NCBI GenBank assembly: GCA_000004695.1
Contig: CM000153.2
Coordinates: 736,001-800,000, forward strand
Reading direction: 5' to 3'
Length of the DNA: 64,000 nt
Source: Dictyostelium discoideum
Lineage: Eukaryota
In this document: positions 1 through 64,000 of the stretch, piece by piece
How the letters are laid out: every line of letters starts with the position of its first letter
Position numbering within the stretch: position 1 is the first letter of the stretch
The notes under the pieces: generated by a model
Told to the model about the DNA's origin: nothing
Databases searched by the model: none
What the model saw: the letters and a program-made list of their open reading frames with translations, nothing else
Made by a program: the position numbers and the translations under genes

Positions 1-711
1 CAAACAGTAGTCTGTCGCCAACTGGTGGGCAGGGGCTTTGTATAAACAAATGAACCATCTGTTGAAATCTATTTAAAATTGAAATTTAAAATATGAAAAA
101 AAAAAAAAAAAAAAAAATTAATGAAAATGGAATGAGATTATTCATTTTTGTTACCAGTTTATGATTATTTTTAAATGAATTTCAAAAAAAAAATAAACAA
201 AATTTAATTTTAATTTATACAAAAAAGAACACAATAAAAAAAAATAAAAAAAATTAAAATTTTTAACTTAATCTTTAGAAAAACAATTTTTTTAATTTTT
301 TTTTTTGTTATAATTTTTATTATTTATTTTATTTTATTTTTAACCATCAAAAAATATTACATAAAAATATTGTAACTATTTTTAGGAAAAATGGTGGTTT
401 TTTTTTTTTTTTTTTATTGTGTGCTTTTTTGTTGCTGTGTTTACAAATTCATTTTAAATGAATAAAAAATTAAATCATAATATTTTGGTGGTTCCAATAA
501 TAGATTTTTCTAATCAAAAAATAAAAAGAAAAAAAAAAAAATGAACTTTGAGATTGTTTTTTTCTTTTTTATTTTTTATTTTTTTTTCTTTTTTTTTAAT
601 TTTTAATATTTTTTTTTTTAATATTATTAATAAATAAGGTAATTACAAAATGATCTATTTTTCAACTGATATCATTGGGGTTGAACGTAATTAAATTTAT
701 AATAATATTTT

Positions 712-751
<40 letters not shown>

Positions 752-1090
752 TTTAATTTTAGAACCATTGTTTCATCTTAAAATTAAAAAAAATAAAATA
801 AAATAAAATAATAATAATAATATTAATAATATTAAAAACAATCATAAAAATAATAATAAAAATAATCATAATTGGTGATAATGTTTTTTTTTTGGAAATA
901 TTAAAAAAAAAAAAATAATAAATAAATAAATAAATTAATTTTCAAACTTCACATCTTTATATTTTTATTTTTTCCTCTAAATATTAATTATATATATATA
1001 TTTTTCCTGAAAAAATTTTACCTAAAAAATAGGATGTAAAACTTTGAAAGTAAATTATATTTTTTATTAATTAATTTCAAAATAAAAAGA

Positions 1091-1124
1091 ATGAGAACCC
1101 CAAATTATATAAATAATAATTATT

Positions 1125-1219
<95 letters not shown>

Positions 1220-1534
1220 CAAACAAATTTAAATGAAGAAAACAATGATCAATACGATATGATGAGAGAAAATTTGAAAATTAGAAATATTACAGTTATA
1301 TTAAAATTATTAATAACAATGAAAGCTGGTATCACAAGAAATTCATCTGATACAACTGGTATGACAATGACTCCATCTGATCAAGTTCCAACACCTGGAG
1401 TATCAAAGGATGATTTTAATACTTTAATAATACGCCATTTTCGTTTATACAATAATTATCCATCTCCATCACCAACTACTTCATTTAACTCAACAAATCC
1501 CCAAAACACACACCAAACGCGAAAAAGTAATTAG
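1091..1534 (+). CDS. hypothetical small Asn-rich protein (weak)
   Basis: ATG-initiated 147-codon ORF; N-terminal half is an (AAT)n poly-Asn run, C-terminal half non-repetitive; no recognisable domain; could be chance ORF in AT-rich DNA. Confidence 0.25.
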
Positions 1535-1625
1535 AAATAAGAATTAGTTGTTTTAGTCATTTTATTTGCTCTTTAAAAAAAAAAAAAATTAATAAAATTT
1601 ATAAAAATAAAAAAAAAAGAAAAGA

Positions 1626-1670
<45 letters not shown>

Positions 1671-1987
1671 AACCAAATTAATTGTTTTAGTCATATTATT
1701 CATATTTATAAATTTAGTTTATTATTAAGAAGATTTTCTTCATTTTATTTTTAATAGTTATTTTCATCATTTTAATCACTTTAGTTTTTATTATATATTT
1801 TCATCATTTTAATAATATTATTTTAATTACAAATTTTCATCATATTAATCATTTTAATTTTTTTTATTTTTTTCATAAAGAGACTTAACAAAAAAAGAAT
1901 CATCATTTTATTAAACATTACACCACTTTTTATTTTTAATACTAAATAAAGATAATAAAAAATTAATTAAAAAGTGAATTCTTTTTT

Positions 1988-2019
<32 letters not shown>

Positions 2020-2037
2020 TTATTTTTACTATTAAAA

Positions 2038-6939
<4,902 letters not shown>

Positions 6940-6965
6940 TCTATTTCGGCCTAAACAGTGTTTTT

Positions 6966-7008
<43 letters not shown>

Positions 7009-7133
7009 CAATAATTTATAAAAAAAAGCCCGGAATCCCATTTTATTGAGTTGCGAGTGGCGAAAATTAAATTTGATTAGTTTTTATTTTATTTTTATTT
7101 TTATTTTATTTTTTTATTTTTTGATAAAAGAAA

Positions 7134-7246
7134 TTAAATTAATAATAAATCTTCAACTAACTTTCGTATGTAGGATTTATTAGAACCAAGATAGCTATTA
7201 ATTTTTTCACCATTTTTATATGTAACAAAACATGGAACACCTGAAA
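7134..7246 (-). CDS. same gene, exon 3: thioredoxin C-terminus VSGVPCFVTYKNGEKINSYLGSNKSYIRKLVEDLL
   Basis: intron 7247-7337 (GTATAT..ATATTTAG) contains (AAAT)n; the translation aligns to the thioredoxin C-terminus, [32 protein letters not shown] (quoted from memory); total CDS 1191 nt = 397 codons, in frame. Confidence 0.6.
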
Positions 7247-7277
7247 CTAAATATTGAATTAAAAATTGAATTATTAA

Positions 7278-7324
<47 letters not shown>

Positions 7325-7337
7325 ATATTATATATAC

Positions 7338-7454
7338 CATTTTTACAAACTTCTATATTGGGTAATTTGTCTAGGTCAACCTTTATAAACATGATTTGTT
7401 GTTGAGACTCTGCATAGATTTTTAAAACTTTTTCACATTCTTTACATTTATCAC
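7338..7454 (-). CDS. same gene, exon 2: thioredoxin active-site region WCDKCKEC...IMFIKVDLDKLPNIEVCKN
   Basis: 85-nt intron 7455-7539 (GTATGT..TTTTTAG); joining gives W-C-D-K-C (CxxC) in the exact position of WCGPC of thioredoxin. Confidence 0.6.
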
Positions 7455-7490
7455 CTAAAAATTAAATAATTGATTTGGTTAATTTATTTA

Positions 7491-7521
<31 letters not shown>

Positions 7522-7539
7522 GAAAAAAAAAATACATAC

Positions 7540-8418
7540 ACCACAATGTTGATAAAAATACCATTACTAAATTTCTTTTTGAAAATTCATTTTCAAATTC
7601 ATCAATACTTTTTGGTTCTGTATAATTCTTTGAGTTTTTATTATTTAAAAAATCCATTGTAAATTGTGATAACCCAGGTGGAGGTTCTAATTGTGGTCCT
7701 GATAGTTTAACAATATCAGGTATGGTTTGTGGAATAAACATTGGTTTTGAAAAAATTTGATTTATTTTTGTTGTTGGTATTGGTAATTGTTCTTGTTGCT
7801 CTTGTTGTTGTTCTTGTTGAAGTTTTTGTAATTTTAGATTTGCTAAAATTAAATCATTTTCTAATTTTGTAATTTTTAAATCTTTTTCTTTATTTGACTC
7901 AATTAAATTAATTAACATTGATTGTAATAAAACATGTGGACATGTTATTTCATGAATTGATACAATTGATCTAATTGAAGAGAATTTACAATTCACATTT
8001 TCACCTTTACAATTTATTATGATTGATTCACATTGATTTGTAATATGATTATTAATTTCTGTATTTTTAAATAACTTTCCACAACCTAATGAACATAGTT
8101 GAGTTTTACAATCATTTTTTAAATGATAATTAATGAAATTATTACACCTTTTAATTGGTATAATATCATCACATTCATCACAAACAACTAAAATCTCATT
8201 AAATTTACCAATATTAAAATCTTGTGAAATTTCTATTTTATTTACAATTTTTGTGGTTGTTGTTGTTGTTTTTATTTCACACGTTGGACATATATCTCTA
8301 CCATTTAAACATTCCCTACAAAATATTTTACCACATTGTTTCTCCTGTACAGGGTCATTTAAATAATTAGAACAAATTTGACATTTTAATTCATTACCAA
8401 TTTTATTAATTTTAATAA

Positions 8419-8464
<46 letters not shown>

Positions 8465-8500
8465 ATTACTATTCATATTTTTATTATTATTTTTTAACAA
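7540..8500 (-). CDS. RING/TRAF-zinc-finger - thioredoxin fusion protein, exon 1 (RING-like CQIC..CPTC, TRAF-type Zn finger, coiled coil, start of thioredoxin fold ending ..VMVFLSTLW-C)
   Basis: ATG at 8500; Cys patterns CQICSNYLNDPVQEKQCGKIFCRECLNGRDICPTC and CKTQLCSLGCGKLFKNTEINNHITNQC; exon ends TTG TGG T followed by GTATGT donor (7539). Confidence 0.7.
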
Positions 8501-8508
8501 TTGTTTAT

Positions 8509-8539
<31 letters not shown>

Positions 8540-9495
8540 CCTGTTTAGATCATAACATCGTCATAATGGTTTTTTTTTTTTTATTTTTTTTTTTTTTTAA
8601 AAATATCAAAAAAAAATCAAAAATTAAAAAATTAATAAAACCAAAATAAAAAATTAAAAAAAATTAAAAAAAATTAAAAAAATTAAAAAAAAAGTGTAAA
8701 AAAGAAATATATTTTTAAAAATGATTGACTTTTTTTAAAAAAAAAATATGCAAAATGAAAGTTTTAAATATTTATTTCATTTTTATTCTTTTTCTTAAGT
8801 TTTATTTAATTTTTTTTATTTTGTATAAAATTCTTATTATTATTGATTTGATTTTAAAAAAGATAAAAAGTTTATAATTTTTTTTTTTTATTTTGTATAG
8901 AACTCTTATTATTATTGATTGACAATAATATTATAAAAAATAAAAAAAATAAAATAAAAAAATAAAAAAAAAAAAAAAAAAAAAAGAAATTAAGGAATAT
9001 ATATACCCTATCCTCTTTTAAATAATTGCAATCAAATGAAAAAAAAATTAAAATATTGATTAAAAAAAAATTAAAAAAAATGAGATGATTTTCTTGAAAT
9101 TAATTTTCCCAAAAATATGTAATCAAAACAAAACAATAAAATAAATAAGGAATTAATGATAATAAAAATTATAAAATAATAATGGTATATTATAACAAAA
9201 TAGTAATATTTATAATAATTACAAGGATGAAATTTTAGAAATAATTTTTATATTTTTTTGAAATTTAACCCATTTCACACTTGTATAAAAGACACCCCAT
9301 AAAAAAAAAAAAAGAAAAAAAAAAAAAAAACTAAAAATTATAAGAACTTTTGAACAAATATTTTTGTTTTTAAATATCTTTTTTTTTTTTTTTTTTTTTT
9401 TTTTTTCATGAATAATTACCAAAATGTTTTTCAAAAATATCCCGATTTTTAAACCCAGGGTTTTAATTTTCGGTTTTGAATTAATTAACTGACAC

Positions 9496-9535
<40 letters not shown>

Positions 9536-9871
9536 AAAAAAAAAATTAAAAAAAAAATTAAAAAAAAATAATTTTTTAATCTGATTTATTTTTTTTTTAT
9601 GGAGTGTCCAAACCTTACTGATTCACTAAACCGAACCCTATTTACACCTATTTTTTATTAAAAAACAATCGTTAATTTAATATTTATTTTATTTTTATTT
9701 TTTTTCATTTTTTTTTATTTTATTTTAATTTTATTTTATTTTATTTTATTTTATTTTTTTTTTTCTATACAAAAAAAAAAAAAAATTACCTATAAATTTT
9801 TTTAGTATAAATAAAAATAACATTTATATCAATTTTAGTTTAAAGACAATTTTAGATTTGGTGTGGGTTTG

Positions 9872-9905
<34 letters not shown>

Positions 9906-10463
9906 TGTATTCTAATTTTGTGGTTTTTAGTCATCATTTTACTTTAAATATCTTTTTTTTTATTTTATTTTAAAATTCATACACAAACAATAAAATAAAT
10001 AATATTATTTCTTTTTTATTATTATTTTTTTGTTTTTCTAATAGTACAAACCTGTGATACCATTTTAATTTTGTCGTTCAGATTTCACCACAAATAATTA
10101 ATTAATTCACTCTTTGTTTATTATTAAATTAAAATAAAAAAAAAATAAAATAAAAAAAAATAAAAAAAAATAAAAAATAATAAAAATAAAAATAAAAATA
10201 AAAATAAAAAAAAGTAATAATATCTTTAAAAAATATTTATTTATAATTTTTAAAAATATTTATTTTTAATTTTTTTAATTTTTATTTTTAATTTTTATTT
10301 GTTTGAAAGTAAAAAAAAAAATAAAAAGCAAATAAAAAAAAAAAAAAAAAAAAAGAAAGCAAAATTAAAATAATTATTTTAAAAATAAGTTAAGAGTGTA
10401 TAACAACAAAAAAAAAAAAAAAATTAATTCCAGAAAATAAAAAAAATAATAATAATAATTATA

Positions 10464-12248
10464 ATGGATTTTTTAAATAAAAAAATTCAAAAAATATTAT
10501 TTATTTGTATTTTATCATTTTTAATTGTAAATTTAACTAAATCAGAAATTAGTGAAGTTAAAGATGTTAGTAAATTTTTATCAGTAGGTGGAGGAGGTAC
10601 AGGAGGATGTCAACATCCAATTTATTGTAATGGTACATTATTAAAAACAATACAATTGACACAAGTATTTAATGATTCAAAGACATTTGTCGATATGCCA
10701 ATGAGAACATCAATAGAGAATGTTAATGAATTGTTCAACCAACTTTTATTGAACACCAGTAAAAATGGTGGACCAAATAAAGAGGAGTTGGCAGCATTCC
10801 TCAGTGAAAATTTCTACCCAGCAGGGTACGAAGTTGAGCCGGTTACACCAGTAGATTGGGTGCCAAATCCAAGTTTTTTAGATGAAATCACTGATCCGAA
10901 TTTAGTGGATTTCGCAAGAAGCATCCATGGCAAATGGCTGGAATTAACCAGAGTATTCAACACCAGTGGATTGTGTGACGGTTGCTATAGTTCAATACCT
11001 GTGAATAATCCATTCGTAATTGCAGGTTCAAGATTCCGTGAGTTCTACTATTGGGATAGTTATTGGATCATTCAAGGTTTATTAGTATCTGATATGACTA
11101 CAACTGCCAAAGGCATGTTAAGAAATTTCGGTGATATGATAACTGAATTTGGGTTCATTCCAAATGGTGGTAGAATCTATTACTTAAATAGAAGTCAACC
11201 ACCACTTTTCACCCAAATGGTGAATAAATATTTTGAAGCAACCAATGGTAGTGATATTGAATTCCTTCAAGAGATATTACCAATTTTAGACCAAGAATAC
11301 CAATGGTGGATGACCCATCGTACAACAGAGTTGACCAATGGGGAAACTGGCGAAAGTGTGATTTTGAATCTTTATAATGTAAGCAACAATTCACCACGTC
11401 CAGAATCCTATTATGAGGATTTCACCGACGCTCAGTCATTTTCAAGTGTTGAAGAAAAGGATTATTTCTATAGTTCAATTGCCAGTGGTGCAGAGAGTGG
11501 TTGGGATTTCTCAAGTCGTTGGATGAGTCCATCTGACAATACCAATTTAACAACCATCCAAACCGTTGATGTAGTACCTGTGGATTTAAATTCCATACTT
11601 TATTTAAATGAAAAGATTCTTTCATCATTCCATAGAACACTTGGCAACAATTCAATGGCAGTCTATTACCAAGCTCAATCCGAGTCAAGAGTGGATGCAA
11701 TGCAACAAGTGTTTTTCAATGAGGATACTTACCAATGGAATGATTATAACTTGAAAACTAGCACAAACAATGAGGCTTGGTATACTTCAAATATTTTACC
11801 ATTGTTTGCCGACATTCAATCCTCAATCGATATGGATAACCAAGAGATTGATCTCATCTTTAAGAGTTTGGCAAATGTTTTAATAGCCTATCCAGGTGGT
11901 GTCCCTACTTCACTTATCTCTGCCCAAAGTTTACAATGGGATGGTTTAAACGTTTGGCCACCACTTCAATATTGGATCATTGAATCAATTATGACTCCAA
12001 ATACTACATTTTCAAATATGATTGGTAAAAATTTAATTGATCGTTGGATCACTACAAACTTTTGTGGTTGGAATTCAACTTTGGAATCTGAAGGTGGTAT
12101 GATGTTTGAAAAATATAATGCAAACTATATTGGTGTACCTGGTGGTGGTGGTGAATATGTTGTTCAAAATGGTTTTGGTTGGACAAATGGTGTTGATTTA
12201 TATTTATTAAAAAAATATGGTAAATCAATAACTTTAAATAGTTGTTAA
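10464..12248 (+). CDS. treh: trehalase (glycoside hydrolase family 37), secreted
   Basis: single 594-codon ORF; hydrophobic signal peptide; trehalase signature 1 SRFREFYYWDSYWIIQG and signature 2 QWDGLNVWPPLQ both present. Confidence 0.9.
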   Translation: MDFLNKKIQKILFICILSFLIVNLTKSEISEVKDVSKFLSVGGGGTGGCQHPIYCNGTLLKTIQLTQVFNDSKTFVDMPMRTSIENVNELFNQLLLNTSKNGGPNKEELAAFLSENFYPAGYEVEPVTPVDWVPNPSFLDEITDPNLVDFARSIHGKWLELTRVFNTSGLCDGCYSSIPVNNPFVIAGSRFREFYYWDSYWIIQGLLVSDMTTTAKGMLRNFGDMITEFGFIPNGGRIYYLNRSQPPLFTQMVNKYFEATNGSDIEFLQEILPILDQEYQWWMTHRTTELTNGETGESVILNLYNVSNNSPRPESYYEDFTDAQSFSSVEEKDYFYSSIASGAESGWDFSSRWMSPSDNTNLTTIQTVDVVPVDLNSILYLNEKILSSFHRTLGNNSMAVYYQAQSESRVDAMQQVFFNEDTYQWNDYNLKTSTNNEAWYTSNILPLFADIQSSIDMDNQEIDLIFKSLANVLIAYPGGVPTSLISAQSLQWDGLNVWPPLQYWIIESIMTPNTTFSNMIGKNLIDRWITTNFCGWNSTLESEGGMMFEKYNANYIGVPGGGGEYVVQNGFGWTNGVDLYLLKKYGKSITLNSC

Positions 12249-13040
12249 AAAAATAATAAAAAAATAAAAAAATATTTAAATAAATAATAATAATATATAA
12301 AATTAATTTTTTTTTTTTTTTTAAAAAAAAATTTATTTATAATAAAAATAATAATAATAAATAATAATAATAGTAAAAATAAAACAAATTACTGAAAAAA
12401 AAAAAAAAGAATAAAAAAAATACAATAAAAAGAATAAAAAAATAAAAACTTAAGGTCCGAATATTTTATTTTAGGCATAAAAAAAATAAAAAAGTAATAA
12501 AAAATTAAAATAAGAAATTTATACAATTTAAAAAAATAAAATAATTTAATTAAATCAATTTGGGTTTTTTTTTTTAATTGTCCTTTAAAATAAAAAAAAT
12601 AATTACAAAAAATATGGATGATAAATAATTAAATTCTAAAAATAAAATTTTTGATTAAAAAATAAAAAATAAGAAAAAACAGAATGATTACATTCATTTT
12701 TTTTTTTTTTTATATTTAATATCATTTTGTGTATTTTTGAATATTATATTTATCTTTTTTTATTGATATTAAAAATAAATAAAATTAAATTATTGTTAAA
12801 AACAAAAAGAAAAAAAGGAAAAAATAAAATCATATTAAATTTTTTTTTTGTTTTATTTTTTTTTTTTTTTTTTGACATATCTAAAAAATAATATTATAAA
12901 TGATCAAAAAAAAAATAAGGGTCCAAAATTTAACTGAAAATAAAAATAAAAAAAATAAAAAAAAATAAAAAAAAATAAAAAATAAAAAAAAAAAAAAAAA
13001 AAAGATATTTTTTTTTGATTTTAATTTTTTTTTTTTTTTG

Positions 13041-13086
<46 letters not shown>

Positions 13087-13171
13087 CTCTCACACAAAAA
13101 ATAAAAAAAAATAAAAAAAATAAAAAATAAAAAACATAAAACGATTATCAAAAATAGATAAAGCCATTGTA

Positions 13172-13212
<41 letters not shown>

Positions 13213-13415
13213 TTTTATTTATTTGAATTTATTTTTATTTTATATATAAAGTCTTAAATTTTATTTATTTATTTATTTATTTTTTTTATTCAAATATCTC
13301 AAATACACACACTCACACTAATTTACACACAAAATACACGCTCATCAAAAATAATAATAAAAAACACAATAATAATAATAATAATTGTAATATACATATT
13401 AAATAATAATTTAAA

Positions 13416-13520
13416 ATGGGATCAGTTGATACATCAGTCCCATCATTCGATAGAGCATGGAGTATAAAATATGAAGATTTAGATTTTATTTCTGAAATTG
13501 GTTCAGGTGGTTTTGGAAAA
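13416..13520 (+). CDS. protein kinase (TKL-like) exon 1: glycine loop GSGGFGK
   Basis: ATG 13416; ends before GTAAGT donor at 13521. Confidence 0.7.
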
Positions 13521-13613
13521 GTAAGTTAGTTTATGATTTATTTATTTTTTTTTTTTTATTATTAGTTTACTTATAATCGGGGATTTTTTTTTTTTTTTTT
13601 TTATAAAAAAAAG

Positions 13614-13818
13614 GTTTTCAAAGGTGAATATTTAGGTGCACCAGTTGCAATTAAGAAAATTCATATTTTACCTGATGATCCAAATCGTGTTGATTTAGAG
13701 AAATTTTTAAATCGTGAAATTGAAACTATTAAATTATTCACTCATCCAAATGTAATTCAATTTGTTGGTATCTCTGAAAATAATGGTATTCTTTTCATTG
13801 TTACTGAATTAATCGAAG
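13614..13818 (+). CDS. protein kinase exon 2 (VAIKK lysine, alphaC, hinge)
   Basis: acceptor AAAAAAAAG at 13613; VFKGEYLGAPVAIKKI...ILFIVTELIEG; donor GTAAAT 13819. Confidence 0.75.
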
Positions 13819-13902
13819 GTAAATATATAAATATATAAAAATAAATAAAAAATATATATAATAAAACTAATAATTATTTTTATTTTATAAATTATTACAC
13901 AG

Positions 13903-14089
13903 GTGGTGATTTACAATATTATTTAAAGAATCAATCAATTGATTTACCATGGTTTTTAAGAGCAAACATCGCTCTTGATGTCTCTTTAGCAATGTCATAT
14001 CTTCATTCAAAATCAATTGTTCATAGAGATTTAAAATCTACAAATTTATTAGTTGATAAAAATTGGAAGATTAAAGTTTGTGATTTTGG
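13903..14089 (+). CDS. protein kinase exon 3 (catalytic loop [15 protein letters not shown])
   Basis: acceptor CACAG 13902; ends GAT TTT GG + GTAAGA donor 14090. Confidence 0.8.
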
Positions 14090-14176
14090 GTAAGATACAT
14101 AATTATAATTATAATAGTTGTTATTTATTTTTCATATTATTAATTTTTTTTTTTTTTTTTTTTGTTTTTTTTATAG

Positions 14177-15376
14177 TTTTGCAAGAATCGTTGAAGAAGA
14201 TAATAATAAGTCAATGACAATTTGTGGTACTGATAATTGGATGTCACCAGAGATGATAACTGGATTAGATTATGATGAGAGATCAGATATCTTTTCATTT
14301 GGTATTGTTTTATTAGAGATTATAAGTAGAGTTAAACCAGCACCTTATATGAGAGATGCATCATTTGGATTAGCAGAAGATATCGTTAGAAATCAATTGA
14401 TACCAACTGATTGTCCAGAGAGTTTAATTGATTTAACATTTAATTGTTGTTCAGTTGATCCAAATAATAGACCTTCATTCAAAGAGATTTCCCAAACTTT
14501 AAAACAAATTAAAACTACTTTAGATTCAAATATAGTTTATCCAGAAATTCGTGATTTTGAACAACAACAAAAAATTTCAACAACAAATGGTAATAATAAA
14601 CAAAATGGAGGCGCTCCAAAAATTAATAATTTACCACTTCAATATAGTAATAATAATAATAATATTTATGATGATGATGATGATGACGATGATGACGATG
14701 ATGATAATGATTCATTCCCAAGACCATATTCAGATAATAGTAATAGTAATGTAACTTTAGAATCAAATTCAAATTATAATTCATCAACTATAAATGGACA
14801 AGAGCAACAAGAACAACAAGAACAACAACAACAACAACAAGTAAAAGAAGAAAGGGATGAAGGTGAAATTGAACAAGATGATGATAATATTGAGGTATAT
14901 GATAGTGATTATCAAAAGAAATTAGAAGAACATCAAAAAGAATTATTAGAAAGACAAAATCAAAATCAAGAAGGATCAACTGATGAGAATGAAGTTTATG
15001 AACAAGAAGAAGAAGAAGAAGAAGAGGATGAGGAAGAACAAGTTATTTCAACACCAGCTAAAAAGAGAATTTCATTTGGGCAAGATACTTTCCACACATA
15101 TGAAGCATATAGAACTGATGATGAAGATGATGATGATGATGAAGAGGATGAAGAAGAGGGTGATGAATATGACCATGGTTATGATGATTTCGATGAAGAT
15201 GATGAAGATGATGAAGAATATGATGAAGATGAAGATGATGAAGATGAAAGACAAATTCAATATTATCAACAACAATTACAATATCAACAACAATTACAAA
15301 AGCAACAAGAACAAGAATATCAAAGACAACAACAATTACAATTACAAAGAGAAGAAGAAGAATATCAAAGACAATT

Positions 15377-15427
<51 letters not shown>

Positions 15428-16964
15428 TCAACAACAATATGATGATGATGATGATGACGATGATGAAGAAGAAGAAGAGTATGATGATGTAATTAGACAT
15501 GATACTGATTCTGAAGAAGAATCAAAAGATAAAACTCCACTTCCATGGGATCAACACTTTGAAAAACAAAAAGAATCTGAAAATAAAGTTGAACAAGAGG
15601 AAACTAATGTAGTTGTTGCTAATAGTCAAGAAACTGAGCAACAACAACAACAACAACAACAACCAAAAGAAGAAGAAGAAGAAGAACCAACTAAAGTTGA
15701 AGATGTTAAAGTTGAAACTGAAGAACAAACCAAAGAAGAGCATGATGTTAAGGTTGATGAAGAATCAACTAAAGTTGATGAACCAGTTGATGAACCAACT
15801 AAAGTTGAAGAATCAGTTGAACAAGTTAAAGCTGAAGAACCAAATAAAGTTGAAGAATTGGTCGAAGAAGTTAAAGTTGAAGAAGAACCAACTAACGTTG
15901 AAGAAGTTAAAGCTGAAGAACCAGTAGAAGAAGTTAAAGTTGAAGAACCAGTTGAAGAAGTTAAAGCTGAAGAACCAGTTGAAGAAGTTAAAGCTGAAGA
16001 ACCAGTTGAAGAAGTTAAAACTGAAGAACCAGTTGAAGAAGTTAAAGTTGAAGAACCAGTTGAGGAAGTTAAAGTTGAAGAACCAGTTGAAGAAGTTGAA
16101 GCTGAAGAATCAGTCCAAGAACCAGTTGAAGAAGTTAAAGTTGATGAACCAACTAAAGTTGAAGAACCAACTAAAGTTGAAGAACCAATCGAAGAGGTTA
16201 AAGTTGAAGAACCAACTAAAGTTGAAGAATCAATTGAAGAAGTCAAAGTCGAAGAACCAACCAAAGTTGAAGAACCAGTTGAAGAAATTAAACCTGAAGA
16301 ACCAACCAAAGTTGAAGAATCAGTTGAAGATGTTAAAGTTGAAGATGTTAAAGTTGAAGAAGTTAAAGCTGAAGAACCAACTAAAGCTGAAGAATCAGTT
16401 GAAGATGTTAAAGTTGAAGAACCAATTAAGGTTGAAGAACCAGTTAAAGTTGAAGAACCAGTTAAAGTTGAAGAACCAGTTAAGGTTGAAGAACCAATTA
16501 AAGTTGAAGAACCAATTAAAGTTGAAGAACCAATTAAAGTTGAAGAACCAATTAAAGTTGAAGAACCAATTAAGGTTGAAGAACCAGTTAAGGTTGAAGT
16601 TGCCTCACCAGTTGTTCAAGAACAACCACCACAACAAGAAGAAAAACCAGAAGTCGTTTCAACTTCAACGATTACAATTGCATCATCACCACAACAATCA
16701 TCTAATTCACCACCATCAACTCCAGTTAAACAACCACAACAACAAGAAATCGAAGTAAATTCAACTCCAATTAAACAACAACAACAACAACAACAAACAC
16801 CAACACAACAAACACAAACACCAACTAAACAACACACTGAAATTAATGTCCAACCAACTCCAACTAAAACTCCACCATTACCACCTCAAACAAATGAAAA
16901 AATACCACTTATTTCACCAAATAATAAATCAAATAGAGGTTGTTGTTCCTGTTTCATCCAATAA
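14177..16964 (+). CDS. protein kinase exon 4: activation segment (CGTDNWMSPE), end of kinase domain, then ~800-aa acidic low-complexity tail with poly-D/E, poly-Q and PEVK-like tandem repeats
   Basis: acceptor TTATAG 14176 restores DFG codon; ORF open to TAA at 16962-16964; total CDS 3285 nt = 1095 codons. Confidence 0.8.
15900..16610 (+). repeat. coding tandem repeats: 27-nt unit (EEPVEEVKA/V) x ~12 then 18-nt unit (EEPIKV/EEPVKV) x ~11
   Basis: direct near-perfect nucleotide repeats within kinase exon 4; produce spurious ORFs in other frames and antisense. Confidence 0.85.
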
Positions 16965-17546
16965 TCTCTGAAATTAAAAATTAAAAATTCCAAAATTTTA
17001 ATCTTGGAAATTAAAAATTCCAAATTTGGAAAAAAAAAAAAACAAAAAAAACAAAAAAAAAAAAATAAAAATAAAAATAAAAAAAAATAAAAATATATAA
17101 ATTAATTAAAAAAAAAAATAAAAATAAAAAAAATATATTGTTCAGGATTTCGTTTTTTTTTTTCATTGCAATTTAATCATTGAGAAATAGTAGAGAATGA
17201 GTTTCGTTTGCACACTTTTTTTATTTTTTTTTATTTTTATTTTTTTTTTTTTTTATTAATTTTTACATTTTTTTTTTAATTTTTTTTTTTTTTAATTTTT
17301 TTTTTTTTAATTTTTTTTTATTTTTTTTTTTTTTTTACTTTTTTTTTCAAAATTTTTTTTTTTTTTTTTTTGACCGGCAAAATCGACATTCATTATTTTC
17401 AAAACACAAATAATAATAAAAATTAAAATAATAATAATAATATAATAATAATAATAAATAATTAGTTTTTTTTTTTTTTTAAACAATTTTAAATAATAAA
17501 ATAATAAATAAATAAATAAAAATAAATATAAAAAATTCAATAATAA

Positions 17547-17868
17547 ATGAATTTTAATTTAAATTTAGAATATCTAAATAGTGATCCAAATTCTATCATT
17601 GAATATTTAACACAAATATGGAAAGAGGATGAATCATTAGGATATTATAAAGAATTTCTTGACGTTTGTTTGAAAATTGTTGCAGGTACCGATCAGCCAG
17701 AAACATTTTTCAAAGAATTAACTGATAAAAAACTTTTAAATTTCGGAGCATGTGAAACTAAATGGAGTTTCGGTGACTCTGCTTATAAATGTAGAACTTG
17801 TCAACTTGACCCAACAAGTGCATTATGTATTGCATGTTTTAAAGAAGGTGATCATGAAGGTCATGATT
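17547..17868 (+). CDS. UBR-box E3 ubiquitin ligase (N-recognin, UBR1/2/3-like) exon 1; first half of UBR box CRTCQLDPTSALCIACFKEGDHEGHD-
   Basis: ATG 17547; exon ends CAT GAT T + GTAAGT donor at 17869. Confidence 0.8.
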
Positions 17869-17967
17869 GTAAGTTAAATTTATTTATTATTTATTTTTTT
17901 TTTCCCCATATAAAATATTTTATACTAATTTTTTTTAAATTTTTTTTTTTTTTTTTTAAAAAAAAAG

Positions 17968-19174
17968 ATGCATTACAAAGTGTTGGAGGTGGATTTTGTG
18001 ATTGTGGTGATCCAGCAGCATTTAGACCAAATGGATTTTGTATTAAACATAAGGAACAAAAGATAGATATTAACAAGTATCCAGAAAGATTTATATTGGC
18101 ATTAAGTTTTGTAATACAGTTTATGTTGAAAAGGATATATGTGTTTTATGATAAGAATAATAGGGTATTGTTTGAAATGTTAATTGAATGGTTATTGAAA
18201 TTAGCACAACGTGGTGACATTATAAAGGTAGTGGTAATTAAATACATTAGTAACACAGACATTGGTAACACGAATTTATTACCACCATCACCATTTGCAG
18301 TACCATTGATTCAATTGTTCTATTCACCAGATTTACACGAATCAGTATCACGTTCAATGAAAGAGACAATCGCCAACTTTTGTGTGTTTTTACGTGGTTC
18401 AGTGGAATTTATCGAGTCGTTCATATCATTGATGTTACCAATTTACAAGAAATGTATCATCGAATGTAAGAAACATATCCTTTTATCATCATTTAGTATA
18501 TTTTCATCGACTGCAGTGGGTCCATTACTATTGTCAACCAACGCCGCTGAGATCGTGATGGATACTATCACAGAGTATTTTAGTAAACATTTTTATATTA
18601 GAGATGAATTCATTTCACCATCATCATCAGATTCAAAGTCAAAGAAAAAGAGATCATTACGTTTCAAAGATCCTTACCTTTATCCACAATTTAAACAATT
18701 GACAAAATTACATGAAACACCTTTAGCCACCCAAGTATTACGTACCGATATCTCTTTTATACTTGGTAATCAACCCGTTGCAAAGAGTGTCGTTGAGTCT
18801 AAACATCTTCTTTCCCTTTGGATCAATATGATTGCAATCGCTCAAGGTATGAATCCAAATGTTAAATATAAGATCACCTCCCCTGATGATTGGTCACCTG
18901 CTTTCAATGTTGATTTCTCCTTTAGTAATACCATTTTCTCCATAGTAAATTCAATATCACAAGATAAATTATCATTGGATCAAATTTTATTATTCTCAAC
19001 TCAATATCTTGGTAAATGGATTTTAGGTTGGTTAGAATATAGAAATAATTATCAAGTTGAAAAATTAAAAAGATTAGAAGAAAAAGAAAAAGAAGAAAAA
19101 GAAAAAGAAGAAAAAGAAAAAGAAATTGATTCAAAAGAATTAAAAACAACAACTACTACTACTACTAATACTAC

Positions 19175-19233
<59 letters not shown>

Positions 19234-21404
19234 CAATACCACATTATTTAACAAATATTAAACAATTATTATCATTACATTTAAAACGTGAAGGATTTTC
19301 ATTCCATTTACCATTACATAGATTAGTATCAGCTATTTTATTTAAATGTTTAAATAATGTTGAATTAGCAAAACAGTATAAAGATGATGGTGGTTTGAAA
19401 TCATTGTTTACTCAAATCATTGGTTCAGATTCATTGATTAGCATTTCAGATTATGCAAGAGGTACAACTTATCATCCATTCAAGATCATTGCCTCTTTAG
19501 GTGAAATTAAATCTGGTATGTGGAGATCACATGGTAGAGAAGAGGATATGACATTACAAACTGTCGTTTATCAAAGTTTACATTATCAAAAGTATTTCGA
19601 TTTAGATATTTTCTTAATTCAAATCGGTGCTGCAATTATGGGTTCAAATCAATTCATTCAACATGCTATCAATATCTATAATCTTGAAGATTGGTTTGAA
19701 ATTGAACCTTTTAATGGTTCATTAAATAAATCAACTGAGGGCACTCCTACTACCACCTCATCACAACCACCTTCAACTCCTTCAAAACAAACTTCATTAC
19801 GTAATAGTGCTGGTACTGTACCAACCACTCCTTCTCAATCTTCTTCAACTATAGTTCCAACTTTAGATACAATTGGTGAAACTACCACTACTACTACCAC
19901 CACAGCAACAACTACCACCACCACTGATGGTATAATTACAGAACCAAAAAAAGAAACTAAAGAAGAGAAAAAAATTAGAAAAGAAAAACAAAAGATTCAA
20001 GAAGATTTACAAAAGAGAAAAGGTTTAGCAGAGGATTTCTTACAAAATGTTATTATGTTTTCAACAAATAAATTAATGTGTGGTATGACAGAGGATCAAG
20101 TAATTAGAAAGGAGTTAATTCATAGATTATGTTTAGGTGATAATACTCATAGTCAATTGACAAGAGCAATCAAGAAGAAATTGGTTAATCATGAAAACTT
20201 TGAAACTATATTAAAGGAAATTTCAGTCTACCATCAACCACAAAAGACCGAACAAGGTAAATATCAATTACGTGAGCAATGTTGGTCAGAGTTTGATCCA
20301 TACTTTTCACATTACAACACTCAAGATTTACAAACTGCCGAAGAGAGATACTCTGAATTTCAATCCAAAACCAAGTCAAATATCGCTCGTGGTACCTATA
20401 TAAATTATCAAACTTCACCTTGTTTCGAAGAGATTGATCAATTACTTTGCTCAAAGACTTTACATCAAATCGTTTTCACTATCTTACAAAACCAATTGGT
20501 GGATGGTGCAAAATCAACTGATACCATATTCACCCATTGTTTACACGCTTTGGAGTTATGTATCAATCAAACTTTGGCCAATCCAGAGTTGAAGGCTGAA
20601 GCTATCAGCTCTGCAATCGTGGTTCAAACACCTTCAAAACAAACACCATTGGTTAAACCATCTTCTGCAACTCCACCAACTTCAATTCCAAAGAATTATT
20701 CAGAGATTGAATTACCATCTAAAAAGAATATCTTTTTGAATGCTTTTGTCGATGTTCCAGTTTCAGAGCAAAAGAGATTCTCTTTGATCATTTTATTGGT
20801 AAAACTTACAACCTCTCAACAAATCAATGCCGATCATAAACAACAAATTCAAAATATCATTAACATCTTGATGGAGAATAATGTCAATTGTAAACAAACC
20901 ATTGAAAATTATTGGGCTGCAATTAAAGCAAAGAAACAACCACAATCTGCACGTAAAGAGGATCCAGAGGAAGAAAAGAAACGTTTAGCTCGTGCTAGAC
21001 AAGCAGCGATTTTAGCTCAAATGAAAACTCAACAATCTGCTTTCAAATTTGAAGATGGTGAAGATGATGAAGATTACGAAGATGATTATGAAGATGCTAG
21101 CACAAAAGGTTCATCAGCTAGCGCAGCACATAAAGATAAAAAACAAAAACAAAAAGAATCAAATGCATTGGTTGTTGATGGTCATGAATCCATTACAACT
21201 TGTGCACTTTGTCGTGAACCAGGTTCATTGGATCGTCCAATGGGTAGAGTTGCTTTCATTCAACCATCTTCAATCATTATGTTATCAAAATTAACACCTG
21301 AAGAAAGAAAGAAACGTATGACTGAAGCAATAATGAAAGAACTTTATCAAGGTGTAAAAGGTAGAGAAACTATAATTTCAAATAATGATAATATAATTAA
21401 TTTA

Positions 21405-21441
<37 letters not shown>

Positions 21442-24191
21442 TTAACAACAATAATAATAATAATAATAATAATAACAATAATAATGTAAATAGTATTAAT
21501 AACAATATTGGAGGTATTCCAATTGTAAATAATGGTAATGATGGTGGTGTTAATGGTTTAACAGATTATATTCATCCAGATATGGATGAAATGGATGGTG
21601 ATGATATGGGTGATGTTGATATGGGTGGTATGGCAGTTGAGGATGATGGAGAGGATGATAGTGAGGATGAAGTAAATAAAGCTATCTCTTTCCTTAATCG
21701 TGTTTCACATTCAAATGATTTCATGGGTGGATTTGGTGATTTCGAAGATGGTATGGGTATGGATATTGAAGGTGGTGATGATGATGATGATGACGATGAT
21801 GACGCCGAAGATGATGATATGATGATGGGTGAATTGGGTGGAGTTCGTCACCATCACCACCATCATCATGGTGAGGAAGATGAAGATGGTGAAGAAGATG
21901 AAGATGGTGAAGAAGATGAAGGATCAGATTCAGATTCAGATTTGGATTTAGAAGATTTAAATGGTTCCGACGATTCAGATGATGAATTTGATTTTGGTGA
22001 TGAAGAAGGATCTGATGAATATATTTTAGAAGACGGTATGCCACGTTTACGTAGATTGGCCGGTACAAGTACTCAACAAGGAACTACTAGTACTAATAAC
22101 ACCACTGCAACATCAACCAATGATATAGCTCAAACTTTATTGAGAGCTCTAGAAAGAATACCAACAGGTACAGGAAATGTTAATAGTCGTAATATCATTA
22201 GCCAATTAACAACTCAATTATCACAAGGTAACGCAAGAGTACACATTCAAGCAAGAGATAACAATGGTAGAGCATTTTCAGAGATTAATTTTGATCAACT
22301 TCTTAGCCAATTAAATAATCAAACAAATGTTCCAATCTCTGTTCATGATAATGGTCGTAATAGAGCATCTGTAACTCTTCAATTAAATTCAACTCCTCCA
22401 ACTACAACTACCACCACAGCAACTTCACCAGCAACAACAACAACTACAACAACTACTACAGCAACAGCACCAAAACCAAATGATAATGGTGGTAGTGATG
22501 ATGAGGATTCAGATGATATGGGTGATATTGATGGGGATGATGAAGATGACTTATTTGGAGATGACGATGATTTCTTCTTTGATGATGATGAAGCAAACGA
22601 TGATGTTTTCCTTAAATTTGATGCAGCAACTGAACCAGTCACAGGTAAACCATGGTCAAATAAATTTAGTAAACAAGAAATCTTTAGAAACATTGAGGAA
22701 TCAGTAAACCTTAATTTATCATTCTGTGGTCATCAAATTCATGAAAGTTGTTTCTCTGAATACTCTTGGTCATTGTTAAAGAATAATGAAGGTGTTGAAT
22801 ATGTCGATCCAGAAAAGAATGAATTCCTTTGTGTATTATGCCGTAGAATTGGTAATGCGATCGTACCAGTTGTACCAGATTCAGGATTTTGTTCACACGA
22901 ACATACCGCATCACCACAACCAATCATCACACCAGCAATGGCAAGAAATAATAAGAATAAAGATGTTCAATGTTATTCCGAATTTTATCAAGCATTGGGT
23001 AATAGATTAATGGGTAAAGATGAAGAGCATAAAAAAGCATTGGATGCTCCAAACCCACAACCATTAAGAAATATTAGACAAGCAATCGATCAATTCTCAT
23101 CCAGAGTCTATGGTGTTAGATATGATTTGAATTTCTATAAATCAAAATCTGATGCAACCGTCATACCATTCCTTTGTTCATCTTTAGCTTCAACCATTGC
23201 AAGCACTGAACTTTCAATTCGTGTTCATGATCCAGAACAACAACAACAACAGCAACAACAACAACAACAATCAAGTCTTTATCCATTATTCTCAATGAGT
23301 GATTCAAATCGTGTTGACCTTCGTTCACTCTTTAGATATATGATTGTTCATTCACATATGTATCCATCATTGGCATATCAAGGTCAATTACTTTGGAAAT
23401 CAATATCTGGTTCACAACATACTCAATTATTACCAACTGAAGAGGAGTTGGAAGAAATTGAAAGAAAAGAAAATGAAGAAAAAGAAAAACTTTCAAAAGC
23501 AAAACTTGATCAAAAAGAAAAAGAGAAAGAAAGAGAGAAAGAAAAAGAAAAGAATGAGAGAGAAAGAACTCAAAAACTTTATCCAGAGGTTTATGATCAA
23601 GGTGTTTATGGTGAGGCATTCCCACCATTACTTTCATTAGATCTTTTCAATACTTTTATTCAAGTGTTTTTAAGATACTCTGATACTAATCTTTCATTGA
23701 ATGTTGAGAAATTCTATATGGTAGCAAGAATGTTTTATGATGCATCAATTACTCAATCGATTTTACAACATTTCAAAACCACCGATACTACTTTCACCAC
23801 CGATGATACCTATGTATCAACCATTAACAATTTAATCACAACAACCTATGAAACAGTAACACCAATCTTATCAATTCCACCAGTTCATTTGACTGCAATT
23901 AAAACTAATTCTCTAATCTTTTTAAGAAGATTATCAATCTTTTTGTTTAGTTGTTTAAAGATTGATCCAATCTCTTCAAATCAAACTACATTGGATGGTG
24001 AAATCGATTATTTAGTTGATTATTTAAATTTACCATCATTTGATCAACATTGTTTATCAGTTTTAAATGCTATCACTTCTCATACTGAAAATATTGTACC
24101 ATTGGTTTCAACTTGGACTGAACAAATATTATTTATTTCTGCTATTACTTCAAGTGTTGAAGATTCAAAAAATAATGTTGAAGATTTATCA

Positions 24192-24235
<44 letters not shown>

Positions 24236-24773
24236 AACTACTACAACAACTACTACTACAACTTCACCAAATGATAATCAAACTGTAGTTTCTTCACCAA
24301 TAAAACAATCAATTTTACCAAATCCATCAATTCCAAATCCATTCCTATTAATTCAATTACCAGAACAATACAATATTGTATCACAATATTATTCATCAAT
24401 TCCATGCCTTCAATGTAAAACCATTTCAAATAATCAAGCACTTTGTTTGGTTTGTGGTACATTATGTTGTTTGGGTGGTTGTTGTAAGAGATTCTTTGAT
24501 CAAAAGAGTGAAGCTGTTTTACATGCTGAAAAATGTAATGCTGGAACTGGTATTTTCTTACTTATCAAAACTAGTTCAACTTTATTAATTCATTTACCAA
24601 GAAAAACTTTATGGATTTCTCCTTATCTTGATGATCATGGTGAGGAAGATCCAAACTTAAGAAGAGGTAGACCATTACTTTTAAATGCTAATCGTTATAG
24701 TCAATTAAATTCATTACTCGTTAAACATCAAATCGATCAAGACTCAAAGATTGCAGAAATGTCTCAAAGATAA
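17968..24773 (+). CDS. UBR-box E3 ligase exon 2: rest of UBR box (Y-ALQSVGGGFCDCGD), long helical regions, RING-H2-like CGHQIHESC..CVLC, UBR C-terminal Cys/His-rich autoinhibitory-type domain; many low-complexity inserts (polyQ, polyN, polyT, His7, acidic)
   Basis: acceptor AAAAAAAAG at 17967; 99-nt intron is stop-free and in frame so the ORF track reads through it; splicing restores canonical GHDY..GGGFCDCGD spacing; C-terminal ..CLQCK..CLVCGTLCCLGGCC..H..C..RGRPLLL..RY motif typical of UBR1-family C-termini. Confidence 0.8.
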
Positions 24774-24787
24774 ATTCAAATATCTCT

Positions 24788-24829
<42 letters not shown>

Positions 24830-24907
24830 TTAATAAACATAAAATTTATATATATATAAAAAAAAAAAAAAAAAAGATTTTATTTTATTAAATAATTTTT
24901 TTTTTTA

Positions 24908-26889
24908 TTAACTATTAAAAAATTTAATTATTTCATTATTAATAAAAGTTATTGATTTATTTCTTTTATTTTTTAATTGTAAATTTGAAAAAGTTGTTTT
25001 GTTGTGTAAATATCCTAATGAATGTGTTGGTTGACTTTTAATAAAATCTTTAATATATTTACAATTACCTGTACTAATTACATGATTGATATCATTAATT
25101 GGATTGAAAAGACTAATTAATTTTATTTCAGATTGAAATCCTACCAAAGTGTTATTTGTTATTAAACCATTTCTATATAGATTATAAATAAATTTACGTT
25201 GTTTAAAATTCCTATAAATATCCAAACCAATTGAAATTTCAATTTTTGGTTTTGATTCTTCTAAAGAATTATTATATTCAATTAATTTTTGAATGGAATA
25301 ATAAAATAAATAACCAGATTCCCATTCATTTAATTCAGAGATATTATTTAATGAACCACTAAATCTATAACCAAGTTTTTCATACATAAACTTTGCAACT
25401 TGAATAGTTTCACTATGATTAATTGATGTTTGTTTATTAATTCCTCCAATATTATTATCGTGAATATATTCTATAAAATTTAAATTATTTGATTTTATAA
25501 TTAATTTACTAATTGATTCATGATCCCATATAAAAAGATCTCTATTATTTTCATAAAAATATTTAAAAATATTTTCATTACCAACTAATAAATTACCATT
25601 TAAATATTCTGGTTTTGTTGAAATATTTGAAAAATAATAAGATTTTATTATTAATGCAATTTTTTTGAAATTTTCATTATCGTCACCACTATCACTATCA
25701 CCACCGTCTCCATCACCATTTGTCTTTAGTTTATCTTGTGTATTATTGTTTATTATATGTTTAAAAATTGTTTCTTTAATATTTGTATTATACTTAAATA
25801 AAACATCTAAAAAATTTAATTGCTTTGATATTGGAGTGGTTTTTGGGTTGAAAAATAGATCTTGTGGTAATTTTATTAAATGAGATATAGCTAATCCTCT
25901 ACTATGATCAAAATGATAACCCTCTTTAAATAAATCCTTTATTCTATCAATTATTTGGGAATCTGCATATTTCATTGATACATCAATAATCATTGAACTA
26001 GTTACATCATTATTTATCCATTGACTGTTTATTTCTTCAAATAAATAATTATAATCACCATATTGACAAATAAAATTTAAAATTAATTTTACCCAATCTT
26101 CATTTGTTAATAATACCATATCTTTAACTTTTTTTAAAAATTCAAATAAAAATATTCTTTTTATTTCTCTTTCAAATATAAAATTATTATTATTATTTAA
26201 ATTATTATTAATAAGATTATTTATTTTATTTAAAGTTTCAGAATAGTAAAGTGAATCTGATTTTTGGATTTGTGATAAAAGGTATAATCCATTTTGTAAA
26301 TGATTTAAAAAGGTATTAAATGTTATTAATTGATTATTATGGTGATTATAGGTTATAAACTGAGAACAATTGACAGTTATTGAACTAAATTTATTTGTTA
26401 CTGAATTTTGTTTAAATCTATCTAATAAAGATTCAACCCAACCCATATTATATAACCTTTTAAATAGATTAAACTCTAAAAGTATTAATTTATAATTATT
26501 ATTATCATTAAGTTTTTTTGATTTTGGTGATAATTTTAATTCATCTAATAAATAACTTAATACTTCATTTCTATTTGGTAATTCTAATACATTTGAAATT
26601 AATAGTAACTCTTGTTGTAAATTTTTTTTATTTAAATAATTTTTTTTATTTTTAACAATTTCATTATTAATATATTTTATAATATCCAAATTACCGCATT
26701 TGAATGCTAAATCTAATAATATTGAACTATCTTCAACTATTTCTTGATTAATAATAATATCTTTATGAATTATTTTAACAAATTCTAAATTATTTGTACT
26801 TATAGAGAATGAAAATAATTTATTTTCACCATTCTTTAAAAAAAGTGCTTTTATTTGTTTTTTATTCTTTTGATAAAATTTATTTAAAA

Positions 26890-26962
<73 letters not shown>

Positions 26963-27256
26963 TTTATTTATTAAATGTTGAATAAAAAGTTTTAATTCAT
27001 TTTCTTCAATTTCATTCTCTTCAAATTCTATACCAATTTTAACTTTATCATATAATAGTTCAAAAAAATTATTTTTTATCATCCAACAAAATGTTGCTTC
27101 ATCAAATCTTAATCTTTGTGTATAACTCTTATTTTTAATATTACTATTGGTAATTTGTCGATTTATACCTCTAACGATTTTAAATATTTTTTTTAATAAA
27201 AATATATTATTAAAAACTGATTTATATAATGTATAGATTTTATCACTGCATTCCAT
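24908..27256 (-). CDS. lineage-specific protein family member A (782 aa) with degenerate ankyrin-like repeats; tandem paralogue of next gene
   Basis: single ORF from ATG 27256; shares N-terminal motif ..YKSVFNNIFLLKKIFKIVRGINRQ.TNS, internal (AAT)n poly-Asn, ANK-like A.K.GNL.IIKY motifs and C-terminal ..NEN/MIFKY..N..LF.W...IS..IIKS.NL..IE.IH.N.IG..region with 27555-30074. Confidence 0.75.
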
Positions 27257-27324
27257 ATTTAATCAATAACTTGTTGTGGTAATATTATTGAAAAAAAAAA
27301 AAAAAAATTAAAAAAAAATTTAAA

Positions 27325-27356
<32 letters not shown>

Positions 27357-27554
27357 TGAAACCTTCAAATGGGTGTTTATTATTAGATTCACTTTATTAA
27401 TTTTATAAATCTTAATTTTTTAAACAAATGAATATTAAATAGTATTATTAAAAACATGTAATTAATTAAAAATCAAAAATTTAAAAAAATCAAAAAAAAA
27501 AAAAATTAATTAAAAATACATTATTTTATTATTTTTTTTTTTTAAAAAATATGT

Positions 27555-29178
27555 TTATAATCTTGAGGTTTTAATATTAAAATAATTAATTATAAAGTTA
27601 TTATTTACAGGGAAAGATTTACAAAAATTATCATCAAATATTATTTTTGAATTATTTTCTTTAATGTATTGATTTATATATGATAAATTACCAAATTTTT
27701 TTAAAGATTCTAATGAGTTTAAAGAGTTTAAAAATTCATTTACTTGATTATCACCAATTGAAATGTTATTAAAATTTAATTTCCCATCAATGATTAATTT
27801 TGATAAAAATTTCAATTTTTTATAATCATTTCCTACTTTATTACTTGTGATAATTAATAAATTACTTGAAGAATCTGATTGATTATCTTTAATGATTTTA
27901 TTAATTGCATAATAAAATAAATAATTTGAATTCCAATCATTTAGATTTGAAATATCAATAAGTTGACTATCGAATTTATAACCCAATTTTTCATACATTA
28001 ATTCAGCAACTTGTCTAGTTTTACAATGATTAATTGAAGAATTTAAATCCAATGAACCAATTTCATTATTATGAATAAATTCAATTAATTCTAAATTACT
28101 TGATTTAATTATTGATTCACTAATATTCTTATCATTCCAATCAAATAATTCATAATGATTTTTAAAATAATATTTAAAAATCATTTCATTTCCAGTAAAT
28201 AAATTTGCAGTTAGTTTCGTAGTAGTACTACTACTGGTGGTGGTAGTGCTAGTGGTAGAATTGTAATTTTTAATAATTTCAATAATTTTATTTGCATGGT
28301 CGACAATTGTTAAATCAATAAAATTATCAAATATATTCTTTAAAATGATTTCTTTACATTGGAAATTATATTTGTAAATGGTTTCAATAAATATTAATTG
28401 TTGATTGATATTAACTAATTTTGGATTATAATAATAATTGTTTGTTGATGTGTCATTGTGATGTCTAACATATGATTCATCTAAATAACGTTGAAAATAT
28501 TGTTCATAAAATGTTGGTATAACTTCAATGAAATTTGGGTCACCATGTTGTACAGCTATTTGGATAACCAATGATGAAAACATTTTCTCTGGTGATTTTA
28601 ATTTTACATTTATATCTTCAATCTTTTTAATATTTAATTCATCTTGAATTAAATTATATTCTTGACTTTCTCTTGAATAATTTAATATAATAAGTGTCCA
28701 TTCATCTTGTGAAAATATTAATTCTTTAATTTCTTTTAAAAAATCAATTAAAATAATTCTTTTTAATTGAATTTCAATTTTATTTCCACTAAAATTAATT
28801 TCATCATCATCATCACTATTAATTTCAACAATTGATTTAACTTTATTTGAAATTACTGATTTAATATTTGAAAATAAATTTGTTATTTTAAATTCTGCCT
28901 GTTGTTCATATTTCTCATTTTGCTGGTCTTCTTCTTGTTGTTGGTCTTGTTGTTGTAATAATTTATTTATATTTTTTAAAGGCTGACAATATTTAGATTT
29001 AATAGTTGATAAAAATAAAATTGTATTTTGGAAAAAATTTAAAACATTATTAAATGGAATAAAATCTTTTCCATTATTATAATTTATTAAATATTTTGAA
29101 TAAAGTCTAATTCTTGTGCAAAGTTTACTAATTATTAAATCATGTGAACTTTTATTAATAATAAAATTATTATTATTA

Positions 29179-29213
<35 letters not shown>

Positions 29214-30074
29214 GGTTGGTATTGAAATTAAACCAATTTCAAATAACTTTTTAAATAATGATGATTCTAAATTAAAAAAATCAGTGAATAATGATTTTGG
29301 ATCGTATGGATAATTATCATCTCTTTCCGATTTTATTGGTTTGAAATTAATTTCATTTAATAAATATTTAATTATTTTGTTTTTATTATTAATAGTAGTG
29401 GTTGATGCAATTATATTATTTATTGTTTTCTCTCTGTCAACAAATTCAATACCTAATGTATTATGAACAAATTTAATTATTTCTAAATTTCCATTCTTTA
29501 TTGCACTATCCATTAGAAAGTTAAATGGGTTATTCGTTTTTTCAAGTTTAAATTCTTTATTTATAAACTCTTGTTGATATATTATTTCAATAAAATCCAA
29601 ATTTTGTGAATCTACTGCAAATTTTAAAATTCCATCTATCGAAGCCAATTCTTTAATTAATTTTTTATTTGTTTCATAAAATGTATTTAAAATTTCTTTT
29701 GTAATAATTAATGATGGTGTTGATGTTGGTGTTGGTGTTGGTGTTGGTGATGTTGATGATGTTGATGATGTTGATGTTAATGTTAAAAATAATGAAATGT
29801 TTGGTAACGTGAAATCATCATTTTCTTCTTTAAATTGTTTACCAATTTTGATTTTATCTTTTAATAATTGAAAATGAGCATTTTTAACCATCCAAATAAA
29901 TGTTGCTTCATTGTATCTACATCTTTGTGTGAATGATTTATTTTCTATCATACTATTTGTAAATTGTCTGTTTATACCTCTAACAAATTTATAAATCTTT
30001 TTACATAAATAAATATCATTAAATACTAATTTATATAATTTATAAATGTCAAATCTATGAGAACTAACAACCAT
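27555..30074 (-). CDS. lineage-specific protein family member B (839 aa), paralogue of 24908-27256
   Basis: single ORF from ATG 30074; colinear similarity to upstream paralogue at N-terminus, middle and C-terminus; PT-rich linker; poly-Asn. Confidence 0.75.
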
Positions 30075-30652
30075 TTTTTATTTTTTATTTTTTATTTTTT
30101 ATTTTTTTTATTCAAGATTAAGAAATATAATAATAAAAAAAAAAAAAAAAAAAAAATTCCATAAAAAATATGGAAATTCAAAAAAAAAATTAAAATAAAA
30201 ATTAAAAAAAAAAATAGATATTTTTTTTTTTTTTTTCAAATAAAAGAACCACATATGCAAATATTGGTTTGTTTTGTTTGTGTGTTTTAAAACACCTTTT
30301 TCAAATGACTCATTATCTATTTTTAACTTTTTTTAAAAAATAACACATCATTCAAAAATATCTAAGAACATTAAAAATATATTTATCATTTTTAAAAAAA
30401 AAAAATAAATGATTATTTATTAATTTATTTATTTATTTAATAATAAATGGTGAATGGAAAAAAAAAGAAATTGTTTTTTTTTATTTTCCCCCACTGAATG
30501 TGTTCGAATCACGCCAAAAAGTTTTTATTTTATTTTATTTTTTTTCTTTTTTTTTTTTTTTTTTTTTTATCCCCACCAAATTATTTTTTTTATTGGGTGT
30601 TTCAAAACTTTTTTTAATTATTTAATATAAAAAAAAAAAAGGAAAAAAAGGA

Positions 30653-31474
30653 ATGTCAAATGTTTTATTTTTTATTTCTTTATATTTATTATCGAATAGT
30701 TTTGTAAATTCTCAAGGATCTCCATCTAGTTGTACTTTTAATGGTATAAATTATGGTTCATTAAGTAATGGTAGTTATTCAGCATTAAGTGCAGCCTCAA
30801 GTGTAAATCCTCAAGGTAAATATAGATACTATTGGAATATATGCGGTGATGCAACTCAATGTAAATCATATGGGAGTTGGTCAGCATGTCAACTTCAAGT
30901 TGGTTCAACAGGTAATCCAAATCCTGTAGGTTTAACAAGTCTTGGTTCATTTGGTACATCAAACTCAGGTGATACACAATTAAAATACACCACATCCTTA
31001 AAATGCGCAAATGGAAATAATAGAACTTTTATTATGACATTTACCTGTTCTAATAATCAAGTAATTTCATCCTCATTAGTTTCAGAGAATAATTGTATTT
31101 ATACTGTAGAAATGAGTGGAAACATTTTTTGTCCCACTCCAACTCCAACTCCAACTCCAACTCCAACTCCTACTCCTAATCCAACTTCAAATGTAACCTG
31201 TAAATCATCCAATGGAATTTCAATAACTAGTTCAGATATCATTACATGTATTGGATATGGTCAATCAATATGTACAACATCATCAGGCTATTCATGTGAA
31301 ACCAATCAAACTAATGGAGTTCTTAAATGTATTTCACCTGATAATTCAATTTCATGTATTGGTAATCAATTCTATTGTTATACTCAATCTTATACATGCT
31401 CAGTTGATTTTAAATCTTATGATGGATTACAAGTGAATGGTAAAATCATTAATTCAACTTATTTTTCATCATAA
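30653..31474 (+). CDS. secreted Cys-rich protein: signal peptide, MRH-like (mannose-6-phosphate receptor homology-like) beta-sandwich domain, (PT)n linker, second Cys-rich module
   Basis: ATG 30653, hydrophobic N-terminus ending SFVNSQG; Cys spacing YRYYWNICGD..C..C...C.NGNNRTFIMTFTC...CIYTVEMSGNIFCP resembles MRH/glucosidase-II-beta lectin domain; PTPTPTPTPTPTPTPNPT linker. Confidence 0.65.
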   Translation: MSNVLFFISLYLLSNSFVNSQGSPSSCTFNGINYGSLSNGSYSALSAASSVNPQGKYRYYWNICGDATQCKSYGSWSACQLQVGSTGNPNPVGLTSLGSFGTSNSGDTQLKYTTSLKCANGNNRTFIMTFTCSNNQVISSSLVSENNCIYTVEMSGNIFCPTPTPTPTPTPTPTPNPTSNVTCKSSNGISITSSDIITCIGYGQSICTTSSGYSCETNQTNGVLKCISPDNSISCIGNQFYCYTQSYTCSVDFKSYDGLQVNGKIINSTYFSS

Positions 31475-31689
31475 TTTACTTCAAAATGCTCCTTTTTACG
31501 ATGCCAAGTAATTCATTAAAAACTTAAAAAGTAATAAAAAATAGCTTATATTTATTTAAATATTAATTCTAATTTTAAAAGGTTTTTTAAACATTTGATT
31601 AAAATATTTAAAAAAATTTTTTTTTTTTTTTTTTTTTTTTTGGTTTTATTTTCAAGAAGAAAATTTTTTTTTTTTTTTTTTTTTCTTGA

Positions 31690-32012
31690 AAGGTCCTCAA
31701 GGTAAATATAGATACTATTGGAATATATGCGGTGATGTAATTTAATGTAAATCCATTGTTGTATCAGCATGTCAACTTTACGTTGGTTCAACATATTCTC
31801 CAACTCCTATAGGTTTAACAAGTCGTGGTTCTTTTGGTACATCAAATTCAACTACACAATTAAAATACACCACAAATTCAAGATGTTCTAATGGGAATTT
31901 TAGATCTTCTGTTATGTCATTTACTTGTTACAATAGTAAAGAAATTACATCCACACTAGTTGTAGACAATCAATGTATTTATAATGTAGAAATGAGTGGC
32001 AAAGCTTTTTGT
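31690..32012 (+). pseudogene. truncated, disrupted duplicate of the MRH-like domain of gene 30653-31474
   Basis: ~85% nt identity to 30820-31140 but lacks signal-peptide region, has indel plus in-frame TAA (..ICGDVI*) and ends ..GKAFCVKI*; antisense ORF 31552-31803 mirrors antisense ORF 30738-31010. Confidence 0.55.
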
Positions 32013-32047
32013 GTTAAAATCTAAAAAAAAAAACCAGATTTAAATTT

Positions 32048-32091
<44 letters not shown>

Positions 32092-32099
32092 TTGTATTT

Positions 32100-32369
32100 T
32101 TTGGGTGATACACAAATTCAAAATGCTCCAATGGAAATTTTAGAACCTTTGTTATGCACTTTAATTGCTCTGATAGTCAAGAAATTTCGGCTTCATTAGT
32201 TTCAGATAATGCTTGTATTTATACAGTAGAAATGAGTGGAAAAGTTTTTTGTCCCACAACTCCAACCACATCAAATAGTATTTCAATAATCAGTTCAAAA
32301 ACAACCATTTGGATATATATATTTCAATTCCTAATATATACCTATATCTTTTCAATTTATAATTGAAAT
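32100..32369 (+). pseudogene. second partial duplicate (C-terminal half of MRH-like domain + Ser/Thr-rich stalk + hydrophobic GPI-signal-like tail), frameshifted at 5' end
   Basis: ..CSNGNFRTFVMHFNCSDSQEISASLVSDNACIYTVEMSGKVFCPTTPTT..IWIYIFQFLIYTYIFSIYN*; ~16-nt deletion relative to parent breaks the frame upstream. Confidence 0.5.
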
Positions 32370-32531
32370 ATAATAATGCCCCCTCTTTGCATTCTCAATA
32401 ACGTATCCCCCCACTCATTTTATTAATAATAAAATAATCATAATATTACAAAAATAAATTCACTTATTTCTGTTGATTATTGTTTTTTTTTTGTATTTTT
32501 TTATATTTTTTTTTTTGTATTTTTTGATTTA

Positions 32532-34074
<1,543 letters not shown>

Positions 34075-34122
34075 CTAAAAAATAAAAATTAAATTAAATT
34101 AATATATATTTTATTTATTACT

Positions 34123-34124
<2 letters not shown>

Positions 34125-34186
<62 letters not shown>

Positions 34187-34190
34187 TAAG
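34125..34190. repeat. (TTTA)n ~16 units inside ABC intron
   Basis: visible tetranucleotide run. Confidence 0.9.
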
Positions 34191-34197
34191 TACTTAC

Positions 34198-35009
34198 TAT
34201 TTTAAATGACTATCTTCTTCAATAAAAGTTGGAATATTTAATAATTTTTTAACTTTTTTTTGATGTTTATAAATATTTTTAAAAGAACCTAAAGATTGGA
34301 ATAACCGATTACCTAATCTAATGACACGATTAATGTCTAATAGAGTTGTACGATAAAGTTGATTATCAATTTTTTGACGATCCATAACTTTATGAGCCAC
34401 CCAAACCTCTGCAGCAAATTCAAATAATGAACGATTATGAATTGATCTCCATGTACGAGAGATTAATGTCGAGAATGATTGAGTATTACTCAACTCTTTC
34501 TCTATTAAATTATCGAATAATCCTAATTGAGTCTCTTGTAAATTATTAATTTGAATATCTGATAAGCCTTCGGCAGTATTTGATATCATTTTACTCATTG
34601 CTGAATTATAAGGATCTTTAAATTTAGATGAATCTGGATTATTCTCAACTAATCTCTCTCTAAGTTTTTGACTAACTTTTTGATAAATTGCAATTAATAT
34701 TGGATGTAATACAATCAATGGATCGATTTTATGACCTTTTTTTAATAATTCTGAACCTTCAATAACTATAGTATAATTAATAATATTAATAATTAGTAAA
34801 TATTTATGTTTTTTCAAAAGACTAATAAAAAATAAGATCTTACCAAATGCATATATTGAAGCTATTAAATCTGGTATTGTATAAGTAAAGAATGAAATCG
34901 TTGTATTAATTGAAGAAGATAATTTATATTCTAATTCAGCTGGACCAATATTCTTTTTCTTTCTAAGGAAATCAAATGCACCAATCTCTGAATATAACAA
35001 TTTCTCCAT
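34198..35009 (-). CDS. ABC transporter, upstream exon (membrane-spanning/coupling region; ~2-3 hydrophobic helices) - probably not the true first exon
   Basis: ORF ends ..CAT TTA AAA TA + GTAAGT donor (34197-34192); 123-nt intron with (TTTA)n; phase-2 junction gives ..SHLK-Y-IYKFEELKVSSDLKFSYENKF.. in frame with NBD; a full ABC membrane domain needs more helices so further 5' exons (e.g. ORF 35475-35657) are likely. Confidence 0.6.
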
Positions 35010-35048
35010 TACTAATCTTCTAATTTGTAATCTATTTTCTAATGACTA

Positions 35049-35152
<104 letters not shown>

Positions 35153-36704
35153 TATGTGTATAATTAACCAATTAATATTTAGAACTATTATTATTATCTA
35201 TTATTATCCCATTATCTATTATCCCATTATCTATTATACATACAACAATTGAAATTAAATGACTATTTATATTATCTAATATTGCATAGTATATTGTTAA
35301 AAGTACATATTTTATTACAGCAGAATGGGAGTATGGTCCATTGGTTGACATTGTATGTGTAATCTCTACTCTTGATGTTCTAAGGTAATTACCAATCTTT
35401 CTTTTTGATGCATACCATGGTAATAACTAAAATGAAAAATGAAGTTAATATTAAATATTATTATTATTATTATTTTAGATGTAATTTGAATATGGAAAAT
35501 TTACTTCGATAATTAATGGTATTATATAATGTACAGCTATAGTTTTAAAAAGTAATGTTTTATTTCTTAACCAAAGGTATCGATAAAATACACTAATTGG
35601 CATACCATATATGAACCATCCTATTGCTGTAAGCTTTAATTTAATCCAATTTTTCATTATATATATAAATATATATAAATATATAAACTGGGTTTATTAA
35701 AATGAAATTTTTAAAAAAAAAAAATAAAAAATAAAAAATAAAAAATAATAATAATAAAAAAAAAATAAAAAAAAATAAAAATAAAAATTTATACCAGTAT
35801 TACCATATGGTATAACCTGTATTATGATTTTATTTTTTTTTTTTTGTTTTTATTTATTATTTATTTTTTTATTTATTTTTATTTTTATTTTTATTTTTAT
35901 TTTTAACAAAATAAATTAATAACTGTTATTAGATTGATTTTAATTTTTTACGCACGAGCACAACACACACACACACCACAAACAAATAAATAAATAAATA
36001 AAATAAATATAACCTATAACTGACAAATCATATGATACTTTTTTTTTTATTATTTTTATTATTTTATTATTTTTTTTTTTTTGTTTTTTGTTTTTTGTTT
36101 TTTGTTTTTTTTTTTTAATATTAATATATGATGTGTGCAATTATGGTTTAGTAATTCGAAATGTATCACTTTGGGAAGTTTCAAAAACACAAAATATAAA
36201 ATAATTATTTAAGTAATTAATGGTGCTATTGCTGGGAAATGAAAAAAAAAAAAAAAAAAATTTTTAAGCTGTTGTGTGTTGTTGATAAATTTCGAAAAAA
36301 AAAAAAAAAAAATGAAAAAAAAATAAAATAAAAAAAAAAGATATTTTTGAAATTTTATTAATTTAATTAATTTATGTCATTAATTAATTATTTTCTGCCC
36401 ATTTTTTTTGTATATATTTTATTCATTTTTTTTTTTTTTTTCATTTTTTCTTTCTTTTTTTTTTTTTTTTTTTTTTTTAATTATTTATATTTATTTTTTT
36501 CAATTATTTAAATTAAAATGAGACGAGATGATGATTAAAAATTTATTGATTGATTTTTTTGATGAAAAAAAAAAAAAAAAGATTTTTTTTGACATCCAGA
36601 TATTTTTCATTTTTTTTTTTCATTTTTTATTTATTTTAATTTTATTTTATTTTTCTATACATATTCTTTTTTTATTTTATATTTAATATTTTATTGCTTC
36701 TATA

Positions 36705-36735
<31 letters not shown>

Positions 36736-36789
36736 TACTACAATATTTTTAATTATTATTTATTTTAATTTTTTTTTTTTTTTTTTATA

Positions 36790-37624
36790 TTAAATTAAAA
36801 ATTGTATAAAGAATAAAAAAGTAATAAAATAAAAAGAAGAGAAATATATTATCGATGAGGAAGAAGGTTCACCACTTTCATCAGAATCAGAGCTACTATT
36901 ATTATTGATACTATCATTATAAGTATATGTGAAAACTTGTTTAAATTGGAAATTACTGCCGAAATAAGCAACAAAAGTTTTATTTGCACCAGTACCTTTT
37001 GGAATTGATAATTCAATTTGTCTATTTGGTATAGTTATAGTAATAGTTGGTATTGATAATTCTGAATCTGAATTTGAGTTTGAATCATTTGATGATGATT
37101 TATAATACCAACCGAAATCAGTACCACTAATAGTTATAATTGAAGAACCATCAATTTTAACGATTTTATTATAACTTGTATCAAATGAAAAAGTTGGACA
37201 GTTGGTAGCAACAGAATTTGAATTGAAATCTGTGAAATTGTTTGGTAACAAATATTTAGTACCAATTGAATTTGCACCACTACAACTGAAACAACTTGGA
37301 ATTGAGCCGGACAATAAATTACCACCGACTCCTAATACACCATCCCTAAATTGGCAGTAACTCGATGGTAATGATCCAACTAAATTATTCTTTCTTTCAA
37401 CATTAAAACTATCCATTTTTACATAATCAATACCAGATTCACTTGACCATGGTAACTCTTGTTCCAAATCATTATTAACCATTGTAAATTCTAAAATATT
37501 CTTAAATGATAAATTATTTAAATTTACATTACAATTTGATAAACTTAATTTTGAATCAATTGGTAAATTTAAACATGGTTTTTTATTACACATTGTTAAA
37601 AAATCACAACCTTCTTCAAAATTA
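36790..37624 (-). CDS. same gene exon 3: Cys-containing region, IPT/TIG-like beta domain (..KIVKIDGSSIITISGTDFG..), Ser-rich stalk and C-terminal hydrophobic tail (GPI-anchor signal-like)
   Basis: acceptor AAAAAG (37626-37625); total CDS 359+555+835 = 1749 nt = 583 codons, in frame; ends ..SSSDSDESGEPSSSSIIYFSSFYFITFLFFIQFLI*. Confidence 0.65.
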
Positions 37625-37799
37625 CTTTTTTTTTTTAAAAAAAAAATAAATAATAAAATAAAATAAATAATAAAAGATTAGAATATATTTTTTTTTTTTT
37701 CATCCCCCATTCTCTGGGGTTTTAAAGGCATCGAATGTAGGTATGTGAAAAATATGGGGGTGTTTTTTTTTTTTTTTTTTTTTTTTAAAAAATACTTAC

Positions 37800-38354
37800 A
37801 AAATTGAAGATGAATTTAATAATGAAAAATCAGTTAAACCAATTGAAGGATCTAATGTAAAACCTTTACCATAAATATTTAAATTTGATAAAGTTTTAAT
37901 TTGAGTAATTGATTGTAAGAAATTCCAAGTTTGGATATTACTACCAGTTGAATCAATTGGTGAATTTATAAATGTTATTGAAATTATTGATAATTTTTCA
38001 AATGGTGTTTGAAAATTTGGTAATTGAAAATCTTTATAATTTTCATTTGAGTTACGATCATTAAAAATATTTAAATTTAATTCAATTAATGCTTTTAAAT
38101 TATTTAAATCATTTGGAAATGATGATTGAATATATGATATTGGTAAAGACAATGATTTTAAATAATTATTCACTGGAAATGATGATGGTAATGAACTACC
38201 ATTATCAAAATTTATAATTACTAAATTTGAAATTTGACCACTTGAAAAGAAGTTTTCATTAATTCTAGTTGAAATAGTACCAAATTCAACACTATCTAAT
38301 GAATTTGGTAAATTTTGGTCACTTGGTATTGTTTCAATTTGATTTGAAATAACT
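37800..38354 (-). CDS. same gene exon 2: leucine-rich-repeat-like region (L..L.L..N.F)
   Basis: acceptor TTTTAG (AG 38356-38355) after 142-nt poly(A/T) intron; exon ends ..TCA ATT TT + GTAAGT donor (37799-37794). Confidence 0.65.
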
Positions 38355-38369
38355 CTAAAAAATAAAAAA

Positions 38370-38411
<42 letters not shown>

Positions 38412-38496
38412 GATTTATTAATATTTTCACACTTTTCGATCTTTTTTTTCGTTTTTTTTTTTTTTTTTTTCATTATTTTTAAAATTTTTTACATAC

Positions 38497-38855
38497 AATT
38501 TTTTTAAATATTGGTAATTTGAAATATTATTAAAAAATGTTAATGATGATAAACCATTAGTTAATTCTAAAGTTGTTAAATTTATAAATGAAGTGAATGG
38601 TGAATTTATTACCATATTTGGTGGTGATGATGATGGAAATACAATTTCAGTAATTGTATAAACATTTGATGCCGAAACACCATCATTTATAGGTGCACAT
38701 TTAAATGATCCATATGAACAAATGTCATCAATTTTCGTTCCAAAAATTTCAACCATCATTGTATCAATTGCATCTTGTTGATCATTTGGTAAAGTATTTT
38801 GTGCATTATTAAAATAAACTAAATAAAAAATAAAAAATAAAAATATTATTTTCAT
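38497..38855 (-). CDS. GPI-type LRR/IPT-like surface protein, exon 1 (signal peptide MKIIFLFFIFYLVYFNNAQN + first LRR-like repeats)
   Basis: ATG 38855; exon ends AAA TT + GTATGT donor (38496-38491). Confidence 0.65.
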
Positions 38856-39610
38856 TTTTATTTTATTTTATTTTCTTTTATATATAGATAATATATATAT
38901 ATATATATATACAAATATATTTATTTAAGTTTATAAAAATAAAAACAAAAAAAAAAAAAATAAAAAAAAAAAAAAAAAAAAACAAATTACTGTAAAAAAA
39001 AAAAAAAAATAAAAAAAAAAAATAAATAAAAATAAAAAAATAAAAATAATTTTTTGATTTACACTAAAATTCAATCAATTCAAATAAAAAGCATTTCAGT
39101 TATTATAGATTTGACCAAATTTATTTAGAAAAAGAGAAAAAAAAAAAAAAAAAAATTGTAATAGGTAATGGATTGCTTTATTATAAAATTTTTTTTTTTT
39201 TTCGTGTGACTATTGGAAAATATCTTTTATCGACTGGAATCAAAAAAAAAATCAAAAAAAAAAATAATAAAATTAAATTCAAAAAAAAATTTTCATAAAA
39301 AAAAAAAAAAAAAATTGTTTCCAATAATGTTTTCAATTTTTGTTTTCACAATCTTGATATTATTAAGACGAGAGGTTTGGCGAGAGTTAATTTTCCCCAA
39401 CCAATCAATCAACCAACCAATCAATCAACCAATCAATCAAAAAAAAAAAAAAATAATAAAAAAAAAAATAAAAAAAAAATAAAAAAATAAAAATGAACAG
39501 AAAGTGTCGTCTGGAAAATTAAAATGTGAGAAATTATAATTTTAGTTATTTTTTATTTACAGAGGTTATATTCTTTTTTTTTTTTTTTTTGGTTTGTATA
39601 TATTTTTTTT

Positions 39611-39652
<42 letters not shown>

Positions 39653-39936
39653 CTTTGGGTTATTATTATTTTAAAATTATTTCTATTTACAATGACATGT
39701 ATGTAAAAGTTTGTTTATTTAATGCATTCTTATACCAATGTAATTGAAAAAACATAAACTATGTAAACTACTACTATTACTATTACTACTGCTCTTTTTT
39801 TTTTTTTTTTTTAAAAATTTTTTTTTTTAATGTTTTTTTTTTTTTCAAAAAAGTAATACTTTTTTTTTTAAGAAAAATATTACACTAAATGGATATATTA
39901 ATTTTTTTTTTTTTTTTTGTATATTATATTATTATT

Positions 39937-40430
39937 TTAATGAATCAATTCCAATTTTCTTTTCTTCAAAAATAAATCATCATTTAGATTTGAAGATGAA
40001 GAAGTTGGACTTGTTAAAGTTGAGGAAGAATTACTATTACTATTACTATTATATAAACTGATTGGAGGTAATAAAATACTTCTTGAACTATTATTTTGAT
40101 TATTATTATTCGTGTTCGTATTATTGCTATTATTATTATTATTATTTTGGTTATTATTTTGATTATTATTATTTTGATTATTATTTTCATTAAAAATGAG
40201 AGGTGGTAAAGATTTTGATTTTTGTTGGCTATTTGGTGATGTTTGTAAAGTATTTGTATTGGTTGATGAAAATGGTGGAGTTCTTGGTGATGTCATTGGT
40301 GAGGTATCTTCTGGTGATGAGCAAAATAATTTTGAAGCATTATGTAAAGAGAGTAAAGCTTGTGTTGCTTGAGTCGAATCAAATGCTGGTACTTGTTGAC
40401 ATTTGCTTGGTGGTGATCCAATTGGAGACA

Positions 40431-40506
<76 letters not shown>

Positions 40507-41013
40507 TGTATTATTATTGTTTGTATTATTATTATTATTATTATTGTTGTTGTTGTTGCTATTATTATTATTATTGCTACTGTTATTATTATTATTATTA
40601 TTAGATAAATGTGAACTATAATTATTATAATGATTATGATTTTCTTGAGTTTGGGATGGTTTTATTGATAAAATTGGTTTATTTATATGTTGACTGCTAT
40701 TAAATTGAGAATTATTATTATTATTATTACTATTTAATTTCAAATTATTGTGATTATAATGATTATTGTGTCCATTTATATTATTACTGTTATTATAGTT
40801 ATTATGGTTATTATTATGATTATTATTATTATTATTACTATTATTATTATATTGATGGTGGTGATGATGATGATTATGGTGATTGTATCCTAATAATTCT
40901 GGTGTCGATGATGGTGATTTATGATCCTCTTCTTCAGAGTGTGATGCTGTATCGCCACCAATATAGTCATCATTAAAGTCACCTTTTTCTTTTTTATTAA
41001 ATATTTTATCATA
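39937..41013 (-). CDS. MEF2-type MADS-box factor exon 2: His/Asn/Ser-rich low-complexity activation region
   Basis: 122-nt intron 41014-41135 (GTATGT...CATATAG); frame open from 41013 to stop at 39937; total 447 codons; the M of ORF 39937-40743 is a TTG inside this exon. Confidence 0.7.
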
Positions 41014-41057
41014 CTATATGGAAAATTAAAAGTTAATTAGTATTCCAAATTATTTTT

Positions 41058-41104
<47 letters not shown>

Positions 41105-41135
41105 TTTTTTTTTAGATTTTTTTTTTTTTACATAC

Positions 41136-41399
41136 GTCATGGTCAGTAAACTTTTGGGAAATTTCTGGACCCAAATCTGGAATTGATTCCATTGGTGATG
41201 GTAAACCAGAACTAATATATTGGAAATATTTCTCTTTGGCATTTGGTGAATTATTTACAATGACAAGAGAAACTGTAGAGTCACAGAGTAATGCCAATTC
41301 CATTGCCTTTTTAATTAAGCCATTCTTTCTTTTGTTGAATGTAACTTGACGATTTCTTTCGTCTGGAATTCTTTGGATCTTAATTTTCTTTCTACCCAT
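41136..41399 (-). CDS. MEF2-type MADS-box transcription factor exon 1 (MADS box + MEF2 domain)
   Basis: [57 protein letters not shown] is near-identical to metazoan MEF2 MADS/MEF2 domains; exon ends GAC CAT GAC + GTATGT donor (41135-41130). Confidence 0.85.
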
Positions 41400-41592
41400 T
41401 TTAATTTATTAATTGTTTTGATTATTTGGTTGATTGATTTGATTTGATTGATATATGGAAAAAAAGTGTGAATAAATAAATAAAATATTATTTCACTATT
41501 ATTATTATTTGTAGATGATTAGTAAATTTTTTATTTAAATTATATATAAAATAAATGAATAAATAAAAAATTAAAAAATTAAAAAAAAACCC

Positions 41593-41623
<31 letters not shown>

Positions 41624-41712
41624 AGTTAAAATTAAAATTAAAATTAAAAAAAACAATTTTTTAAAAGTTTTAATTAAAAAAATTTAAAAAAAAATTTTTT
41701 TTTTAAAATGGG

Positions 41713-41745
<33 letters not shown>

Positions 41746-42732
41746 TGAAGTGGCAAAGGAAAAAAAAATGAAAAAAAAATGAAAAAAAAAATAAAAAAAA
41801 TAAAAAAAAAGATAAATTTGGAAATCAGACAAGATTGTAAATAAAGAGGATGTGTGGTGTGTGTGTGTGTTTGTGTTTTTAAAGGGAGGCTTAATATAAT
41901 AATTACCTTTTTTTAAAATAAAGATGAAAATGAAATTTCTATAGTTGGTTCAAATGTTGTCTTTACTGGAATTAAATTAATCTACTAATTAAATATAGAT
42001 TTTACTATTATTAATTTTTTTTTTTTTTTAAAAATTTTTTTTTTTTTTTTTTTTTAAGATTTAAAATTAAAAAAAAAAAAATAAATAAAATTTTAAAGAA
42101 AAAAAAAAATAAATGTTAAATTTGTACAAAGATACTAAAAAATTTAAAAGAATTAAATATAATTAATTAATAAATAAATAATTATTTAATTGAAAAAAAA
42201 TAAAAAAAAACAAAAAAAGATAAAATTTAAAAATATATTTGTGTTTTGAAAAAAAAAAAAAAAAATAAAAAAAGAAAAAAATTTTATTTTATTTAGAAAA
42301 CAAAAATAACAAAAATAGAAAATGCCTTGAAATTAAATTTTTTTTTTTATAAAAAAAAATAAAAATAAAAAAAAAAAAAATAAAAAAAAAATAAAAAAAA
42401 TAAAAAATCCAATTTGATAAAAATCGCGACATCCTTATTATTTAGAAGGTCTACTGTTTTTTTTTTTTATGAAGATTATGTGGCCAGGAATTTTAAAAAT
42501 TGGTTTATTTTGGGAACTGTTTTGATAACATTATGATGTGCTGGTGGTGAATTTTTTTTTTATTTTTTTTTTTTTTTGTTTTGCCTGTACATTTTCTATA
42601 AATAAACCAAAAAAAAAAAAAAATAAAATAAAATAAAAAAAATAAAATTTTTAACTTAAACAGAAAAAAAATTAAAAAAAAAAAAAAAAAAGTTATGATT
42701 TATGTGTTACAATTATTTTTTGCAAAAATTTA

Positions 42733-42764
<32 letters not shown>

Positions 42765-43197
42765 GTTTATAAAAAATAATTATTGTAATTGTTATATTAT
42801 TGGAAAAAAAAAAAAATAATAAAAAAAATAAAAATATAAAAACCAAAAAAAAAAAAAAAAAAATAAAAATCCAATTTTTTTAAAAAAGCAACGTTGGGGA
42901 TAATTTTAAATAAGGTTGTAACAAAAATATTTAGAGTCTTTTCATCACATTTGTGGTGGGTTACAAGTGATATAAATAAACAAATAACGAAGGATTTTTT
43001 TTTTTTTAAAAAAAAAAAAAGTTATATAAATAAAAAAATATGGTTATATGTTTAAAAAAAAAAAAAAAAAAAAAAAAATTTAAAAAAAATAAAAATACTT
43101 TTTTTTTTATTTTGACTGTTTTTTGATTTTGATTTAGGGATATTTTTTGGGAAAATGTTCGGAAACAAAATTTATAAATAGTTTTTGGGTGAGAGAG

Positions 43198-43230
<33 letters not shown>

Positions 43231-43279
43231 TTAAAATAAAAAAAAATGGTTTTTAAAAAAAAAAAATTTTTTTTTAAAC

Positions 43280-43331
<52 letters not shown>

Positions 43332-46300
43332 TTAGTTTATGAAAATAAAAAATAAAAAATAAATGAAATTTAAAAAAAAAAAAAAAACCAGCAACAAATT
43401 AAATTTTCATATTAAAGTACGCTGTAGAAGATATGTTGTTAAAGGCTGTGGGCGTTCTTTTTTTTTTTTTTTTTTTTTTTTATTTTTAATCTATTTGATT
43501 ATGCACAGGGTAAAAAGGTATGAAGATTAAAAGAAAAAAAAAAAAAAAAAAAAAAATTAAAAATAAAAATAAAAACACTCAACAAAAAAAAATCCAAAAA
43601 ACACAAATTTATTTTTATACACAGAGTACTGATAAAGTTTGGAAAAAAAAAAAAAAAAAAAATATTTTTTGCCAGTAAAATTTAAAAAAAGTTGTTTTTT
43701 GATGGTGAATTAAATTGTCATATGATTGTAAGGGTTGACACCATAATTTAATATTAAAAATAGATTTGTACCAGATTTATGTGAAAATTAAAAATCAAAA
43801 ATAAAAAAAAAAATAAAAAAAAATAAAAATAAAAATTCTATAATTATTTTTTTTTTTTTTTTTTTGATATTTTGAAATGGGGAAAATGGTGCGGTAAAGG
43901 TGTGATGTTATAGTAAAATTCGAGAGTGTGTTCTTATTTTTTTTTATTTTTTTTTTTTTTTGTATAACGACAAGTATAAAGGTTACAACAAAAATTTAAA
44001 AATAATTTTTTTTTTTGAAAATTTAAAAATAAATTATTTTTTTTAATGAAAAATGGCGAATCAATTTCGCAACATTGCGAACTGTTGGGACACCCAAAAA
44101 TTACTCTTTTTTTTTATTTTTTTTTTTTTATTTTTTATAAATATAGAAATTATGGTATTATCTTTTTTTTTTTTTTTTATTTCTTCTTACCTCTTTTTTT
44201 TATTTTTTTATTTTTTTTTTTAAAAAAAATTAATTTATTGAGTAAAATATTTTTTTTATTTTTTTTTTTATTATTGGAATATTTTGGCTTTTATAAAAAT
44301 TATTTTTAAAATAAATTTTTTTTTTTTTTTTTTTAAATTTAACAAAATAATAAAATTAAAATATATATTTTAATAAATTTTTTAATTTTATTTATTTAAA
44401 AAAGTAATTTTTTTTTCTTTTTGGGTTATTAAATAAAAAAATAAAATAAAAATTTTTTATTTATATATATATTTATATATATAAGTATAAATATAAATAA
44501 GTTTTTTTAATTTTTTTTTAATTTTTTTTATTAATTAAATTTAAAATATTTTTGTTTTATATAATTATTATTTAGTTCGAATATTGACAATAATAAATAA
44601 CACGAAGATTCGATTAGAGATATAATTGTGTAGTGAGTTTGTATGGGTTGAAATTTTATTGCTTGGAATTTGAAAAAGAACAATTAAAACACATAATGGT
44701 GCAATTATTATTATTTTTTCATTTTATTGAAAAAAAAAAATAAAAAAAAAAAACAATGTGAATAAATAATAAAAGTGTTTTTAAAATAGATTATTATATT
44801 TTTTTTTTTTTTTTATAAAATTTTAAAATATGATAAAAAAAATAAAATCATCATTTCTATTGTTATTTATTTTTTTTTTTTAAAAAAAAAATAGATTAAA
44901 AGGGGTGTGGGAATTGGGGTTTATTTATTTTTTTTTATTTTTTTTATTTTTATAATTATTATTATTTTTAAAAAATGTGGTTTTCCATTGTAATAATTAC
45001 TATTTTTTAAAAATAATGTAATGATAGCGATAAAATAAATAAAAAAATAAATAAATAGATTAAAAATAATAAAAATAAAACTAATAAATAATTTTTAAAA
45101 TTTTTTTTTAAAAAAAATAAAATAAAATAAAATAACTTGAATATGAAAAAACAATAAAAATAAAAATAATACTAATACTAATATTAATTAATTTTCCAAG
45201 GACGAATTAATTAAAAAAACAAAAAAAAAAAAAGTGTTGTTTTTTTTATATTACCTTTTTTTTTTAATATTTTTATTAAAATAAATTATTAAATCTATTT
45301 ATAAAAATATTTGTATTGGTTACTAGCAATGAGATTTGATTAAATATTAATTTCGATTTTTTAATTTTATTATAATTAAATTTATTTATTAATTTATTAT
45401 TATTATTATTATTATTATTCAAAAATGAAATATAATTTTTTAAAAAAAAAAAAAAAAAAATTAAAAGTTTATTTTTTTTTTTTTTTAATTAATGATTTTA
45501 TTTTTAAATTTTTTAAATTTTTTATTTTTTTTAAAATTAGATTTATTTATATTTTTAATAATTAAAAAAAAAAAAAAAAAAGAAGATGGTATTTGTTCTT
45601 TTTTTTTTTTTATTGAAAAAGAGAAAAAAAAAAAAAACAAAAATTTAAATTTATACGGATTTAAAAATAATATTTTAATAAAAAAAAAAAAAAAATTTAT
45701 TTTTATTTTTAATTATTGTGTTATTATGATGAATCTAGGTGTTTTGATGATTGCTCTAAAAAAAAAAAAAAAAAAATATTTATTTATTTTTTATTTTTTT
45801 TTATTTTTTTTTTTGTAACTTTTGATTTTGGAGAGAGAGTCTTTTAAGTTAGAGCGGTGTTATACTGTCATTTGTTGATAGGGGACCTCGCGAAACCTTC
45901 TAAAAAAAAAAAAATTGTTGTGAGTATTGTTTTTGTCACCCAATAGATTAAATGATCCATAATGGGAATTGATAATGAATGATGTTGTGTGAGCTTGTCA
46001 AAAATAAAATTATTTTAATTTATAAAAATAAAAATAAAAATAAAAAAAAAATACTTTTCGAACGAATGTTGTCATTTTTCGAATTTAAATAAAAATTATG
46101 CCAATAATTTTTAAAAAGGAAATTAGGTTTTCCTTTTTTAGACTCTTGATTTTTTATTTTATTTTTATTTATTTTTTTTTACCCATTACATTATACCAAA
46201 ATTTCTTTTTGATGATATCATTTTTTTTTAAATTTATTTATTAAATTAATTTTATTTAATATTATTTTAAATTTTTTTTTTTTATTTTTTTTTTTTCAAA

Positions 46301-46510
46301 CTCAATTACTTAATCATTCAATTTAATTATAATGATTTTTGGAATCCAATTCCTTTAATAGGTATCAATTATTATTAAATTAACCAACAAAATAATATAA
46401 AATTAAATTAAAAAAGGTACTAGAACCACAATTCTTTTTTTTTTTTTATTTTCATTTTTTTTTTTTATTTTGGGACATGTTAAAATAAAATAAAAAAAAA
46501 TTTGAAAAAA

Positions 46511-46541
<31 letters not shown>

Positions 46542-47152
46542 CCGTTAGGGGAATGTTCTTGATGTCTTTTTAGCGTTATAATTATTTAAAAAATAAATAA
46601 TTTAAAATAAAAAAAAAAATAAAAAAAAAAATAAAAAAAATAAAATATCATCTATTTAAATATAATTCCGCAAAAATTACATTACACGATCTATAGATTG
46701 TTTTTTTAAATTTTTGTACAACCATAATCATAATGTCTATTTTTATATAGAATTGAAGTAAAAATGATGATTTTTTTTTTTTTTTTTTTGTTAATTCTTT
46801 AATCAGTTTTTTTTATTATTAGAATTTAATTTAAAAGTATTAATATTTTTTTTTTTCTTTATTATTATTGATTTTTTCTAATATTTTTATTTTTACCTTT
46901 TTTATAATGATTTTTGATTTTTCTATTATTGTTGTTATTTTTTTTTTTTTAATTATTTTTAAAAATAAAAATAGGATTTCTTAAAAAAATAATCTTTTTT
47001 TTTTTTTTTTTGCATTTTTTCCTCTTATTTTAATTAATTTCATTTTCATTTTATTAAAAAAAATTAATAATTTTATTTTTATTATTTTATTATTATTTTA
47101 TTTTTATTTATAATTTTTTTTTTGCATTTTTTCCTCTTATTTTAATTAATTT

Positions 47153-47196
<44 letters not shown>

Positions 47197-47266
47197 GCAT
47201 TTATGAAAAAAAAAAGCGACCCATACAAAAATACACATACACACACAATAAAATAAATATATAAAT
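41400..47266. promoter_or_regulatory. 5.9-kb region devoid of ORFs upstream of the MADS-box gene: candidate complex/multi-promoter regulatory region (may contain non-coding 5' exons or small ncRNA genes)
   Basis: no ORF >110 codons on either strand, dominated by poly(A)/poly(T) tracts with scattered short GC-richer islands (e.g. 42420-42560, 42890-42990, 43420-43520, 43690-43790, 43870-43960, 44050-44100, 44570-44700, 45820-46000, 46540-46740); intergenic spacers elsewhere in the window are 0.1-2 kb. Confidence 0.3.
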
Positions 47267-47614
47267 ATGAAAAAAGATAAAAAAGAAACTAGTAGTAATA
47301 GTAAGAAAGTTGATAGAGTTGCATTTGATGAAGAAGAGATTAGACAAGAGATTGTTAGTATTTTAGATTCAACAGCAATAGAAGTTCACAAAGATTGGCA
47401 AAAGAAATTGGATTATCAAAGATTTAAAAAAGAATATGAAACAGTTGTGGACGATTTACCAAATGTTATAAATATATTTATTAAACTGGAAGAAATTTGG
47501 AACATAAATAAATTTTTAGAAAATCCAACTCATTTCATTAACCTCTTTCAAATTATGTCTTATAGAATAGAACATACAATTATAACTTATGATGTAGAAG
47601 AATTAAAAACAATT
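47267..47614 (+). CDS. hypothetical helical protein exon 1
   Basis: ATG 47267, non-repetitive, acidic/helical; proposed donor ACA ATT + GTAATA at 47615. Confidence 0.55.
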
Positions 47615-47636
47615 GTAATATTAAATATAAATTTAT

Positions 47637-47637
<1 letters not shown>

Positions 47638-47689
<52 letters not shown>

Positions 47690-47690
47690 G
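47638..47690. repeat. (CAT)18 microsatellite
   Basis: perfect run; reads as His18 in ORF 47267-47854 frame but probably intronic. Confidence 0.85.
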
Positions 47691-47726
47691 TATTTATTAA
47701 CTTTCTAACCATACATTCATATATAG

Positions 47727-47951
47727 CATCATGTAAATATGTTTTTAATAGGGACTTTATTGAAATTAATTTGTCAAATTTCGGTACTAGTTGCATATTT
47801 AGATATTACTCAACCAAAATACGAAGAAAACAGTCATACAAAACAATTAATTAGAGTTTTAGTTGAAGGTTTTATGAAATTTGTAAAAAGTTTAACAATC
47901 CAATATAGATCGATTCAATTTCATGATACACATATAATTGCACCACAAAAA
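47727..47951 (+). CDS. hypothetical protein exon 2 (proposed)
   Basis: acceptor CATATATAG (AG 47725-47726); frame of ORF 47739-47978; (CAT)18 run 47638-47690 then falls in the 112-nt intron rather than encoding His18; donor AAA + GTAAAT at 47952. Confidence 0.4.
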
Positions 47952-48028
47952 GTAAATATATTTATTAAACGACAATAATTAAAATTAATATGTAATACTA
48001 ATACCATAAATAATCATTAATACTATAG

Positions 48029-48202
48029 TTAAAAAAGTATCCAATGGTAGAAGATATTAAAACATTATCAGATTCTTATATTCATTCAAATGTATTTGCA
48101 TCCCTATCGGCGATAAAAGAAATTAAACATATTTTATATTGTTTTTATAATTTTTTAAGAATTAATAAAGATAACTGGAAAGAAGTCCATGATTCTCTAT
48201 AA
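48029..48202 (+). CDS. hypothetical protein exon 3 (proposed)
   Basis: acceptor TACTATAG (AG 48027-48028); 57 stop-free codons LKKYPMVEDIKTLSDSYIHSNVFASLSAIKEIKHILYCFYNFLRINKDNWKEVHDSL*. Confidence 0.35.
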   Translation, partial: LKKYPMVEDIKTLSDSYIHSNVFASLSAIKEIKHILYCFYNFLRINKDNWKEVHDSL

Positions 48203-48732
48203 AATTAAATAAATTTTTTTTTTTTGTTAAATATATATATAATTATTTTTGAAACACATATATTTATTATTATATCATAAAAATCAAAAAAAAAAAAAAA
48301 AAAAAAAAAGACATCCAATCTATTTTTGTTTTCTTGTTTTTTGTTTTTTGTTTTTTTGTTGTCGTTTTATTATTTTTATTTTTTTTTATTTGTTTTTTTT
48401 TTTTATAGGACTGTACTGGCTGTGGTAGTGGTAGTAGTAGTTAGAGTAGTGGTGATACTTTCAACTAAAAATAAAAAATTAAATAATTCTTATTCCAATA
48501 TTACAAAAAATAATAATTATAATAATAGTCACCAACAAATTATGGTAGTTAATAATTATATAATTAAGGTTGTTGTTATTTTTGGAATATCCTCACTTTT
48601 GGAAATTGATGCTCTAACAAATAACACTTAACAACAATAATAAGATTGCAATGATAGATTTAAATGATAATATCATTTTTTAATTTTTTTTAAATTATTA
48701 AACTGTCAATAAGTTAAAAGTAAGGTTACAAA

Positions 48733-48775
<43 letters not shown>

Positions 48776-49262
48776 ATTCACACAAATACACAAATACAAA
48801 TATTCGCACTGTTTACCACATTCACACGCTCACACACCCTTCCCTCATATAAAAATAAAGTACAATGTAAAACCGACACATTCTTTCATAAAAAAAGATT
48901 ATTACTAAAAAAAAAAAAATAAGATATATAAATTTGATTTTCTTTTTTTTTTTATTTTTTTAAATCTAAATGAATCATGGCGTTCAAAGAGAGTTGCCTT
49001 AGAATTCATACCCTCTATTATTCAAATTATTTTAAAATAACTTGTGTGGAGAGATTACACAATACCCTAAAAAAGAATTAATTTAGTTGTAATTAAATTT
49101 TTAAATAATTAAAATTAAAATATATTTTTAGACATTATTATTAATTATTTTATTATTATTTTTTATTTTTAAAATAAAAAAAAAAAAAAAAAAAAAAAAA
49201 CTATAAATATAATCAATAATTGTTATTAATTTCAAACAATTATTTATATATTTATAAAAAAA

Positions 49263-49335
49263 ATGATTATCAATAAACTTTGTATCATTTTTATTTTTTT
49301 AACAGCTTTAATATTCCAGGCGCATTCTTTAAGTG
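49263..49335 (+). CDS. secreted Cys-rich modular repeat protein, exon 1 (signal peptide MIINKLCIIFIFLTALIFQAHSLS)
   Basis: ATG 49263; donor G|GTAATT at 49336. Confidence 0.7.
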
Positions 49336-49431
49336 GTAATTATTATTATTATTTTTATTATTATTATTATTATTATTATTTTTATTTATATTATTATTTT
49401 TATTAACATATATTTTTTATTTTTTATATAG

Positions 49432-50088
49432 ATATAGATTGTGAAGCTTTAGATGAAAATTCATGTAAGGGTAATAATGAATGTCTTTATTTACCATTTG
49501 TTGGATGTTGCGGCGAGAGTAAATTCTATTGCGTAAAGAATCAAGGAAACTGTTTTGACAATCGTTTATCTTGTGGTAGAAATATAAATACTGGTAAAAT
49601 TTTCGAATTTTGGTCAGTATGTAAACCACAAAAGGATTTCAAAGATTTTTCACCATCCAATCAAACATGTGACTCTTTAAAATGTGAAGAAAAAGGTTTC
49701 ACTTGTAAATGGATTGAACCAAATTGTTACGGTACATCATGTTGTACTCGTGAACCAAAATGTTTTGATCAAGATGATAACATAGTAGATCCACAAAAAC
49801 AACAAAAACAACAACAATGTGCATGTCAACCAAATAATGGTAATGGTAATAATGGTAACAATGGTAACAATGGTAACAATGGTAACAATGGTAATAATGG
49901 TAACAATGGTAACAATGGTAACAATGGTAACAATGGTAACAATGGTAATAATGGTAATAATGGTAATAATGGTAACAATGGTAATAATGGTAACAATGGT
50001 AATAATGGTAACAATGGTAATAATGGTAACAATGGTAATAATGGTAGCAATGGTAATAATGGTAACAATGGTAACAATAATAACCAAT
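49432..50088 (+). CDS. same gene exon 2: diverged fused A+B Cys modules then (GGT AAC AAT)n Gly/Asn tract
   Basis: acceptor TTTTATATAG (AG 49430-49431; alternative AG 49436-49437 keeps frame); ..DCEALDENSCKGNNECLYLPFVGCCGESKFYCVKNQGNCFDNRLSCG..; donor CAA T + GTAAGT 50089. Confidence 0.7.
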
Positions 50089-50169
50089 GTAAGTGTTTTT
50101 ATTAAATTATAATATTTTAAAATTAGAAAATTATAATTAATAATTATTAAATTTTTTTTTTTTAAAAAG

Positions 50170-50406
50170 TTGATTGTGAAAATGTTGAAAATCAAGATCA
50201 ATGTCAATCAAATTATCCAAAATGTAAATGGTTATCATATCCAGGATGTTGTGGTGACCAAATTTCAAGATGTGTAAATGATCCAAATAATAATTGCTAT
50301 GATAATCAACTCTCATGTGCAACTCATGTTGAAACCAATAAAATATATGAAATCTGGAGTACTTGTAAACCACAAAAAGGATTCAAGCAATATTTCCCAT
50401 CAAATG
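50170..50406 (+). CDS. same gene exon 3: module A copy 1 (DCENVENQDQCQSNYPKCKWLSYPGCCGDQISRCVNDPNNNCYDNQLSCATHVETNKIYEIWSTCKPQKGFKQYFPSN)
   Basis: acceptor AAAAAG 50169; donor AAT G + GTAAGT 50407. Confidence 0.75.
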
Positions 50407-50475
50407 GTAAGTAAAAGAATTTCATTATTCTTTAAATACCCAAATTAAAATTAATTTTTTTTTTTCTTCTAATAG

Positions 50476-50796
50476 TTACATCTTGTTCACAACTTGATTG
50501 TGAAAGTAAAGGTATGGATTGTGCATGGTCAACAGATAATAAATGTTTGAGCACCCATTGCTGTCAAAATACACCAAAGTGTGTTCCAAAGAATGATAAT
50601 AATGGAAACGGAAATAATGTTAATAATAATAATAATAATAATGGAAATAATAATAATAACAATAACGGTAATGGTAACAATAATAATGGTAATAATAACA
50701 ATAATGGTAATGGTAATAACAATGGTAATAATGGTAATAATGGAAATAATAATAATAATAATAATAACCATGGTGGTAATGGAAATAATGGTAACG
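50476..50796 (+). CDS. same gene exon 4: module B copy 1 (TSCSQLDCESKGMDCAWSTDNKCLSTHCCQNTPKCVPKN + N/G tract)
   Basis: acceptor TCTAATAG 50475; donor AAC G + GTAAGT 50797. Confidence 0.75.
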
Positions 50797-50854
50797 GTAA
50801 GTTTTTCTAAAAATTTATTAAAAAAGGGGTAGTGTATATCTTTTATTAATAGTT

Positions 50855-50885
<31 letters not shown>

Positions 50886-50900
50886 TATCTATTTTAATAG

Positions 50901-51137
50901 TTGATTGTGAAAATGTTACAAATCAAGATCAATGTCAATCAAATTATCCAAAATGTAAATGGTTAACATATCCAGGATGTTGTGGTGACCAAATTTCAAG
51001 ATGTGTAAATGATCCAAATAATAATTGCTATGATAATCAACTCTCATGTGCAACTCATGTTGAAACCAATAAAATATATGAAATCTGGAGTACTTGTAAA
51101 CCACAAAAAGGATTCAAACAATATTTCCCACCAAACA
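50901..51137 (+). CDS. same gene exon 5: module A copy 2
   Basis: acceptor TTTTAATAG 50900; near-identical to exon 3; donor AAC A + GTAAGT 51138. Confidence 0.75.
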
Positions 51138-51215
51138 GTAAGTAATAAATTATATTAACCCTTTTAAATAATTTTGTTAATGATTTTATAAATAATATTT
51201 AATTTTTTATTATAG

Positions 51216-51584
51216 TGACTTCATGTTCTCAACTTGATTGTGAAAGTAAAGGTATGGATTGCAAATTATCCCAAGATGATGGTTGTTTAAATACTCATTG
51301 TTGTCAAAAAACATTGAGATGTGTGCCAAAGAATAACGGTAATGGTAACAATGGTAATAATGGTAATGGTAACAATGGTAATAACGGTAATACTGGTAAT
51401 AATGGTAATAACGGTAGCAATGGTAATAATGGTCAATCAACTGGTGGAATGGTTACAACTAGTGGAATGGCTACAACTGGCGGAATGGCTACAAATGGTG
51501 GATCTTCAGTATCATCAAGTGGTAATAATGGTAATAATGGTAACAATGGTAATGGAAATAATGGTAATAACAACAATAACCAAA
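51216..51584 (+). CDS. same gene exon 6: module B copy 2 (+ GN tract and GGMVTTSGMATTGGMATNGG insert)
   Basis: acceptor TTATTATAG 51215; donor CAA A + GTAAGT 51585. Confidence 0.75.
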
Positions 51585-51675
51585 GTAAGTATTTAATTGT
51601 TGATAGTCAATAATTTAAATTAATTTAAATGTTTTAAAAATAATAATAATAAAAATAAAAAATCTATTTTAGTAG

Positions 51676-51912
51676 TTGATTGTGAAAATGTTACAAATCA
51701 AGATCATTGTCAATTAAATTATCCAAAATGTAAATGGTTAACATATCCAGGATGTTGTGGTGACCAAATTTCAAGATGTGTAAATGATCCAAATAATAAT
51801 TGTTATGATAATCAACTCTCATGTGCAACTCATGTTGAAACCAATAAAATATATGAAATCTGGAGTACTTGTAAACCACAAAAAGGATTCAAGCAATATT
51901 TCCCACCAAACA
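51676..51912 (+). CDS. same gene exon 7: module A copy 3
   Basis: acceptor TTTTAGTAG (AG 51674-51675; alternative AG 51671-51672 also in frame); donor AAC A + GTAAGT 51913. Confidence 0.7.
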
Positions 51913-51989
51913 GTAAGTAAAAAAATTATATTAACCATCTTAAATAATATTGTTAATGATTTTATTAATAATATTTAATTTTATTATAG

Positions 51990-54130
51990 TTACATCATGT
52001 TCTCAACTTGATTGTGAAAGTAAAGGTATGGATTGCAAATTATCCCAAGATGATGGTTGTTTAAATACTCATTGTTGTCAAAAAACATTGAGATGTGTGC
52101 CAAAGAATAACGGTAATGGTAATAATGGCAATGGTAATACTGGTAATAATGGTAATACTGGTAATAATGGTAATACTGGTAATAATGGTAATACTGGTAA
52201 TACTGGTAATAATGGTAATACTGGTAATAATGGTAATACTGGTAATAACGGTAATACTGGTAATACTGGTAATACTGGTAATGGTAATAATGGTAATACA
52301 GGCAACAATGGTAATACTGGTAATGGTAATACCGGTAATACTGGCAACAATGGAAATGGAGGAAGCACAAGTTCGCCAGAACCAGCATTAGCAACAATTA
52401 CAATTGCAACAGGTGGCAATAACCATCAATCTACAGGTGGAACAGGTACAATAGGTGGATCTGCTTCAACATCAACATCATCAGGCGGTAATACCGGACA
52501 TAATGGTAATACTGGTAATAATGGTAATACAGGCAATAATGGAAACGGAGGCAGCACAAGTTCACCAGAACCAGCATTGGCAACAATTACAATTGCAACT
52601 GGCGGTAATAACCATCAATCTACAAGTGGAGCAGGTACAACTGGTGGATCTGCTTCAACATCAACCTCATCAGGCGGTAATAATGGTAATAATGGAAATG
52701 GAGGCAGCACAAGCTCACCAACCCCAGCATTAGCAACAATTACAATTGCAACTAGCGGTAATAACCATCAATCTACAGGTGGGGCTGGTACAACTGGTGG
52801 ATCTGCTTCTACATCAACAGCATCAAGTGGTAATGGTAATAATGGAAATGGAAACAATGGTAGCACCGGACATAATGGTACTAATGGAAACGGAGGCAGC
52901 ACAAGTTCACCTACCCCAGCATTAGCAACAATCACAATCGCAACTAGTGGTAATAACCATCAATCTACAGGTGGAACAGGTACAACTGGTGGATCTGCTT
53001 CAACATCAACATCAAGTGGTAATACCGGAAATGGAAACAATGGTAATAATGGTAATACTGGCAATAATGGTAATAATGGAAATGGAGGCAGCACAAGTTC
53101 ACCAGAACCAGCATTAGCAACAATTACAATTGCAACTAGTGGTAATAACCATCAATCTACAGGTGGAACAGGTACAACAGGTGGATCAGCTTCAACATCA
53201 ACATCAAATGGTAATAATGGAAATGGAAACAATGGTAATACCGGTAATAATGGTAATACCAGTAATAATGGTAATACCGGTAATAATGGAAATGGAGGTA
53301 GCACAAGTTCACCAGAGCCAGCATTAGCAACAATTACAATTGCAACTAGTGGTAATAACCATCAATCTACAGGTGGAACAGGTACAACTGGTGGATCTGC
53401 TTCAATATCCTCTTCATCTTCAGGTTCCTCATCTTCAGGTTCTTCAACTTCAGGTTCTTCATCTTCAGGTTCTTCAACTTCAGGTTCTTCAACTTCAGGT
53501 TCTTCAACTTCAGGTTCTTCAACTTCAGGTTCTTCCTCATCAAATAATGGTGGAAGTGGTACTGGAGATAATGAACCAAAATTTGCCTCAATTACAATTT
53601 TAACTAGTGGACATCATACTAGTGGGTCAAGTACAACTGGTGGATCAGCCACATCTTCAACAACCACATCTTCAACATCACATAGTAATACTGGATCAGT
53701 ACATGGAAATAAACGTAGTGCATATGGTGCAGGTTGGGGATCAGGTCCAAACTTTTCAGCAACCAATGTAGATAACGTTATGGAAATGCAAAATGGTGGA
53801 AATGAAGTAAATGAAAACAATGAATACTTTGAAGCACAAAATGGACAAACCAATGAAAACAATCAAAATTATAATCAAAACAATGAGAATTACAACACAA
53901 ACAGAGATTGGTTATCACAACAACAAGGTTATTGGTATACTAGATCCTCACCAGACGGTTCATTAGAAATTCATATTCCAGAAAACTATAATGACTATGA
54001 AAGACAAATATTTGACCAATCTGGTAGTATAGGTCGTTCTCGTGAGAATTCTTATGATGATACCCCTAAAAATCCATATAGTGGTCCATATGGTGATAAC
54101 TCTTCTCAATCTAAAGCAACCACAAATTAA
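51990..54130 (+). CDS. same gene exon 8: module B copy 3, long (GNNGNT)n tract, six ~60-aa perfect repeats (GGSTSSPEPALATITIATSGNNHQSTGGTGTTGGSASTSTSS..), (SSGS)n tract and unique Tyr/Asn-rich C-terminus
   Basis: acceptor TTATTATAG 51989; ORF open to TAA 54128-54130; sum of the 8 exons = 4272 nt = 1424 codons exactly, which supports the phase assignments. Confidence 0.75.
52360..53400 (+). repeat. six tandem ~190-bp (60-63 codon) near-perfect coding repeats
   Basis: repeated GGSTSSPEPALATITIATSGNNHQSTGGTGTTGGSASTSTSSG units; antisense and out-of-frame ORFs in this interval are artefacts. Confidence 0.85.
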
Positions 54131-54763
54131 TTAAATTAATCTATTCTCTCTGCATTTTCCTAATTTAATATTTTAATCTATTATTTTATTATTTTAATAA
54201 TTAATATTTATTTTTATATTTATATATACAAAAAACAATAATAAATATTTATTTTTTCATTTATTTAAATTAAAATTTTTTATTTTTATTTTTATTTTTA
54301 TTTATTTTTTCCTTTATATTATTTATTTCGATGAAGAAATAAAGAGGTTGACTTGAAAAAAAAAAAAAAAAAATTGATCAGATTTTTTTGATAATCAACT
54401 GAATATTATAAAAGTTGCCATTTTATAATACATTTCTTCATTTTATTAATAAAATCATACTTTTAATATGAAATTACATCTAAACTCTTTTTTTATATTG
54501 GAAAAAAAAAAGTTCTGATGAAATAATAAATGGAAAATGTCTTTAAATGGTTTTATAAATTCTTTTAGTCATAAGTATCTGTATATTTTTAATCATCATT
54601 TCAATTTTAATTTTTTTTTCTTTATAACCAATAAATAAATATAAAGATATAAAAAAAAAAATTAAAAAAAAGTGAAGATTTGTTAAAACAGGAAATTTAA
54701 TTTTTATTTACCTTTTTATTTTAAAAAATTAAGATAGAAGAAACCACATCAATTTAAATGAGT

Positions 54764-54841
<78 letters not shown>

Positions 54842-55055
54842 CAAGCGAGCAACTCAATTTTTTTTTTTTAAAATTTATTTTTAATTTACCCACTGTCACT
54901 TCATTTTTTATTTGTATTTTTAATAATAATAATAATAATATAAATATATAAAAACATATATTTTTAAACCAATAATAGTTATAATAATAACAACAACAAT
55001 AACAATAAACAATAGACAATAATAATAAAAAAAAAATAATAAATAAAAATAATAA

Positions 55056-55436
<381 letters not shown>

Positions 55437-55462
55437 TAATAATTTATTAAATAAATACACAG

Positions 55463-55644
55463 AGTGGTAAAATTCAGTTCGGATATATTTATGGATTAGG
55501 TTTAATTGGATGTGTATCAATGTATATTGTATTAAATTTAATGAGTGAAAAAGGAATTGATATTTATAGAGTAATCAGTGTTTTAGGTTACTGTCTTTTA
55601 CCAATGATTTTCTTATCATTTACTTCTTTAATTATTAATATAAA
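55463..55644 (+). CDS. Yip1-domain protein exon 2
   Basis: acceptor ACACAG 55462; [60 protein letters not shown]; donor AA + GTATGT 55645. Confidence 0.85.
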
Positions 55645-55748
55645 GTATGTATAGAAATTAAAATAATATATTTACTTTATATTATTAAAAAAAAAGTAAT
55701 TTCACTTATACTAATAAAACTTTTTTTTTTTTTTTATTATTTCATTAG

Positions 55749-55911
55749 TGGTATGGTTGGATACATATTAATTGGTTTTGCAATTGTTTGGAGTACATAT
55801 TCAGCATCAAAAATGTTTGTCAAAGTTTTATCAATGATTGATCAAAGAATATTAGTAGCATATCCAGTTGGTTTATTATATACTGGTTTTGCTCTCATTA
55901 CTGCTTTTTAA
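55749..55911 (+). CDS. Yip1-domain protein exon 3
   Basis: acceptor TTCATTAG 55748; NGMVGYILIGFAIVWSTYSASKMFVKVLSMIDQRILVAYPVGLLYTGFALITAF*; total 639 nt = 213 codons. Confidence 0.85.
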
Positions 55912-56073
55912 AATAAAAATAAATAAACAAAAAAAAATTTATAAATCAATATATTTTTACAAAGTGTTTAATTACTTTTTTTATTTATTTATTTTATTAA
56001 GTAAATATTTTAAATCGATATATTGGCAGAGTATTATTTATTTATTTATTTGTTTGTTTGTTATTGTTATTTA

Positions 56074-56605
56074 TTATCTTTTCTCTTTTTTATGTGAAGA
56101 TCTACCTCTGTCTCTATCATCTCTTCTATCACCTCTATCACTACCACGATCTCTATCTCTGCTATCTCTGCTATCTCTACCACTACCACCTCCACTACTA
56201 CTACCACCACTACCACCTCCACTACCACTACCACTTCCACTACCAGTACCATAACGATCTTCATCATCTAAATTATCAATATAAGATCGTCTTTTCTTTG
56301 AAGATGATTGATCATTTGATGGTTTCTTTGGTGAAAGAACTAATTCACCCTCTTCATTGCCATCCTCTTCTTCATCTAGTGCATTTTGAACTAAAAATTC
56401 AATATAGTCTTTAAATATTCTTAAACGTTCTTGGTCATCACCTAAATCTATATACTCTTTCTTTGATTCAATAATTGGTTGAATATCTGACCATTGTGAT
56501 GATTTATTTATTACTTTAGTTTCTGTTAATAATATTTTAAATTGTGAAATTCTTTTCTTCTTTTTCTTTGCTAAATTCTTTTCTCTACTTTCTTCTTTAT
56601 ATTTT

Positions 56606-56607
<2 letters not shown>
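56074..56607 (-). CDS. PRP40-like exon 3 (last FF domain, acidic linker, GS and RD/RS-like C-terminal tail)
   Basis: acceptor poly(A)AG (56609-56608); ..SQWSDIQPIIESKKEYIDLGDDQERLRIFKDYIEFL..GSGSGSGSGG..RDSRDSRDRDRGSDRGDRRDDRDRGRSSHKKEKR*; total 682 codons. Confidence 0.7.
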
Positions 56608-56645
<38 letters not shown>

Positions 56646-56699
56646 AATATAAACATATTATTATTATTTATTTATTAATAATTATTATAATATACATAC

Positions 56700-57029
56700 A
56701 TATTCTAAATATGGTAAGAAATTAAATTCTTGAATTAAATTATAATTTGAATGTTTTGAAAATTCAGATTTTAAAGATTCTAAAGTTGTAGATTCAGGTG
56801 AATATTTAAAATTTGTTTCTTTTAATATCTCTTTTAATTTTTTATAATCATTTTCATATTTTATCTCTAATTCATCCTTAAAATCTGAAAATAATTCTAA
56901 AGGTGTTGAACCAATTGATTTTTGACTTAAATTAATAAATGATTGATGATTTTCATTATTTAATTTAAATATTTTCCATTTTGTTAATGCATGTAATTCA
57001 CCATTTTTAAATTTTTCATTTAATAATTC
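56700..57029 (-). CDS. PRP40-like exon 2 (FF domain)
   Basis: acceptor TTATTTTAG (57031-57030); ELLNEKFKNGELHALTKWKIFKL...FNFLPYLEY + GTATGT donor 56699. Confidence 0.7.
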
Positions 57030-57130
57030 CTAAAATAAAAATAATGAAAAAAAAAAAAAAAAAAAAATATTATATTAATATTATTATAAAAAAAAAAAAA
57101 AAATAAAAAAATAAAAAAATATATTTTTAC

Positions 57131-57787
57131 TCTAAAATTATCTCTATCTTTTCTTGAATCTTTTTTTAATTTTTCTTTTTCTAATCTTTTTTGATCATCT
57201 AATTTCTTTTCTAAATCACGTATGAAATTTTCAAATACTGTTAAGAAATCGAATTTATCAAGTACTTGAAAGACATCATCATTTTCGAATTGATCTCTAA
57301 CTTTACGCCATTGAGTGAAAACGGTTATCGAAGGATCCAATTCTAATTTTTGACGTAAAATTTTCATTTGTTCTTTTTTAATTGACATTAATTGATTCTT
57401 TTCTTGTTGTTCCAATTCTTGAATATGGTCATGTAATAATGATTCACGTTCACGTTCACTCTCTATTGCTTCCCAACGTGGTTCCGATTCGAAATAGAGT
57501 GATGCTCTTCTCCATGACATTAGTGGTGTTACCTCTTTACTGTCACGTAATAGTTGAATGAAATCCTCTTTGGCTTTCTTTTCTTTCTTTCTCTTTTCTT
57601 CTTGTTCAACTTTTTTTCTATCAACTTGGTAATCTAAAAATACTTGTTTTCGTTCACTCATTGTCTTTAAAACTTGATATCTCTCATCATTTGCAATTGA
57701 TTTAAGTGCTTTCTCAAATGTACATATTGAACTAATTGAATTATCTGTTAATAAATTTTTAAATGTTTGAATTGGATCTTCTTTATT

Positions 57788-57825
<38 letters not shown>

Positions 57826-58312
57826 GCTGCTGCTGCTGTTGTGTATCTAAATTATTTGTATTTATATTAGAATCTTTAGATTCTTTTAAATCTTTATTAT
57901 TATTATTATTATTACTATTATTATTGCTATTTACTTGTTGTGGTTGTTGTGGTGTTGCTGAGGTTGTAATTGGTTGTATTGGAGTTGTAATTGTTGTTGA
58001 ACCACTAGATGATAGTTGTGGTGATGATGTTGATGTTGATGTTGTTGTTGAAGCTAATTTTTGTTGAAATTCAGGTGGTGCATCCCATTGTCTTACACCT
58101 GAGATTGTATTATAATAATATTTTTGACCTTTATCTGTTTTATATTCTTTCCAATCACCAATGATAACTGGTTGATTATTTGAATTTGAATCATTAGATG
58201 ATGGTGCTGGTGATTTTAAATCTTCTGGTATTTCCCAAACACTGACTCTTGTAACTTTATGATAATAAAACTTTTTACCATCTGCAATCGCTTCTACCCA
58301 ATCACTTGACAT
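57131..58312 (-). CDS. PRP40/FBP11-like pre-mRNA processing factor exon 1: two WW domains, poly-Gln, first FF domains
   Basis: ATG 58312; WW motifs DWVEAIADGKKFYYHKVTRVSVWEIP and DWKEYKTDKGQKYYYNTISGVRQWDAP; FF-like helices; ends ..RDNFR + GTAAAA donor 57130. Confidence 0.8.
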
Positions 58313-58344
58313 TTTTTAAATTATATGTTGAATTATTATTATTA

Positions 58345-58402
<58 letters not shown>

Positions 58403-58802
58403 TTGAAAAATAAAATAATAAAAATATCAACAACAACACCCTATTATTTATTTATTTATTTATTTTTTTTTGCTTATTAAAATAATAAAAAAAAAAAAAT
58501 GAAAAAATTTAATTTACTCCCTTTTTTTTGAAAATTTCGAAAAATATAAAAAAAAAAAAAAAATAAAATAAAATTAAAAATAACGTTTTTTTTTTTTTTT
58601 TTTTTTTTTCATTTTATTTTTTAAAAAAAACAAACACTCTTTCATAGCCATACACACATATACACTAAATATTTCACACTTTTTTTTTTTTTTTTTTTGT
58701 TTAATTTTATTTATGAATATTAAATTCTAGTTGTACACACATATACACACACTCAACTAGTTGTTTGACATTTTTTTTTTTTTTTTTTTTTTCTCTTAAA
58801 AA
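58313..58802. promoter_or_regulatory. 490-bp bidirectional promoter between divergent PRP40-like (minus) and GNAT (plus) genes
   Basis: head-to-head ATGs at 58312 and 58803; spacer has poly(T) tracts and CACACA elements. Confidence 0.35.
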
Positions 58803-59906
58803 ATGTCAACCAAAACAAAAAGTGAACCAAACGAATCTCAGCCAACGAAAACAACAGAGATTACACCAACAAATACAACTACTACAGCAACAACTAAAGC
58901 AAGTAGATTAAAAGCATCAAAAGCAGCTGCTGCCGCCGCCGCAGCAGCAGCAGCAGCGGCAGCATCATTGGTATCTTCACCAACAAATACAACAAGTACA
59001 CCAACTCCAACACCAACACCATCACCAACACCATCACCATCACTAACACCAACACCATCACCATCACCAACTCTACCTATTAACAACAACAACAACAACA
59101 ACAATATCAATACACTTAATAAACCACATATACCCTATTCAAATAATTTTAATAGTTATCATAATGGTAATACGGCATATAATAATCCAAGTTTAAATAG
59201 TAATACTACTAGTTTCCCACCACACCCTAATTACCCCTCACCATATTATTACCCTAATCACCCACCACATCCTACTTATCACCATCCTGCGACATCATCA
59301 ACATCAACATCAAACCTAAGTCATAGTAATTCATATAACATAAATCCACCAACGAAAAGACCATATGATAGTATAAATTATACATATTCCAGTAACACAG
59401 CCAATAGTGCGTATGGACATCACCCGCCACCACCACCACCATCATCTTCTTCTTCATCTTCATCATCTTCTTCATCTTCATCCTCATCATCATCTTCTTC
59501 AATGATTAGCGACCCAATAAATGATCATGAAAAAAAGAAAATAAAAAAAATGAAATCGGGACCATTGTTAATAGCAGAAGAGGATTTTATAGCAAATGCG
59601 TTTAGGAATGTTCCAGATAAAGCATTAACACCAGAATTGAGAAGAATAAAGAGGAAATTTATAGTTAGGAAGCAACAAAGATTTTGTGCCATTGATAATT
59701 TTAATATCGATGATAAAGTTTATCAAGGTTTTAGTAAAATAAAGAAAAAAGAACAAAAATTAAATTTATACTATGAAAGAGAAGAAATACCAAGTTTTCA
59801 ACCTAAAACTTTACAACAACAATTATCAGTATTACCAAGTTCTACAACTAGTGCAGTTGCAGCTACAATATCAAATATTAATAATACTTTAAATACCACT
59901 ACTACC

Positions 59907-60005
<99 letters not shown>

Positions 60006-61311
60006 AACAACACTACTACTACAACAACTACAACCACTACTACACCACCACCTATTGTAAATAACACAAACACAAATGCAAATATAAATAATAATAATAA
60101 TAATAATATATCATCAGGAGGAGGAGGAGGGAGGCAAACAGCCCCGATCAACTCAACCAATCAAATAGTTAATACGGTAACATGTACAGTTAAACCACCA
60201 ATTATTCCAACCACAAAAACTATTGATCCACCAAGTTTAATGTCACCATTAATTGCTGCAACATTAGAGCAAGAACGATTAGATGCAGAAAATTTAGAAA
60301 AAGAAAGAAAAAAAAAAGAAAAATTTGAAAAAGAGAGATTAGAAAAAGAGAAATTAGAAAAAGAAAGATTAGAAAAAGAGAAATTAGAAAAAGAAAAGGA
60401 AAGATTATTATTATTAGAGAAAGAAAAAGAAAAAGAAAAAGAACGTTTAGAAAAAGAGAGACAAAGACAAGAAAGAAGAGAAAGAAAAGAAAAAGAACGT
60501 TTAGAAAAAGAGATATTAGAAAGGCAACAACAATTAGAAAATGAAAGATTAGAAAGAGAGAGGCAACAACAACAACAACAACAAATAGAAAATGAACGTT
60601 TAGAGAAATTAGAAAATCAAAGATTAGAGAATGAACGTTTAGAGAAATTAGAAAAGGAAAGATTAGAAAGAGAACGTTTAGAAAAGGAAAGAATTGAAAA
60701 AGAGAGACAAGAACGTCTAGAAAAGGAGAGATTACATAGAGAATCTAAAGAAAAAGAGAGAAGGGAAAAAATTAAACAAGAGAAAATTAGAACTGAGAAA
60801 ATTAAACAAGAGAAATTAAAACAAGAGAATGAAATACTAGAGAAATTAAAATCTGAACCAAATCAACAAACTGCATTATATAAATATTATCATTGGGTAA
60901 AATCATCATCATCATCAAATAATAATAGTAATAATAGTAATCAAAATAATAATAATAATAATAAACCAAAAAGACCATTTCAACCATTAAAAGAATTATT
61001 ATATGGAAGAAGGCAGTTGTTAGATCCTTATGTTAGTCCTCATACTACTAGAGAGTTAAAACCATTCATTCGTAGGGATTATGAATCGTGTCCTCCGAAA
61101 TTACAACAATTACGTGAACTTTATCAATTCTTTAAAATCAATGGTTTAATGCCACCAAAGACTTCACCAACAATTGTATCAATTTATGAATCATCTTCTT
61201 CAACTTCCTCTTCACAAGAAATTTATCCAATTGATTATAAATATTTAACACCAGAATTAGCTGATAGAACAAATCAATTCCTTTGTGATCATTTTTGGCC
61301 TGGTATAAATG
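58803..61311 (+). CDS. GNAT-domain protein exon 1: Ala/Thr/Pro/Ser/Asn/Gln-rich N-terminal region, ~190-aa E/R/K-rich predicted single alpha helix, conserved C-terminal region
   Basis: ATG 58803; (CAA)n polyQ 59903-60005; EKERLEKEKLEKERL.. block 60290-60850; exon ends AAT G + GTAAGT 61312. Confidence 0.7.
59903..60005 (+). repeat. (CAA)n ~33 units coding poly-Gln/Asn
   Basis: perfect trinucleotide run. Confidence 0.9.
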
Positions 61312-61389
61312 GTAAGTACTTTTTAATTATAAATTATAAATTATAATTATAAATTATTTTTTTTTATTTTGGCTAATTGATTTTTTTTT

Positions 61390-61427
<38 letters not shown>

Positions 61428-61434
61428 AATTTAG

Positions 61435-61775
61435 TTGATGATATTTTAGAATATCCAGATTTTACAGTGGTGGCACTTTATAGGTCAATGATTATTGGGT
61501 GTGGATTGATGAATCCTGATGGTTATATTATGTTTATTTCGGTTCATCCAGAATGGCAAGCATGTGGTATTGCATCATTTATGTTGTATCATTTAACACA
61601 AACTATGATTGGTAAAGATATTACCCTTCATGCTTCCGTTAATAATAGTGCTTTAATTTTGTATCAAAAATTTGGTTTCAAACCTGAAGAATTTATAAAT
61701 AATTTTTACGATAAATATTACAGTGATGATAGTGGTAAATCAAAAAATGCGTATCTCCTTAGATTAAGAAGATAA
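61435..61775 (+). CDS. GNAT-domain protein exon 2: N-acetyltransferase fold (..VALYRSMIIGCGLMNPDGYIMFISVHPEWQACGIASFMLYHL..LHASVNNSALILYQKFGFKPEEF..)
   Basis: acceptor AAATTTAG 61434 after poly(T) intron; total 2850 nt = 950 codons in frame; resembles KAT14/CSRP2BP-type C-terminal GNAT. Confidence 0.65.
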
Positions 61776-64000
61776 GGAAGATATTTTTTTTTTTTTTATA
61801 TATATTTTTTTAAAAAAAAAATCTCCTTTTAATAATAAAAAAATAAAAATAAAAAATAAAAAATAAAAAAAAAAAAAAAAAAATAATAATAAAAAAAAAA
61901 GATAATAATAAAATATCTTTTTGCCCAATTTTATAGTTTTTTTTTTTTCAAAATTAGTATCAAAAAAAAAAAAAATTAATATGGTGAAAATGTATATTGG
62001 GAAATTAAAAAAATAATGTGTAAAATAAAAAAATAAAAAAATAAAAAAATAAAATCATTTTTAAATTATAGTATAATACCATCTTTTAATGGGATTGTTT
62101 AGGTTTTTTTTTTTTTTTTTAAATATTTTATTAATTTGGTGATTTAAAAAAAAAAAAAATTTTATATTAAAGTAAAAGAGTAAAAAAGAAAAACATATAT
62201 TTTCATATATTAATAAAAATAATAATTAATAAAATCAGATTTTAACACATTACCAAATTTATTATAAATTAATTTTTATGGATATATTTTTATAATTAAC
62301 ACCAATCAATTAACAATTTGAATCGGTAATATCTCTCTTAAATCAATTCTCAAAAAAAAAAGAAAAAAGAATAAAAAAAAAAAAAAAAAAAAATCTCTTT
62401 AATGATAAATCAATTTCCTTTTTTTATTAAAATATTCATCTCGGTTATAATCATAAAAAAAAAAAAAAAAAAATTAGTTAAAATTAAAAAATACAAAAAA
62501 AAAAAACAATCAGCAAGTAAAAAAAAAAAAATCTGGAAAAAAAAAAAAAAAAAAGAAATTGGGGCAAAATGAATTAGTGTTAGAAAATTATTAACAAAAT
62601 TATTATTATTGTTTTTACAATATTAATTTTTTTTTTTTTTAATTAGAAGATTCTTTTTATTTTTTTATTAGAGAAACTGGAAAAAACTGAGATTGGAAAA
62701 TAAAATGTTAAAAAAAAGTAATATGTTGCTAGAATCTTCATATCATAGATAATTATCATTGCTAAGTTTGGTAGAACACAATTCCATTTTTTTCAAAATA
62801 GTATAAATTTAATTTACCATCTAATCAAAGATATCCAGAGATTCAGAAATTTCACCCTTTTTTTTATTATTATTATTTTTTGAATTAGTTTCACAATTTT
62901 TGTTTATTTTTTTTTTTTTTTTTTCTTTAACACACGAATAAAATAAAATCTACCGATATTTTTTTACTCAAAATTTAACACTAATTTGCAAAGTAGCACC
63001 ATTCTACACTATTATTTATTTATTTTTTTTAAAAAAAAAAAAAACTGTTGATCTTTATTGTTGAATTCAACTTTATTATAATGTCAGTTTGAAGTTTCTC
63101 CCTTTTGGGGGTTATTTTTTTTTTTTTTTTATAAAAAAAACTTTTTTTTTTAATTTTTTTTTTTTTTTTCACCACGAATTTGTGATGATCATTTTACAAA
63201 AAATTAAAATTTTATATAAAATTTGATGTGGATATGTAGTGTGAAGGCAAAAAATAAAAAAAAAACAGCTTTCAACTCATTTTATTATCAAATTTTTTTA
63301 TTTTGAATATTAATCAATAAAATAGTTTATTTTATTTTTTTTTATTTTTTTTTTTATTTTTTTTTTATTTTTTTTATTCAATATAAATAATCAATTGATT
63401 TTTTTTTATTTTTTTCATTTCTTGTGAATTGTAAATTATTAAAAAAACCACAATCAACAAACACTCAAACAATCAACCCCTTTTAGTTTTTCTTTTTTTT
63501 TTTTTTAATTTTTTAAAATAATTTTTTTTTTTTTTTTTTTTTTTTAATTTTTCTAATCAAAACAATAACTGATATTTAATAAAAAACCATATTAAAAAAA
63601 TTCGACCCAACCAAAACTCTAGTTTTATATAAAATAAACCCACTCTCAATCAAACCACTCTTTTTTTTTAAAAAAAAAAAAAAAATCCTCCTCCAAGTAA
63701 CACTCACCAAATTTGTTTACAATAATTTTTTTTTTAAAATTTACAGTGCCATCCAAGTAGTTGCTACCCCAATCCCCTTTTTTTAAGATTTTATTTTTAT
63801 TATCAATAATTTTTTTTTACAAAATCTCACATTGGAAAGATTTTCTATTAATAGCATTTCATTTTTTTTATATATATCCAAATAATTTTTTGTACAACAT
63901 TGTATTTATTTCTAAACAAAAGCCCCAATAATTCAAAAAAATAAAAAAATAATAATAAAAAAAAAAATTAAAATTAAAATTAAAATTAAAAAAATAATAT

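What the first reader, a model, noticed from the sequence alone, without database searches (positions are those of the whole stretch)
7134..8500. Three-exon gene fusing a RING/TRAF-type zinc-finger E3-like N-terminus to a thioredoxin fold with a WCDKC active site
The ORF track shows a 338-aa RING/TRAF-like ORF and, separately, a 68-aa thioredoxin C-terminus. Hand splicing (GTATGT..TAG 85-nt intron, then GTATAT..TAG 91-nt intron) joins ..EFENEFSKRNLVMVFLSTLW + CDKCKEC.. + ..VSGVPCFVTYKNGEKI.. into one complete thioredoxin domain after the coiled coil. The exon phases close exactly at 397 codons. The CxxC motif is split across an intron and reads CDKC instead of CGPC, which suggests an altered redox potential. 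A TRAF-like E3 scaffold carrying its own disulfide oxidoreductase domain is an unusual architecture and hints at redox-coupled ubiquitin signalling.
Basis: partly seen in the sequence, partly recalled or inferred. Interest (0 to 1): 0.65.

Follow-up and report, generated by a model that had tools for sequence, protein, structure and literature searches.

The report
TRAF-like RING protein ending in thioredoxin
A real three-exon Dictyostelium discoideum gene encodes a 388-residue protein with a TRAF6-like RING/zinc-finger/coiled-coil front end and an unusual thioredoxin domain where TRAFs normally carry their target-binding MATH domain; I found this fusion only in the closest relatives of D. discoideum, and its function is untested.

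Summary
On the minus strand, exon 1 (8476-7540), exon 2 (7454-7338) and exon 3 (7246-7134) join across introns of 85 nt and 91 nt. The product is one 388-aa protein.

The joined C-terminus is a full thioredoxin domain (Pfam 46 bits against a cut-off of 23.5). It aligns without gaps to Plasmodium thioredoxin, and its first third lies in exon 1, so it cannot be a separate gene. The window is D. discoideum AX4, next to the trehalase gene.

D. citrinum, D. dimigraforme and D. cf. discoideum keep both intron positions, the stop codon and WCDKCKEC. Thioredoxin is the most constrained domain (dN/dS 0.11).

The N-terminus is TRAF6-like by family profile (E 3e-19) and by fold (3hcs is the top hit). However, there is no MATH domain, the RING lacks its His ligand (Lys instead), and the thioredoxin lacks the buried Asp (Phe instead).

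No other protein among the best 150 hits from 1.84 billion representatives combines both parts. The D. citrinum annotation already carries the same model, while two other assemblies wrongly merge this gene with its downstream neighbour.

"Redox-coupled ubiquitin signalling" remains conjecture. Interest is moderate.

The parts
7540..8476 (-). Exon 1 (937 nt, ends in phase 1). It encodes Met1 to Trp312 plus the first base of Cys313: poly-Asn head, RING, three zinc fingers, coiled coil, linker, and the first third of the thioredoxin domain.
   Evidence: First ATG at 8476-8474. Exon boundary conserved in 4 species.
8279..8383 (-). RING finger, residues 32-66 (CQIC...CGKIFCREC...CPTC). Seven of the eight canonical ligands are present; the His position is Lys50.
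   Evidence: Pfam RING models at E 3e-5 to 5e-3, all below their gathering cut-offs. Lys at the His position here, Asn/Gln in most homologues. Model pLDDT about 90.
7940..8182 (-). Three TRAF-type CCHC zinc fingers, residues 99-123, 128-149 and 156-179.
   Evidence: The CCHC ligands are invariant columns in the 44-sequence alignment. The profile hits TRAF6 5vo0/3hcs over RING+ZnF. 26 of 44 homologues hit Pfam zf-TRAF, although this protein alone does not. Foldseek top hit is 3hcs_A, E 6e-7.
7787..7924 (-). Long helix, residues about 185-230, presumed coiled coil (TRAF-N-like), running into a Gln/Glu-rich tract.
   Evidence: AlphaFold helix 185-230 with pLDDT 96-99. Same helix in the D. citrinum orthologue. 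Oligomerisation is inferred.
7607..7699 (-). Conserved linker motif GPQLEPPPGLSQFTMDFLNNKNSKNYTEPKS (residues 260-290), just before the thioredoxin domain. GPQLEPPPGLSQFTMDFLNNKN is invariant.
   Evidence: The first 22 residues are identical in all 4 species and the rest is nearly so. Linker dN/dS 0.19. Function unknown. Low model confidence.
7134..7621 (-). Thioredoxin domain, residues 286-388, spread over exons 1-3 (the genomic span includes both introns).
   Evidence: Pfam PF00085 at 46.3 bits, cut-off 23.5. Gapless phmmer alignment to P. falciparum Trx 2mmn/1syr, E 8e-14. Orthologue model TM 0.91 and rmsd 1.4 A to 1syr. dN/dS 0.11.
7455..7539 (-). Intron 1 (85 nt, GTATGT...TTTTTAG), phase 1, inside the codon of the first active-site Cys.
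   Evidence: Same position in 4 species with lengths 85/89/69/53 nt. Read-through meets a stop within 12-22 codons.
7338..7454 (-). Exon 2 (117 nt): (C)DKCKECEKVLKIYAESQQQIMFIKVDLDKLPNIEVCKN.
   Evidence: Exactly 117 nt in all 4 species. dN/dS 0.04.
7435..7543 (-). Active-site codons WCDKCKEC (residues 312-319), interrupted by intron 1. This is a CxxCxxC run in place of WCGPCK.
   Evidence: Invariant in 4 species. CDKC occurs once among the thioredoxin-domain hits tallied.
7247..7337 (-). Intron 2 (91 nt, GTATAT...ATTTAG), phase 1. It contains a (TTTA)n microsatellite.
   Evidence: Same position in 4 species with lengths 91/96/73/98 nt.
7241..7243 (-). Alternative in-frame acceptor CAG, 6 nt downstream of the main TAG. 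Using it would remove Val-Ser and give 386 aa.
   Evidence: The motif TTTAGTTTCAGGTG is conserved in 4 species. Whether it is used is unknown.
7134..7246 (-). Exon 3 (113 nt including TAA at 7136-7134): VSGVPCFVTYKNGEKINSYLGSNKSYIRKLVEDLLLI*, with the cis-Pro loop (VPC).
   Evidence: The stop codon is at the same alignment position in 4 species.

Best explanation
This is one protein-coding gene of D. discoideum AX4, on chromosome 4 about 2 kb from the trehalase gene and divergently transcribed from it. It has three exons and a 388-aa product.

The product follows the N-terminal plan of a TRAF: a RING, three TRAF-type CCHC zinc fingers and a long coiled-coil helix. The C-terminal MATH (TRAF-C) target-binding domain is absent. 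A roughly 50-residue flexible linker leads instead to a thioredoxin domain of canonical length with an atypical site. That site reads WCDKCKEC instead of WCGPCK, has Phe in place of the buried catalytic Asp, keeps the cis-Pro, and has Cys after it.

Most likely mechanism (inferred, not shown). The protein has no signal peptide or membrane segment, so it is probably cytosolic. The coiled coil (and possibly the RING) brings several copies together. The thioredoxin domain takes over the MATH role as the module that meets the partner. It would engage partner proteins through the CxxC/cis-Pro groove in a redox-dependent way. Loss of the general acid/base Asp and the Asp-Lys dipeptide would favour slow resolution, so binding or sensing would dominate over fast turnover. 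In this way oxidation state would be coupled to TRAF-type scaffolding, and to ubiquitin transfer if the RING is active.

My confidence that the gene model and architecture are right is about 0.93. My confidence in the redox-dependent recognition or sensing role is about 0.35. The single figure of 0.55 given below is a blend of the two.
For: Gene model:
- Splice signals, frame closure and the intron/exon GC contrast fit.
- The thioredoxin profile is matched only by the joined exons, and its N-terminal third lies in the same ORF as the TRAF-like part.
- The alignment to solved thioredoxins has no gaps.
- The D. citrinum protein ACTFIU_000877 (384 aa, 80% identical, Pfam RING + Thioredoxin) is annotated with the same structure.
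- Both intron positions, the 117-nt exon 2 and the stop codon are conserved in D. citrinum, D. dimigraforme and D. cf. discoideum. Intron lengths vary and break the frame.
- dS is about 0.3 throughout, while dN/dS is 0.11 in thioredoxin, 0.28 in the RING and 0.29 in the zinc fingers.

Species: the adjacent ORF is an exact match to DDB_G0283473 / TREA_DICDI.

TRAF-like N-terminus:
- The family profile hits TRAF6 5vo0/3hcs at E 3e-19 over RING plus fingers.
- Pfam zf-TRAF is hit by 26 of 44 homologues.
- The AX4 model's top fold hits are TRAF6 3hcs and 5vo0.

No MATH domain: no Pfam hit.

Thioredoxin fold: TM 0.91 to 1syr.

Modular logic: homologues of the same RING/zinc-finger module carry other C-terminal domains such as Kelch, pentapeptide, F5/8-C, SH3 and ubiquitin.

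[quoted passage not shown] TrafE is an active E3 in the membrane-damage response (PMC10181826, title and abstract).
Against: - I had no transcript data, so splicing rests on comparative and domain evidence.
- The RING lacks the His ligand (Lys50), and in AX4 the residue after the last Cys is Glu where the family consensus is Arg. E3 activity may therefore be weak or absent.
- This protein alone does not reach any Pfam RING gathering score and does not hit zf-TRAF.
- The thioredoxin site departs from canon at Gly33, Pro34 and Asp26.
- The one published CDKC thioredoxin domain I found, Eps1p Trx2, is buried with a trans proline and inactive (PMC4249923). Conserved motifs therefore do not prove chemistry.
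- All four species are close relatives and the whole domain is conserved, so conservation cannot single out the cysteines.
- The exact AX4 reference annotation could not be retrieved.
Confidence: 0.55

Rival explanations
1. The thioredoxin fold is redox-dead and serves only as a protein-protein interaction or structural module, like PDI b domains or Eps1p Trx2. The protein would then be a plain adaptor or E3 with no thiol chemistry.
For: - The buried Asp is replaced by Phe, and Gly-Pro by Asp-Lys.
- The only published CDKC thioredoxin domain I found is buried and non-functional (PMC4249923).
- Thioredoxin also acts as a non-catalytic bound regulator in solved complexes such as NLRP1-thioredoxin 7wge (listed).
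Against: - Unlike Eps1p Trx2, this domain keeps the Trp before the CxxC and has no insertions. It aligns without gaps to active thioredoxins and models at rmsd 1.4 A.
- Both cysteines and the loop Pro are invariant in 4 species.
Confidence: 0.22
2. The CxxCxxC run (Cys313, 316, 319), together with Cys357 next to the cis-Pro, forms a metal site (Zn or Fe-S) instead of a redox disulfide. The domain would then be a metal- or oxidant-sensing switch.
For: - There are five Cys in the domain, all invariant in 4 species.
- Cys357 replaces the usual Thr beside the active site.
- From my own knowledge, engineered and natural thioredoxin-fold proteins with extra active-site Cys can bind 2Fe-2S clusters.
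Against: - I could not obtain coordinates to measure sulfur distances.
- Position 38 (E. coli numbering) normally points into the core.
- No homologue among the hits tallied shows this motif, so there is no family-level support.
Confidence: 0.07
3. The gene is longer than proposed. It continues past 7134 into the downstream 1633-aa ORF (2038-6939), as predicted by the automated annotations of two assemblies (2013-aa and 1960-aa products).
For: The gene calls in GCA_054883475.1 (L003) and GCA_054859205.1 (L005) span both genes.
Against: - The in-frame stop sits at the same alignment position in 4 species.
- The downstream ORF starts with its own ATG and a signal-peptide-like segment.
- D. citrinum keeps the 384-aa gene and its stop but has only about 300 nt of remnants of the downstream gene at that site.
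- D. dimigraforme annotates two separate genes.
Confidence: 0.04
4. There are two separate units: a TRAF-like gene ending at the stop 7484-7486, plus an independent thioredoxin gene or a decaying thioredoxin relic.
For: The unspliced ORF does terminate at 7484-7486, and a 68-aa ORF covers the thioredoxin C-terminus.
Against: - Thioredoxin profile positions 8-28 lie in exon 1, in frame with the TRAF-like part.
- The 68-aa ORF starts inside the AT-repeat intron and has no thioredoxin N-terminus.
- Exon 2 and exon 3 have dN/dS 0.04 and 0.26, with dS 0.2-0.6.
- The read-through tail after exon 1 is not conserved, and its stop shifts between species.
Confidence: 0.03

Closest known systems
TRAF6 and the D. 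discoideum TRAF-like family (DdTRAFa-p, TrafE)
   Same: N-terminal RING followed by TRAF-type CCHC zinc fingers and a coiled coil. TRAF6 RING+ZnF is the best PDB match by profile and by fold. D. discoideum has more than 40 TRAF-like genes (PMC5758549).
   Different: There is no MATH/TRAF-C domain; a thioredoxin domain sits at the C-terminus instead. The RING His ligand is Lys. The gene is not among the 16 named RING+ZnF+MATH DdTRAFs in Table 2 of PMC5758549.
D. discoideum paralogue P0002 (ACTFIW_012509, 284 aa) and its orthologues in D. citrinum, D. dimigraforme, D. cf. discoideum and D. firmibasis
   Same: It is the closest relative of the N-terminal half: 46% identity over residues 2-207, with the same RING (Gln at the His position), three fingers and the SNKEKD...KLE coiled coil.
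   Different: It ends in a Gln-rich tail with no thioredoxin domain, and no thioredoxin exons lie downstream. It sits at a different locus.
Classical cytosolic thioredoxin (for example P. falciparum Trx 1syr/2mmn, human TXN)
   Same: Same fold and length, Trp-Cys-x-x-Cys-Lys at the start of helix 2, conserved loop Pro and the KNG turn. About 32% identity, TM 0.91.
   Different: The dipeptide is Asp-Lys, not Gly-Pro. The buried Asp is Phe. There are extra Cys at +3 after the CxxC, next to the cis-Pro, and in EVC. The domain is tethered to a TRAF-like scaffold rather than free-standing.
Yeast Eps1p second thioredoxin domain (KNCDKC)
   Same: It is the only published thioredoxin-fold domain with a Cys-Asp-Lys-Cys motif that my literature search found.
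   Different: [quoted passage not shown] Its CxxC is buried and its Pro is trans (PMC4249923). The Dictyostelium domain has none of these insertions.
Thioredoxin as a non-covalent redox-sensing subunit of signalling proteins (ASK1-Trx with TRAF2/6 recruitment; NLRP1-Trx, PDB 7wge)
   Same: This is a functional analogy: thioredoxin's redox state gates an innate-immunity or stress signalling scaffold. In mammals TRAF2/6 and thioredoxin act on the same ASK1 complex (my own knowledge). 7wge appears among the fold hits.
   Different: In those systems thioredoxin is a separate canonical protein that binds reversibly. Here a divergent thioredoxin is fused in cis. No ASK1-like partner was examined.

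Membership tests
Thioredoxin family (Pfam PF00085, thioredoxin fold) | Sequence match above the curated family threshold | tested here: met
   46.3 bits for the whole protein and 51.1 bits for the domain, against a cut-off of 23.5. Profile positions 8-100 of 103 are covered.
Thioredoxin family (Pfam PF00085, thioredoxin fold) | Thioredoxin fold of canonical length | tested here: met
   The AlphaFold model of the D. citrinum orthologue has pLDDT above 92 over 280-384. Foldseek gives TM 0.91 and rmsd 1.4 A to 1syr. The AX4 sequence aligns without gaps.
Thioredoxin family (Pfam PF00085, thioredoxin fold) | Trp-Cys-x-x-Cys at the start of helix 2, and a Pro in the cis-Pro loop | tested here: met
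   WCDKC and VPC align with WCGPC and MPT of P. falciparum Trx. Both are invariant in 4 species. The cis conformation itself cannot be tested here.
Classical thioredoxin (disulfide reductase subgroup) | Gly-Pro dipeptide in the CxxC, and the buried Asp (E. coli Asp26) that serves the resolving Cys | tested here: not met
   The dipeptide is Asp-Lys, and Asp26 aligns with Phe307.
Classical thioredoxin (disulfide reductase subgroup) | Disulfide reductase activity and recycling by thioredoxin reductase | not testable with these tools
   Needs an insulin or DTNB assay with the recombinant domain.
TRAF family (TNF receptor-associated factors) | TRAF-type CCHC zinc fingers after a RING | tested here: met
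   There are three C-x(2-6)-C-x(11-16)-H-x(3-4)-C units whose ligands are invariant alignment columns. The profile hits TRAF6 at E 3e-19. The fold search puts 3hcs_A first. Caveat: Pfam zf-TRAF is hit by 26 of 44 homologues but not by this protein alone.
TRAF family (TNF receptor-associated factors) | Coiled coil (TRAF-N) after the fingers | tested here: met
   Predicted helix 185-230 with pLDDT 96-99. Oligomeric state was not tested.
TRAF family (TNF receptor-associated factors) | C-terminal MATH / TRAF-C domain | tested here: not met
   No MATH hit at E up to 1. The C-terminus is a thioredoxin domain. The protein is therefore TRAF-like in its N-terminal half only.
RING-type E3 ubiquitin ligases | Eight cross-brace zinc ligands (C3HC4) | tested here: not met
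   There are seven Cys, and the His position is Lys50 (Lys in three of the four orthologues examined, Gln in D. dimigraforme; Asn/Gln in most homologues). All Pfam RING scores fall below their gathering cut-offs.
RING-type E3 ubiquitin ligases | E2-contact residues and the basic 'linchpin' after the last Cys | tested here: inconclusive
   Ile34 after Cys1 and Pro64 after Cys7 are present. The residue after Cys66 is Glu in AX4 and Lys in the other three species, where the family consensus is Arg.
RING-type E3 ubiquitin ligases | E2-dependent ubiquitin transfer | not testable with these tools
   Needs an in vitro (auto)ubiquitination assay.

The most novel reading that the evidence does not exclude
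The thioredoxin domain may be the substrate receptor of an oligomeric RING ligase. Its nucleophilic Cys313 would attack disulfides or sulfenic acids on oxidised client proteins. Because the general-base Asp is missing and the dipeptide is Asp-Lys, the mixed disulfide would be long-lived. The covalently held client would then be ubiquitinated by the RING. This would be a 'thiol-trapping' E3 that selects its targets by their oxidation state, and it would have arisen recently in the D. discoideum clade.
Probability: 0.12. Interest if true: 0.72.

Novelty: new variant of a known kind. Interest (0 to 1): 0.4.

Why it matters
TRAF-like RING proteins are a large, mostly unstudied family in D. discoideum, which is a model for cell-autonomous immunity and the membrane-damage response. 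One member, TrafE, is already known to coordinate ESCRT and autophagy.

A family member whose target-binding MATH domain is replaced by a thiol-disulfide module would link oxidation state to a TRAF scaffold within a single polypeptide. In mammals thioredoxin and TRAF2/6 meet only as separate proteins, on ASK1.

The gene is small and the species is genetically tractable. The hypothesis can therefore be tested directly with a knockout, Cys mutants and trapping proteomics.

There is also a practical point. Two recent automated annotations fuse this gene with its neighbour, so the model given here corrects them.

Tried and rejected
- **Exact look-ups.** I looked up the spliced protein and 17 variants (386-aa acceptor variant, intron-retained forms, TTG start, poly-Asn lengths 7-14, the D. 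dimigraforme model). None is in the collection. I therefore could not recover the AX4 reference gene id or its model. This does not show that the gene is unannotated.
- **Homology search with the full protein.** It returned only the D. citrinum cluster.
- **Homology search with linker plus thioredoxin.** It returned nothing, not even that orthologue. The word index evidently misses relatives, so these absences carry no weight.
- **Spliced protein as a query.** I used the D. citrinum orthologue instead.
- **afdb50 fold library.** It was not available, so no UniProt or AlphaFold-DB entry could be found for D. discoideum.
- **Missed thioredoxin exons in P0002.** I tested whether the 284-aa relative P0002 is a truncated model. 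tblastn and three-frame translation of the 830 nt downstream found none. It turned out to be a D. discoideum paralogue.
- **Paper searches.** Searches for neighbouring DDB_G ids found nothing. The TRAF table in PMC5758549 does not list this gene.
- **Entamoeba 'TIR-thioredoxin' (PMC3481431).** This is only a thioredoxin with claimed TIR-like structural similarity, not a comparable fusion. I dropped it as a close analogue.
- **Non-coding RNA.** Rfam and tRNA scans of the window found nothing.
- **Origin of the thioredoxin module.** I could not test whether a resident trx gene has the same intron positions, because no D. discoideum trx locus was in reach.
Full report
**What is in the sequence.**
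The region is AT-rich eukaryotic DNA.

Reading the minus strand and splicing by script gives this structure:

| Part | Coordinates | Notes |
|---|---|---|
| Exon 1 | 8476-7540 | 937 nt |
| Intron 1 | 7539-7455 | 85 nt, GTATGT...TAG, GC 8% |
| Exon 2 | 7454-7338 | 117 nt |
| Intron 2 | 7337-7247 | 91 nt, GTATAT...TAG, GC 4% |
| Exon 3 | 7246-7134 | includes TAA at 7136-7134 |

Exon GC is 22-27%. The product is 388 aa. The first ATG is at 8476. A second in-frame acceptor (CAG) lies 6 nt further on and would remove Val-Ser.

**Is the joined thioredoxin real?**
Pfam Thioredoxin (PF00085) scores 46 bits on the whole protein and 51 bits on the C-terminal 107 residues, against a cut-off of 23.5. It covers profile positions 8-100 of 103. 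About 20 of those positions lie in exon 1, in frame with the zinc-finger part, so the domain cannot belong to a separate gene.

phmmer against PDB sequences gives a gapless alignment to P. falciparum thioredoxin (2mmn/1syr, E 8e-14). This also favours the upstream acceptor (VSGVP).

That alignment shows four departures from canonical thioredoxin:
- WCGPCK becomes WCDKCK, followed by a third Cys (CxxCxxC).
- The buried Asp (E. coli Asp26) becomes Phe307.
- The loop Pro is kept.
- The Thr after that Pro becomes Cys.

**Which organism, and is it annotated?**
The neighbouring single-exon ORF (10464-12248) is an exact match to D. discoideum AX4 trehalase DDB_G0283473. The spliced protein and many variants are not in the collection by exact look-up, so the AX4 reference model stays unknown to me.

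A homology search found one relative: the D. citrinum hypothetical protein ACTFIU_000877. It is 384 aa, 80% identical, and carries Pfam RING + Thioredoxin.

Gene calls in two other assemblies (another D. discoideum and a D. cf. discoideum) merge this gene with the downstream 1633-aa gene, giving products of 2013 aa and 1960 aa. I judge these merges to be errors, for three reasons:
- The stop codon is conserved in four species.
- The downstream ORF has its own signal-peptide-like start.
- D. citrinum keeps this gene but has only remnants of the neighbour.

**Comparative test of the gene model.**
I used trehalase synteny to fetch the loci of D. citrinum (L001), D. dimigraforme (L004) and D. cf. 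discoideum (L005). All three show the same structure:
- Exon 2 is always 117 nt.
- Intron 1 is 85/89/69/53 nt and intron 2 is 91/96/73/98 nt.
- Read-through of intron 1 always meets a stop within 12-22 codons.
- The indels within exon 1 are multiples of three.

Between AX4 and D. citrinum, exon identity is 87% and intron identity is 74%.

dN/dS by region, with dS about 0.3 throughout:

| Region | dN/dS |
|---|---|
| Whole protein | 0.30 |
| RING | 0.28 |
| Zinc fingers | 0.29 |
| Coiled coil | 0.77 |
| Linker | 0.19 |
| Thioredoxin domain | 0.11 |

WCDKCKEC, VSGVPCF and the linker core GPQLEPPPGLSQFTMDFLNNKN are invariant. The gene is intact and under purifying selection, which is strongest on the thioredoxin part.

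**The N-terminal half.**
On its own, the protein hits RING models only below their gathering cut-offs and does not hit zf-TRAF. Three further lines of evidence place it with TRAF6:
- An alignment with 43 homologues has invariant columns for seven RING cysteines and three CCHC fingers.
- The profile built from that alignment hits TRAF6 RING+ZnF (5vo0, 3hcs) best, at E 3e-19. 26 of the 44 members hit Pfam zf-TRAF.
- An AlphaFold model of AX4 residues 1-237 (mean pLDDT 84, helix 185-230 at 96-99) has TRAF6 3hcs and 5vo0 as its best PDB fold matches (E 6e-7).

The canonical RING His is Lys here, and Asn or Gln in most homologues. The residue after the last Cys is Glu in AX4. There is no MATH domain.

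The full-length model of the D. citrinum orthologue shows a disordered stretch at 225-275, between the coil and a thioredoxin domain with pLDDT above 92. That domain superposes on 1syr with TM 0.91.

**How widespread is the fusion?**
HMMER over 1.84 billion representatives, with the D. citrinum orthologue as query, gave 2029 hits. Among the best 150, only the query's own cluster matches both halves. A protein matching both halves would be expected to rank near the top.

The best N-terminal relative, P0002 (46% identity), is a D. discoideum paralogue at another locus. It has no thioredoxin exons. It has orthologues in D. citrinum, D. dimigraforme, D. cf. discoideum and D. firmibasis.

Homologues of the RING/zinc-finger module carry various other C-terminal domains. 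Swapping the C-terminal module is therefore a family habit, and thioredoxin is a new instance of it. CDKC was unique among the thioredoxin-domain hits I tallied. The only published CDKC thioredoxin domain I found is Eps1p Trx2, which is buried and inactive but also structurally aberrant (PMC4249923).

**Interpretation.**
Shown:
- One gene.
- A TRAF-like N-terminal half.
- No MATH domain.
- A canonical-fold thioredoxin domain with an atypical site.
- Purifying selection.
- A distribution restricted to the D. discoideum clade.

Inferred:
- The protein is cytosolic, because it has no signal peptide or membrane segment.
- It oligomerises through the coil.
- The thioredoxin domain stands in for MATH as the partner-recognition or sensing module.
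- Loss of Asp26 and the Asp-Lys dipeptide favour slow, binding-type thiol chemistry. This last point rests on established thioredoxin enzymology, recalled from my own knowledge.

Whether the RING transfers ubiquitin is open. The main rivals are a redox-dead interaction domain (0.22) and a metal site (0.07). The two alternative gene models are unlikely (0.04 and 0.03).

**Verdict.**
The finding is a new variant of a known kind and of moderate interest. The gene model already exists in a sister-species annotation, and the D. discoideum genome has been public for years. Even so, the architecture is rare and undescribed in the literature I could search, and it is easy to test.

Noticed in passing
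window 2038-6939 (-): A 1633-aa ORF lies directly downstream. It has a signal-peptide-like start (MKARILLFLSIFIIISFFFS), a poly-Asn tract of about 60 residues and a hydrophobic multi-pass C-terminus, and it has no Pfam hit. It is present in D. dimigraforme and D. cf. discoideum, but at the syntenic D. citrinum site only about 300 nt of remnants remain.
   Followed up: partly
L003 1-4026 and L005 1-6178 (corresponding to window about 4464-8489): The automated annotations of GCA_054883475.1 and GCA_054859205.1 merge the TRAF-thioredoxin gene with the downstream gene into products of 2013 aa and 1960 aa. The D. dimigraforme model (417 aa) also differs from the conserved 383-aa structure. These are probably annotation errors.
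   Followed up: partly
window 6375-6550: A very long (AAT/ATT)n run, about 170 nt, encodes the poly-Asn tract of the downstream gene.
   Followed up: no
window 7260-7320 (intron 2): Intron 2 contains a (TTTA)n microsatellite of about 12 units. In the other three species it is replaced by different AT-rich sequence.
   Followed up: no
window 8500-10460: The roughly 1.9-kb spacer between this gene and the divergently transcribed trehalase gene lies within one continuous 5.5-kb alignment to D. citrinum that averages about 80% identity (one HSP). That is high for Dictyostelium intergenic DNA. There is no Rfam or tRNA hit.
   Followed up: partly
window 7607-7699 (-), residues 260-290: The linker motif GPQLEPPPGLSQFTMDFLNNKNSKNYTEPKS has a core that is identical in four species, making it more conserved than the RING. 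I recognised no known motif in it. It could dock on the thioredoxin domain or on a partner.
   Followed up: no
window 17547-24773 (+): A 2408-aa ORF with zf-UBR, UBR1-like winged-helix and PRT6_C domains, which marks it as a UBR1-type N-recognin E3.
   Followed up: no
window 24908-27256 (-) and 27555-30074 (-): Two tandem ORFs (782 aa and 839 aa) with similar N-termini and no Pfam hit.
   Followed up: no
L002 5001-5855: A D. discoideum paralogue (P0002, 284 aa) with RING, three fingers, a coil and a Gln-rich tail, and neither MATH nor thioredoxin. It is conserved out to D. firmibasis. It is a candidate for the ancestral form of the N-terminal half.
   Followed up: partly

Follow-up and report, generated by a model that had tools for sequence, protein, structure and literature searches.

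Analysis of a 64,000-nt window of the Dictyostelium discoideum genome (contig CM000153.2, positions 736,001 to 800,000) revealed an intact gene, gene A, followed by two incomplete copies, psiB and psiD. The window belongs to chromosome 4 and is of AX4 type, its trehalase ORF being identical to TreA of AX4. Gene A and its copies very probably represent a tandem array of lineage-specific Atg27/MPR-like paralogs under birth and death, in which gene A alone is intact in the AX4-type lineage and psiB and psiD are non-functional relics. The features identified are listed below by their positions in the window.

30653–31474, + strand: gene A, intact single-exon CDS, stop included (273-aa ORF)
30653–30715, + strand: predicted signal peptide of gene A, residues 1–21, MSNVLFFISLYLLSNSFVNSQ, a hydrophobic N-terminus
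30728–31132, + strand: MRH/P-type lectin domain of gene A, residues ~26–160, with Q80, R124, E145, and Y150 and six conserved Cys
31133–31180, + strand: (PT)n linker of gene A, residues 161–176, read directly from the sequence
31184–31471, + strand: C-terminal 8-Cys module of gene A, residues 178–273, dictyostelid-specific
31637–31692, + strand: T-rich filler at the 5' deletion junction of psiB, from the pairwise alignment of the window with L001
31693–32024, + strand: pseudogene psiB (copy 2), B-type relic, codons ~54–161, without start codon, signal peptide, stalk, and tail
31743–31745, + strand: in-frame TAA in psiB, CAA (Gln) in all intact relatives
32006–32047, + strand: 3' deletion junction of psiB, where the MRH coding end is joined to a homolog of the B-gene 3' flank (L001 10660–10700)
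32104–32366, + strand: pseudogene psiD (copy 3), D-type relic with its 5' half deleted, from alignments to L001 13742–14695 and L002 13761–14576
32253–32363, + strand: Ser/Thr stalk PTTPTTSNSISIISSKTT and hydrophobic C-terminal tail IWIYIFQFLIYTYIFSIYN of psiD, retained

The original prediction described gene A as a signal peptide, an MRH-like Cys pattern, a (PT)n linker, and a second Cys module, and all four parts were recovered at the expected coordinates, with the MRH domain recognized by Pfam, profile, and fold searches. Orthologs of 264–296 aa that start and end as gene A does are present in L001, L002, L003, L005, and L007, and the dN/dS of gene A against its orthologs was 0.40–0.54. The signal peptide, which forms a helix over residues 2–18 in the AF2 model, is kept in every intact paralog, while the PT linker, which should be O-glycosylatable, differs in length from ortholog to ortholog. 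A Pfam search with the 8-Cys module returned no family, and confidence in the AF2 model was low in this region; HMMER searches placed relatives of the module in other proteins built as signal peptide, MRH domain, linker, and module, some followed by a hydrophobic tail. The product of gene A terminates in NSTYFSS without a membrane anchor and is predicted to be secreted. An exact-protein look-up of gene A and the fragments in a protein collection gave no match, and neither did one of the 839-aa and 782-aa neighbors or the 70-aa psiD ORF.

All three copies scored above the gathering cut-off of 23 for the Pfam family PF13015 (PRKCSH_1), with 31.4 bits for gene A, 33.7 for psiB, and 24.8 for psiD. 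A search of PDB sequences with gene A matched the MRH domain of glucosidase II beta (GIIbeta), and the family profile matched CI-MPR at E=1.3e-25 and GIIbeta at 1e-4. The AF2 model of gene A residues 27–160 had a pLDDT of 65–88, which is only moderate confidence; the best 39 Foldseek matches of the model in the PDB were all CI-MPR domains, OS-9, XTP3-B, GIIbeta, or Elapor1, with a best single-domain TM-score (target-normalised) of 0.65–0.67 and an rmsd of 3.3–3.8. The MRH assignment of gene A therefore follows from the PF13015 score together with the CI-MPR profile match and the predicted fold, and the MRH similarity first proposed from the Cys pattern was upheld by profile search for all three copies, with the GIIbeta, CI-MPR, and fold matches in agreement.

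C27, C64, C70, C79, C118, C132, C148, and C160 (gene A numbering) were invariant in 12 family members, and the conserved Cys of the array family line up with those of CI-MPR domains in the profile alignment; the conserved Cys of the MRH domain match a predicted disulfide-forming pattern. Q80, R124, E145, and Y150 of gene A aligned to the sugar-binding residues Q348, R391, E416, and Y421 of CI-MPR domain 3, with equal spacing from E to Y. Q, R, and Y are invariant in the array family and the Glu position is variable, being Q or P in the A orthologs of L001–L003 and Asp in the B and D types, both relics included. We infer that the intact MRH domain would bind mannose-type or phosphomannosyl glycans.

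The similarity of copies 2 and 3 to gene A is far above chance: tblastn with gene A within the window detected psiB at E=1e-42 and psiD, which matches gene A residues 114–160 and beyond, at E=7e-20. Alignment of psiB 31693–32012 to gene A 30808–31132 gave 80.9% identity over 324 columns, with ungapped blocks of 95% (60 nt), 87% (87 nt), and 79% (160 nt). The repeat predicted at 31690–32012 is thus real, although the ~85% nucleotide identity ascribed to it was slightly high. Both fragments had been regarded as decaying duplicates of the adjacent gene A, but each proved nearer to a separate, older paralog type: psiB was 91.4% identical to the L001 B gene (10001–10585), compared with 80.9% to gene A, and fell in the B/C clade of the tree, and psiD grouped with the D-type genes (71% bootstrap).

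The T-rich filler of psiB stands in place of ~290 nt of L001 (9873–10160) that span promoter-proximal DNA and, from the ATG on, the first 53 codons with the signal peptide, and ~183 nt comprising the stalk, tail, and stop are missing at the 3' junction, between TTTTGT microhomologies. The in-frame TAA and an indel had been proposed as the lesions of this copy. The TAA was found, but the indel is a paralog-type feature, and the real lesions are the two terminal deletions plus the TAA. Of the two 3-nt differences between psiB and gene A, one is typical of the B type and the other is an insertion confined to two genes of sister lineages; decay was rejected as their origin, since both are paralog-type states.

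The distal half of the MRH domain is kept in psiD (32112–32252), interrupted by a net 16-nt frame-shifting deletion at 32115/32116, after GGTGATACACAA (32104–32115), and the PT tract has shrunk to PTTPTT. Past this deletion, no stop interrupts PTTPTTSNSISIISSKTT and IWIYIFQFLIYTYIFSIYN before the one at 32364–32366, and psiD still has an open frame of 84 codons. Every element expected of the second fragment, namely a distal half, a frameshift, and an intact Ser/Thr stalk with a hydrophobic tail, was therefore confirmed. BLAST identity of psiD to the D type was 88% for 32118–32266 and 90% from 32257 into the common 3' flank, and the tail continues without a break into the 3' flank shared with the D genes. 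The stalk and tail have their orthologs in the C-terminal ends encoded by the intact D-type genes (...TSNSISIISSKTTIWIYIFQFLIYTYMF, stop), and in appearance the tail resembles either a GPI-attachment signal or a TM helix that has been cut short.

Both fragments, whose lesions were mapped at single-base resolution, lack a start codon and a signal peptide, carry a nonsense codon (psiB) or a frameshift (psiD), and have intact single-exon orthologs in sister lineages, as was expected of pseudogenes. They lie at syntenic positions and show no poly(A) and no retroposition signature, and are thus unprocessed. These comparisons support the fragments as pseudogene relics of older, distinct paralogs, and we infer that they yield no protein. 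Pairwise dN/dS between the fragments and intact orthologs was 0.15–0.32, which is not elevated, over few sites; most of the divergence between fragments and orthologs may be older than inactivation. As a test of relaxed constraint, pairwise dN/dS was set aside as uninformative because the sites are few and the divergence dates mostly from the functional period. Timing was instead based on branch-polarised substitution counts, which are more useful, though still small. The psiB branch carried 10 substitutions versus 9 on its sister branch over 317 nt, small counts that are consistent with recent inactivation. The psiD branch carried 12 versus 2 over 144 nt, again small counts, a rate that is consistent with neutral drift, and psiD looks older than psiB.

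The array ranged from one to five genes among seven genomes, and relics were present in several of them, which supports the birth-and-death reading of the original prediction. Its flanks are conserved, with an 839-aa gene upstream and an ABC transporter downstream, and the intact genes they enclose number four in L001 and five in L002. In L003, a frameshifted copy accompanies three intact genes, D. firmibasis has two intact genes, and D. dimigraforme and D. citrinum have one each; the L007 locus was found via a D. citrinum fragment that was the only return of a search with the ABC-transporter C-terminus. Remnants comparable to psiB and psiD occur in L001, L002, L003, and L005. Lineage-specific duplications were also observed, with the B and C genes clustering in the R/W lineage and the two D. 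firmibasis genes clustering together. A neighboring gene in the window was reconstructed as a spliced 2375-aa product with an intron at 17869–17967.

An intact B-type gene of 194–195 aa is present in two assemblies that are ~10% diverged, and the intact D-type gene encodes 271–317 aa, psiD corresponding to its 3' part. Products of the intact B, C, and D genes carry a signal peptide, and their last residues, directly before the stop, are ...SSNMIATIWIFIIQFLIFTYIFL or ...SSKTTIWIYIFQFLIYTYMF. Their terminal hydrophobic stretch comprises 15–17 residues with nothing beyond it, which fits a GPI signal, and it is also homologous to a TM helix. Judged from these termini, a GPI or tail anchor probably holds the B and D types at the cell surface, and the tail probably descends, in truncated form, from the transmembrane helix of an Atg27/MPR-like ancestor. 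The D. firmibasis ortholog (311 aa) has both the Cys module and the tail. A short Ser/Thr stalk followed by a hydrophobic tail closes both the B and the D type, so anchored forms probably existed, and the suggestion that the ancestral array included them is strengthened by the matching stalk and tail of intact B-, C-, and D-type genes. Introns are not expected, as each intact member of the family is a single-exon ORF.

This last point bears on the proposal that the fragments are exons, which is very unlikely. In one version, gene A would splice from the GTAAAA donor at 31440 to the 3' end of psiD, used as a second last exon, and so gain the stalk and tail of an anchored isoform similar to the 311-aa D. 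firmibasis protein. In-frame GT...AG pairs do exist from the gene A ATG to the natural psiD stop, 446 of them in all, but chance alone should produce such combinations. The psiD tail frame is open and 90–94% identical to its orthologs, yet conservation of ~90% is not above that of the flanking non-coding DNA. Dictyostelium introns are typically ~100–200 nt and about 90% A+T; the intron needed here would be ~750–800 nt with coding-like sequence inside, and its candidate acceptors lie within MRH coding sequence without an A/T-rich tract. The D. firmibasis ortholog does combine Cys module and tail; the intact members all have a single exon. Splicing from psiB or psiD would not restore a complete MRH domain, because the psiB TAA lies between two conserved Cys and the first half of psiD is missing. 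The narrower idea that the psiD stalk and tail live on as an alternative terminal exon of gene A (e.g., from donor 31440), so that a secreted and an anchored MRH lectin would arise from one locus, is extremely unlikely; if true, an exonised pseudogene remnant would recreate the D. firmibasis architecture.

Collapse or mis-joining of a repetitive four-gene array could also create fragments during assembly, and the array is indeed repetitive, with units 75–90% identical, PT microsatellites, and four to five intact genes in sister assemblies. However, the outcome of paralog collapse would be chimeric in-frame genes; truncations bordered by T-rich filler, an internal deletion of 16 nt, and a nonsense point mutation would not result from it. 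The locus is collinear with its sister loci on either flank, the fragments differ from their orthologs by ~9–12%, like the surrounding DNA, and the adjacent 21.8 kb is 99.78% identical to an independent chromosome-level D. discoideum assembly (GCA_054883475.1), which leaves an artefact scarcely credible. We regard as just as implausible the retention of the relics as functional non-coding DNA, whether as gene-conversion donors that diversify gene A or in a regulatory or lncRNA role. This would suit a fast-evolving family of surface or secreted lectins (dN/dS 0.4–0.9 between paralogs), and psiB has one A-type state (TGC) within an otherwise conserved 45-nt stretch; against it, the psiD substitution rate is about neutral, and the relics that sister lineages carry at different positions point to simple decay. 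A sliding-window comparison led us to reject conversion between gene A and psiB: in almost all 40-nt windows psiB resembled its ortholog more closely than gene A, leaving no conversion tract.

Under the preferred reading of birth and death in a tandem array, the paralogs would derive from a Dictyostelium Atg27/mannose-6-phosphate-receptor-like gene (DDB_G0292610 in AX4). The product of gene A would be secreted and would combine an MRH lectin domain with a PT linker and a Cys-rich module, and the B- and D-type ancestors of the relics would have had a signal peptide, MRH domain, Ser/Thr stalk, and hydrophobic tail before being lost as functional genes in the AX4-type lineage. The ~290-nt deletion removed promoter-proximal DNA, ATG, and signal peptide from psiB; its stalk, tail, and stop went with the ~183 nt deleted between short TTTTGT repeats, and a CAA>TAA change was gained besides. 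psiD lost its 5' half, underwent the 16-nt frameshift, and lost nearly all of its PT tract. The mode of secretion or anchoring of the array proteins is a sequence-based prediction.

Within the D. discoideum species complex, these results identify a small, quickly turning-over family of MRH lectins, secreted or at the cell surface; two putatively anchored members kept by close relatives have been lost from the reference laboratory lineage. Because the AX4 gene set under-represents the family, this is relevant to AX4 work on glycan recognition, cell-surface lectins, and social or bacterial recognition in wild isolates. The main value lies in annotation and comparative genomics; the turnover is of an ordinary, well-documented kind, a textbook case of birth and death that requires no new biology. 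A literature search returned no paper on DDB_G0292610 or the new assemblies, and the only paper found for the Dictyostelium "MRH domain" concerns a different gene, DDB_G0283243.

DDB_G0292610 (UniProt Q54CZ8, automatically named "Autophagy-related protein 27") is a type-I membrane protein of 255 aa whose lumenal part is an MRH domain. Its signal peptide and MRH domain taken together are 52–58% identical to those of gene A, with the same Cys pattern and Q/R/E/Y residues, and the B/D-type tail (WIFIIQFL...) aligns with its TM helix (WIFIIILL...). In contrast, the array genes have no cytoplasmic tail and lack its YQQV motif; gene A has the PT linker and Cys-rich module in place of the TM segment and no anchor, the B and D types stop directly after the hydrophobic segment, and the array lies at another locus with lineage-dependent copy number. 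The Pfam family PF09451 (ATG27, 261 positions) matched the TM paralog P0009 over positions 5–260 with 108 bits, whereas the B type matched only positions 5–209 with 32 bits, and gene A gave no match to ATG27 at E<=10. By these sequence comparisons, the array genes are not orthologs of Atg27 but derivatives that were truncated or remodelled.

In profile and predicted fold, gene A resembles domains 3 and 9 of CI-MPR, GIIbeta, and OS-9 (PF13015, PF00878, PF02157), but its product is small, single-domain, and predicted to be secreted, unlike these proteins, and it is neither a sorting receptor nor an ER quality-control factor. Its modular order equals that of the dictyostelid proteins P0032, P0034, and P0002, with Cys modules 36–66% identical. 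These three bear a C-terminal hydrophobic tail, as the original prediction had supposed for ancestral forms, whereas gene A and its orthologs (discoideum complex, D. citrinum, and D. dimigraforme) end in NSTYFSS with the tail absent. As in other tandem families under birth and death, copy number varies from one to five in close lineages, with truncated, frameshifted, and nonsense-bearing relics between intact genes; nothing about this family is unusual by comparison, inactivation here having proceeded mainly through small deletions of 5' ends and less through point mutation.

The open reading frame at 30653-31474 is uninterrupted and encodes 273 amino acids, and a direct-repeat search with alignment located two partial copies of it downstream. 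In tblastn within the window, these gave E=1e-42 (31695-32012) and E=7e-20 (32112-32348) against the intact gene. The arrangement put forward in the original prediction, an intact gene followed by two damaged partial copies, was borne out, with a TAA in copy 2 and a frameshifting 16-nt deletion in copy 3:

30653-31474, forward strand: gene A, intact MRH-lectin gene (signal peptide, MRH domain, (PT)n linker, eight-cysteine module, no anchor)
31693-32012: aligned part of copy 2 (psiB)
32104-32366: copy 3 (psiD)

Several independent results show that the gene A domain is a member of the MRH/P-type lectin family, in agreement with the MRH similarity that had been predicted. Gene A and both fragments all exceeded the gathering score of PF13015 (glucosidase II beta-like MRH family), phmmer recovered the S. 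pombe GIIbeta MRH structures, and a profile built from 12 family members matched CI-MPR at E=1.3e-25, with domains 3 and 9 as the best matches. In this profile alignment, Q80, R124, E145, and Y150 of gene A aligned with the Gln, Arg, Glu, and Tyr of CI-MPR domain 3 (Q348, R391, E416, and Y421), numbers that agree with the chain numbering in the alignment once the 44-residue signal peptide is subtracted. The AlphaFold2 model had pLDDT values of 65-88 across residues 27-160, and all of the 39 best Foldseek matches in the PDB were MRH-type domains of CI-MPR, OS-9, XTP3-B, GIIbeta, or Elapor1. For the C-terminal eight-cysteine module, the Pfam search gave no family and AlphaFold2 confidence was low. 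A 5975-aa protein of the representative library (P0031) contains 48 stretches that match part of this module, so a highly iterated form of it, or of its core Cys motif, may exist as well.

The syntenic locus was obtained from six further genomes through exact-protein look-ups of homologs, and every intact member was a single uninterrupted ORF.

Composition of the array in six other genomes (A-D, paralog types; protein length in aa in brackets)
L001, ACTFIR (labelled D. discoideum, ~90% nucleotide identity to the window): A(269)-B(194)-relic-C(192)-D(317)
L002, ACTFIW: A(267)-B(195)-relic-B'(202)-C(192)-D(271)
L003, D. cf. discoideum: A(272)-frameshifted copy-A(264)-B, plus a small fragment
L004, D. 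firmibasis: two A-type genes, one (311 aa) with Cys module and hydrophobic tail together
L005, D. dimigraforme: one A-type gene plus an N-terminal fragment
L007, D. citrinum: one A-type gene

In the B and C types, the signal peptide and MRH domain are followed by a short stalk (SSNGISKTSSNMIAT) and the terminal tail IWIFIIQFLIFTYIFL; the D type shares this layout except that its PT tract is long and its C-terminus is TSNSISIISSKTTIWIYIFQFLIYTYMF. The relic in L001 (10887-11089) and L002 (9421-9546), located between the B gene and the next gene, is an A-type copy with in-frame stops; deletion of its entire MRH domain has brought the signal-peptide region up against the beginning of the Cys module. 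In L003, the frameshifted copy (8283-9174) is D-like and the small fragment (12146-12256) is of the MRH domain; the L005 fragment lies at 11364-11528. The L001 and L002 assemblies (GCA_054859385.1 and GCA_054859355.1), both labelled Dictyostelium discoideum, share just ~90-93% identity with the AX4-type window over 14 kb of coding and non-coding sequence, a divergence far above within-species expectation, and probably represent a cryptic sister lineage.

Codon 145 of gene A (31085-31087) encodes the Glu aligned to the sugar-binding Glu of CI-MPR domain 3. Among the A types, AX4, D. citrinum, D. firmibasis, and D. dimigraforme have E at this position, L001, L002, and L003-A272 have Q, and L003-A264 has P, while every B and D-type gene has D; L002-A also has F at the binding-site Tyr position. 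Ligand binding may be shifting or degenerating inside the array.

The array was flanked by the same 8xx-aa gene upstream and an ABC-transporter gene downstream in four of the six other genomes; in D. firmibasis and D. citrinum, the neighbours differed on at least one side. The D. citrinum A-type gene (L007, 10001-11910 and flanks) adjoins an apparent ABC-transporter remnant (282-aa product; just ~280 nt align with the window, at 86% identity), and on its other side, unlike upstream of gene A, lie an unmatched 277-aa gene and then FNIP and Pyr_redox genes, which together suggest a rearrangement. Directly upstream of the array in the window, the genes at 24908-27256 (reverse strand, 782 aa) and 27555-30074 (reverse strand, 839 aa) are tandem paralogs of one another, with ~72% nucleotide identity in parts, a common N-terminal motif (YKL/SVFNxIxLxKKIxKxVRGINRQxTNS), and long poly-Asn or Ser/Thr tracts in both; the gene tables of related loci recorded no Pfam match for either.

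The window is strongly A+T-rich (G+C 15-38%), with poly-Asn tracts in coding sequence. The ORF at 10464-12245 is identical to the AX4 trehalase TreA/DDB_G0283473, and positions 423-22251 match chromosome CM142510.1 from D. discoideum assembly GCA_054883475.1 at 99.78% identity. These features show that the window is a eukaryotic locus on chromosome 4 of AX4-type D. discoideum. The ORF at 17547-24773 (2408 codons) contains one candidate in-frame 99-nt intron (17869-17967, GTAAGT...AG, 92% A+T, no in-frame stop), whose excision would give exactly the 2375-aa product called in that assembly.

Across 324 columns, copy 2 and gene A shared 80.9% identity (blocks at 95%, 87%, and 79%), versus 91.4% for copy 2 and L001-B and 89.5% for copy 2 and L002-B195, and in the NJ tree copy 2 fell inside the B/C clade but outside the B+C group of L001 and L002 (the R/W lineage), matching species relationships. 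Its single point lesion is the TAA at 31743-31745, which is CAA in every intact relative. At the 5' end, a T-rich sequence of ~56 nt stands in place of ~290 nt (L001 9873-10160) that held the promoter-proximal region, ATG, signal peptide, and codons 1-53. At the 3' end, ~183 nt are missing between two TTTTGT motifs (stalk, tail, stop, and beginning of the 3' UTR), joining GCTTTTTGT to the downstream segment AAAA(T/C)CTAAAAAAAAACCAG(A/G)TTTAAA. The indel of copy 2 that had been predicted as a lesion did not hold up: of the 3-nt differences, one is common to all B/C genes and the other is a CGA insertion confined to L001-B and L002-B195.

Copy 3 begins at GGTGATACACAA (32104), followed by an 18>2 nt replacement (net -16), after which 84 codons remain open until the stop at 32364-32366, comprising the distal domain half, PTTPTTSNSISIISSKTT, and IWIYIFQFLIYTYIFSIYN. 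It clustered with the D genes (71% bootstrap, NJ tree), with 88% BLAST identity at 32118-32266, and from 32257 on it is 90% collinear with the final ~100 nt of the D gene, through the shared 3' flank into the ABC transporter. The sequence between roughly the signal-peptide region and codon ~105 has been lost, leaving a possible 15-nt trace (TTTTATTTGTATTTT), and the PT tract, which in L002 and L001 measures ~230-340 nt, is reduced to PTTPTT; copy 3 retains the stalk, tail, and 3' flank.

That the fragments are instead exons of a spliced gene is unlikely. The sole biologically coherent splices would extend gene A at its end with the psiD tail, from a GTAAAA donor at 31440, but they require a ~750-800 nt intron holding coding-like sequence, their acceptor context is poor, and every intact relative is single-exon. 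There is no AG acceptor immediately upstream of copy 3, and the TAA of copy 2 sits between two conserved Cys, so that splicing it out would destroy the domain. Enumeration of all GT...AG pairs from gene A into the fragments yielded 446 in-frame read-throughs, as chance predicts.

Because copy 2 is closest to the B genes and copy 3 to the D genes, the AX4-type array is read from these alignments as A-psiB-psiD. The predicted decaying duplicates are therefore relics of array paralogs, but of separate, older ones rather than of the neighbouring gene A; the first interpretation was otherwise essentially correct. Since B and C cluster inside the R/W lineage, the C type may never have been present in the AX4-type lineage. 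Pairwise dN/dS values between fragments and intact orthologs (0.15-0.32) were not above those of intact-ortholog pairs (0.40-0.54). Polarised substitutions, in small counts, numbered 10 on the psiB branch versus 9 on its sister (317 nt) and 12 versus 2 for psiD (144 nt), which suggests that psiB was inactivated recently and that psiD has been drifting for longer. The phenomenon is ordinary gene-family turnover; in practice, it means that the MRH-lectin paralogs still present in sister lineages, which are putatively anchored, are absent from the AX4-type reference.

The closest D. discoideum paralog of gene A is DDB_G0292610 (Q54CZ8; P0009), a 255-aa type-I membrane protein at another locus with 52-58% identity across the signal peptide and MRH domain, a full-length Pfam ATG27 match, and a Man-6-P receptor family match. 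Other dictyostelid proteins likewise combine signal peptide, MRH domain, linker, and the eight-cysteine module of gene A, several with a terminal hydrophobic tail. When the B gene L001:10001-10585 and the psiD tail (32307-32363) were compared with this paralog, the B/C/D tail (ending in TIWIFIIQFLIFTYIFL) aligned to its TM helix (GGGWIFIIILLSVTVVYIV), with WIFII common to both. Because of this alignment, the coverage of the ATG27 profile by the B protein up to position 209 of 261, and similar tails after the Cys module in D. firmibasis and other dictyostelid relatives, the 'GPI-signal-like' tail would most simply be a TM segment truncated just before the cytoplasmic domain, inherited from a receptor ancestor.

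Follow-up and report, generated by a model that had tools for sequence, protein, structure and literature searches.

The 5,867-bp gene-free region upstream of the MADS-box gene srfD in Dictyostelium discoideum (41400–47266, 13.3% GC) is most likely a large multi-promoter control region rather than junk or a missed gene, because it contains 26 short non-coding blocks that are almost unchanged in four species. The reading that we prefer, to which sequence evidence leads us to assign a probability of roughly 65%, is that it constitutes a compound cis-regulatory region of srfD in which several promoters are combined with non-coding 5′ exons, similar to the arrangement of srfA, srfB and mef2A. The initial annotation of this DNA had suggested that the gap may be a complex regulatory region, and the comparisons presented here support a functional non-coding role connected with the adjacent MADS-box gene.

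The window analysed is a 64-kb stretch of chromosome 4 of D. discoideum AX4 that also includes DDB_G0283473 and DDB_G0283477. Within it, srfD (DDB_G0283483; 39937–41399, minus strand) is modelled with exon 1 at 41399–41136, an intron at 41135–41014 (GTATGT...TATAG) and exon 2 at 41013–39937, and has a product of 446 amino acids. The protein matches the Pfam SRF-TF domain (E = 7e-19), and its assignment to the MEF2 type is based on matches to the solved structures of MEF2D, MEF2A, MEF2B and MEF2C at E values of about 4e-19, compared to about 1e-6 to 1e-7 for SRF and MCM1. The gap is therefore immediately upstream of a gene for a MADS-box transcription factor, and the ATG of this gene (at 41399) is uninterrupted. 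The other MEF2-type MADS gene of D. discoideum, mef2A, was rejected as the identity of this gene; it has only 2.2 kb to its upstream gene and its second intron splits the ATG, whereas srfD has an intact ATG and 5.9 kb upstream. Expression of srfD has been reported to be prestalk- and stalk-specific across species, and a literature search found no functional study for srfD, alone among the D. discoideum MADS-box genes. At 140–260 bp past its stop codon, a 122-bp block (39675–39796, minus strand) is 95% identical in four species and is probably a 3′UTR element of srfD. The divergent neighbour on the other side of the gap (47267–48202, plus strand) has three exons and encodes about 248–254 amino acids; no Pfam domain was found in its product, which evolves rapidly (59–75% amino acid identity in other species).

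As originally claimed, the gap is the longest stretch of the window without an open frame of 100 codons (4.5 kb plus 1.4 kb, divided solely by a low-complexity frame at 45492–45818). The next-longest such stretches are 2.2, 1.9 and 1.7 kb, so the accompanying statement that other spacers do not exceed about 2 kb is about right. Comparison among D. discoideum, D. citrinum, D. dimigraforme and D. firmibasis, which are closely related group-4 species, reveals that the gap aligns collinearly from end to end. Its length is 5,826–6,046 bp (four assemblies, four species), and its identity is 69–73% by gapped blastn and 74–79% over MAFFT-aligned positions. The 26 blocks, which total 1,108 bp, are 86–100% identical in all four species; this is about the identity of the MADS-box exon 1 of srfD (87.5%, with 66% at third codon positions), while exon 1 of the neighbour gene has 58%. 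G/C positions are conserved at 48% in the gap compared to 0–29% in four control intergenic regions, and block density is 4.5 per kb compared to 0–2.2 in the same controls. Two D. discoideum assemblies differ from each other by 46 substitutions and 41 indel columns in the gap, none of them within a block. With conservation above that of control sequence, collinear order and no coding potential, the region has the properties of a conserved non-coding cluster. Blocks were also sought in the more distant P. violaceum, T. lacteum and H. album, in which none is recognisable.

The GC islands listed in the initial annotation are real (GC fractions of 0.16–0.32 in 200-bp windows compared to 0.04–0.10 around them), and each overlaps, wholly or partly, a block conserved in the four species. 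Nearest srfD are a 24-bp block at 41802–41825 (96% in four species), a (TG)n microsatellite at 41851–41876, (CA)n in srfD sense, the position of which is kept in all four species while its length varies, and a 39-bp block at 42299–42337 (92%). Island 42420–42560 corresponds to an 86-bp block at 42461–42546 with 25 conserved G/C positions, and island 42890–42990 to two blocks at 42884–42906 and 42943–42978; these contain the G-rich TTTGTGGTGGGTTAC and, on the plus strand, TATAAATA at 42971–42978 followed by T13 at 42995–43007. Two further blocks can be read on both strands. In srfD sense, block 43605–43646 contains TATAAAAATA (43619–43610) followed by a T-run, both kept in four species, and block 43498–43533 lies directly downstream of a TATA/T-run. 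On the plus strand, block 43498–43533 has the adjacent donor-like sequences CAGG/GTAAAA (43510) and AAAG/GTATGA (43518), and block 43605–43646 has the acceptor-like TTTATACACAG/AG, with an exon start at 43625. The largest block (43693–43793, 101 bp, 91%) corresponds to island 43690–43790 and is non-coding because stop codons interrupt every frame and a 5-bp indel is present. Island 43870–43960 consists of three blocks (43860–43884, 43913–43938 and 43950–43998), and island 44050–44100 is a 56-bp block (44050–44105). The palindrome described in this last island is present but imperfect: it is an inverted repeat, TTCGCAA-N2-TTGCGAA (44066–44081), with 7-nt arms separated by 2 nt, or by 3 nt in each of the other three species. 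Island 44570–44700 corresponds to blocks 44564–44646 (83 bp, 93%) and 44659–44688, which are non-coding because of a 1-bp indel. Beyond it are blocks at 44838–44866 (29 bp, 100%), 45008–45034 (27 bp, 96%) and 45709–45764 (56 bp), followed by a distal cluster at 45883–46085 that overlaps island 45820–46000 and comprises 45883–45902 (CCTCGCGAAACC), 45918–46004 (87 bp) and 46044–46085 (TTCGAA twice). Within this cluster, at about 46050, the G/C strand asymmetry changes sign. The outermost blocks are 46193–46221, which has the near-palindrome GATGATATCAT, and 46565–46586.

Conserved splice-donor, acceptor and TATA/oligo-dT motifs are present on the srfD-sense strand of the four-species alignment. 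A putative 3′ splice site of a 5′UTR intron occurs at 41496–41524 (minus strand), where the conserved block 41506–41524 covers a branch-like TACTAAT (41524–41518) that is followed by AG (G at 41496); the common exon of srfD would then begin at 41495, 96 nt 5′ of the ATG. The srfD-sense strand also has three isolated conserved (A)nG/GTAA donor motifs, at 41906, 44190 and 45254. The one nearest srfD ends a candidate proximal non-coding exon (41905–41988, minus strand) that consists of a 76-bp block (41913–41988) ending in AAAAAAAG/GTAATT, and an intron from 41906 to 41496 would be 411 nt long. The middle candidate, GAG/GTAAG (44186–44193, minus strand; intron start 44190), lies inside a variable T-run, and TATAAAAG precedes it by about 100 nt in srfD sense (around 44283–44290). 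The most distal candidate belongs to a promoter-like unit (45250–45350, minus strand) in which block 45326–45350 is followed by CCAAT (plus-strand TATTGGTT), TATAAATA (45303–45296), an A-run and AAAAG/GTAATA, with a predicted intron start at 45254. Farther upstream (45576–45655, minus strand), TATAAATT (45655–45648) is followed by T14 and block 45576–45595, and this TATA/T-run is common to all four species. In srfD sense, the TATA/oligo-dT units at 43619 and 45655 are conserved in four species and those at 42351 and 45303 in part, in DNA of 87% A+T in which TATA-like words, T-runs and GTAA also arise randomly.

The use of these motifs, and their assignment to srfD, are inferred. Most of the gap (about 41400–46100) would be the cis-regulatory domain of srfD, within which the 26 G/C-containing blocks would be short transcription-factor-binding or core-promoter modules parted by freely evolving A/T runs. 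Several of these modules are probably alternative promoters, each yielding a short A-rich non-coding first exon. The candidate TATA/oligo-dT units are those at about 43619, 45303 and 45655, and the first exons, with candidate donors at 41906, 44190 and 45254, would be spliced to the common acceptor 96 nt upstream of the srfD ATG (intron end 41496). The last approximately 1.2 kb (46100–47266) would be an ordinary promoter of the plus-strand neighbour.

An unlikely alternative is that the blocks belong, as exons and splice sites, to an independent long non-coding RNA or to several of them, for example a plus-strand transcript leaving srfD, and are not srfD promoters. The plus strand also has a largely conserved TATA/T-run, TATAAATA plus T13 (42971–43007), which, under the scan criteria, two of the other three species also have, and a pair of conserved donor- and acceptor-like sites (43510/43518 to 43624) that encloses an interval of about 105–115 nt with conserved ends and a middle of varying length; moreover, G exceeds C on this strand over 4.65 kb. 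However, the two blocks of this pair could just as well form a srfD-sense TATAAAAATA/T-run promoter, no further plus-strand splice-like pair was found, and short conserved blocks with unconstrained spacers are typical of protein-binding sites. Strand composition also speaks for the srfD reading: up to about 46050 the plus strand contains 427 G compared to 195 C, beyond which the skew reverses, and its polarity is the same in all orthologous gaps. Intergenic regions between two plus-strand genes have the same lean, with more C than G on the strand in which the downstream gene is read. It is improbable that the region chiefly regulates the plus-strand neighbour or forms a boundary or insulator between the divergent genes. 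It is common to both genes, and the distal elements at 45883–46221 are nearer the neighbour (1.0–1.4 kb) than srfD, but the neighbour is a fast-evolving gene without a recognisable domain, the adjoining 1.2 kb contains a single small conserved block (46565–46586) and the splice-like signals point toward srfD. Verified srfD orthologues in other dictyostelids have upstream gaps of 4.6 kb in P. violaceum, 2.8 kb in T. lacteum and up to 7.5 kb in H. album. Because each of these is the largest gap of its 21-kb locus and lies beside different, unrelated neighbours, the large upstream gap goes with srfD and not with its neighbours.

The initial annotation had also offered the GC islands as small ncRNA genes, an option for which the searches provide no match. 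The islands are short, GC-richer and highly conserved, and UGAUGA words resembling a C box lie at 45725, 45745 and 46211, yet inspection by eye found no D box (CUGA) in the right position for these words. No match to Rfam passed the gathering thresholds anywhere in the window, where hits with E values up to 10 are chance hits in A/T runs, and a tRNA search found none. Class I RNA genes are recognised by an upstream DUSE ([AT]CCCA[CT]AA) and an 11-nt motif (CCTTACAGCAA); 41400–47266 contains no DUSE and no class I 11-mer at two or fewer mismatches. Folding stability of 15 islands on both strands relative to shuffled sequence gave z-scores of −1.7 to +1.5, with no stable fold. Small structured ncRNA genes, whether class I RNAs, snoRNAs or miRNA precursors, are thus a very improbable explanation of the islands. 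Still less probable are missed protein-coding or micropeptide genes, or neutral spacer and transposon debris. Short ORFs of 28–108 amino acids are present, but they are of low complexity, and the sole frame in the gap that stays open for 100 codons or more (45492–45818) is a run of F, K, L and I. Among ten ORFs from the gap searched in a collection of 15 billion proteins, none is present; gene annotations of four assemblies (a second D. discoideum, D. citrinum, D. dimigraforme and D. firmibasis) have no gene in the orthologous gap. Every frame of the conserved blocks inspected is broken by 1–5-bp indels and stop codons, and no conserved ORF was found across the four species. These results agree with the original statement that the gap contains no credible ORF. 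A neutral spacer is excluded because the blocks are conserved and polymorphism is absent from them, and repeats in the gap are of A/T low complexity only, which argues against transposon debris.

A compound control region for srfD would have precedents. Alternative promoters, which the initial annotation had invoked for this gene class, are used by three characterised D. discoideum MADS genes, and 5′UTR introns have been mapped in srfB and mef2A (PMC3819988, PMC3640940). In mef2A (srfC), two alternative promoters with differing cell-type patterns lie within 2.2 kb, and there is a 5′UTR intron (PMC3640940). In srfB, the whole intergenic region is promoter, with transcription start regions at −1791/−1783, −817 and −612/−617, a non-coding first exon, and 5′UTR introns (1,066 and 1,509 bp) which its authors termed “unusually large” (PMC3819988). 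The region upstream of srfD is likewise that of a developmental MADS-box transcription factor gene, but its candidate elements reach −4.8 kb compared to −1.8 kb for the most distal srfB start site, and its candidate introns of 0.4, 2.7 and 3.8 kb are predicted whereas the srfB start sites and junctions are mapped. The candidate introns of 2.7–3.8 kb would exceed the 1.5 kb considered unusually large for srfB. Another developmental gene of D. discoideum, acaA, reportedly has three alternative promoters, although it is not a transcription factor gene.

In animals and plants, clusters of conserved non-coding elements surround developmental transcription factor genes and are known as gene deserts or genomic regulatory blocks. 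The srfD region resembles these in having many short blocks that are conserved like coding sequence, in collinear order, within a gene-poor interval beside a developmental transcription factor gene. It differs in scale (kilobases rather than hundreds of kilobases), in that its conservation can be shown only among four closely related species of group 4, and in that its regulatory role is putative. It is conceivable, but doubtful, that the region is an amoebozoan counterpart of the developmental “regulatory desert”: dense constrained non-coding elements over about 5 kb, in a genome with intergenic regions usually <1 kb, that would be transcribed through from distal promoters with 5′UTR introns of record length for the species (2.7–3.8 kb) and/or would contain a conserved spliced non-coding RNA, and that would have a strand-compositional signature (sense C exceeding G over kilobases) kept across Dictyostelia even without sequence conservation.

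The 26 constrained elements, mapped here to coordinates together with candidate promoters and splice sites, provide a guide for reporter dissection and CRISPR deletions. New genomes of close Dictyostelium relatives enable phylogenetic footprinting in an extremely A/T-rich genome in which regulatory DNA is hard to find. Developmental transcription factor genes of Dictyostelium may bear unusually large, strongly constrained control regions.

The MADS-box gene is flanked at its 5′ end by a gene desert (window positions 41400–47266), as the initial annotation proposed. Start codons of srfD (minus strand) and its neighbour gene (plus strand) are separated by 5,867 bp with a GC content of 13.3%, and just one open frame in this region reaches 100 codons, a low-complexity artefact. 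It is the longest stretch of the window without a credible open frame; all others are ≤2.2 kb, so that spacers elsewhere are indeed small when judged by open-frame coverage. GC-richer islands within the desert have GC fractions of 0.16–0.32 compared to 0.04–0.10 in their surroundings.

The MADS-box gene has two minus-strand exons, with exon 1 (41399–41136) starting at 41399 and ending in ...TDHD followed by GTATGT, and exon 2 (41013–39937) preceded by TATAG. Its product is 446 aa long, in agreement with the gene annotated in a second D. discoideum assembly. The MADS box matches Pfam SRF-TF (E 7e-19) and, among solved structures, is closest to MEF2D/A/B/C (E ~4e-19 vs ~1e-6 to 1e-7 for SRF/MCM1); by these matches it is MEF2-type. 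D. discoideum AX4 proteins DDB_G0283473 (trehalase) and DDB_G0283477 are identical to two window ORFs, which assigns the window to this species, and we take it to lie on chromosome 4. Four MADS genes occur in D. discoideum. One of them, mef2A (DDB_G0268920), has only 2.2 kb of upstream sequence and an intron within the ATG (PMC3640940), and is ruled out as the window gene by gene structure and gene ID. We identify the gene as srfD because DDB_G0283483, which is reported to be prestalk- and stalk-specific, fits the locus and mef2A differs. The full-length SrfD protein query returned only distant orthologues, the exon-1 ORF is absent from the protein collection searched, and a literature search by gene ID gave no match. 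Downstream of the gene, 140–260 bp 3′ of the stop codon, a 122-bp block (39675–39796) has 95% identity across four species. This block probably represents a conserved 3′UTR element and hints at post-transcriptional control of srfD.

Loci of 21 kb each from D. citrinum, D. dimigraforme, D. firmibasis and the second D. discoideum assembly were located via the neighbour protein. Gene order is the same in all four (srfD minus, gap, neighbour plus), and gaps of 5,826, 5,901, 5,890 and 6,046 bp contain no annotated genes. The whole gap is collinear between species, with 69–73% identity in gapped blastn compared to ~56% for off-diagonal A/T-rich matches, and 74–79% over MAFFT-aligned positions. Conservation in the four-species MAFFT alignment is strongly patchy: 26 blocks of 19–101 bp, 1,108 bp in total or 19% of the region, are 86–100% identical in four species and are separated by indel-filled A/T runs. 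For comparison, four-way identity is 87.5% for the nearly invariant MADS-box exon (66% at third codon positions) and 58% for the first exon of the neighbour gene. Every island listed in the initial annotation overlaps a block fully or partly; for the island at 43420–43520 the overlap is confined to the 3′ end. Four intergenic regions taken as controls from these loci retain 0–29% of G/C positions and have 0–2.2 blocks per kb, compared to 48% and 4.5 per kb in the desert. The two D. discoideum assemblies (locus L002 4175–10000 vs window 41400–47266) differ at 1.4% of gap positions. Homopolymer runs account for almost all of these differences, some of which may therefore reflect errors of assembly or sequencing rather than true polymorphism. 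All 46 substitutions and all 41 indel columns between AX4 and the second assembly fall outside the blocks; an even spread would place ~16 differences inside them, although the actual differences cluster in homopolymers. Judged from these alignments, the blocks are under purifying selection. A literature search for conserved non-coding elements in Dictyostelium found nothing relevant.

Protein-coding sequence and small non-coding RNA (ncRNA) genes are alternative sources of such conservation. The blocks were rejected as coding sequence: in those inspected, every frame is broken by 1–5 bp indels and stop codons. The protein collection searched contains none of ten desert ORFs. The initial annotation offered the islands as candidate small ncRNA genes, and this proposal is not supported. 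Across the window, Rfam gave no match at gathering thresholds; with the cut-off relaxed to E 10 in the region, the only matches were chance ones in A/T runs. ARAGORN found no tRNA, and scans of the region for the DUSE and class I motif had no match. On neither strand is any island more stably folded than shuffled sequence (z-scores −1.7 to +1.5, not significant). A repeat search of the region recovered A/T low complexity only, with no transposon-like structure. The earlier suggestion of a complex regulatory region is supported in part: sequence conservation speaks for a function of the desert and for its link to srfD.

Strand asymmetry and distant orthologues bear on which gene the region serves. 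On the plus strand, G outnumbers C (427 vs 195, skew +0.37) over the 4.65 kb of 41400–46050, and the skew is reversed over the 1.2 kb adjoining the neighbour gene (46051–47266). Polarity is the same in every orthologous gap (L003–L006 and L008), including those of distant species without sequence similarity, and in ordinary intergenic regions between two plus-strand genes the strand that is sense for the downstream gene likewise tends to C > G, more weakly in D. discoideum. The skew and its reversal suggest a division into ~4.65 kb for srfD and ~1.2 kb for the neighbour. Verified orthologues of srfD in P. violaceum, T. lacteum and H. album share the MADS box and a ...FDS..ATQALLSL motif, and two of the three have a C-terminal LKKRK motif. 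Their upstream gaps (4.6 kb, 2.8 kb and up to 7.5 kb, respectively) are in each case the largest of the locus, next to genes unrelated to those flanking srfD in D. discoideum. In blastn comparisons of the desert with these gaps, only low-complexity matches occur and no block is recognisable. Within the 7.5-kb gap of H. album, a 48-aa ‘gene’ extending over 2.8 kb (L008 5457–8287) is annotated on the srfD-orthologue strand; this gene model may in fact represent a spliced 5′ transcript that is non-coding. Three JGI environmental contigs (3300028164, 3300028107 and 3300028160) carry the srfD orthologue of a P. violaceum-like species with 0.5–1.0 kb of upstream sequence, which is collinear with P. 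violaceum genomic DNA and partly conserved (74–93%). No splicing relative to that genome is seen in these contigs, which may be DNA or RNA, and their 3′ ends coincide to within 17 nt. The neighbour gene itself starts at 47267 on the plus strand and has three exons encoding ~248 aa, with no Pfam domain found in the product. Its annotation in the second assembly has 254 aa, and one splice site may differ between the two models. A (CAT)n run (47639–47689), which the raw ORF would translate as poly-His, falls in intron 1 (GTAATA...TATATAG) and is non-coding in the spliced model. The neighbour promoter contains an exact 33-bp direct repeat, TTGCATTTTTTCCTCTTATTTTAATTAATTTCA, at 47010–47042 and 47122–47154, 112 bp apart.

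Promoter- and splice-like signals are present in srfD sense. A putative AG acceptor lies 96 nt upstream of the ATG (last intron base 41496), with a fully conserved TACTAAT ~20 nt before it. Three conserved (A)nG motifs followed by GTAA(T/G) are candidate donors, one where a conserved stretch of 76 bp ends (41906) and two in isolated conserved spots within variable T-runs (44190 and 45254). TATAAA(A/T)A followed by oligo-dT, the canonical Dictyostelium core-promoter arrangement, is common to four species at 43619 and 45655 and partly conserved at 42351 and at 45303, the last with a conserved CCAAT ahead of it. Together these signals suggest srfD promoters at roughly −0.6 to −1, −2.2, −2.9, −3.9 and −4.25 kb, from each of which a short A-rich first exon would be spliced to the common acceptor. 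Chance can produce such words in A/T-rich DNA, so we infer this arrangement rather than observe it. The plus strand has a TATA/T13 motif at 42971, and also donor- and acceptor-like sites (43510/43518 to 43624), a conserved pair that could be part of a plus-strand non-coding transcript. Oriented 8–11-mers recur in different blocks: TTTTGATG three times (43697, 45742 and 46207), TATGAAGATTA (42468 and 43519), AATGTTGTC (41953 and 46065) and GGTTACAA (42959 and 43981) twice each, and GAACTGTT in the same orientation at 42514 and 44080. These words look like candidate shared transcription-factor binding sites. A (TG)n microsatellite (41851–41876), (CA)n in srfD sense, keeps its position in four species with variable length just within the putative proximal 5′UTR intron, and resembles CA-rich elements bound by GBF.

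Other Dictyostelium MADS genes have multiple promoters. In srfB, three initiation regions extend up to −1.8 kb, with 5′UTR introns of 1,066 and 1,509 bp that the authors considered unusually large relative to a mean intron of 146 bp (PMC3819988); mef2A has two promoters within 2.2 kb (PMC3640940), and srfA has several, as related in the srfB report (PMC3819988). The srfD region is in line with these cases, although it reaches much further from the ATG, and by analogy would be a previously uncharacterised example of the same kind. In animals and plants, clusters of conserved non-coding elements occur near developmental transcription factor genes; the srfD region resembles such clusters, but at kilobase scale. 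The block map will be useful for experiments on srfD, and the desert demonstrates that phylogenetic footprinting has become workable in Dictyostelium.

Follow-up and report, generated by a model that had tools for sequence, protein, structure and literature searches.

Organization of the locus

Positions 49263-54130 of the 64-kb window, i.e., of the whole stretch of DNA that was analysed, appear to hold a single functional Dictyostelium gene (D. discoideum group), with eight exons according to its predicted splicing. The features of this locus are:

48778..48850, +, C/A-rich island, ~430 bp before the ATG (read from the sequence)
49263..49335, +, exon 1: start codon and signal peptide (MIINKLCIIFIFLTALIFQAHS/LS), ending in phase 1 (hydrophobicity, gene model)
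49432..50088, +, exon 2: Dicty_spore_N domain 1 (D1 type, about 49432-49784, unbroken)
49842-50078, +, exon 2 tail, after QQCACQ: Gly/Asn linker (GGT AAY AAT)n, microsatellite of 9 nt x 26 (Tandem Repeats Finder)
50170..50406, +, exon 3: cassette 1 A half (9 Cys), Dicty_spore_N domain 2, 237 nt, phase 1-1
50476..50796, +, exon 4: cassette 1 B half (7 Cys), domain 2, and Asn/Gly linker
50886..51340, +, young duplicated block, copy 1 (alignment; partner 51661-52105, about 97% identity)
50901..51137, +, exon 5: cassette 2 A half, domain 3
51216..51584, +, exon 6: cassette 2 B half, domain 3, and Gly/Asn linker with a (GGMxTT)-type insert
51670-51675, +, tandem TAG/TAG acceptor before exon 7
51676..51912, +, exon 7: cassette 3 A half, domain 4
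51990..54130, +, exon 8 (gene model)
51990..52109, +, exon 8 start: cassette 3 B half, domain 4, 98% identical to cassette 2 B
52110..52357, +, Gly-Asn-Thr linker (microsatellite units of 9 and 27 nt)
52358..53416, +, six copies of a 41-residue core (GGSTSSPEPALATITIATSGNNHQSTGGTGTTGGSASTSTS) with variable-length Gly/Asn/Thr linkers between them
53411..53535, +, Ser-rich tract (SSTSG)n, 15 nt x 8.3 copies (Tandem Repeats Finder)
53573..53680, +, degenerate seventh core copy (EPKFASITILTSGHHTSGSSTTGGSATSS...) (weak tblastn self-matches, translation read directly)
53681..54130, +, Asn/Ser-rich, Cys-free hydrophilic C-terminal tail and TAA stop (54128-54130)

Once joined, the exons give 4272 nt in a single open frame, i.e., 1423 aa plus the stop, in agreement with the 1424 codons claimed by the first-pass annotation. 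All exon junctions are GT..AG, with GTAAGT in six of the seven donors, and all seven introns are in phase 1. Every intron contains stops in all three frames, so that read-through would end after 2-23 codons, and the GC content of the introns is 3-16% versus 22-40% for the kilobases bearing exons. Together with the N-terminal signal peptide, this bears out the proposal of one spliced gene encoding a secreted Cys-rich protein. Exons 3-7 measure 237, 321, 237, 369 and 237 nt, each length being divisible by 3, and the cassette exons are symmetrical because all seven introns are in phase 1.

This uniform phase, these multiples of 3 nt and the tandem TAG/TAG acceptor would be compatible with alternative splicing, in which skipping of phase 1-1 cassette exons would yield in-frame isoforms with one to four domains. 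However, loss of one A or B exon would disrupt a 16-Cys domain, and alternative splicing is rare in Dictyostelium; such isoforms seem improbable.

Upstream of the gene, the C/A-rich island lies in surroundings of ~85-90% A+T and holds the sole exact occurrence of CACACACCC in the window. By analogy with the GBF/CAE elements known from cot-gene promoters, it may be a developmental promoter element of the CAE/G-box type, to be taken as a lead only.

Domains and repeats of the predicted protein

The product appears to be a secreted protein made of a signal peptide, four Gly/Asn-linked Dicty_spore_N domains, mucin-like repeats, a Ser tract and a hydrophilic tail. The N-terminal 19-mer is its sole strongly hydrophobic segment (Kyte-Doolittle 2.18 versus a maximum of 0.78 elsewhere in the whole protein), and the hydrophobicity scan found no membrane anchor in the C-terminal region. 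Cysteines are confined to the signal peptide, the four domains and the QQCACQ motif after D1 (C154/C156). The protein also has 13 N-x-S/T sequons and long S/T tracts. No Pfam match was obtained for the C-terminal tail (53681..54130), which shares no significant similarity with the tail of the D. purpureum ortholog described below.

The A and B modules, described as separate in the first-pass annotation, jointly form one known Pfam domain, PF04562 Dicty_spore_N (DSCP-N), with E 1e-31 to 1e-35 and scores of 109.5 and 122.9 bits versus a cut-off of 22.3; the domain of exon 2, D1, is matched with E 2e-31 (109.5 bits). The local HMM finds four such domains in tandem. Sixteen Cys are kept across the 16 family domains compared. 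The AlphaFold2 model of D1 has a pLDDT of 92, and the predicted fold has no relative among the solved structures searched. Of the two families suggested for these modules, the dictyostelid spore-coat Cys-repeat family was thus the right one, whereas neither the Pfam scan nor the Cys positions reveal any follistatin/EGF-like repeat in this protein.

As anticipated, the last exon adds repeats and Ser/Gly tracts. The 123-nt cores start at 52358, 52547, 52700, 52892, 53084 and 53294, i.e., with a spacing of 153-210 nt, share 86-94% nt identity and are followed by the 15-nt x 8.3 array. This core-repeat region is a putative mucin-like O-glycosylation region. The 41-residue core resembles the O-fucosylated SP70 peptide ...PSTIAASTIATTTASTR (PMC11507795), which is a lead only. 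Long perfect amino-acid repeats had also been announced: the longest covers 65 residues (aa 444-508 = 646-710, in A copies 2 and 3) and the longest inside the last exon 42 residues. Differences in length between strains, as proposed in the first-pass annotation, are plausible.

An exhaustive phmmer search of 1.84 billion representatives returned 13 matches, the weakest of which (E 6.4e-4, five short stretches) looks spurious. The ten matches whose sources were checked are all dictyostelid and include SP70/cotB and the "probable spore coat protein DDB_G0283555". Relatives usually carry one or two Dicty_spore_N domains versus four here, and more than two are absent from all other family members found (phmmer set and local HMM).

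The syntenic ortholog is D. purpureum DICPUDRAFT_99881 (XP_003294188, 569 aa; "DSCP-N domain-containing protein"). Both loci have the same neighbours, i.e., the upstream gene, Yip1 downstream and the FF/WW gene. Like the gene studied here, the ortholog starts with an exon for the signal peptide that ends in phase 1, then encodes a D1-type domain and, further on, a D2-type domain cut at the same position, with 79 codons in its A exon; downstream of its B exon half come a low-complexity stretch rich in Ser and a hydrophilic tail. Its D1-type domain is 56% identical to D1 and its D2-type domain 58-60% identical to its counterparts. However, it has one D2-type cassette versus three here, a His/Asn-rich rather than Gly/Asn spacer, no 41-residue core repeats and an additional intron within D1. 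In the domain tree, D1 groups with D. purpureum domain 1 in 153 of 200 bootstraps. Exon 2, which had been viewed as an A+B fusion, rather encodes an anciently separate D1-type paralogue, closest to domain 1 of this ortholog.

Cavenderia fasciculata DFA_10066 (624 aa) and D. purpureum DICPUDRAFT_79155 (547 aa) also contain a D2-type domain with the same phase-1 A/B intron. Both have mucin-like regions rich in Thr, and an array of follistatin/EGF-like repeats is not clear in either. DFA_10066 shows a two-domain D1 + D2 plan, but its second domain lacks a preceding intron, unlike that of this gene. Cassette amplification is found in neither. Since the A/B intron is present, in phase 1, in both D. 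purpureum and C. fasciculata, it is an old feature of the D2-type domain. The amplification is lineage-specific, since the syntenic D. purpureum ortholog has only one D2-type cassette.

Cassette history and rival accounts

The proposed tandem amplification of a two-exon cassette is confirmed by three A exon - intron - B exon copies whose 237-nt A exons are 96-98% identical. Their exons and introns had all been described as nearly identical and very recently duplicated. This holds for cassettes 2 and 3, which are ~97% identical over about 450 bp, intron included (dS 0.05). This block spans ~15 nt of the upstream intron, exon A, the A/B intron (z = 10.9 versus shuffled sequences) and the Cys-containing part of exon B, which is 98% identical. 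It does not hold for cassette 1, whose B exon is only 76-78% identical to the other two and whose A/B intron resembles theirs at the level of shuffled sequences (z = 1.5). The introns upstream of the A exons are dissimilar or weakly similar between cassettes (z -0.2 to 3.9).

The dS of exon A is 0.05 for every cassette pair. The dS of exon B, based on just 39 codons, is 0.05 between cassettes 2 and 3 and 1.1-1.3 between cassette 1 and either of them. Between cassette 1 and the others, 26-27 of 117 in-frame nt differ in B versus 6-8 of 234 in A (Fisher p 2e-9 and 7e-8). The B exon of cassette 1 has a dN of 0.158 against B2/B3; the dN/dS of about 0.12 for B1-B2 points to purifying selection on both copies. 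Its nt identity with D. purpureum B is 68%, versus 61% for B2/B3, and it retains the conserved Trp of the family (CAWS). Exon 4 is thus the old B copy, close to the ancestral state, and cassette 1 combines, as a mosaic, a young A exon, an old B exon and unalignable introns. Homogenisation, which had been offered as an alternative to recent duplication, is the better reading for its exon A.

The events suggested by these data are an ancient duplication, a conversion affecting exon A and a single recent duplication. The ancestral gene would have had one D1-type and one D2-type domain, as at the syntenic D. purpureum locus, the latter domain being already interrupted, at a conserved N-x-T sequon, by an ancient intron in phase 1 and preceded by another phase-1 intron. 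As phase-1 introns flank each half-domain, the whole cassette (A exon - intron - B exon - linker) can duplicate in frame. The (GGT AAY)n microsatellite tracts flanking every cassette would have recombined unequally, which would have led to a first, ancient duplication, separating cassette 1 from the ancestor of 2 and 3, then to a second, recent one, separating 2 from 3. A later gene-conversion tract, limited to exon A, would have homogenised cassette 1 with the others. In the tree, D2, D3 and D4 group together in 200 of 200 bootstraps, with D. purpureum d2 as their sister in 151 of 200; this monophyly may partly reflect concerted evolution rather than duplication order.

The high identity of the A exons in all pairs and the 65-residue repeat could also suggest that the three cassettes, about equal in age, arose by very recent tandem amplification, which would make gene conversion unnecessary. 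This is contradicted by cassette 1, whose B exon is far more divergent from the other copies than its A exon, and by its A/B and upstream introns, at shuffled level (z 1.5, 1.4, -0.2), and we consider it very unlikely. Even less probable is strong selection on the A exons that would include synonymous sites, for example because of an embedded RNA or DNA element. Identity does stop near exon borders, and the codon usage of an A+T-rich genome restricts synonymous choice. However, synonymous sites of exon A can change freely, as shown by a dS of about 1.1 when it is compared with the D. purpureum ortholog and about 1.5 with D1; moreover, conservation extends to the intron in cassettes 2 and 3, a sign of their recent common origin. 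Expansion or collapse of cassettes or last-exon repeats during assembly could be favoured by the many microsatellite-like (GGTAAY)n tracts and the near-identical 450-bp blocks of this repetitive low-complexity region. Nevertheless, diagnostic substitutions, introns, and the sequence and length of the linker are specific to each cassette, the frame and all splice sites are unbroken through 4.9 kb, and the D1 + split-D2 plan is found independently in D. purpureum; such an artefact is very unlikely.

It should be emphasized that the duplication of phase-1/phase-1 exons is seen only within the gene, without between-gene transfer, so that the description of the locus as exon shuffling in action was overstated. 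Duplication of modules through symmetrical phase 1-1 exons follows Patthy's phase-compatibility rule for animal extracellular-matrix proteins. The gene resembles those encoding such proteins by its phase-1-bounded domain exons, its frame-keeping tandem duplication and its secreted, modular Cys-rich product, but differs from them by having half a domain per exon, intragenic duplication only and an amoebozoan host.

Spore-coat likeness and proposed role

SP70/cotB and DDB_G0283555 carry, directly after the signal peptide, a Dicty_spore_N domain with the same 16 Cys and 41-46% identity to D1; as in this gene, an intron immediately follows the signal peptide in DDB_G0283555. SP70 also contains a Ser/Thr-rich mucin-like region with a STIA-type motif. 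In both proteins, the single DSCP-N domain is followed by many follistatin/EGF-like Cys repeats, unlike here. SP96/cotA and SP60/cotC are presumably Dicty_spore_N proteins too, judging from the Pfam family name and general knowledge. Coat roles are documented for these proteins, whereas that of the present protein is predicted from its sequence.

Family membership and composition suggest that the protein is most likely a multivalent, disulfide-rich, heavily O- and N-glycosylated protein with a structural or cross-linking part in a developmental extracellular matrix. Its most likely site would be the prespore-vesicle/spore-coat system; the absence of the follistatin/EGF-like Cys repeats present in characterised coat proteins such as SP70 argues against this. 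Taken as a whole, this explanation (architecture, duplication and conversion history, spore-coat-family function) is considered quite likely to be right. If the four DSCP-N domains bind, the valency of the protein would exceed that of its one- or two-domain relatives, binding valency being a conjecture. The gene would be a tidy, fairly ordinary example of growth by internal duplication and gene conversion.

Gene model and domain architecture

The gene at 49263-54130 of the window, which encodes a secreted Cys-rich protein, was rebuilt from the sequence as eight exons. A and B designate here the two exon halves of one Dicty_spore_N (DSCP-N, PF04562) domain, D1 the domain of exon 2, and D2-D4 the domains of cassettes 1-3, each made of an A exon, an intron and a B exon (B1-B3).

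Exons of the gene, rebuilt from sequence
49263-49335, forward strand, exon 1
49432-50088, forward strand, exon 2, with the uninterrupted domain D1
50170-50406, forward strand, exon 3, A exon of cassette 1
50476-50796, forward strand, exon 4, B exon of cassette 1
50901-51137, forward strand, exon 5, A exon of cassette 2
51216-51584, forward strand, exon 6, B exon of cassette 2
51676-51912, forward strand, exon 7, A exon of cassette 3
51990-54130, forward strand, exon 8, B exon of cassette 3 and last exon

Once spliced, these exons amount to 4272 nt, i.e., 1423 codons and a TAA stop. This equals the codon count of the first-pass annotation, whose eight-exon model is borne out, the splice sites being canonical: all introns are GT..AG, with a GTAAGT donor in six of the seven, and they are 69-104 nt long with a G+C content of 3-16%. 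All seven are phase 1 and bear stops in three frames, read-through ending within 2-23 codons; the lengths of exons 3-7 are divisible by 3 nt. No alternative ORF arrangement was found across the region. The observed feature is genuine, and the model of the gene holds. Tandem acceptors are seen at two introns, TAG/TAG at 51670-51675 (before exon 7) and ATATAG/ATATAG at 49426-49437 (before exon 2); either choice keeps the frame, with products differing by 1 or 2 residues.

With a G+C content of ~22%, the window contains long ORFs for proteins rich in poly-Asn/poly-Gln, among them a trehalase, a UBR-type ligase, an ABC transporter and an FF/WW protein. Together with the synteny to a D. purpureum contig, this marks the DNA as that of a group-4 Dictyostelium (D. 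discoideum or one of its close relatives). The neighbouring genes are multi-exon, and the ORF at 58803-61346 belongs to a gene with a 3' intron. Elsewhere in the window, two adjacent ORFs of 782 and 839 aa on the reverse strand (24908-27256 and 27555-30074) are clearly related at their N-termini (…YKLYKSVFNNIFLLKKIFKIVRGINRQITNS… and …YKLYKLVFNDIYLCKKIYKFVRGINRQFTNS…). A Pfam match was found for neither, and they resemble a tandem pair of genes from an undescribed family. A (TAT)n array of ~140 copies lies at 40431-40850 and is followed (within 40000-46000) by ~5 kb of sequence that lacks a long ORF, has a very low G+C content (12-19%) and shows a GC skew well above zero (0.28-0.44).

PF04562, named 'Dictyostelium spore coat protein, N terminus', has a curated gathering score of 22.3 bits. 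The spliced A and B exons of cassette 1 reach 122.9 bits (E 1.4e-35) and cover profile positions 1-114 of 115, and D1 reaches 109.5 bits (E 2e-31). In each cassette, A with its 9 Cys and B with its 7 Cys thus form together one full copy of PF04562, and exon 2 holds a further one, which gives four tandem DSCP-N domains, all located as full-length copies by local HMM (aa 25-141, 243-364, 429-550 and 631-752). The first-pass annotation had expected either a spore-coat or a follistatin/EGF-like family for the modules. The match of A+B to PF04562 confirms the former. No other family was found in a Pfam search of the protein at E <= 1. The family pattern comprises 16 Cys, including two CC pairs, in ~115 residues (15 invariant and one nearly so in an alignment of 16 domains), and each of the four domains of the gene carries 16 Cys. 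The only other Cys are located in the signal peptide and at C154 and C156, so the follistatin/EGF-like repeats of classical coat proteins are absent.

The N-terminal signal peptide is the sole hydrophobic segment, and a membrane anchor is absent. D1 begins 2-3 residues past the predicted cleavage site and so has the N-terminal place, right behind the signal peptide, that marks the family; domains 2-4 are internal, as is the second domain in four relatives. The DSCP-N fold, for which there is no solved relative, is predicted at high confidence. An N-x-T glycosylation sequon, conserved across the family, spans the A-B intron of each cassette (PSN-V-TS, PPN-M-TS and PPN-I-TS; 50400-50482, 51131-51222 and 51906-51996): the phase-1 intron splits its middle codon, and most or nearly all of the 16 aligned family domains retain its Asn and Thr. 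Furthermore, the first half of A shares with B the motif C-x-x-L-x(n)-C-x5-6-C-x-W/Y in D1 (49434-49550 versus 49668-49784) and likewise in each cassette. This is a weak hint, drawn from sequence, that the domain could have been born by internal duplication. An internal repeat was rejected as a firm claim, since the hhalign profile-profile comparison of the N-terminal half of A with B (P = 0.0011, probability 20%) is insufficient. The MAFFT alignment of separate A and B pieces, which placed B on the start of A, was not used as a search profile.

Relatives, ortholog and intron history

D1 was compared exhaustively, by phmmer, with 1.84 billion representative proteins, which gave 13 matches, including one weak match that looks spurious. 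All 10 matches whose source was looked up come from dictyostelids, in line with a restriction of PF04562 to this group. They include SP70/cotB, the 'probable spore coat protein DDB_G0283555', the 'spore coat protein D1/D2' of Acytostelium and uncharacterised 'DSCP-N domain-containing proteins'. The family is already known. The relatives found carry at most two DSCP-N domains, and the four domains of the gene are the largest array in the protein library searched. Two of the database proteins matching DSCP-N are probable annotation errors: a DSCP-N-only protein of 144 aa from Heterostelium album called 'Phosphatidylinositol 3-kinase 3' (P0005) and a protein of 1108 aa joining a truncated DSCP-N to a MutS-like mismatch-repair protein (P0012), apparently through a merger of gene models. 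Searches of a large protein index with the spliced protein, D2, the last exon and the Yip1 exon returned only low-complexity collagen-like and distant Yip1 proteins, none from dictyostelids, and 26- to 35-mers of exon A had no match in metagenome and prokaryote-genome collections. No publication describing the gene was found in a literature search.

DICPUDRAFT_99881 of D. purpureum (569 aa), the closest match, is the syntenic ortholog, since the two loci have three neighbours in common: an upstream gene, a Yip1 gene and an FF/WW gene. Its exon map reads signal peptide, D1, spacer, an A exon of 79 codons, then B with a Ser-rich tail. D. purpureum 79155 has the phase-1 A-B intron as well, and so does Cavenderia fasciculata DFA_10066 in its second domain. 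A phase-1 intron right before the A exon is shared by the two D. purpureum genes and is absent from Cavenderia. The orthologous introns of three other genes are in phase 1. The domain tree unites D2-D4 in 200/200 bootstraps, joins domain 2 of D. purpureum to them in 151/200, and pairs D1 with D. purpureum domain 1 in 153/200. Taken together, the tree, the shared introns and the ortholog map indicate that the split D2-type domain is old and that the amplification from one to three cassettes is specific to the lineage of the window. Exon 2, initially interpreted as an 'A+B fusion', is instead an ancient paralogue.

In module B of its D1, the D. purpureum ortholog has a 59-nt intron with in-frame stops (positions 6474-6532 of contig L001, GTAAAT…ATAG), located between CYG and TSCC. 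Exon 2 of the gene is devoid of this intron, which implies a lineage-specific intron gain or loss. No significant similarity was found between the C-terminal tails of the two proteins. The gene and its relatives from D. purpureum and Cavenderia define a spore-coat sub-group without follistatin-like repeats.

Low-complexity repeats and putative function

The last exon contains six cores of 123 nt encoding the ~41-residue unit GGSTSSPEPALATITIATSGNNHQSTGGTGTTGGSASTSTS (starts at 52358, 52547, 52700, 52892, 53084 and 53294), which share 86-94% nucleotide identity. Their spacing varies from 153 to 210 nt because the Gly/Asn/Thr linkers vary in length. The cores are followed by a degenerate seventh copy and a Ser-rich array (15 nt x 8.3). 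Perfect repeats of 60 residues had been reported for this protein: a perfect repeat does exist, but it is one of 65 residues between the A copies of cassettes 2 and 3, and the longest in the last exon reaches 42 residues. By composition, aa 835-1228 are dominated by G/T/S/N, hold a 47-residue tract with 33 Ser and would suit a Ser/Thr-rich, mucin-like region bearing O-glycans. A precedent is provided by the mucin-like region of SP70, which carries O-glycans; one of its mapped peptides (…PSTIAASTIATTTASTR) is similar to the PALATITIATSG core of the gene (PMC11507795).

A 9-nt array (AATGGTAAC x 26, 92% match) at 49842-50078 encodes (GNN)n, and similar (GGTAAY)n tracts are found after every cassette. 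All these tracts are probable hot spots of slippage and potential substrates for unequal recombination.

The product of the gene is a putative secreted, disulfide-rich, heavily glycosylated and multivalent part of a developmental extracellular matrix. It differs from the cotA/B/C/D-type spore coat proteins by the lack of a follistatin/EGF-like Cys-repeat array after the N-terminal domain. This natural concatemer of four DSCP-N domains could serve as a reagent for binding studies. About 430 bp upstream of the gene, a C/A-rich island (48778-48850, …TTCACACGCTCACACACCCTTCCCTC…) stands amid A+T-rich sequence and includes the only exact CACACACCC of the window. It is reminiscent of the GBF-type elements of cot promoters and, as a lead only, may be a GBF/CAE-type developmental promoter element. 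Upstream of the D. purpureum ortholog, only loosely similar C-rich patches are seen (L001 ~5240-5280 and ~5560-5590).

Mosaic divergence of the cassettes and proposed mode of amplification

The A exons show 96-98% identity in every pair. Their dS (Nei-Gojobori) is 0.05 in all pairs, as is that of B2 versus B3. A block of ~450 bp, ~97% identical between cassettes 2 and 3, extends from ~15 nt before the A acceptor through the A-B intron to the start of the linker, and the A-B introns of these two cassettes give z = 10.9 against shuffled controls. Cassette 1 is different outside its A exon. The Cys-coding part of B1 has 76-78% identity to B2 and B3 (dS 1.1-1.3, dN 0.158, Nei-Gojobori), and the introns of cassette 1 align no better than shuffles (A-B intron, z = 1.5; upstream intron, z = 1.4 and -0.2). 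For comparison, any A exon has a dS of ~1.1 against its D. purpureum counterpart. Cassettes 1 and 2 differ at 6/234 positions in exon A (dS 0.05) and at 27/117 in exon B (dS 1.3; Fisher p = 2.4e-9). Divergence is mosaic, with a sharp discordance along the unit and flanking introns that cannot be aligned, as expected for concerted evolution or gene conversion between tandem repeats. The dN/dS of ~0.12 indicates purifying selection on both versions of B. B1 retains the conserved Trp of the family after the third Cys of module B, which is Leu in B2 and B3. These two exons encode C-K-L-S (51263-51271 and 52037-52045), where C-x-W/Y is found in cassette 1 and in almost every relative; both young domains have thus lost the conserved aromatic residue, although purifying selection persists.

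Judging from these sequence comparisons, the simplest history would involve an old duplication separating cassette 1 from the ancestor of cassettes 2 and 3, a recent duplication separating the latter two, and a recent gene-conversion tract essentially limited to exon A. Conversion may also have affected, in a second short tract, the initial ~46 nt of exon B. The proposal of a recent amplification of identical cassettes consequently holds for cassettes 2 and 3 but not for cassette 1, and it is better restated as an old and a recent duplication, combined with gene conversion, of one split domain.

This amplification had also been viewed as exon shuffling. The exons are indeed symmetrical and phase-compatible, all introns being phase 1, as expected for shuffled modules. 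However, no module transfer between unrelated genes was found: all copies are in tandem within one gene, without any other in the 64-kb window, and the relatives bear their DSCP-N domains at homologous positions, so that exon shuffling in the strict sense does not apply. The locus is an intact single gene with four DSCP-N domains and symmetrical phase-1 exons, amplified in a lineage-specific way. The duplications would have arisen by unequal recombination, with the (GGT AAY)n tracts on either side of each cassette as substrates, and conversion would afterwards have homogenised exon A.

This neat modular growth does not overturn current understanding and would not surprise a specialist. Nevertheless, the gene provides a clean and datable non-animal case of a secreted modular protein enlarged by in-frame duplication of phase-1/phase-1 exons, in which an old duplication, a recent one and a conversion tract can be read together within 2 kb. 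It is rather unlikely, but conceivable, that the cassette array is still evolving. The copy number of the DSCP-N cassettes, of the six core repeats and of the Gly/Asn linkers may then differ among wild isolates, conversion and unequal crossing-over yielding alleles of differing valency, perhaps together with in-frame exon skipping. If so, the gene would be a source of natural variation in spore-coat or matrix properties and a tractable system to watch the growth of a domain array through phase-1 exons outside animals.
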